In this document: positions 1-5,643 of the stretch, piece by piece | Numbering within the stretch: the first letter of the stretch is position 1 | How the letters are laid out: each line of letters begins with the position of its first letter | Virus record (IMG/VR): IMGVR_UViG_3300029514_000040 | Length of the DNA stretch: 5,643 nucleotides | Reading direction: 5' to 3' (one strand) | Origin: a virus | The notes under the pieces: model-generated | Told to the model about the DNA's origin: nothing | The model's input: only the letters and a program-made list of their open reading frames with translations | Databases searched by the model: none | Made by a program: the position numbers and the translations under genes

Positions 1-89
1 AAACCCCGGCTATTTTTGAAAATGGCAATACCAGCCTTTTTAGGAGCCTTATCAACAGGCGCGAAAATACTGGGCGGAGTAAGCGGCCT
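1..89. repeat. Terminal redundancy (copy 1) from linearising a circular genome; identical to 5555..5643
   Basis: Base-by-base comparison shows 1..89 equals 5555..5643 exactly. This implies a circular unit of 5554 nt. The repeat spans the right arm and T-tract of the VP1 terminator and the first codons of VP2. Confidence 0.95.
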
Positions 90-876
90 AATAAACGCCG
101 GAACAGGCATCTTTAACGCACTCAAAGGCACATCGGGCAGTGGCAGCACATCAGCCGACAGTTACAACAGCGCACACGGCGAAGGCGGCTCTAGCATGAC
201 CAGCGAAAGCGGAGTAAACATGGACCAGACAAAAGAGCTGGCAAAATACTTTCTGGGGCAGAGCCAACAAGCACAGGGCATGCAGAGCATGCAAAACAAC
301 AAAAACTCTCTCCTGGCACTGGGCTTAAACACTCTGGGAGCTATCCAGCAGGGCGTTTACAATCGTATCCAGCAGGACGCGGCAATGTCCTACAACTCCG
401 CAGAGGCAGCAGCTAACAGAGCGTGGCAGGAGCGTATGAGTAACACAAGCTATCAGAGGGCAATGGCCGACATGAGAAAAGCCGGCTTAAATCCAATACT
501 GGCGTATCAACAGGGCGGAGCAAGCACACCAGGAGGAGCACAAGGCACAATCGGGCAAAGCAGTATGAGCGCGCCGAGTGTCGGAACACAGTCGGCAAGT
601 ATGCCGACAATCTCCGGCACAACCGCAAACTACTCGAAAACCAAAGCGGAAAGTTGGAACTGGACAGACTCAAGCGGAGAAATGCACAGTAGCGGTTACA
701 ACAGCTATCAGACAGACTTCCCGGACTTAACCGGATGGCTCAACCAAAACAACAACAGCGGCAAAAAAGCCGGAAGCAACACGGTGGACGCGCTAAGCGG
801 AGCTGACCACAAAGCAAAAAGCGGCAAAGTGCCAAATCTTAATCCGATGAACAAATATATTAACGGAGGTAAATAA
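22..876 (+). CDS. VP2: VP2 minor capsid / DNA pilot protein (phiX174 H-type functional class)
   Basis: The frame is open over 16..876. The track starts at TTG 16, but the first ATG is at 22 (MAIPAFLGAL...), which I prefer. The N-terminus is a Gly/Ala-rich hydrophobic segment, followed by a Ser/Gly/Gln-rich low-complexity region. The block AWQERMSNTSYQRAMADMRKAGLNPILAY matches the conserved core I recognise from Microviridae VP2 proteins. The gene sits immediately downstream of VP1 in the circular map. Stop TAA 874..876 abuts the VP4 ATG. Confidence 0.85.
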   Translation: MAIPAFLGALSTGAKILGGVSGLINAGTGIFNALKGTSGSGSTSADSYNSAHGEGGSSMTSESGVNMDQTKELAKYFLGQSQQAQGMQSMQNNKNSLLALGLNTLGAIQQGVYNRIQQDAAMSYNSAEAAANRAWQERMSNTSYQRAMADMRKAGLNPILAYQQGGASTPGGAQGTIGQSSMSAPSVGTQSASMPTISGTTANYSKTKAESWNWTDSSGEMHSSGYNSYQTDFPDLTGWLNQNNNSGKKAGSNTVDALSGADHKAKSGKVPNLNPMNKYINGGK

Positions 877-1899
877 ATGAGCTGCGCAAGGCCACTCATC
901 AGAGTATACAATCCAAATGACCACAACATAACAGGGTCAATCATGACTCTGGAAACATACCGCGAAAGAGCACACAATCCAACAGCAACATATGAGAGCC
1001 TCGCATACCGCACAGACGTGATGCTACTACCATGCGGCAAATGTCTCGGGTGCAGACTCAGACAGCGGCAAGACTGGGAAACGCGAATGTTGATGGAGTC
1101 AAAAACACTGACGCCAGTATGGTTTTTGACACTGACGTGGAATCAAGAATATGTGCCAGGTATGATAAGAGAAACAGGCGAAATCATAAGAGGTGCAGTG
1201 CATCAGTGGACGACCGGAGACGCACCGGAAGTTGTGCAAATTCTCCTGCAAGAGGACATGGTACGTTTTAACAAGAGGCTGAGAAAAAAACAAGAAACGT
1301 CCGATAAATGGGGCTTAGACCTGAGATATTTTTACTGTGGCGAATACGGCGAAAACACGGGAAGACCACATCATCACGGCATTTATTATGGTTTGGAGAT
1401 ACCAGACCTCAAGAAAAAAAGGGGTGATAATCCGTACTTCGAAAGCGAAGAGATAAACAAAATCTGGGGCATGGGCAACGTCATCATCGCAGAGGCATCA
1501 CCGGAAACGATGGCTTATGTAGCAGGATATGTAACCAAAAAGACATACGGAAACGACAGCAAAAGGTATAGGGAGTTAGGTTTAACACCGCCGTACTGTT
1601 GCATGTCAAGAAATCCGGGTCTAGGCTATGACTACTACACGAGCCATAAAGAGCAGATGTACGCAGATGATGGGCTATACTTTAACGGTAAAAAAAGGCC
1701 GATACCGAGGTACTTTGATAAAAAGTATGAGAGTGAGCGGCCAAAAGAGCTATGGGAGACAAAGCGCAAGAGACAAGAGAGTGCAATCAATGCACTAAAG
1801 CTCAAAATGAGCAATACAGGGCTGACCATCGAACAGGAAGCAAAGGTAGAAGAAGAGACAAAACGGCAAAGGTTTAAAAAAGCCAGAGGGCTATTATAG
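877..1899 (+). CDS. VP4: VP4 replication initiation protein (HUH rolling-circle endonuclease, phiX174 gpA class)
   Basis: 340-aa ORF with GGAGG at 865..869, 7 nt upstream of ATG 877. It carries an N-terminal Cys cluster (LPCGKCLGC) and RCR motif 1-like FLTLTW. The HUH motif is RPHHHGIYYG (His codons 1369..1377). The two-tyrosine catalytic motif is YVAGYVTKK (Tyr codons 1516..1518 and 1528..1530), comparable to the two-Tyr Y-x-x-x-Y active-site motif of phiX174 gpA. Confidence 0.95.
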   Translation: MSCARPLIRVYNPNDHNITGSIMTLETYRERAHNPTATYESLAYRTDVMLLPCGKCLGCRLRQRQDWETRMLMESKTLTPVWFLTLTWNQEYVPGMIRETGEIIRGAVHQWTTGDAPEVVQILLQEDMVRFNKRLRKKQETSDKWGLDLRYFYCGEYGENTGRPHHHGIYYGLEIPDLKKKRGDNPYFESEEINKIWGMGNVIIAEASPETMAYVAGYVTKKTYGNDSKRYRELGLTPPYCCMSRNPGLGYDYYTSHKEQMYADDGLYFNGKKRPIPRYFDKKYESERPKELWETKRKRQESAINALKLKMSNTGLTIEQEAKVEEETKRQRFKKARGLL

Positions 1900-1904
1900 T
1901 GTCA

Positions 1905-1941
1905 GTGGGCCTAATCCTATCAAGAAAAGGATTAGGCCCAC
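1905..1941 (+). other. Perfect 14-bp stem-loop (H1) immediately 3' of VP4
   Basis: GTGGGCCTAATCCT (1905..1918) and AGGATTAGGCCCAC (1928..1941) are exact reverse complements. The loop is 9 nt, ATCAAGAAA. No T-run follows, so it is not a canonical intrinsic terminator. Confidence 0.85.
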
Positions 1942-1984
1942 ACCCAAACTTCACAGTTATCCATGGTTAACTTAAACAATCTGA

Positions 1985-2031
1985 CAAGGGGGGACAAAAG
2001 TCCCCCCTTGCGTGTACGCCCCCCAAGGGGC
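1985..2031 (+). other. G6/C6 stem-loop (H2) with competing downstream pairing partners
   Basis: CAAGGGGGGAC (1985..1995) pairs perfectly with GTCCCCCCTTG (2000..2010) around an AAAA loop. Downstream, GCCCC (2018..2022) and GGGGC (2027..2031) form a small hairpin. CAAGGGG (2024..2030) can alternatively pair with CCCCTTG (2004..2010). Confidence 0.75.
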
Positions 2032-2063
2032 TACCGCAGGAGAACGGAGTTACGAGCTATAAC

Positions 2064-2121
2064 ATACAGGCATACGCGCACGCGCGAAACGCGCACGCAC
2101 GCACGCCTGTATTTTTTATTT
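2064..2121 (+). terminator. Long imperfect GC-rich hairpin (H3) plus T-run; candidate intrinsic terminator closing the VP2-VP4 transcript
   Basis: The outer stem ATACAGGC (2064..2071) / GCCTGTAT (2105..2112) is perfect. The interior arms are symmetric and partly pair, including GCGCG 2082..2086 with CGCGC 2090..2094 around an AAA loop. The hairpin is followed directly by TTTTTTATTTT. The interior consists of alternating purine-pyrimidine tracts (2074..2086 and 2090..2106). Confidence 0.6.
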
Positions 2122-2157
2122 TATAATATAACTTGTTGTAGCCGTAGTAGTAGGCAC

Positions 2158-2351
2158 TGTGAAAAAGTTGAAAACCATAAATTTGAAACATAACATCGTA
2201 AAAAATAAGCATATTTCAATGTTGAAAGGTTTGTTGAAAACTTGTTGAAATGTTGAAACACTTTACCAGACTAAAATCTATTGCGTATAACGATGTTGAA
2301 AAGTATGTGGAAAATGTTGAAAAGCATGAGTTTTCCACAAACTGTTGAAAA
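2158..2351 (+). repeat. Iteron array: direct repeats of GTTGAAA (extended form ATGTTGAAAAG)
   Basis: Perfect GTTGAAA heptamers start at 2167, 2221, 2233, 2244, 2252, 2295, 2316 and 2344, all in the same orientation. One-mismatch variants are TTTGAAA (2182) and GTGGAAA (2307). ATGTTGAAAAG occurs exactly twice, 21 bp apart (2293 and 2314). Several spacings are 8-12 bp. I did not spot the heptamer elsewhere in the genome by eye. Confidence 0.9.
2306..2339 (+). promoter_or_regulatory. Hairpin whose 9-bp stem is a DnaA-box consensus (candidate single-strand initiation / complementary-strand origin signal)
   Basis: TGTGGAAAA (2306..2314) and TTTTCCACA (2331..2339) are exact reverse complements with a 16-nt loop. 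TTTTCCACA fits the relaxed DnaA-box consensus TTWTNCACA. A third exact match is TGTGAAAAA at 2158..2166 (reverse complement TTTTTCACA). Confidence 0.45.
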
Positions 2352-2391
2352 TTAGAATTAAAGGCAGTGCGGCAGTCAGCCGGAAAGTCAC

Positions 2392-2431
2392 GTCATGCTC
2401 TTCGAACGGCGCACCGCGCCTAGCGCATGAC
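2392..2431. other. GC-rich nested inverted repeat between the iteron array and promoter P1
   Basis: The outer arms are GTCATGC (2392..2398) and GCATGAC (2425..2431). The inner hairpin is GGCGC (2408..2412) / GCGCC (2416..2420) with a 3-nt loop. It is flanked by palindromes TTCGAA (2401..2406) and TTCTAGAA (2433..2440). Function is unknown. Confidence 0.5.
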
Positions 2432-2438
2432 CTTCTAG

Positions 2439-2485
2439 AATAAATTACAAAAAACTATTGACAAATCCCAAAAGTGTGGTATAAT
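2439..2485 (+). promoter_or_regulatory. Promoter P1: consensus sigma70-type with extended -10 and an A-rich upstream element
   Basis: The -35 is TTGACA (2458..2463), followed by a 16-nt spacer ending in TGG. The -10 is TATAAT (2480..2485), giving the extended -10 TGgTATAAT. The upstream sequence is A/T-rich (AATAAATTACAAAAAACTA, 2439..2457). It lies 28 nt upstream of the orf65 ATG. Confidence 0.75.
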
Positions 2486-2512
2486 ATAATCAAAGAAAGG
2501 CAGGTAATAAAA

Positions 2513-2710
2513 ATGAGAAAGCCTAGACTGAACGAAAACACCATAGCAAAACTCGAAATCTACGGACAAGCAAAAAGCGGCAAAAACTACTACGAACTAA
2601 TAGACTACATTGATGCAGACGGACACCGTTACACAGAGCTTGAATGGACGAACCTAAAAACTGGAGACATTCAAACATTCGACTGGGAAAAATATACTAA
2701 AGGGGCTTGA
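2513..2710 (+). CDS. Hypothetical 65-aa hydrophilic protein (orf65), unknown function
   Basis: The track ORF 2474..2710 begins at a GTG inside the promoter. The plausible start is ATG 2513 (MRKPRLNENTIAKLEIYGQ...), preceded by the purine-rich GAAAGG at 2495..2500. There is no hydrophobic segment and I recognise no family. The gene is bracketed by promoter P1 and a strong intrinsic terminator, and stop TGA 2708..2710 lies in the terminator loop. Confidence 0.65.
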   Translation: MRKPRLNENTIAKLEIYGQAKSGKNYYELIDYIDADGHRYTELEWTNLKTGDIQTFDWEKYTKGA

Positions 2711-2727
2711 CAAGCCCCTTTTTTTTT
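2699..2727 (+). terminator. Rho-independent terminator after orf65
   Basis: AAAGGGGCTT (2699..2708) pairs with AAGCCCCTTT (2712..2721) as a 10-bp stem around the loop GAC. The T-run extends from 2719 to 2727 (9 T in total). Confidence 0.85.
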
Positions 2728-2734
2728 ATACAAT
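2707..2734 (+). promoter_or_regulatory. Promoter P2, with its -35 embedded in the orf65 terminator hairpin
   Basis: The -35 is TTGACA (2707..2712), followed by a 16-nt spacer and the -10 TACAAT (2729..2734). This places a start site about 2741, just before the RBS GGGGGA (2745..2750) and ATG 2756 of orf68. Confidence 0.55.
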
Positions 2735-2755
2735 AAAAGCAGAAGGGGGATAAAA

Positions 2756-2962
2756 ATGTACGATAGAGCATATTATGAGCTGTATAAAGGGTACAGAGGG
2801 CCGGAAACACCGGACGAATGTGAATATTTCATCCGAAAACTTTACAGACAGCTCAAAAGAGCGTATACTGTAGAGGAGGCAAAAGCCATCATAGAAGAAA
2901 TCTACAAATACAAAGACCAAAAGGCAGAAATGGAGGTGAAACAGTGGCAATCATCAGTGTGA
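2756..2962 (+). CDS. Hypothetical 68-aa protein (orf68), Tyr/Glu/Lys-rich and probably helical, unknown function
   Basis: The ORF runs from ATG 2756 to TGA 2960..2962. A strong purine RBS AAGGGGGA sits 5 nt upstream. The protein is MYDRAYYELYKGYRGPETPDECEYFIRKLYRQLKRAYTVEEAKAIIEEIYKYKDQK.... I recognise no family. Confidence 0.65.
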   Translation: MYDRAYYELYKGYRGPETPDECEYFIRKLYRQLKRAYTVEEAKAIIEEIYKYKDQKAEMEVKQWQSSV

Positions 2963-3087
2963 AGAGTATCGAGAAAGCCATCAAAATCATGATGGACATT
3001 CTCGAAAAGCTGGACGAAATTTATCACGCGCTGCACGACAAGGAGGATGACAGCAATGGCAAAACGCACGAAAATGACCAGCAGTAA
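2959..3087 (+). CDS. Possible 42-aa acidic helical peptide (GTG start overlapping the orf68 stop; alternative ATG starts at 2989 and 2992)
   Basis: Hand translation gives (V/M)KSIEKAIKIMMDILEKLDEIYHALHDKEDDSNGKTHENDQQ, ending at TAA 3085..3087. GTGTGA overlaps the orf68 stop. There is no convincing SD. The ORF fills the otherwise unassigned gap 2963..3055 and overlaps the next gene by 32 nt in another frame. Coding status is uncertain. Confidence 0.25.
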   Translation: MKSIEKAIKIMMDILEKLDEIYHALHDKEDDSNGKTHENDQQ

Positions 3088-3175
3088 AGACAAAAAGGTC
3101 TTTACTCAGACGGCAAAAAAGACCAAGGCCGTCAACGTCAGTCCGAAAAACATGAGAGGAGGCACCAGACTGTAA
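3056..3175 (+). CDS. Small basic DNA-binding / packaging protein (phiX174 J-like, gokushovirus ORF8-like), 39 aa
   Basis: This gene is absent from the ORF track because it is too short. A consensus SD AAGGAGGA (3040..3047) lies 8 nt upstream of ATG 3056. The protein is MAKRTKMTSSKDKKVFTQTAKKTKAVNVSPKNMRGGTRL, with 12 Lys/Arg and 1 acidic residue. The MRGGxRL C-terminus and Lys/Arg-rich body match small basic proteins I recall from gokushovirus-like genomes. Its TAA (3173..3175) overlaps the next ATG as TAATG. Confidence 0.75.
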   Translation: MAKRTKMTSSKDKKVFTQTAKKTKAVNVSPKNMRGGTRL

Positions 3176-3417
3176 TGCTGAGACATTATTATGCAATCTA
3201 TGACAAGGTGGCCAAGACCTTCAGCGGCCTTTTCGAGCAACAGAACGATGCAGTTGCAAGCAGGCTCTTCGAAAGCCAGCAGAAGAACAAGGACAGCTTT
3301 ATCAGCGTCAAGCCGGAAGACTTCAGGCTGCACTACATCTGCACCATGGAGGACGAGACAGGCGAAATCGTCGATAACGTCAACACGTGCGTATGTGAGG
3401 GCAAGCCCAATGAGTAA
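3175..3417 (+). CDS. VP5: VP5-like non-structural protein (80 aa)
   Basis: The protein is MLRHYYAIYDKVAKTFSGLFEQQNDAVASRLFE...PEDFRLHYICTMEDETGEI. The YxIYD...F...ND..A.R.F and PEDF.L...G..D..TGEI pattern resembles the conserved small VP5 family of Gokushovirinae as I recall it. Its position directly upstream of VP3 is syntenic. The start is coupled to the upstream stop. Confidence 0.75.
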   Translation: MLRHYYAIYDKVAKTFSGLFEQQNDAVASRLFESQQKNKDSFISVKPEDFRLHYICTMEDETGEIVDNVNTCVCEGKPNE

Positions 3418-3886
3418 ATTTAGGAGCGCATACAGCGGGCAGGTAAGGCATACGAGCCTGACCGGCAACGGCCGTGAACCTGAGTATGAGTACAAGGTAA
3501 CGGACGAAGGCCGAGAGCTGGTAAAAACCGGAGAAACAGACGTCTATGCACTCATCCAGAGCCGTCTGGATGAAACCAAAATCGAGAACATCATCAAGCG
3601 GGCAACGTATGACCCGACTGCACTGGGCAGTCAGGACTGGCAGACCAGCGAGACGATGACCGATATTTCGGACGCGCCGACAAACTACCACGAGTGGTAT
3701 GGGCGTATCAAAGACGCGGAAGCGGAGTTTGACAAGCTGCCCATCGAAATCAAAAACAAGTGGGACAATGATGTCGAAAAATACATCATGGCCTATGGAA
3801 CCCAAGAGTGGGCAGACAAAATGGGCATAGCAAAAAAGAAAGCCGAAGCGGAAAAACCGGCTGAAAAAAGTGAGGTGAAAGAATGA
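3410..3886 (+). CDS. VP3: VP3 internal scaffolding protein (158 aa)
   Basis: The track ORF 3191..3886 is open further upstream, but that upstream part is Arg/Ser/Thr-rich off-frame-looking sequence overlapping VP5. The internal ATG 3410 has GAGGG 8 nt upstream and overlaps the VP5 stop (ATGAGTAA). It yields MSKFRSAYSGQ...TGETDVYALIQSRLDETKIENIIKR... with an acidic Lys/Glu-rich tail, typical of gokushovirus VP3. The stop overlaps the VP1 start as ATGA. Confidence 0.85.
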   Translation: MSKFRSAYSGQVRHTSLTGNGREPEYEYKVTDEGRELVKTGETDVYALIQSRLDETKIENIIKRATYDPTALGSQDWQTSETMTDISDAPTNYHEWYGRIKDAEAEFDKLPIEIKNKWDNDVEKYIMAYGTQEWADKMGIAKKKAEAEKPAEKSEVKE

Positions 3887-5532
3887 ACCGCAACAGTGAA
3901 TACAACTTTGCACAGAATCCGCAAGTCGGAGTGAGCCGCAGCCGATTCCAGCGCAACAGCGACAACAAAACGACCTTCAACACGGGCGACCTCATCCCAA
4001 TCTATCTGGATGAGGTGTTACCGGGTGATACGCACCAAATCGACGTTGCCTGTGTCATGCGAATGGCAACACCCATCTTCCCGGTAATGGACAACGCCTA
4101 TTGCGACTTCTACTTCTTTTTCGTGCCAAACCGACTCTTGTGGGAGCACTGGAAGGAGTTTATGGGCGAGAACAAGGAAACCGCATGGACACCTAAGACG
4201 GAGTACAGTGTGCCGCAGGTGACAGCACCAGCAGACGGATGGGAAGAAGGTACGCTGGCGGACTATCTGGGACTGCCTACCAAAGTTAAAGGCATCAGCG
4301 TAAGTGCTCTGCCGGGCAGAGCCTACGGTCTCATCTATAACGAGTGGTTTCGAAACCAGAACGTCACGCAGCCGACACTTGTAGAAGTGACGGATGCGAC
4401 CACGACCGGCAAAAACGACGGCAGCGCTACCAATGACAGCGCTATCACGTTGGCAAAGCCTCTCAAGGCAGCGAAGGTGTTTGACTACTACACCGGAGCT
4501 TTGCCGGAACCGCAGAAAGGCGAGCCAATCACGATTCCGCTAGGCGGAAACGCACCGATTTACGGTTTTAAGGACATCGCCTTAACCCAAAAAATCGAGT
4601 CAAGCCCGTCGTCTCTCAACAGGATATGGACGAGTAAACCGGGCGCAGATGGGAAAAGTCTCATCTATGAGGACAGCGGGGCGACCAACAAAGGACAGAT
4701 TGGGTTATACGAATTTGACCAATGGGGCAACTACAACGGGAGCGGAATCTTGGGTGCAGACCTCAGCAACGTCACGGCAGCAACCATCAACCAGCTCCGT
4801 CAGGCTTTCCAGATTCAGAAACTGCTCGAAAAAGATGCGCGAGGCGGCACGAGATACCGCGAGGTGCTGCGCGAACACTTCGGAGTTATCTCTCCTGACT
4901 CTCGTATGCAGATTCCGGAGTATCTGGGCGGCTACAGACTGCCTATCAACGTGTCTCAGGTTATCCAGACCTCTTCGAGCGACGAAACGAGTCCGCTGGG
5001 CAACACAGCGGCGCTAAGTGTTACCACAATGAACAAACCCATGTTTACCAAGTCCTTTACTGAGCATGGTTTCATCATGGGCCTGGCAGTCGTCCGTACA
5101 GACCAGACCTATCAGCAGGGTATCGAGCGCATGTGGAGCCGCAAAGGCCGGTATGATTACTACTGGCCGGTACTAGCAAACATCGGCGAGCAAGCCATCC
5201 TCAACAAAGAAATCTATGCACAGGGCAACGCAAAGGACGATGAAGCATTCGGCTATCAGGAAGCATGGGCCGACTATCGGTATAAGCCGAGCAAGGTTAC
5301 CGGCCTGTTCCGAAGCAACGCACAACAGAGTCTCGATGCATGGCACTATGCACAGGACTACGACGCGCTGCCTACTCTGAGCACCGCTTGGATGGAACAG
5401 GGCGAAGCCGAAATGAAGCGGACTCTTGCGGTACAGTCTCAGCCGGACTTTATTGCAGACTTCTACTTTATGAACAAAACAACGCGGTGTATGCCGGTGT
5501 ACAGCATTCCCGGCCTCATCGACCATCACTAA
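3883..5532 (+). CDS. VP1: VP1 major capsid protein (phiX174 F-type jelly-roll, gokushovirus form with large insertion loop)
   Basis: 549-aa ORF with RBS GAGGTGA at 3872..3878. Hallmark blocks are FNTGDLIPIYLDEVLPGDT, DNAYCDFYFFFVPNRLLW, LPGRAYGLIYNEWFRNQN, INQLRQAFQIQKLLEKDARGGTRY and IPEYLGG. A variable segment between about aa 218 and 297 corresponds to the gokushovirus-specific surface insertion. Confidence 0.97.
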   Translation: MNRNSEYNFAQNPQVGVSRSRFQRNSDNKTTFNTGDLIPIYLDEVLPGDTHQIDVACVMRMATPIFPVMDNAYCDFYFFFVPNRLLWEHWKEFMGENKETAWTPKTEYSVPQVTAPADGWEEGTLADYLGLPTKVKGISVSALPGRAYGLIYNEWFRNQNVTQPTLVEVTDATTTGKNDGSATNDSAITLAKPLKAAKVFDYYTGALPEPQKGEPITIPLGGNAPIYGFKDIALTQKIESSPSSLNRIWTSKPGADGKSLIYEDSGATNKGQIGLYEFDQWGNYNGSGILGADLSNVTAATINQLRQAFQIQKLLEKDARGGTRYREVLREHFGVISPDSRMQIPEYLGGYRLPINVSQVIQTSSSDETSPLGNTAALSVTTMNKPMFTKSFTEHGFIMGLAVVRTDQTYQQGIERMWSRKGRYDYYWPVLANIGEQAILNKEIYAQGNAKDDEAFGYQEAWADYRYKPSKVTGLFRSNAQQSLDAWHYAQDYDALPTLSTAWMEQGEAEMKRTLAVQSQPDFIADFYFMNKTTRCMPVYSIPGLIDHH

Positions 5533-5544
5533 AGAAAGGAGACA

Positions 5545-5571
5545 GCCGGGGACAAAACCCCGGCTATTTTT
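5545..5571 (+). terminator. Rho-independent terminator after VP1, probably leaky, upstream of VP2
   Basis: GCCGGGG (5545..5551) pairs with CCCCGGC (5558..5564) around the loop ACAAAA, followed by TATTTTT (5565..5571). It lies 12 nt after the VP1 stop and 4 nt before the VP2 ATG (5576, equivalent to 22). Confidence 0.8.
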
Positions 5572-5643
5572 GAAAATGGCAATACCAGCCTTTTTAGGAG
5601 CCTTATCAACAGGCGCGAAAATACTGGGCGGAGTAAGCGGCCT
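5555..5643. repeat. Terminal redundancy (copy 2); includes a truncated duplicate of the VP2 5' end
   Basis: This segment is identical to 1..89. ATG 5576 corresponds to ATG 22. It is an assembly or linearisation artefact, not a second gene. Confidence 0.95.

Follow-up and report, generated by a model that had tools for sequence, protein, structure and literature searches.

The GTTGAAA array of a gokushovirus genome is probably a cluster of DnaA boxes set within a complete origin-unwinding module of the host type, and its sequence suggests that a small gut phage recruits the host initiator DnaA. Microviridae are textbook rolling-circle ssDNA phages; to our knowledge, gokushoviruses are common in gut viromes and no replication origin has been defined for them. 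We analyzed a whole stretch of 5643 nt (the window), comprising a circular genome of 5554 nt and an 89-nt terminal redundancy. An initial reading made without database searches (the sequence-only reading) had considered iteron arrays foreign to the classical phiX174 or gokushovirus description, and we found no description of this array, or of such a DnaA module in this family, in the literature. The sequence architecture, polarity, and conservation of the module and its identity with chromosomal dnaA–dnaN modules are direct observations. The best reading of them, held with moderate confidence, joins a rolling-circle origin to a DnaA unwinding module of the host type, and from it we infer DnaA binding and unwinding.

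The repeat array and its genome setting

The array occupies part of 613 nt of non-coding DNA that follow the VP4 stop codon (1899) and run to a 65-aa ORF (start at 2513); it lies between the end of VP4 and a consensus promoter, where the sequence-only reading had placed it. GTTGAAA occurs eight times in the whole window, exclusively on the + strand (2167, 2221, 2233, 2244, 2252, 2295, 2316, and 2344). Dinucleotide-preserving shuffles of the window contained 0.91 copies on average and 4 at most, none of 200 reaching eight, which agrees with the earlier count and with the claim that it does not arise by chance. Two one-mismatch copies (TTTGAAA at 2182 and GTGGAAA at 2307) and an exact 11-mer repeat 21 nt apart (ATGTTGAAAAG at 2293–2303 and 2314–2324) were likewise recovered. 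The uniform polarity that had been claimed holds for all eight GTTGAAA copies but not for the array overall, because a reverse-oriented TTTTCCACA lies at 2331–2339. The general description of non-random, same-orientation repeats of a protein-binding type, with an origin-like appearance and located in the main non-coding region, appears to stand.

VP4, an HUH-type protein (Pfam REP_ORF2-G2P), is the sole replication protein of the genome. Three strong hairpins separate its stop codon from the module (folding of 1900–2135 as ssDNA, z = −7.8). Among them is a GC-rich imperfect hairpin with CGCGCAC repeats (2058–2118, inverted repeat I2) that flanks an AT-rich stretch and recurs at the same place in all clades, its sequence differing from clade to clade. 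Downstream of the array, a perfect consensus promoter (TTGACA-16 nt-TATAAT with TG before the −10 hexamer; 2458–2485, + strand) precedes the accessory genes, namely the 65-aa ORF (2513–2710) and a 68-aa ORF (2756–2962). This promoter is context only and lies outside the conserved core. The segment containing it and the 65-aa ORF (2344–2730) is ~90% identical in otherwise unrelated gokushoviruses and therefore recombines independently.

Several simpler identities of the array were rejected. A structured RNA found no Rfam family match in 2120–2360, and a scan of the whole window gave only sub-threshold chance matches elsewhere. For a coding repeat, the spacings (8, 11, 43, 56, and 28 nt) break frame, frames are not conserved, and no + strand ORF of at least 40 aa spans the array; in some relatives, ORFs read VENLLKVLK through it. 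An array of −35-like promoter elements yielded a single weak match (TTGAAA-17-TAACAT), and an ssDNA structural element was dismissed on its folding score (z = −0.26 for 2100–2365). Outside the array, a dif/XerCD-like site (2428–2455) was dropped, the comparison having been made by eye; its left arm has ~9/11 matches to what we take to be the B. subtilis dif, and its right arm is poor.

Module architecture and chromosomal counterparts

The array is built of 9-mers, TGTTGAAA(A/G), that read TTTTCAACA on the opposite strand. Among exact GTTGAAA copies, 84–94% have T at position −1, and the commonest repeat spacings are 9, 12, 8, and 11 nt. Interspersed with them are TGTGGAAAA/TTTTCCACA and TGTGAAAAA, sequences that conform to the DnaA-box consensus TTWTNCACA. 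Strict matches to this consensus number three genome-wide (2158, 2306, and 2331; 0.42 expected), all within the module, which also holds six of the eight genome matches to TTWTCMACA (0.23 expected). That TGTTGAAAA differs from the reverse DnaA-box consensus by a single mismatch, as the sequence-only reading had pointed out, is the key to interpreting the array.

Read 5′ to 3′ on the + strand, the module consists of an AT-rich stretch, ACTTGTTG, trios, a gap, two co-oriented boxes, and ~9 more boxes up to 2351. The T-rich stretch tattttttattttataatata (2108–2130, + strand) is a candidate DNA unwinding element (DUE); the 30 nt starting at 2110 (2110–2139) are 90% AT, compared with 51% for the genome, and most microvirus modules shown have an AT-rich stretch at the equivalent position. 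It is followed by a microvirus-specific element, ACTTGTTGTAG (2131–2141, + strand), and by a DnaA-trio-like repeat, TAG CCG TAG TAG TAG (2139–2153, + strand; 5′-TAG-3′ equals 3′-GAT-5′), where TAGTAGTAG has its single exact occurrence in the window. Runs of (TAG)3 or longer were present in 89 of 97 microvirus genomes. A G/C-rich gap of 4 nt, GCAC (2154–2157, + strand; GGGC, GCAC, AGTA, or GGGA in relatives), leads to the trio-proximal box TGTGAAAAA (2158–2166, + strand; reverse complement TTTTTCACA), which fits TTWTNCACA and is replaced by TGTGGAAAA in most relatives. The second tandem box, AGTTGAAAA (2166–2174, + strand; reverse complement TTTTCAACT), has its GTTGAAA core at 2167–2173. The distal boxes comprise a four-box cluster on the + strand (TGTTGAAAG, TGTTGAAAA, TGTTGAAAT, and TGTTGAAAC; 2220–2259), three + strand boxes in 2294–2323 (TGTTGAAAA at 2294–2302, TGTGGAAAA at 2306–2314, which fits TTWTNCACA, and TGTTGAAAA at 2315–2323), the − strand box at 2331–2339 (read as TTTTCCACA on the + strand), and a last + strand TGTTGAAAA at 2343–2351. 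The reverse box forms an inverted pair (I3) with 2306–2314, for which a local hairpin is predicted in ssDNA. Clade A genomes conserve this reverse box; those shown from clade B have a reverse TTTCCAC after the array.

Most boxes (TGTTGAAAA) differ from TTATCCACA at the C6 position, which is important for E. coli DnaA; such boxes may therefore have low affinity or depend on a variant DnaA. In bacteria with matching modules, the DnaAs carry DH(S/A)T..(Y/H) in place of DHTTV.H. A comparable sequence, TT(T/A)TCAACA, was proposed as the mollicute DnaA box, a consensus that a review doubts (PMC3322544), and ttttcaaca has served as a “non-perfect DnaA box” (PMC3322544, PMC2671203).

The core of the module matches the basal unwinding system (BUS) of bacterial chromosomes, described in work reportedly due to Richardson (2016/2019) and Pelliciari (2021). 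A BUS comprises a box with at most two mismatches lying 0–16 bp from at least three NAN trios, with a gap averaging ~4 bp, and a second box (PMC8287927); DnaA-trios have the consensus 3′-GAT-5′ (PMC8287927, PMC6669920). We scored box mismatches against TTATCCACA and allowed up to four in the second tandem box. The first box has two mismatches (TGTGAAAAA; one for the TGTGGAAAA of relatives) and is separated from the last TAG by 4 nt, whereas the co-oriented second box, AGTTGAAAA, has three. A second box adjoins the first in the great majority of listed microvirus modules and is sometimes degenerate (e.g. GTTGAAT, GTTGATA). Four TAGs and one CCG precede GCAC, the sequence beyond the trios is 90% AT, and the polarity is 5′-DUE-trios-gap-TGTGG...-3′. 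This polarity agrees with that of B. subtilis, where top-strand boxes lie 5′ of 5′-CTACTATTACTTCTACTA-3′ (PMC10201434), of C. difficile (5′-CACC-TAC TAC TAT...-3′; PMC7561715), and of E. coli oriC, whose 13-mers share one strand with GCACTGCCC and TGTGGATAA. Location is where the two part: the module sits on a gokushovirus genome between VP4 and the accessory genes and not beside dnaA/dnaN, and it resembles a BUS without being a chromosomal origin.

A metagenome scan with the pattern TAGTAG-N3-9-GTKGAAA-N1-3-GTTGAAA yielded 120 loci, of which 36 were microviruses and 28 were bacterial with the match beside dnaA/dnaN; the anomalous contig L195 and 55 others made up the rest. Of the 28 bacterial matches, 26 fell within the dnaA–dnaN spacer and had bottom-strand trios, an orientation shared with B. 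subtilis; wherever the fetched piece included dnaN, the match ended upstream of that gene at a distance of 53–136 bp (one locus, 581 bp). These spacers likewise contain an AT-rich stretch, on the dnaN side of the trios, and TAG runs with CCG/TCG interruptions. Some of them (L208, L266, and L268) bear dense, virus-like arrays of GTTGAAA/GTGGAAA, and TTTTCAACA-type 9-mers (GTTGAAA on the other strand) therefore fill DnaA-box positions at real chromosomal origins. Three DnaAs from matching loci were searched, and their relatives belonged to Clostridia, Eubacteriales, Ruminococcus, or Oscillospiraceae. The same boxes and trios were also found on several dsDNA phage contigs encoding no VP4. An IMG/VR scan for three TGTTGAAA copies, many of whose non-microvirus matches were coding tandem repeats, does not by itself establish dsDNA-phage arrays as kin of the viral array. 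A second IMG/VR scan, for TAGTAG-N-TGTGGATAA (canonical box; 15 specified bases, matches mostly by chance), had no microvirus among the first 120 matches listed.

The human-gut contig L195 runs from a microvirus fragment into a Clostridia dnaA region, the two meeting at a TTTTCCACA box common to both; this hints that boxes of this kind are points of recombination or mis-assembly. We rejected this contig as proof of oriC integration, since eight other contigs with identical DnaA lack the insert; the junction is a shared stretch of just 14–24 nt, and L195 may be a chimera. Another contig, L050, comes from a Clostridia MAG and encodes a VP1 with 46% identity; it has no array and was rejected as a host link.

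The chromosomal counterparts bear directly on the binders that the sequence-only reading had proposed. Its models of theta-origin iterons, parC-type sites, and CRESS Rep-binding sites are not supported: the genome has no iteron-type Rep or ParR/ParM, and the unit is 9 bp instead of 17–22 bp. An iteron-type theta replicon was rejected given the same unit length, the lack of a cognate Rep, and the occurrence of the repeats in chromosomes, and a parC/parS-type centromere given the lack of partition ORFs or corresponding Pfam matches in the genome. The sequence-only reading had also named VP4, the 65-aa and 68-aa proteins, or a host protein as candidate binders. With a viral binder, the array would consist of iterons for a virus-encoded protein, its likeness to chromosomal origins being convergent or irrelevant, an explanation that we consider quite improbable. 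The array does always adjoin VP4, following the gene in clades A and C and preceding it in clade B; repeats close to the nick site are frequent targets of rolling-circle and CRESS-type Reps; and ACTTGTTG, confined to microvirus modules, adjoins the array. Yet the same boxes, trios, gap, and polarity occur in 26 dnaA–dnaN spacers of chromosomes that encode none of these viral proteins and on the VP4-less dsDNA phage contigs, VP4 is 31–49% identical between clades that share an identical 9-mer, and the 65-aa and 68-aa ORFs are missing from most array-bearing genomes. SpV4, phiMH2K, and Chp2 encode VP4 but have no array, SpV4 and phiMH2K have no BUS-like module, and no virus-encoded candidate binder was found to co-occur with the array.

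Binding of another host regulator, such as Spo0A, is very unlikely. The phage phi29 uses 0A boxes for shutdown in sporulating cells, B. subtilis oriC has 0A boxes that overlap its DnaA boxes, Clostridia are the likely hosts, and TGTTGAAA is one mismatch from the 0A box TGTCGAA. The mismatch, however, falls on the near-invariant C of the 0A box (TGNCGAA), which is T in nearly all copies and otherwise G (GTGGAAA), a change toward the DnaA box; the core is TGT(T/G)GAA, with no C among the variants seen. Trios, a fixed 4-nt gap, and an AT stretch play no part in Spo0A binding. A weak BLAST match to a phi29-like Bacillus phage, located in its early/late promoter region, is accounted for by a TTGAAA −35 element.

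Conservation across gokushoviruses and the putative nick site

Comparison of relatives, on which the sequence-only reading had left open a lineage-specific array, showed the opposite: the array occurs in about 130 gokushovirus genomes with VP4 identities down to 31%, and the module was present in all 97 unique array-bearing genomes (VP4 31–100% identical). Conservation was quantified on 37 representatives (<85% similar to one another), an analysis that replaced an earlier alignment of five near-identical homologues. Identity to the window was 79% for box cores and 93% for ACTTGTTG plus trios, compared with 47% for spacers between boxes, and none of 2000 circular shifts reached the observed box-core conservation. 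Box number varied from 2 to >10. In the circular genome KT264799 (5179 nt), all that is kept is the AT stretch, ACTTGTTG, five TAGs, the gap, and two co-oriented boxes. The clade B module, located between VP2 and VP4, is inverted relative to the genes; this arrangement and the absence of a special ssDNA fold (z = −0.26) fit a function in duplex DNA.

This pattern separates the preferred reading from two others. The boxes could bind DnaA for a purpose other than opening a viral origin. As a sink, replicative forms with ~12 boxes each would titrate DnaA and block or re-time initiation on the host chromosome, like datA or DnaA-box clusters; as a switch, DnaA would act as a transcription factor coupling the promoter at 2458–2485 to the growth state of the host. 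The high and variable box number, the location of the clade A array upstream of a consensus promoter, and the established titrating or regulatory roles of DnaA-box clusters in bacteria would suit such functions. We nevertheless regard them as unlikely, given that the invariant part is the unwinding core, which neither a sink nor an operator needs, that the inverted clade B module stands in another relation to promoters, and that KT264799 retains just two boxes. The module could also be a passenger, i.e. a host oriC fragment gained by recombination with little or no viral function, as its layout, nearly identical to that of chromosomal origin modules, and the L195 junction at a shared TTTTCCACA would allow. 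Its retention in ~130 genomes of 5–6 kb across such VP4 divergence, the selective conservation of boxes and trios relative to spacers, the survival of the core where the array has been lost (KT264799), and a microvirus-specific element precisely embedded in it make a passenger highly improbable.

That element, ACTTGTTGTAG, was found with at most one mismatch in 97/97 array-bearing genomes and in 36/36 scanned microvirus modules, but in 0/28 chromosomal modules and 1/56 other scan matches. It may be the nick or recognition site of VP4, because a near-identical motif occupies the loop of a perfect 9–11-bp hairpin in SpV4 (ACTTGTTATA) and phiMH2K (ACTTGTTGTA), where ACTTGTTRTA is carried in the loop on the coding strand. 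Against this candidate role, the clade B motif is on the non-coding strand only, while the coding strand is A-rich and T-poor in all clades alike, clade B included; a DnaA filament would, moreover, occupy the putative nick-site strand, leaving VP4 access in doubt. The motif is absent from Chp2. A one-mismatch match to its 10-mer arose in 28% of SpV4 shuffles, and is not rare by itself, and an 11-mer match arose in 11% of phiMH2K shuffles.

Proposed mechanism and relation to known systems

Under the DnaA-box reading, host DnaA-ATP would bind the boxes on the double-stranded replicative form via domain IV, and a DnaA oligomer starting at the pair of boxes nearest the trios would extend along one strand over its TAG trios. 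The duplex would then open at the trios and the AT-rich stretch, exposing ACTTGTTGTAG to VP4, an HUH-type rolling-circle initiator that needs ssDNA. DnaA would thereby license and assist the start of viral rolling-circle replication, and it might also allow loading of the host helicase and primosome on the replicative form. The long distal array, variable and dispensable compared with the invariant core (AT stretch, ACTTGTTG, trios, and two boxes), would recruit and concentrate DnaA. That phiX174, the classical paradigm of Microviridae, needs no DnaA counts against this reading. The strongest form of the proposal, that many gut gokushoviruses carry a rolling-circle origin (nick site ACTTG/TTGTAG) fused to a captured host DnaA module, and that DnaA in place of supercoiling or a hairpin opens the origin and licenses replication, is plausible but tentative.

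A conserved host-type module of DnaA boxes, trios, and DUE combined with a family-specific motif provides a concrete origin candidate and implies dependence on, or manipulation of, the master initiator of the host. If the proposal is true, phage replication would be tied to the initiation potential of the host, the replicative form may replicate or persist like an oriC plasmid, and in clade B, with its inverted module, the strand that is packaged would be antisense to the genes. A plasmid-like route to persistence is suggested for lytic-looking gut microviruses. The boxes, trios, and DnaA variants also give a sequence-based clue to the host, pointing to Ruminococcus/Oscillospiraceae-type Clostridia. 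DnaA-trio modules extend beyond chromosomes to mobile elements, including microviruses and several dsDNA phage contigs.

Among known systems, the closest is the BUS (B. subtilis incC between dnaA/dnaN; PMC8287927, PMC6669920, PMC10721633), with which the module shares two tandem boxes, a ~4-bp gap, at least three trios, an AT-rich element, the same polarity, and distal boxes. It is nearly superimposable on dnaA–dnaN spacers of Ruminococcus/Oscillospiraceae-type and other bacteria. Unlike the BUS, it resides on a 5.5-kb ssDNA phage genome away from dnaA/dnaN, has an additional ACTTGTTG between unwinding element and trios, and uses the TTTTCAACA variant for most boxes. DnaA boxes are also found in the P1 oriR, pSC101, F, and RK2 origins and in mollicute oriC plasmids; as far as is known, P1/pSC101/F/RK2-type replicons combine them with their own Rep and iterons, and oriC plasmids are cloned chromosomal origins. 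The virus resembles these as an extrachromosomal replicon with host-DnaA boxes (their use being putative here), and mollicutes in the TTWTCAACA box variant proposed there (PMC3322544). It differs from P1/pSC101/F/RK2 in lacking a theta-type Rep, in having an HUH rolling-circle initiator as the partner, and in possessing DnaA-trios. Short direct repeats about one helical turn apart, irregularly spaced in AT-rich non-coding DNA near a promoter, recall theta iterons, parC, and CRESS Rep sites, whereas the viral repeats are common to bacterial chromosome origins instead of replicon-specific, have a 9-bp unit, and are accompanied by no Rep, ParR, or ParM.

DnaA-box clusters outside oriC also include datA, and the A site of the R6K ABC primosome is a hairpin with a DnaA box. 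The viral array would likewise be such a cluster, and its pair 2306–2314/2331–2339 would give an ssDNA hairpin with a duplex box in the stem. Neither datA nor the R6K A site has the oriented box pair, trios, and unwinding element of the viral module, and the viral array as a whole, unlike the R6K A site, has no significant ssDNA structure. The (+) origin of phiX174 is a 30-bp site in gene A, cleaved at CAACTTG^ATATTAATAAC. The gokushovirus belongs to the same family and has the same initiator class (Rep_ORF2-G2P domain in VP4, whose motif YVAGYVTK we take to be A-protein-like), and both have an ACTTG core beside AT-rich DNA. The phiX174 origin is intragenic, has no DnaA boxes or trios, and melts by supercoiling and A protein, whereas the gokushovirus candidate is an intergenic module in which host DnaA would open the duplex.

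A DnaA-box-like array beside VP4

The window genome, that of a gokushovirus, is a circle of 5554 nt with an 89-nt terminal redundancy. All of its listed genes lie on the + strand: VP2 (16–876), VP4 (877–1899, Pfam REP_ORF2-G2P), a 65-aa ORF (2513–2710), a 68-aa ORF (2756–2962), and then VP5, VP3 and VP1; neither small ORF matched Pfam. The eight GTTGAAA copies reported by the sequence-only reading were recovered, all on the + strand at 2167–2350 with none elsewhere in the window (shuffled controls: mean 0.91, maximum 4), as were two copies with a single mismatch (2182 and 2307) and an 11-mer repeated 21 nt apart. The uniform orientation it described holds for these eight copies but not for a reverse box, TTTTCCACA, on the - strand (2331–2339). 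This box had been missed, together with a box TGTGAAAAA (2158–2166), the run TAG-CCG-TAG-TAG-TAG (2139–2153) and a 90% AT stretch just upstream of that run. We refer to the AT-rich stretch, a microvirus motif, the TAG run (DnaA-trios), a gap of about 4 nt and the 9-mer boxes as the module.

Pooling copies from 49 close and 52 distant relatives defined the repeat unit as the 9-mer TGTTGAAA(A/G), with commonest start-to-start spacings of 9, 12, 8 and 11 nt. Relatives carry G for the second T at homologous positions, giving TGTGGAAAA, a single mismatch from the DnaA box TGTGGATAA. The earlier hint of a DnaA box was right: all three strict TTWTNCACA matches in the whole window fall inside the module (0.42 expected genome-wide), and six of the eight relaxed TTWTCMACA matches do so as well (0.23 expected). 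For mollicutes, TT(T/A)TCAACA has been put forward as the DnaA box, a consensus that a review doubts, and "ttttcaaca" has been employed as a non-perfect DnaA box (PMC3322544, PMC2671203).

As single-stranded DNA the array folds unremarkably (z = -0.26), with one local hairpin predicted between TGTGGAAAA and TTTTCCACA, and the module occurs in both orientations relative to the genes, which together favour action on the replicative form, as duplex DNA. By comparison, the region 1900–2135 folds as ssDNA (z = -7.8) and contains three strong hairpins (1905–1941, 1985–2010 and 2058–2118). Their sequences vary by clade, with a GC-rich hairpin always abutting the AT stretch; the hairpins at 1900–2118 are separate from the module and may be terminators and/or complementary-strand priming or initiation sites. 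On the other side, window:2344–2730 holds the last box, a GC-rich stem-loop (2392–2431), a consensus promoter, the 65-aa ORF and its terminator. This segment is ~86–91% identical in KT264788, KT264789 and MG945657, which are otherwise too diverged for megablast, and is a recombining accessory cassette.

Conservation and a candidate nick site

The array is conserved among relatives, its region being 70–95% identical in ~45 GenBank gut gokushoviruses sampled from human, pig, monkey, mink, dog and raccoon. It was present in 45 of 49 IMG/VR relatives retrieved via VP4 (the exceptions checked were truncated contigs), and an IMG/VR pattern scan also recovered it from gokushoviruses with VP4 31–49% and VP1 43–55% identical. 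In the most distant array-bearing clade, clade B (VP4 31–36% identical; L054, L061, L084, L098, L116, L123, L140, L156 and L161), the module as a whole sits in the VP2–VP4 interval, rather than after VP4 as elsewhere, and runs opposite to the genes. The 54/12-nt spacing pattern is kept, showing this to be the same module and not a convergent array.

Read in the array sense, the order of parts was identical in 97/97 unique array-bearing microvirus genomes: a GC-rich hairpin, an AT-rich stretch, ACTTGTTGTAG, (N3)-TAG-TAG-TAG, a gap of ~4 nt that is often G-rich (GGGC, GCAC, AGTA or GGGA), TGTGGAAAA or TGTTGAAAA, GTTGAAAA, and further boxes. Across 37 representatives with <85% mutual similarity, drawn from 124 microvirus modules, identity to the window was 93% for ACTTGTTG plus trios and 79% for box cores, whereas positions separating the boxes reached 47% and the AT stretch upstream 44%; the observed box-core conservation was reached by 0/2000 circular shifts. 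KT264799, a 5179-nt circle deposited as complete, has no long array and retains the AT stretch, ACTTGTTG, five TAGs, GGGA and two boxes. It is thus the putative unwinding core that is invariant, and the distal array is auxiliary. The 45–55-nt spacer after the first two boxes (window:2174–2220; also in L055, L140 and L145) differs in sequence between clades, with a loose AAC G(N)T...ACG T kept as aaacataacatcgtaaaaaa, ttaacgctaaagcgtaaa and ttaacgttactacgttt, and as ttaaacgccgtaactactg in the dsDNA phage L145.

One part of the module sets microviruses apart. ACTTGTTG, allowing ≤1 mismatch, stood just upstream of the trios in all 97 IMG/VR genomes and, among the matches listed in a metagenome scan, in 36/36 microviruses, 0/28 chromosomal modules and 1/56 other matches, the last a coding-sequence coincidence. 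A module resembling the basal unwinding system (BUS) of bacterial chromosome origins was sought and not found in the classical gokushoviruses SpV4, phiMH2K and Chp2. Two of these nevertheless have the microvirus motif, as ACTTGTT(A/G)TA, looped out by a perfect 9–11-bp GC-rich hairpin on the coding strand: ggggcatat-att-ACTTGTTATA-atatgcccc in SpV4 (L414 ~505–555) and agttcggctac-ggaccct-ACTTGTTGTA-a-gtagccgaact in phiMH2K (L415 ~3290–3340); a search of Chp2 for ACTTGTT(A/G)TA gave no match. The phiMH2K hairpin is in non-coding DNA, and the SpV4 record annotates the capsid gene only. A one-mismatch match to the motif is by itself not rare, occurring in 11% (phiMH2K) and 28% (SpV4) of shuffles.

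Rolling-circle nick sites usually take the form of a conserved motif exposed in a loop, and in phiX174 the nick at the origin falls inside CAACTTG^ATA. Given these parallels, ACTTGTTGTAG could be the nick or recognition site of VP4, an assignment we hold tentatively and at somewhat less than even odds, and the hairpin-loop motif ACTTGTT(A/G)TA is a candidate family-wide nick site. Besides the shuffle frequencies and the lack of a match in Chp2, clade B is a caveat to this reading: its motif (ACTTGTTGTA) is on the non-coding strand only, yet its coding strand is A-rich and T-poor to the same degree as in all other clades; either the antisense strand is packaged there, or the motif has another role. 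The coding strand of the window and related genomes is 34–38% A and 17–18% T, with T at only 11–17% of VP1 four-fold degenerate sites; the phiX174 viral strand is T-rich, the opposite bias.

Related modules on other mobile elements

Five dsDNA phage or prophage contigs (L145:1780–1980, L176:13990–14250, L181:12700–13000, L257 and L262) contain BUS-like modules with GTTGAAA boxes and without ACTTGTTG; that of L145 consists of an AT stretch, TAGTAGTAG, GGGC and boxes. It thus seems that several types of mobile element carry DnaA-trio modules. In L162:1000–2200, which is prophage DNA from an isolate genome, GTTGAAA occurs ~60 times over the two strands, together with TTTTCCACA. In GC-rich gut phages, GTTGAAAAC arrays lie ~260 bp downstream of a replication-organiser-like gene, Lin1244_N (DUF4373; L155:5393–5440, L104:6911–6947, L081:4615–4650 and L130), and in L111:2200–2510 an array lies inside an HTH_36 initiator-like gene beside an SSB-like ORF identified by eye. 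No trios were visible in the arrays beside replication genes in L155, L104, L081 and L111; the Lin1244_N and HTH_36 arrays are likely phage origins using the same boxes. Four IMG/VR contigs (L311, L330, L345 and L395), some only 4.4–5.4 kb and without a VP1 relative, have TAGTAG(TAG)-GC gap-TGTGGATAA-TGTGGATAA with canonical boxes and may be other small replicons using the BUS.

The human gut contig L195 (13,402 nt; region 1–800) joins a microvirus to a chromosome. Its nt 55–541 are a 487-nt microvirus fragment (VP4 3' end, terminator and module; 97% identical to L022/L016). The junction is at a shared GAGTTTTCCACAAA; beyond it lies chromosomal DNA of a common member of the gut Clostridia, in the rpmH-dnaA spacer. 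As eight other contigs with identical DnaA have no microvirus insert (compare L285:2480–3010), L195 is one of two things: a chimera from assembly or library construction, or the product of rare recombination at DnaA boxes.

Likeness to bacterial chromosome origins

Public metagenome contigs were scanned for TAGTAG-N3-9-GTKGAAA-N1-3-GTTGAAA, which returned at least 120 loci. Among the matches listed were at least 36 microviruses, at least 28 bacterial contigs with the match adjoining dnaA and/or dnaN (tblastn; B. subtilis DnaA and DnaN queries), one further dnaA-linked locus (L195, with its microvirus fragment) and at least 55 others. In 26 of the 28 listed bacterial contigs the match falls in the spacer between dnaA and dnaN, and the trios are on the bottom strand, the layout of B. 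subtilis incC; where the fetched piece included dnaN, the listed matches end 53–136 bp upstream of it (581 bp in one locus). Eleven of the 28 come from one species group, leaving ~18 distinct DnaA C-terminal sequences. These positions indicate that GTTGAAA 9-mers occupy the DnaA-box positions of gut Clostridia chromosomal origins. In the spacers L208, L266 and L268, GTTGAAA/GTGGAAA copies are densely arrayed, in a style that cannot be told apart from that of the virus, and chromosomal L196 has TAG-CCG-TAG-TAG-TAG, as in the window. For three listed loci, DnaA relatives were Oscillospiraceae and Ruminococcus sp., Hominimerdicola and Ruminococcus spp., and a very common gut Clostridia/Eubacteriales species. 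The chromosomal modules matching the viral one are from Clostridia, and the window promoters are of Firmicutes type with a TG-extended -10 element.

Among 26 chromosomal DnaAs with an alignable C-terminus, from loci whose origin module has GTTGAAA boxes, 24 have the recognition helix DH(S/A)T..(Y/H) and not canonical DHTTV.H (GGRDHSTIVYA and NKNHSTMTIHY vs GGRDHTTVIHA). The loci compared include L208, L266, L281, L204, L217, L169 and L170; the L195 DnaA (L195:787–2157) reads DHSTILY. The variant may be a specificity change matching C-to-A at box position 6, which could explain the tolerated A.

Full-text literature searches found no report of DnaA boxes or iterons in Microviridae or gokushoviruses, and among the titles and abstracts listed for papers treating both bacteriophages and DnaA-trios, no trios on a phage were apparent. 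The plasmid-iteron, centromere and viral-binder models offered for the array were unsupported; judged by their defining features, the module belongs with neither iteron/Rep origins, par centromeres nor 0A-box clusters. Its suggested origin-like nature, by contrast, is borne out by a BUS-type architecture common to chromosomal dnaA-dnaN spacers. Judged from sequence, the viral module copies or mimics the gut Clostridia chromosomal origin core, and it is quite probable that host DnaA binds the array, the module serving as an unwinding element. We lean, with less assurance, towards the full mechanism of DnaA-assisted viral origin firing. DnaA-driven opening would replace hairpin extrusion in this lineage, presenting the putative VP4 nick site as ssDNA; apparently, a chromosomal-type DnaA unwinding module is embedded in an ssDNA phage and fused to a rolling-circle origin.

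The BUS comprises tandem co-oriented DnaA boxes, a ~4-bp gap, at least three DnaA-trios (3'-GAT-5', that is, 5'-TAG-3') and then an unwinding element (PMC8287927, PMC6669920). The microvirus module has the identical architecture and shows every sequence-testable defining feature but one, chromosomal location. Its polarity agrees with that of B. subtilis (trio-complementary strand 5'-CTACTATTACTTCTACTA-3', boxes 5' of it; PMC10201434), C. difficile (top strand 5'-CACC-TACTACTATTACTACTA-3', then the unwinding element; PMC7561715) and E. coli oriC, where T-rich 13-mers, GCACTGCCC and TGTGGATAA share one strand (query 100% identical in >5000 E. coli chromosomes). B. subtilis requires boxes 6 and 7 and the trios, its distal boxes having a helper role (PMC6669920), which parallels the invariant viral core and its auxiliary array.

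Follow-up and report, generated by a model that had tools for sequence, protein, structure and literature searches.

The non-coding region between VP4 and the small open reading frames (ORFs) of a circular 5554-nt gokushovirus genome (IMG/VR record IMGVR_UViG_3300029514_000040; analysed here as a window of 5,643 nucleotides) contains sequences resembling the boxes bound by the bacterial initiator DnaA, and raises the question of whether, and in which form, host DnaA may act on the DNA of a single-stranded DNA phage. An earlier note on this sequence had taken a pair of these boxes, folded into a hairpin stem, for an ABC-primosome-type origin of complementary-strand synthesis, and had named an oriC-like element with flanking AT-rich DNA as the fallback. 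A predicted involvement of host DnaA is strongly supported by the presence of a complete oriC-type module matching bacterial dnaA-dnaN origins, which upholds the fallback, while the hairpin-stem origin finds no support. We consider it reasonably likely that, at positions 2110–2351, the virus carries a mimic of the basal unwinding system (BUS) by which DnaA opens the host chromosome origin, with predicted DnaA binding.

DnaA boxes and repeats in the intergenic region

The relaxed DnaA-box consensus TTWTNCACA has three exact matches, at 2158–2166 (minus strand), 2306–2314 (minus strand) and 2331–2339 (plus strand), and none in the rest of the window, as had been claimed from the sequence by eye; 0.42 matches are expected by chance, and three or more were reached in 1/200 dinucleotide shuffles. 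Likewise confirmed is the perfect complementarity of TGTGGAAAA (2306–2314) and TTTTCCACA (2331–2339), which form a 9-bp stem matching TTWTNCACA with a loop of 16 nt, nested in a 22-nt imperfect inverted repeat (82 % complementary). Folding of the single-stranded DNA at 2285–2360 yields this box hairpin at -8.6 kcal/mol (z = -3.2; equalled by 1/200 shuffles). The fold of the whole array region (2100–2360) is no better than those of shuffled sequences (z = -0.4), and the hairpin loop itself holds a host-type box (2315–2323).

The three boxes are variant copies of a far more abundant direct repeat, TGTTGAAA(A), of which seven exact and further one-mismatch copies, all on the plus strand, occur from 2166 to 2351. 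At up to one mismatch, this repeat has 22 matches, against 5.1 expected (0/200 shuffles), and the host-type pattern TGT[TG]GA[AT]A has eleven, against 0.72 expected (0/2000 shuffles). The boxes are thus real, while their earlier description was incomplete, with the larger oriC-type module at 2110–2351 having been missed. Boxes are named by strand, TGTTGAAAA and TGTGGAAAA corresponding to TTTTCAACA and TTTTCCACA, respectively.

Organisation of the 2110–2351 module

The BUS was defined in the incC region of Bacillus subtilis and has been predicted in 85 % of bacterial origins (PMC8287927; PMC6669920). The rules for its detection call for a DnaA box next to the trios that departs from TTATCCACA, or from the box of the species, at no more than two positions, for a box-to-trio spacer of 0–16 bp, typically with ~4 bp rich in GC, and for three or more consecutive NAN trios of the consensus 3'-GAT-5' (PMC8287927), DnaA-trios being defined as in PMC8287927 and PMC7561715. 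Trios are written here as 5'-TAG-3', which equals 3'-GAT-5'. The following parts could be distinguished in the module:

2110–2131, no strand assigned: candidate DNA-unwinding element (DUE) TATTTTTTATTTTATAATATAA, 22 consecutive A/T
2131–2138: virus-specific conserved motif ACTTGTTG, 5' of the trios
2133–2153, plus strand: DnaA-trio run in the register TTG TTG TAG CCG TAG TAG TAG
2154–2157, no strand assigned: G/C-rich spacer GCAC, 4 nt, between the trios and the first box
2158–2166, minus strand: trio-proximal DnaA box, TGTGAAAAA on the plus and TTTTTCACA on the minus strand, an exact TTWTNCACA match
2166–2174, minus strand: second box of the tandem pair, AGTTGAAAA (GTTGAAAAC), one mismatch from TGTTGAAA
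2220–2259, minus strand: four host-type DnaA boxes, read on the plus strand as TGTTGAAAG (2220), TGTTGAAAA (2232), TGTTGAAAT (2243) and TGTTGAAAC (2251)
2294–2351, no strand assigned: second box cluster, with TGTTGAAAA (2294), TGTGGAAAA (2306), TGTTGAAAA (2315), inverted TTTTCCACA (2331–2339) and TGTTGAAAA (2343)

The order, orientation and spacing of these parts, namely an AT-rich DUE, DnaA-trios, a 4-nt GC spacer, tandem boxes and a box array, fit those of oriC. The DUE, distal to the trios and 100 % A/T, marks the start (2110) of the least stable 25-bp duplex of the genome, with a nearest-neighbour dG of -21.6 against a mean of -33.7 (sd 3.1), and both the viral consensus and bacterial dnaA-dnaN origins are AT-rich at the equivalent place. 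The run of trios is broken by CCG, with the three box-proximal trios (2145–2153) being perfect TAG and another TAG lying at 2139–2141; they share the strand of TGTGAAAAA and are located 5' of the boxes on the TGTGGATAA-reading strand. None of 2000 shuffles produced a (TAG)≥3 run with a relaxed DnaA box at most 16 nt further on. The element thus conforms to the BUS rules given above, and the Clostridioides difficile trio CTACTACTATTACTACTA (PMC7561715) is of the same form. Among the relatives, trio runs of (TAG)3–6 are found. Viral spacers are nearly always 4 nt in length (GGAG, GGGC, GCAA, GCAC and GGGG), and those of host origins are GGGG, GGGC or GGTA.

The trio-proximal box has two mismatches to TTATCCACA and is kept in position in the viral consensus, with most relatives carrying TGTGGAAAA there and host origins also having a box at this place. 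Directly after this first box, GTTGAAAAC is conserved in the consensus drawn from 108 distinct viral elements (TTATATATAACTTGTTGTAGnnGTAGTAGTAG GGnn TGTgGAAAa GTTGAAAAc), and host origins have the tandem pair TGTTGAAAC TGTTGAAAAC at the corresponding position, the two boxes starting 9 nt apart in the hosts versus 8 nt in the window. Eight further TGTTGAAAA/TGTGGAAAA boxes follow beyond the tandem pair. Of the 108 elements, 98 % have TAGTAGTA and 98 % have ACTTGTTG, while the 8-mer of the 2220–2259 boxes occurs in 100 % of them, all elements having been drawn from contigs with at least three copies.

Related modules in bacterial dnaA-dnaN regions

When genomes were scanned for the box array, 14/120 loci proved to be dnaA-dnaN intergenic regions, mainly from metagenome-assembled genomes (MAGs) of Oscillospiraceae, Ruminococcus, Ruminococcaceae and Clostridia. 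HMM comparison of three of these loci identified DnaA (TIGR00362; best 1e-148), with DnaN (TIGR00663) found in two. An AT-rich stretch, (TAG)3–5, GGGC or GGGG and TGTTGAAAC TGTTGAAAAC were detected automatically, in this order, in 6/13 dnaA-adjacent loci tested, and the relationship between trio and box strands in the window is identical to that in four native origins (L178, L184, L190 and L201). Oscillospiraceae, Ruminococcaceae and other Clostridia have dnaA-flanking origins filled with boxes of the viral type (TGTTGAAAA/TGTGGAAAA); in the Oscillospiraceae and Ruminococcus MAGs, clusters of host-type boxes lie to either side of dnaA, and the canonical TGTGGATAA is almost absent. This suggests that these Clostridia use the variant DnaA box TTTTCAACA, which differs from the classical consensus at position 6 and whose putative status as a DnaA box is based on its location in MAG origins rather than on biochemistry.

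Motif identity, the sole basis of the prediction, points to Oscillospiraceae/Ruminococcaceae as the probable hosts. Recent capture of host DNA was considered and rejected, as blastn comparison of the non-coding region with the host origin loci returned box-sized matches only. Given this lack of extended similarity between virus and host origins, and the conservation of the motifs across clades, it is the motifs themselves that are maintained.

Distribution and orientation of the module among phages

The element is found in more than 100 distinct gut gokushovirus genomes, in clades spanning 32–100 % VP4 identity and ~44–87 % VP1 identity, as well as in at least one tailed phage. Among 106 genomes, the module is oriented along the coding, packaged strand in 89 and inverted in 17. 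In two of the latter (L124 and L055) it is flipped within the same intergenic region, while in an inverted clade it lies immediately upstream of VP4. The AT-rich end points away from the VP4-proximal hairpin (described below) in two genomes. The occurrence of both orientations argues for action on the double-stranded replicative form rather than for a strand-specific initiation signal.

The tailed phage (L120), recognisable by its tape measure and Dit proteins, has an array of the same kind with trios, and the binding protein is thus expected to be a host factor. Other large phage contigs have versions built from canonical boxes, and neither dnaA nor dnaN was detected in the retrieved loci. 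A search for such a version (TAGTAGTAG-N2-8-TGTGGATAA) in other microviruses gave a sole match (L317), which has one box and no AT-rich flank and is probably due to chance. At equivalent positions in relatives, the canonical TGTGGATAA and TGTGGAAAA interchange with TGTTGAAAA.

Elements flanking the module

Three further elements adjoin the module in the window:

1905–1941, plus strand: perfect 14-bp hairpin with the loop ATCAAGAAA, directly 3' of the VP4 stop codon
1942–2109, plus strand: optional GC-rich hairpin module, with hairpins at 1985–2010 and 2067–2109
2390–2432, plus strand: near-invariant GC-rich CGTCATGCTCTTCGAACGGCGCACCGCGCCTAGCGCATGAC with a nested hairpin, adjoining the box array on its distal side

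The VP4-proximal hairpin is present in 66/71 distinct contigs, with co-varying stems and a constant loop, (CT)ATCAAG(T/A)A, and the inverted, upstream-of-VP4 clade has an analogous hairpin with the loop A(T)AGACAAG(G/T)A, which adjoins the AT-rich end of the module. As a candidate for a strand-specific signal, the VP4-proximal hairpin may represent a nick site for VP4, a minus-strand origin or a terminator stem. The GC-rich module between this hairpin and the AT-rich element is absent in many close relatives, according to blastn and to the extracted regions. The fold of region 1895–2125 is strong (-55.1 kcal/mol; z = -9.1) and that predicted for 2390–2432 modest (-15.2 kcal/mol; z = -1.3), the latter element varying hardly at all among 48 distinct contigs, even though some of these belong to clades with only ~50 % VP1 identity. 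The terminator-like hairpin upstream may also use the plus-strand T-run of 2110–2131 as its tail. ACTTG (2131–2135) was considered as a phiX174-like nick site and rejected, as the motif flips with the module in the inverted genomes and is therefore not always on the plus strand.

No Rfam match was obtained for 2390–2432 or for 2150–2450, and, at a permissive threshold, the whole window gave nothing above chance level. Pfam comparison of all ORFs identified the standard gokushovirus proteins VP1, VP3, VP4 and VP5 only, with no family assigned to the ORFs over the non-coding region (1963–2193 on the plus strand and short minus-strand ORFs), which are placed in repeats and hairpins. A perfect sigma-70-type promoter is located at 2458–2485, ~110 bp downstream of the array.

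Alternative roles of the box array

According to the reading of the earlier note, the hairpin at 2306–2339 displays a duplex DnaA box on the incoming strand and starts complementary-strand synthesis in the manner of the ABC primosome. The hairpin does exist, with the box at 2306–2314 held as a duplex by 2331–2339, and folds better than shuffled sequences; in the majority configuration the trios furthermore lie on the packaged strand, which is the strand bound by DnaA as single-stranded DNA in the BUS model. A precedent is provided by Escherichia coli plasmids, for which priming at a hairpin-borne DnaA box was reportedly described by Masai, Nomura and Arai in J Biol Chem in 1990. Conservation argues against such a role, however, with the perfect box hairpin found in just 6/91 distinct viral elements and the inverted box absent in 70/91. 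Close relatives either show an uncompensated change from TGTGGAAAA to TGTTGAAAA, found at 2306 in L005, L008, L015, L016, L025, L031 and L046, or lack the 3' arm, and the hairpin is not kept by compensatory changes. The stem-loop, with its 16-nt loop, is also weak in comparison with the far stronger conserved hairpins nearby (-8.6 vs -55.1 kcal/mol), and the inversion of the module in 17/106 genomes likewise speaks against a strand-specific start. Opposed boxes are ordinary in bacterial origins too. A complementary-strand origin of this type is thus very improbable, and the box hairpin would be a by-product of two opposed boxes that happen to pair in one sub-lineage, rather than a functional unit.

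The array could instead serve as a DnaA sponge or sensor, which titrates host DnaA, and thereby delays or shuts down chromosome initiation, or ties viral expression or replication to DnaA-ATP, with no unwinding site being involved. Such a role would be favoured by the 10–11 boxes per genome, multiplied by many replicative-form copies, and bacteria are known to titrate DnaA by means of box clusters (datA). The T5-like phages, with a conserved set of eight DnaA boxes for which a role outside replication has been proposed (bioRxiv 10.1101/866236), also count in its favour. Titration needs boxes only, however, and the conserved order and spacing of the trios, GC spacer, tandem pair and AT-rich block, which go beyond a datA-like cluster, would be left unexplained; a sponge as the primary role appears unlikely, though an added titration effect would be compatible with these parts. 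Direct repeats 8–12 bp apart beside an initiator gene also resemble the iteron origins of plasmids and CRESS viruses, and could bind VP4, another phage DNA-binding protein or Spo0A, with TGTCGAAAG occurring beside the trios of one host origin (L226). Against this, the repeat (TGTTGAAA) is unchanged where VP4 identity ranges from 32 to 100 %, fills bacterial dnaA-flanking origins, including dnaA-dnaN regions, and occurs in a tailed phage, so that it neither co-varies with a cognate initiator nor is specific to the element; iterons for VP4 or a phage protein were rejected on the basis of this constancy and the presence in bacterial origins. Furthermore, the array is constant while the small downstream ORFs differ among relatives, and canonical TGTGGATAA and TGTGGAAAA swap with TGTTGAAAA at equivalent sites. 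The 0A box of Spo0A is TGNCGAA, and TGTTGAA lacks its conserved C. The iteron reading as a whole is hardly credible. Scarcely more can be said for DnaA acting as a transcription factor on flanking promoters, either that at 2458–2485 or, in the inverted clade with the module directly upstream of it, that of VP4. The perfect promoter downstream would suit this role, but more than 100 bp, including the conserved GC-rich element, separate the end of the array from the -35 element, the position relative to promoters differs between configurations, and neither the trios nor the AT-rich block play a part in controlling transcription.

Proposed mode of action and implications

Under the origin-mimic reading, host DnaA-ATP would bind the boxes on the double-stranded replicative form and then polymerise onto the TAG trios, melting 2110–2131. 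The resulting bubble would provide an entry point on the viral DNA for the helicase-loading and priming machinery of the host (DnaD/DnaB/DnaI-DnaC and primase in Firmicutes), and may also expose the conserved hairpin at 1905–1941 to the viral rolling-circle protein VP4. Coupling to this hairpin fails in the two genomes in which the AT-rich end faces away. As the element is carried by a gokushovirus, between VP4 and the small ORFs, and not by a chromosome beside dnaA, where such origins are usually found, it would be a mimic working like a BUS rather than a chromosomal oriC. Several points count against the origin mimic: rolling-circle replication of phiX174 by its HUH initiator is not known to need DnaA, the AT-rich stretch may in part be a terminator T-tract for VP4, TTTTCAACA differs from the classical box, and in the window the trios are broken by CCG and the proximal boxes are offset by 8 rather than 9 nt.

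Microviruses are thought to depend on their own HUH initiator and on host elongation factors. A conserved host-origin mimic in a 5.5-kb genome implies that the phage engages the master initiator of its host, and the mimic, as judged from its sequence, probably lets the phage recruit DnaA, which would be a replication strategy undescribed for single-stranded DNA phages. No earlier description of DnaA, oriC or a DnaA box in a gokushovirus or microvirus was found in the literature searched, and the titles and abstracts of the DnaA-trio and bacteriophage literature did not reveal a phage-borne BUS. The module furthermore provides a sequence-based host prediction, Oscillospiraceae/Ruminococcaceae (Clostridia), for abundant uncultured gut gokushoviruses; we know of no cultured microvirus with a walled Gram-positive host. 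It also shows that BUS-type origin modules move among unrelated phages. A more far-reaching and rather doubtful proposal is that the gokushovirus replicative form has a working DnaA-dependent origin and can replicate in theta mode, like an oriC-type minichromosome, timed by the host cell cycle and independent of VP4. If true, these gut microviruses, which have no integrase, would gain a plasmid-like carrier state in Gram-positive Oscillospiraceae/Ruminococcaceae, which could help explain their long persistence in gut communities, and the portable origin module would be common to the tailed phages of the same hosts.

Comparison with known systems

An A-site single-strand initiation signal, as known from work on the E. 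coli plasmid R6K, consists of a DnaA box in a hairpin stem, and in the window genome a relaxed DnaA box is likewise a duplex within a single-stranded DNA hairpin. The viral hairpin differs in not being conserved, while the surrounding trios and unwinding element belong to duplex origins; we know of no description of the ABC-primosome type in Clostridia, the predicted hosts. With datA the element has in common that DnaA boxes are densely clustered away from the chromosomal origin, whereas datA has, to our knowledge, no module of trios, GC spacer and unwinding element. DnaA boxes also occur in plasmid and phage origins, including P1 oriR, pSC101, F and RK2. As in these origins and in the array of T5-like phages, the viral element places host DnaA boxes in the non-coding control region of a mobile element. 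In the plasmid origins, however, DnaA assists an element-encoded, iteron-binding initiator, whereas the viral element comprises a whole chromosomal-type unwinding module, including trios, with no separate iterons.

The closest likeness is to the BUS of bacterial oriC, with which the viral module shares an AT-rich stretch, 5'-TAG-3' repeats, a GC gap of ~4 nt and a tandem box pair on the trio strand, as well as the box variant of the native dnaA-dnaN origins of Oscillospiraceae and Ruminococcus. The viral copy is distinguished by its location on a 5.5-kb single-stranded DNA rolling-circle phage with its own HUH initiator, instead of beside dnaA, by the lack of extended sequence identity to host origins, by the virus-specific ACTTGTTG, and by its occurrence in either orientation beside VP4.

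Genome organisation and layout of the intergenic module

The window (5643 bases) consists of a circular 5554-nt genome and an 89-nt terminal overlap, with every recognisable gene carried on the + strand. Its GenBank relatives are gut gokushoviruses from the faeces of human, pig, dog and monkey.

Genes of the window
16-876, +, VP2-like
877-1899, +, VP4 rolling-circle initiator (Pfam REP_ORF2-G2P)
3175-3417, +, VP5
3410-3886, +, VP3 scaffold
3883-5532, +, VP1 capsid

A module located inside the long non-coding region 1900-2512 is, as judged from its sequence, laid out as a bacterial basal unwinding system (BUS), comprising 2110-2174 and the box arrays which follow 3' of AGTTGAAAA on the + strand. 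The region matching it in the GenBank relatives is mostly unannotated, two records having nothing there but a hypothetical protein.

Elements of the module, read 5' to 3' on the + strand
2110-2131, AT-rich block of 22 consecutive A/T bases
2133-2153, trio run TTG TTG TAG CCG TAG TAG TAG
2154-2157, spacer GCAC
2158-2166, box TGTGAAAAA
2166-2174, box AGTTGAAAA

The order of a BUS is DnaA boxes, a short GC gap, DnaA-trios (3'-GAT-5', equivalent to 5'-TAG-3') and an AT-rich unwinding region (PMC8287927), with the trios of C. difficile, CTACTACTATTACTACTA, as an example (PMC7561715). Each component specified by the published search rules (box with at most two mismatches, spacer of 0-16 bp, at least three NAN trios; PMC8287927) is present in the window. 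A run of at least three TAG trios lying no more than 16 nt from a relaxed DnaA box appeared in 0/2000 dinucleotide shuffles, and no other 25-bp duplex of the genome is as unstable as the AT block (dG -21.6; mean -33.7, sd 3.1).

Downstream, a perfect TTGACA-16-TATAAT promoter with TG extension (2458-2485) drives small ORFs (2513-2962), which vary between otherwise close relatives and resemble a swappable cassette. Another promoter, close to consensus, lies across a terminator-like hairpin (2699-2734).

Box repeats and the box hairpin

The three TTWTNCACA boxes reported in the earlier note were recovered, with exact matches only at 2158 (-), 2306 (-) and 2331 (+) (chance expectation 0.42 in the window; three reached in 1/200 shuffles). 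They are variants of a far commoner direct repeat, TGTTGAAA(A), which that note had missed and which occurs as seven exact copies and further near-copies, every one of them on the + strand within 2166-2351. The pattern TGT[TG]GA[AT]A matches 11 times against 0.72 expected, a number found in 0/2000 shuffles.

Perfect complementarity between the 2306 and 2331 copies gives the 9-bp stem previously described, with a 16-nt loop; for this segment as single-stranded DNA the folding energy is -8.6 kcal/mol (z = -3.2). The perfect hairpin is restricted to 6/91 distinct elements, those of the window and its nearest relatives, while an inverted box of any kind is found in 21/91 and none in 70/91. Several relatives retain TTTTCCACA with TGTTGAAAA opposite, giving an uncompensated mismatch, and in others the 3' arm is wholly missing. 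The array region folds no more strongly than its shuffles (z = -0.4); for the neighbouring 1895-2125 the fold reaches -55.1 kcal/mol (z = -9.1). The box hairpin can therefore be considered real in this sequence but not the conserved functional unit.

Conservation and orientation among gokushoviruses

The array lies on the coding strand in all complete close relatives found via VP4, and most matches listed in an IMG/VR pattern scan, a sample, are 5-6 kb microvirus contigs. Genomes carrying the module span VP4 identities of 32-100% and VP1 identities of about 44-87%. The anchored consensus of 108 distinct elements among those listed reads TTATATATAACTTGTTGTAGnnGTAGTAGTAG / GGnn TGTgGAAAa GTTGAAAAc; all 108 carry TGTTGAAA by selection, three copies per contig being the minimum for inclusion. 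Of these elements, 98% contain TAGTAGTA and likewise 98% contain ACTTGTTG. The latter (2131-2138 in the window) lies directly 5' of the trios, is absent from the host origins compared and from the tailed phage L120, and flips along with the module; it is therefore part of the module and not tied to a fixed strand. Some lineages hold a perfect canonical TGTGGATAA or TGTGGAAAA where others hold TGTTGAAAA, and because these boxes interchange at positions, the idea that all three are read by a single protein, DnaA, is supported.

Of 106 distinct genomes in which VP1 and VP4 were both locatable, 89 carry the module downstream of VP4 on the coding (packaged) strand. It is inverted directly upstream of VP4 in fifteen, forming one clade with VP4 identity of 32-37%, and inverted inside the same post-VP4 intergenic region in two (L124 and L055), where the flanking GC hairpins stay put. 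A signal that must be read on the packaged single strand would not be expected to survive such inversion, but a duplex element would, and this is the main reason for placing the action of the module on the duplex replicative form. The proposal that the hairpin serves as a DnaA-dependent complementary-strand origin of the ABC-primosome type is thus disfavoured by both the conservation data (6/91) and the orientation data (17/106 inverted).

Counterpart origins in gut Clostridia

A bacterial scan with one genome per species, requiring three closely spaced TGTTGAAA copies, gave listed matches, again a sample, rich in MAGs of Oscillospiraceae, Ruminococcus, Ruminococcaceae and other Clostridia. 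In 14/120 of the loci listed the array falls within or beside the dnaA-dnaN intergenic region (tblastn), three of the fourteen being confirmed with HMMs (DnaA TIGR00362, best 1e-148; DnaN TIGR00663 in two). The layout was detected in 6/13 dnaA-adjacent loci tested, where an AT-rich stretch, (TAG)3-5, GGGC/GGGG/GGTA and TGTTGAAAC TGTTGAAAAC or TGTGGAAAAG are followed by further boxes running up to the dnaA end. Opposed boxes occur in host origins too.

Box clusters of host MAG origins
L190, 3169-3294 and 4779-5015
L178, 1955-2279
L184, 6511-7584
L270, 2354-2937 and 4545-4813

Boxes flank dnaA on both sides in L190, L184 and L270, an arrangement known from bipartite Firmicute origins. The thirteen dnaA-adjacent loci contain almost no canonical TGTGGATAA; the Oscillospiraceae/Ruminococcus MAG origins carry TGTTGAAAA/TGTGGAAAA (TTTTCAACA/TTTTCCACA) boxes, with the classical TTATCCACA almost absent. 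TGTTGAAAA/TGTGGAAAA thus looks like a lineage-specific DnaA-box variant, of which no description was found.

The viral element shares the layout, box variant, 4-nt spacer and strand relationship of these native origins, all compared from MAGs, without extended sequence similarity to them, indicating motif-level mimicry or ancient capture and ruling out fresh host DNA as the source. Motif identity alone would assign the virus to hosts among these gut Clostridia.

A Mesoaciditoga MAG locus (L223; Thermotogota) carries at ~2400-2800 an AT-rich stretch, TAGTAGTAGTAG, GTAC and TGTTGAAAG TGTTGAAAAC, with 11 boxes. Neither DnaA nor DnaN was detected within this 8-kb locus, which may represent an origin unlinked to dnaA or a mobile element.

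Neighbouring hairpins and conserved elements

Directly after the VP4 stop, a perfect hairpin (1905-1941 in the window; also in gokushovirus contigs L051-L162) is found in 66/71 distinct genomes. Comparison of clades shows covarying stems (GTGGGCCTAATCCT / AGCCCAGTACCT / CACTCAGCCAAGTA) around a loop that stays (CT)ATCAAG(T/A)A. The inverted clade has an analogous + strand hairpin (L138, 4594-4628; loop A(T)AGACAAG(G/T)A), which separates the VP4 start from the AT-rich end of the flipped module. Given these positions beside the AT-rich end, the unwinding end faces a strand-specific hairpin in both major configurations, the exceptions being the two L124-type genomes; this layout is a hint towards exposure of a nearby VP4 target. 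Candidate roles of the 1905-1941 hairpin are VP4 nick site and minus-strand origin; in genomes lacking the optional GC module, where a T-rich run follows it, it could also be the VP4 terminator.

The GC-rich module (1942-2109) contains a pair of strong hairpins at 1985-2010 and 2067-2109, and ACGCGCACGC repeats make up the second of these. Among close relatives some carry the module and others show a clean absence; it also occurs in divergent clades (L124, L138).

The element at 2390-2432, CGTCATGCTCTTCGnACGGCGCACCGCGCCTAsCGCATGAC, forms a nested hairpin and shows almost no variation among 48 distinct gokushovirus contigs. It is kept even in clades at only about 50% VP1 identity, being conserved above the proteins, and gave no match in an Rfam search. 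It is a candidate sequence-specific origin signal.

Tailed phages, binding factor and proposed function

The tailed phage contig L120, which comes from the same gut dataset and encodes tape measure, Dit and minor tail proteins, carries at 1780-1980 an AT-rich stretch, TAGTAGTAG, GGGC, GGTTGAAAC TGTTGAAAA and a TGTTGAAA-type array. Canonical TGTGGATAA versions occur in other large phage contigs (L284/L295/L313, L294, L303, L310, L319, L320), and all these modules combine an AT-rich stretch, (TAG)3-6, GGGC/GGGG, a tandem box pair and a box array. Neither dnaA nor dnaN was detected within the fetched loci of the BUS-carrying phage contigs. Being present in both gokushoviruses and tailed phages, BUS-type modules are seemingly portable between phages, and such origin mimics may be widespread.

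Binding of the array by a host factor is indicated, because the repeat is unchanged across differing VP4, the small ORFs downstream differ among relatives and a tailed phage shares the array. The repeats fit poorly as iterons for VP4 or Spo0A, as does transcriptional control by DnaA. An added effect of DnaA titration or sensing is plausible, but it leaves the trios, spacer and AT block, all of them conserved, unexplained. The observed sequence grammar, native-origin match, conservation and orientation independence are best read as a virus-borne mimic of the host origin. On such a mimic, DnaA-ATP would occupy the boxes on the replicative form and spread onto the TAG trios, melting 2110-2131. 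The strand opposite the trios would then recruit DnaD, followed by DnaB and the DnaI-DnaC helicase, as occurs in Firmicutes (PMC10201434). The benefit to the phage is speculative, and might be that helicase and primase are loaded to replicate the replicative form, that replication can take a theta-type mode, or that a VP4 target nearby becomes exposed.

Literature searches returned nothing on gokushovirus DnaA, microvirus oriC or a Microviridae DnaA box, and the titles and abstracts on DnaA-trios and bacteriophages mention no phage-borne BUS. The BUS of chromosomes and DnaA boxes in plasmid and phage origins are already known, while the literature searched contains no description of a complete BUS in a rolling-circle ssDNA phage that matches a variant host box. 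The nearest precedent found is the oriC-like DnaA-box set of T5-like phages, for which a different role has been proposed (bioRxiv 10.1101/866236).

Follow-up and report, generated by a model that had tools for sequence, protein, structure and literature searches.

A probable moron-like accessory gene in a hypervariable slot behind the main promoter of a gut gokushovirus

Our comparative analysis suggests that orf65, a 65-aa reading frame (positions 2513-2710, plus strand) in a gokushovirus genome from the human gut, is probably a genuine and dispensable accessory gene, moron-like in its setting, which occupies a hypervariable slot behind the main promoter of its clade and to which a host-directed role may be ascribed. 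The architecture of the region, where a promoter (P1) is followed by the slot and then by a terminator with a second promoter (P2) built into it, appears well supported by the conservation of its signals among relatives. Since homology and fold searches were negative, and no known function was found for the other slot families either, the argument that the orf65 product may take part in host interaction or counter-defence is drawn from the position of the gene, its variability and its repeated loss. In this regard, orf65 recalls the accessory host-interaction genes of other phages, such as morons and anti-defence loci, as it comes first behind the strongest promoter, is provided with a strong ribosome-binding site, can be replaced by small proteins that are mostly unrelated to it, and has been horizontally exchanged and lost several times.

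Genome organisation and the promoter P1

The whole stretch of DNA analysed (the window, 5,643 nt) represents a gokushovirus genome that is circular, complete and 5554 nt long, with positions 1-89 recurring at 5555-5643, a feature overlooked in the preliminary description of this sequence; contigs identical to it were found in human gut metagenomes, and cohorts with the exact sequence include PRJEB12123 (ERR1190712). All genes lie on the plus strand, namely VP2 (16-876), VP4, the replication initiator (877-1899), orf65, orf68 (2756-2962), orf47 (2944-3087), a basic protein of 42 aa (3047-3175), VP5 (3175-3417), VP3 (about 3410-3886) and VP1 (3883-5532), with orf68 opening the conserved downstream block and forming the right edge of the variable slot. 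A non-coding region of 613 nt separates VP4 from orf65, and all nine plus-strand copies of the iteron GT[TG]GAAA present in the genome fall within 2167-2350. No RNA gene was detected in or near the cassette by Rfam and tRNA scans, and a XerCD dif-like site suggested by eye at 2428-2457 was dropped, since this stretch varies between relatives. The cassette is A/T-rich, as previously noted, with a GC content of 0.36 against 0.49 for the genome and 0.54 for VP1; however, separate acquisition, with which this composition had been considered consistent, does not follow, because low GC is common to orf68 (0.41, the same value as orf65 itself) and to the upstream non-coding region (0.34).

The promoter P1 (2458-2485, plus strand) comprises the -35 hexamer TTGACA (2458-2463), a 16-nt spacer, and the extended -10 element TGgTATAAT (2477-2485; TG at 2477-2478 and TATAAT at 2480-2485). 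Scored against the sigma-70/sigma-A consensus, with a match to the RNA polymerase and ribosome of the host being assumed, P1 reached 12/12 together with the TG and was the only 12/12 site of the genome; furthermore, the exact arrangement TTGACA-N16-18-TATAAT was present at a single place in the window, and none of 200 dinucleotide-shuffled sequences contained it. Immediately upstream, an A-rich tract (2439-2457, plus strand), whose CAAAAAAC core is kept in relatives, may function as an UP-like element, and most relatives carry CAAAAAA directly 5' of the -35 box. Transcription is predicted to start near 2492, and the leader of about 21 nt contains the Shine-Dalgarno region GAAAGGCAGGT (2495-2505, plus strand) ahead of the ATG at 2513, which stands 27 nt past the -10 box. 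Based on the extended -10 element and the long Shine-Dalgarno sequences, the host may be Firmicutes-like. A 78-aa product initiated at GTG 2474 was rejected as the main product, since this codon falls within the -10 region of P1. Overall, the promoter (12/12), the A-rich tract, the ORF with its ATG at 2513, and the terminator (hairpin at 2699-2721 and nine T) were confirmed at the positions initially proposed.

Related contexts were gathered through an invariant non-coding motif, ACGTCATGCTCTTCGNACGGCGC (from 2390), located about 70 nt upstream of P1, which retrieved 57 IMG/VR microvirus contigs and, together with other loci, gave 68 distinct contexts; a single IMG/VR data set (3300045988) supplied most of the related loci, so that the diversity sampled may be local. 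In most of these 68 gokushovirus contexts a promoter scoring at least 10/12 stands at the P1 offset ahead of different ORFs, and in 67 of them such a promoter is present somewhere in the region, with P2 being retained by the genomes that lack P1. The typical arrangement is TTGAxx, 16-17 nt and TGnTAxxAT, followed by the leader motif AGAAAGG..AGGT, which is kept 5' of unrelated ORFs. At the same offset, the -35 box reads TTGACA, TTGACT, TTGAAA or TTAACA; TTGA.., TG and the TA..AT positions are kept, as is the spacer length of 16-17 nt, while the letters of the spacer drift. In MG945135, P1 is the sole strong promoter of the genome, and the slot ORFs lead into the conserved genes with no terminator in between. 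Since the offset, the leader and the conserved positions are maintained in most contexts whichever ORF follows, P1 can be regarded as the clade-conserved main promoter of a block that would reach to VP1, and not as specific to orf65. Consequently, the earlier view of a promoter private to this gene is not sustained, given that P1 keeps its distance from the conserved non-coding element irrespective of the ORF behind it.

The terminator hairpin and the embedded promoter P2

At the 3' end of orf65, a hairpin (2699-2721, plus strand) with a 10-bp stem, including five G-C pairs, and a 3-nt GAC loop is formed, the 5' arm of which consists of the last three codons plus the stop, so that the TGA (2708-2710) straddles the last stem base and the loop. 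The nine-T tract (2719-2727, plus strand) would serve both as terminator U-tract and as spacer of P2 (2707-2734, plus strand; TTGACA-16-TACAAT, 11/12), a putative second promoter missed in the preliminary description, with its -35 box in the terminator loop. In this regard, the -35 box TTGACA (2707-2712) begins two bases before the end of the 5' arm, includes the whole loop and extends one base into the 3' arm, and the -10 box TACAAT (2729-2734) lies 16 nt past it.

Several observations support the conservation of the hairpin as a structure. Compensatory changes were identified at six of the ten pairs, 90.6% of the cells were paired, and the observed score was reached by none of 500 shuffles. 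Variants with the stems GGGGC/GCCCC, GAGGC/GCCTC, GAGGG/CCCTC, ACCCGG/CCGGGT and CAGGGC/GCCCTG fold at -8 to -17 kcal/mol and are followed by runs of 7-12 T, having been selected with at least six T; moreover, the hairpin is part of the predicted mRNA centroid fold. It is also retained where the stop codon comes earlier, e.g., at locus L027, which argues that it is selected as structure and not as coding sequence. These data support the interpretation of the hairpin and T-tract as an intrinsic (rho-independent) terminator, predicted from sequence and with a conserved structure.

The embedded promoter appears to be maintained along with it. TTGAC at the junction of 5' arm and loop is invariant in 17/17 aligned variants while the stem letters change, and the distance to the -10 box (TACAAT, TATAAC, TATACT or TAAAAT) is kept at 16-18 nt, mostly 17. 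The P2 module is present in every genome where P1 and orf65 were lost by deletion. L037 has lost the promoter and the ORF upstream, and both its hairpin and its T-run are decayed while TTGACA-17-TATAAC persists, and at L076 and L003 the hairpin is partly decayed with P2 still there. The module was further detected 3' of other ORF families (L003, L006, L050 and L070). Since it also follows families D and E of the slot (see below) and the ORFs of L006, the terminator/P2 module is not tied to orf65, and the claim of a private terminator had to be abandoned, all the more as the hairpin loop carries the -35 box of P2. We infer that the module halts P1 transcripts and restarts transcription as P2.

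Occupants of the slot and the orf65 protein

GenBank relatives with 85-92% identity align with the window over 2121-2516 or 2520, i.e., through promoter, leader and ATG, where the alignment breaks to resume at 2748-2770. In the closest relatives this gap is filled by other small ORFs and, since most of them have no terminator in the slot, these ORFs abut the orf68 homologue; on the backbone of the window, orf68 homologues come after every slot variant. At least seven families of 56-68 aa were recognised behind P1, denominated A (orf65), B (MKAKSLGHLS...), C (MRKPRFTREEL...), D (MLHxYEIRKL...), E (cysteine-rich, MKNLYKDLDTE...), F (MKQKEYKFL...) and G (MKYDVRF...). The contents seen were A alone, A+G, A+D, F+A, B+C, D+E, or an empty slot, the latter at L057, L059 and L081, with no slot ORF separating the orf68 homologue from the P1 position (at L081 the -10 box is partly decayed). 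Most pairs of slot families were without detectable similarity in hhalign profile-profile comparisons, and weak similarity was restricted to A-C (probability 63%, N-terminal 35 residues) and D-F (probability 67%). No known function was found for any of the families.

Regarding its distribution, orf65 is present on both types of downstream backbone, and close relatives differ in the slot only. Among genomes with a VP1 90-93% identical to that of the window, some carry orf65 and others do not. Conversely, KT264788 carries a cassette about 90% identical to that of the window together with a VP1 of only 66% identity. Independent deletions with at least seven distinct breakpoints remove the -10 box of P1 and the 5' part of orf65, and in two genomes the ATG of orf65 is changed to ATA. 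Considering the two backbones, presence or absence at similar VP1, the mosaic KT264788, the deletions and the ATA starts, orf65 is, as judged from genome comparison, a mobile and dispensable accessory gene that has evidently moved between divergent gokushovirus backbones. In the presence/absence survey suggested in the preliminary description, orf65 turned out to be variably present, swapped or deleted in related microviruses, and no copy of the family was detected in bacterial genomes.

Within the slot, orf65 evidently behaves as a genuine gene under purifying selection. Among 5.8 billion proteins searched, 73 clusters of homologues (66-93% identity) were identified, none of them on a contig longer than 7 kb; when a profile was run exhaustively against 1.84 billion representative proteins, few further members emerged, including the divergent P0082 behind the same leader. 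Almost all homologues have 60-78 aa, and the length of 65 aa is kept in most of about 75 clusters. The median pairwise dN/dS (20 loci) was 0.30 in frame, versus 1.0 and 1.25 in the shifted frames, and the N-terminal MRKPRL is kept through synonymous changes (e.g., AGA to CGA and CTG to TTG). The predicted product (7.7 kDa, pI 5.7) is hydrophilic, with a GRAVY of -1.05, and no transmembrane segment was found with a 19-residue Kyte-Doolittle window (maximum -0.58), which agrees with the initial statement that it is not an E-type lysis protein. AlphaFold, run with a 56-sequence alignment, gave a model with pLDDT 89.8 and pTM 0.73, where a helix (residues 8-17) is followed by a four-stranded antiparallel sheet and a short helix (58-63).

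Family, AlphaFold and Foldseek searches on the 65-aa protein had also been suggested at the outset, and they led to a confident model, while outside these microviruses neither the sequence nor the fold was found to have a relative. Neither as a single sequence nor as a profile did orf65 obtain a significant match in Pfam, PHROGs, NCBIfam or PDB sequences. A weak match was observed to phrog_8677 (E 0.007, 22 residues), a PHROG with no assigned function. The profile search of the 1.84 billion representative proteins returned no credible relative outside microviruses, P0076 and P0081 being spurious matches to long repeat proteins. With the pLDDT-90 model, Foldseek gave no significant PDB match. 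From a viral structure library, only orf65's own homologue was returned. In bacterial genomes, a GKYYYELLD-type motif was detected in an Oscillospiraceae lipoprotein (hhalign probability 90%, 41 columns); this link is treated as unproven, because the search pattern itself had singled out this match and the lipoprotein could not be placed in a Pfam family. A match in a Gammaproteobacteria genome was attributed to a chance motif, and plasmids gave no match to the orf65 family. Likewise, no helix-turn-helix or anti-defence family was identified in orf65, orf68, orf47 or the other slot families.

Possible roles and comparison with known systems

In the reading that we favour, host RNA polymerase would start at P1, near 2492, on the double-stranded replicative form, and the P1 transcript would be short, code for orf65 only and offer a strong ribosome-binding site. 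The majority of P1 transcripts would end at the hairpin and U-tract (2699-2727), and P2, built into the terminator, would reinitiate transcription into orf68, VP5, VP3 and VP1; with such a stop and restart, the cargo may be insulated without starving the essential genes. The soluble orf65 protein would most likely act stoichiometrically on a host component, in counter-defence or takeover, an action on the phage's own replication elements being unlikely. A stronger proposal, which we regard as tentative and rather doubtful, is that the P1 slot could serve gut gokushoviruses as a counter-defence island, which would be the first such locus in single-stranded-DNA phages, with at least seven families of small inhibitors, most of them mutually dissimilar; orf65 would then be an inhibitor of new fold directed at a bacterial immune system, and it would have been deleted repeatedly and independently because of hosts able to sense or punish it.

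Other roles for orf65 deserve consideration. As the gene is first behind the strongest promoter, it could be expressed early as a factor for superinfection exclusion or competition against co-infecting microviruses of the same gut host, and this is congruent with the many co-circulating relatives that bear alternative slot genes in one metagenome and with the mosaic exchange, which implies frequent co-infection; however, the protein has no membrane or envelope-targeting feature, and sequence data read the same for exclusion as for counter-defence, so that we deem this option unlikely. It seems quite improbable that orf65 is a DNA-binding regulator of the iterons and the origin-like element (2150-2440), controlling replication or P1, as contemplated in the preliminary description. 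Although the gene adjoins the iterons and the conserved N-terminus (MRKPR) is basic, the median iteron number is seven in genomes both with and without orf65, which argues against a dedicated iteron-binding protein, the conserved element and the iterons persist where the slot holds unrelated ORFs or is empty, and the protein is mildly acidic and matches no DNA-binding family. A weak resemblance to PUR-alpha, a single-stranded-DNA binder (E ~0.1), was obtained with the first, lower-confidence model (pLDDT 77), but it vanished with the pLDDT-90 model and had no counterpart in Pfam, so that a significant fold match to the PUR repeat (four strands, then a helix) of PUR-alpha and Whirly-like proteins was not obtained.

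A contribution to lysis might also be envisaged, with orf65 as soluble effector or timing regulator, considering that the window has no recognisable lysis gene and no hydrophobic ORF of at least 20 aa on its plus strand, and that lysis-associated accessory genes of microviruses differ between lineages according to a global survey (Kirchberger et al., 2022; PMC9239249). Yet orf65 has no transmembrane segment and is missing or deleted in many otherwise similar genomes, including L057, L059 and L081 with their empty slots, which must still lyse their hosts, making such a role very unlikely. Finally, the repeated deletion and replaceability of orf65, as well as the start codons mutated in two genomes, would suit a transcribed spacer or leader that tunes the downstream genes and has no protein function. 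This last alternative is hardly credible in view of the in-frame dN/dS of 0.30 against about 1 in shifted frames, the preserved length, the confidently predicted fold, and the N-terminal residues kept through synonymous changes.

Microviruses are among the most abundant phages of the human gut. They are thought to be nearly devoid of accessory genes, and the global survey of this group describes limited accessory repertoires, with small accessory proteins that average about 65 aa and have no assigned function (Kirchberger et al., 2022; PMC9239249). These small proteins resemble orf65 in size class, unassigned function and occurrence in several microvirus lineages, possibly through recombination; by contrast, a promoter-linked hypervariable slot or a terminator/promoter module is not described in the sections considered here (PMC9239249). 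Furthermore, the literature searched describes neither morons nor promoter-linked variable slots for microviruses. In this context, our results point to a fixed promoter-linked slot that shuffles at least seven families of proteins of about 60 residues in one gut gokushovirus clade and, since the occupant varies behind the same strong promoter in related viruses, the slot is a candidate place for host-manipulation genes. These families constitute a small and defined set of candidates, easy to synthesise and assay, for how 5-kb single-stranded-DNA phages may handle host defences or competitors. Moreover, a terminator hairpin that provides the -35 box of the next promoter would be a compact design to insert cargo without silencing the downstream polycistronic genes, and it may serve engineering purposes. 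If orf65 were to have no host-directed activity, the finding would amount to no more than another small hypothetical protein of a mosaic virus.

In the transcription map of phiX174, the promoters PA, PB and PD are combined with leaky intrinsic terminators. The window and phiX174 are alike as microviruses with host sigma-70 promoters, where terminators made of a hairpin plus U-tract on one strand set gene dosage; they differ in that the signals of phiX174 lie among core genes, and phiX174 is not known to carry a swappable cargo gene or a -35 box within one of its terminators. The slot likewise recalls anti-CRISPR and other anti-defence loci as these are generally understood, given the fixed position in otherwise syntenic genomes, the conserved strong promoter upstream, the small ORFs of about 60 aa, mostly mutually dissimilar and arranged singly or in pairs, and the occupants often gained, lost or swapped. 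Unlike these loci, no aca-type helix-turn-helix regulator was found at the orf65 slot and no slot member matches a known anti-defence protein.

Morons were reportedly defined by Hendrix and Juhala from lambdoid and HK97-type phages. Like a moron of tailed phages, orf65 is an extra gene between elements that are adjacent in relatives, in this case P1 and orf68, with a sigma-70 type promoter before it and a factor-independent terminator after it, both predicted here; its GC is below that of the structural genes, some close relatives carry it and others do not, and it has been exchanged between diverged genomes. The moron-like character initially attributed to the cassette is therefore retained as regards an accessory, exchanged unit bracketed by promoter and terminator, but not as regards a distinct composition, because the low GC is common to the conserved neighbours. 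As for a promoter brought by the gene, the one upstream is the main promoter shared by the clade, while P2 would come with the insertion. The carrier is also different, being a single-stranded-DNA microvirus of 5.5 kb, and since no prophage state is known here, moron-style expression independent of the lytic programme is inapplicable. A further difference is that the terminator of orf65 also supplies the -35 box of a predicted second promoter; the insertion adds this one promoter, P2, and the unit can thus be delimited in two ways, with orf65 and the terminator taken together either with P2 or with P1.

Conserved non-coding sequences upstream of the small-ORF slot

A near-invariant non-coding element was identified upstream of P1, the main promoter of the variable small-ORF slot (window 2350-2432, with an invariant core at 2390-2431), and this element was almost unchanged between genomes that are otherwise ~70% identical, being found in 57 IMG/VR microvirus contigs. 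Its core, ACGTCATGCTCTTCGNACGGCGCACCGCGCCTANCGCATGAC, folds as a nested hairpin and is preceded by a small hairpin (2370-2382), with compensatory changes among variants, and P1 lies ~30 nt downstream of the element. We consider it a candidate origin of replication, or a site at which the VP4 initiator would nick the DNA. Furthermore, an array of nine GT[TG]GAAA repeats, a motif absent from the remainder of the genome, occupies window 2158-2357 on the plus strand, and includes a DnaA-box-like inverted pair formed by TGTGGAAAA (2306) and TTTTCCACA (2331). The array was present in relatives regardless of the slot content.

Repeated loss of orf65

At least seven independent deletions, with distinct breakpoints, have taken out the P1 -10 box together with the 5' part of orf65, the 65-aa accessory gene of the slot (genomes L002, L030, L041, L051, L083, L086, and L089; window equivalents within 2440-2698). 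In all of these genomes the hairpin/P2 module was retained, i.e., the terminator hairpin and T-tract that follow orf65, in which the second promoter, P2, is built. That the gene has been lost so often suggests a cost of carrying orf65 in some hosts. Additionally, in two genomes (L012 and L014) the orf65 start codon, at the position of window 2513-2515, was ATA instead of ATG, with the remaining frame intact. The frame is open upstream to a GTG within the P1 -10 box, and consequently gene callers produce 78-aa versions of the protein.

Hairpins and minor features elsewhere in the genome

Immediately 3' of VP4, three G+C-rich hairpins were detected, displaying a perfect 14-bp stem (1905-1941), a perfect 11-bp stem (1985-2010), and alternating CG/CA-rich arms of ~29 nt each (2058-2118); a plus-strand T-run followed none of them (0/3). 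Another hairpin, terminator-like and followed by ATTTTT, lies immediately 3' of VP1 (window 5544-5565), where it probably attenuates transcription ahead of VP2. This structure was kept in MG945135 (L004 4631-4652), and also in KT264788 (L001 1597-1619), in which it is one base pair longer.

Within orf68, the conserved gene that follows the slot, a third promoter-like site (TTTACA-17-TATACT, 10/12; window 2841-2869) was kept in many relatives, and its conservation may be simply that of the orf68 coding sequence. In KT264799, the terminator/P2 module is separated from the orf68 homologue by a 24-aa hydrophobic ORF, MVDVIQSIAIMLLSIAVIINAKRR (L006 3972-4046), whose product is a putative membrane or lysis peptide; a sequence related to this ORF was fused to another one in locus L059. 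On the plus strand of the window, hydrophobic ORFs of at least 20 aa were absent.

Resemblances of the orf65 protein

Families A (orf65) and C, two of the small-ORF families of the slot, share the start M(R/K)KP(R/K)(L/F) (window 2513-2530; L004 1689-1706; and L005 4163-4180), and weak similarity extends across the N-terminal 35 residues, which may denote either distant homology or a common N-terminal motif. Outside the phages, a lipoprotein of ~133 aa encoded in Oscillospiraceae genomes assembled from metagenomes (L033 2757-3206; L034 4722-5273; and L035 2635-3132) carries a segment, SGKYYYELLD...FDGEDNCY, that aligns at 41% identity with residues 18-58 of orf65 (90% probability in hhalign), in a match picked by the search pattern itself. 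This resemblance may be due to chance; if real, it would be a hint of a Firmicutes host.
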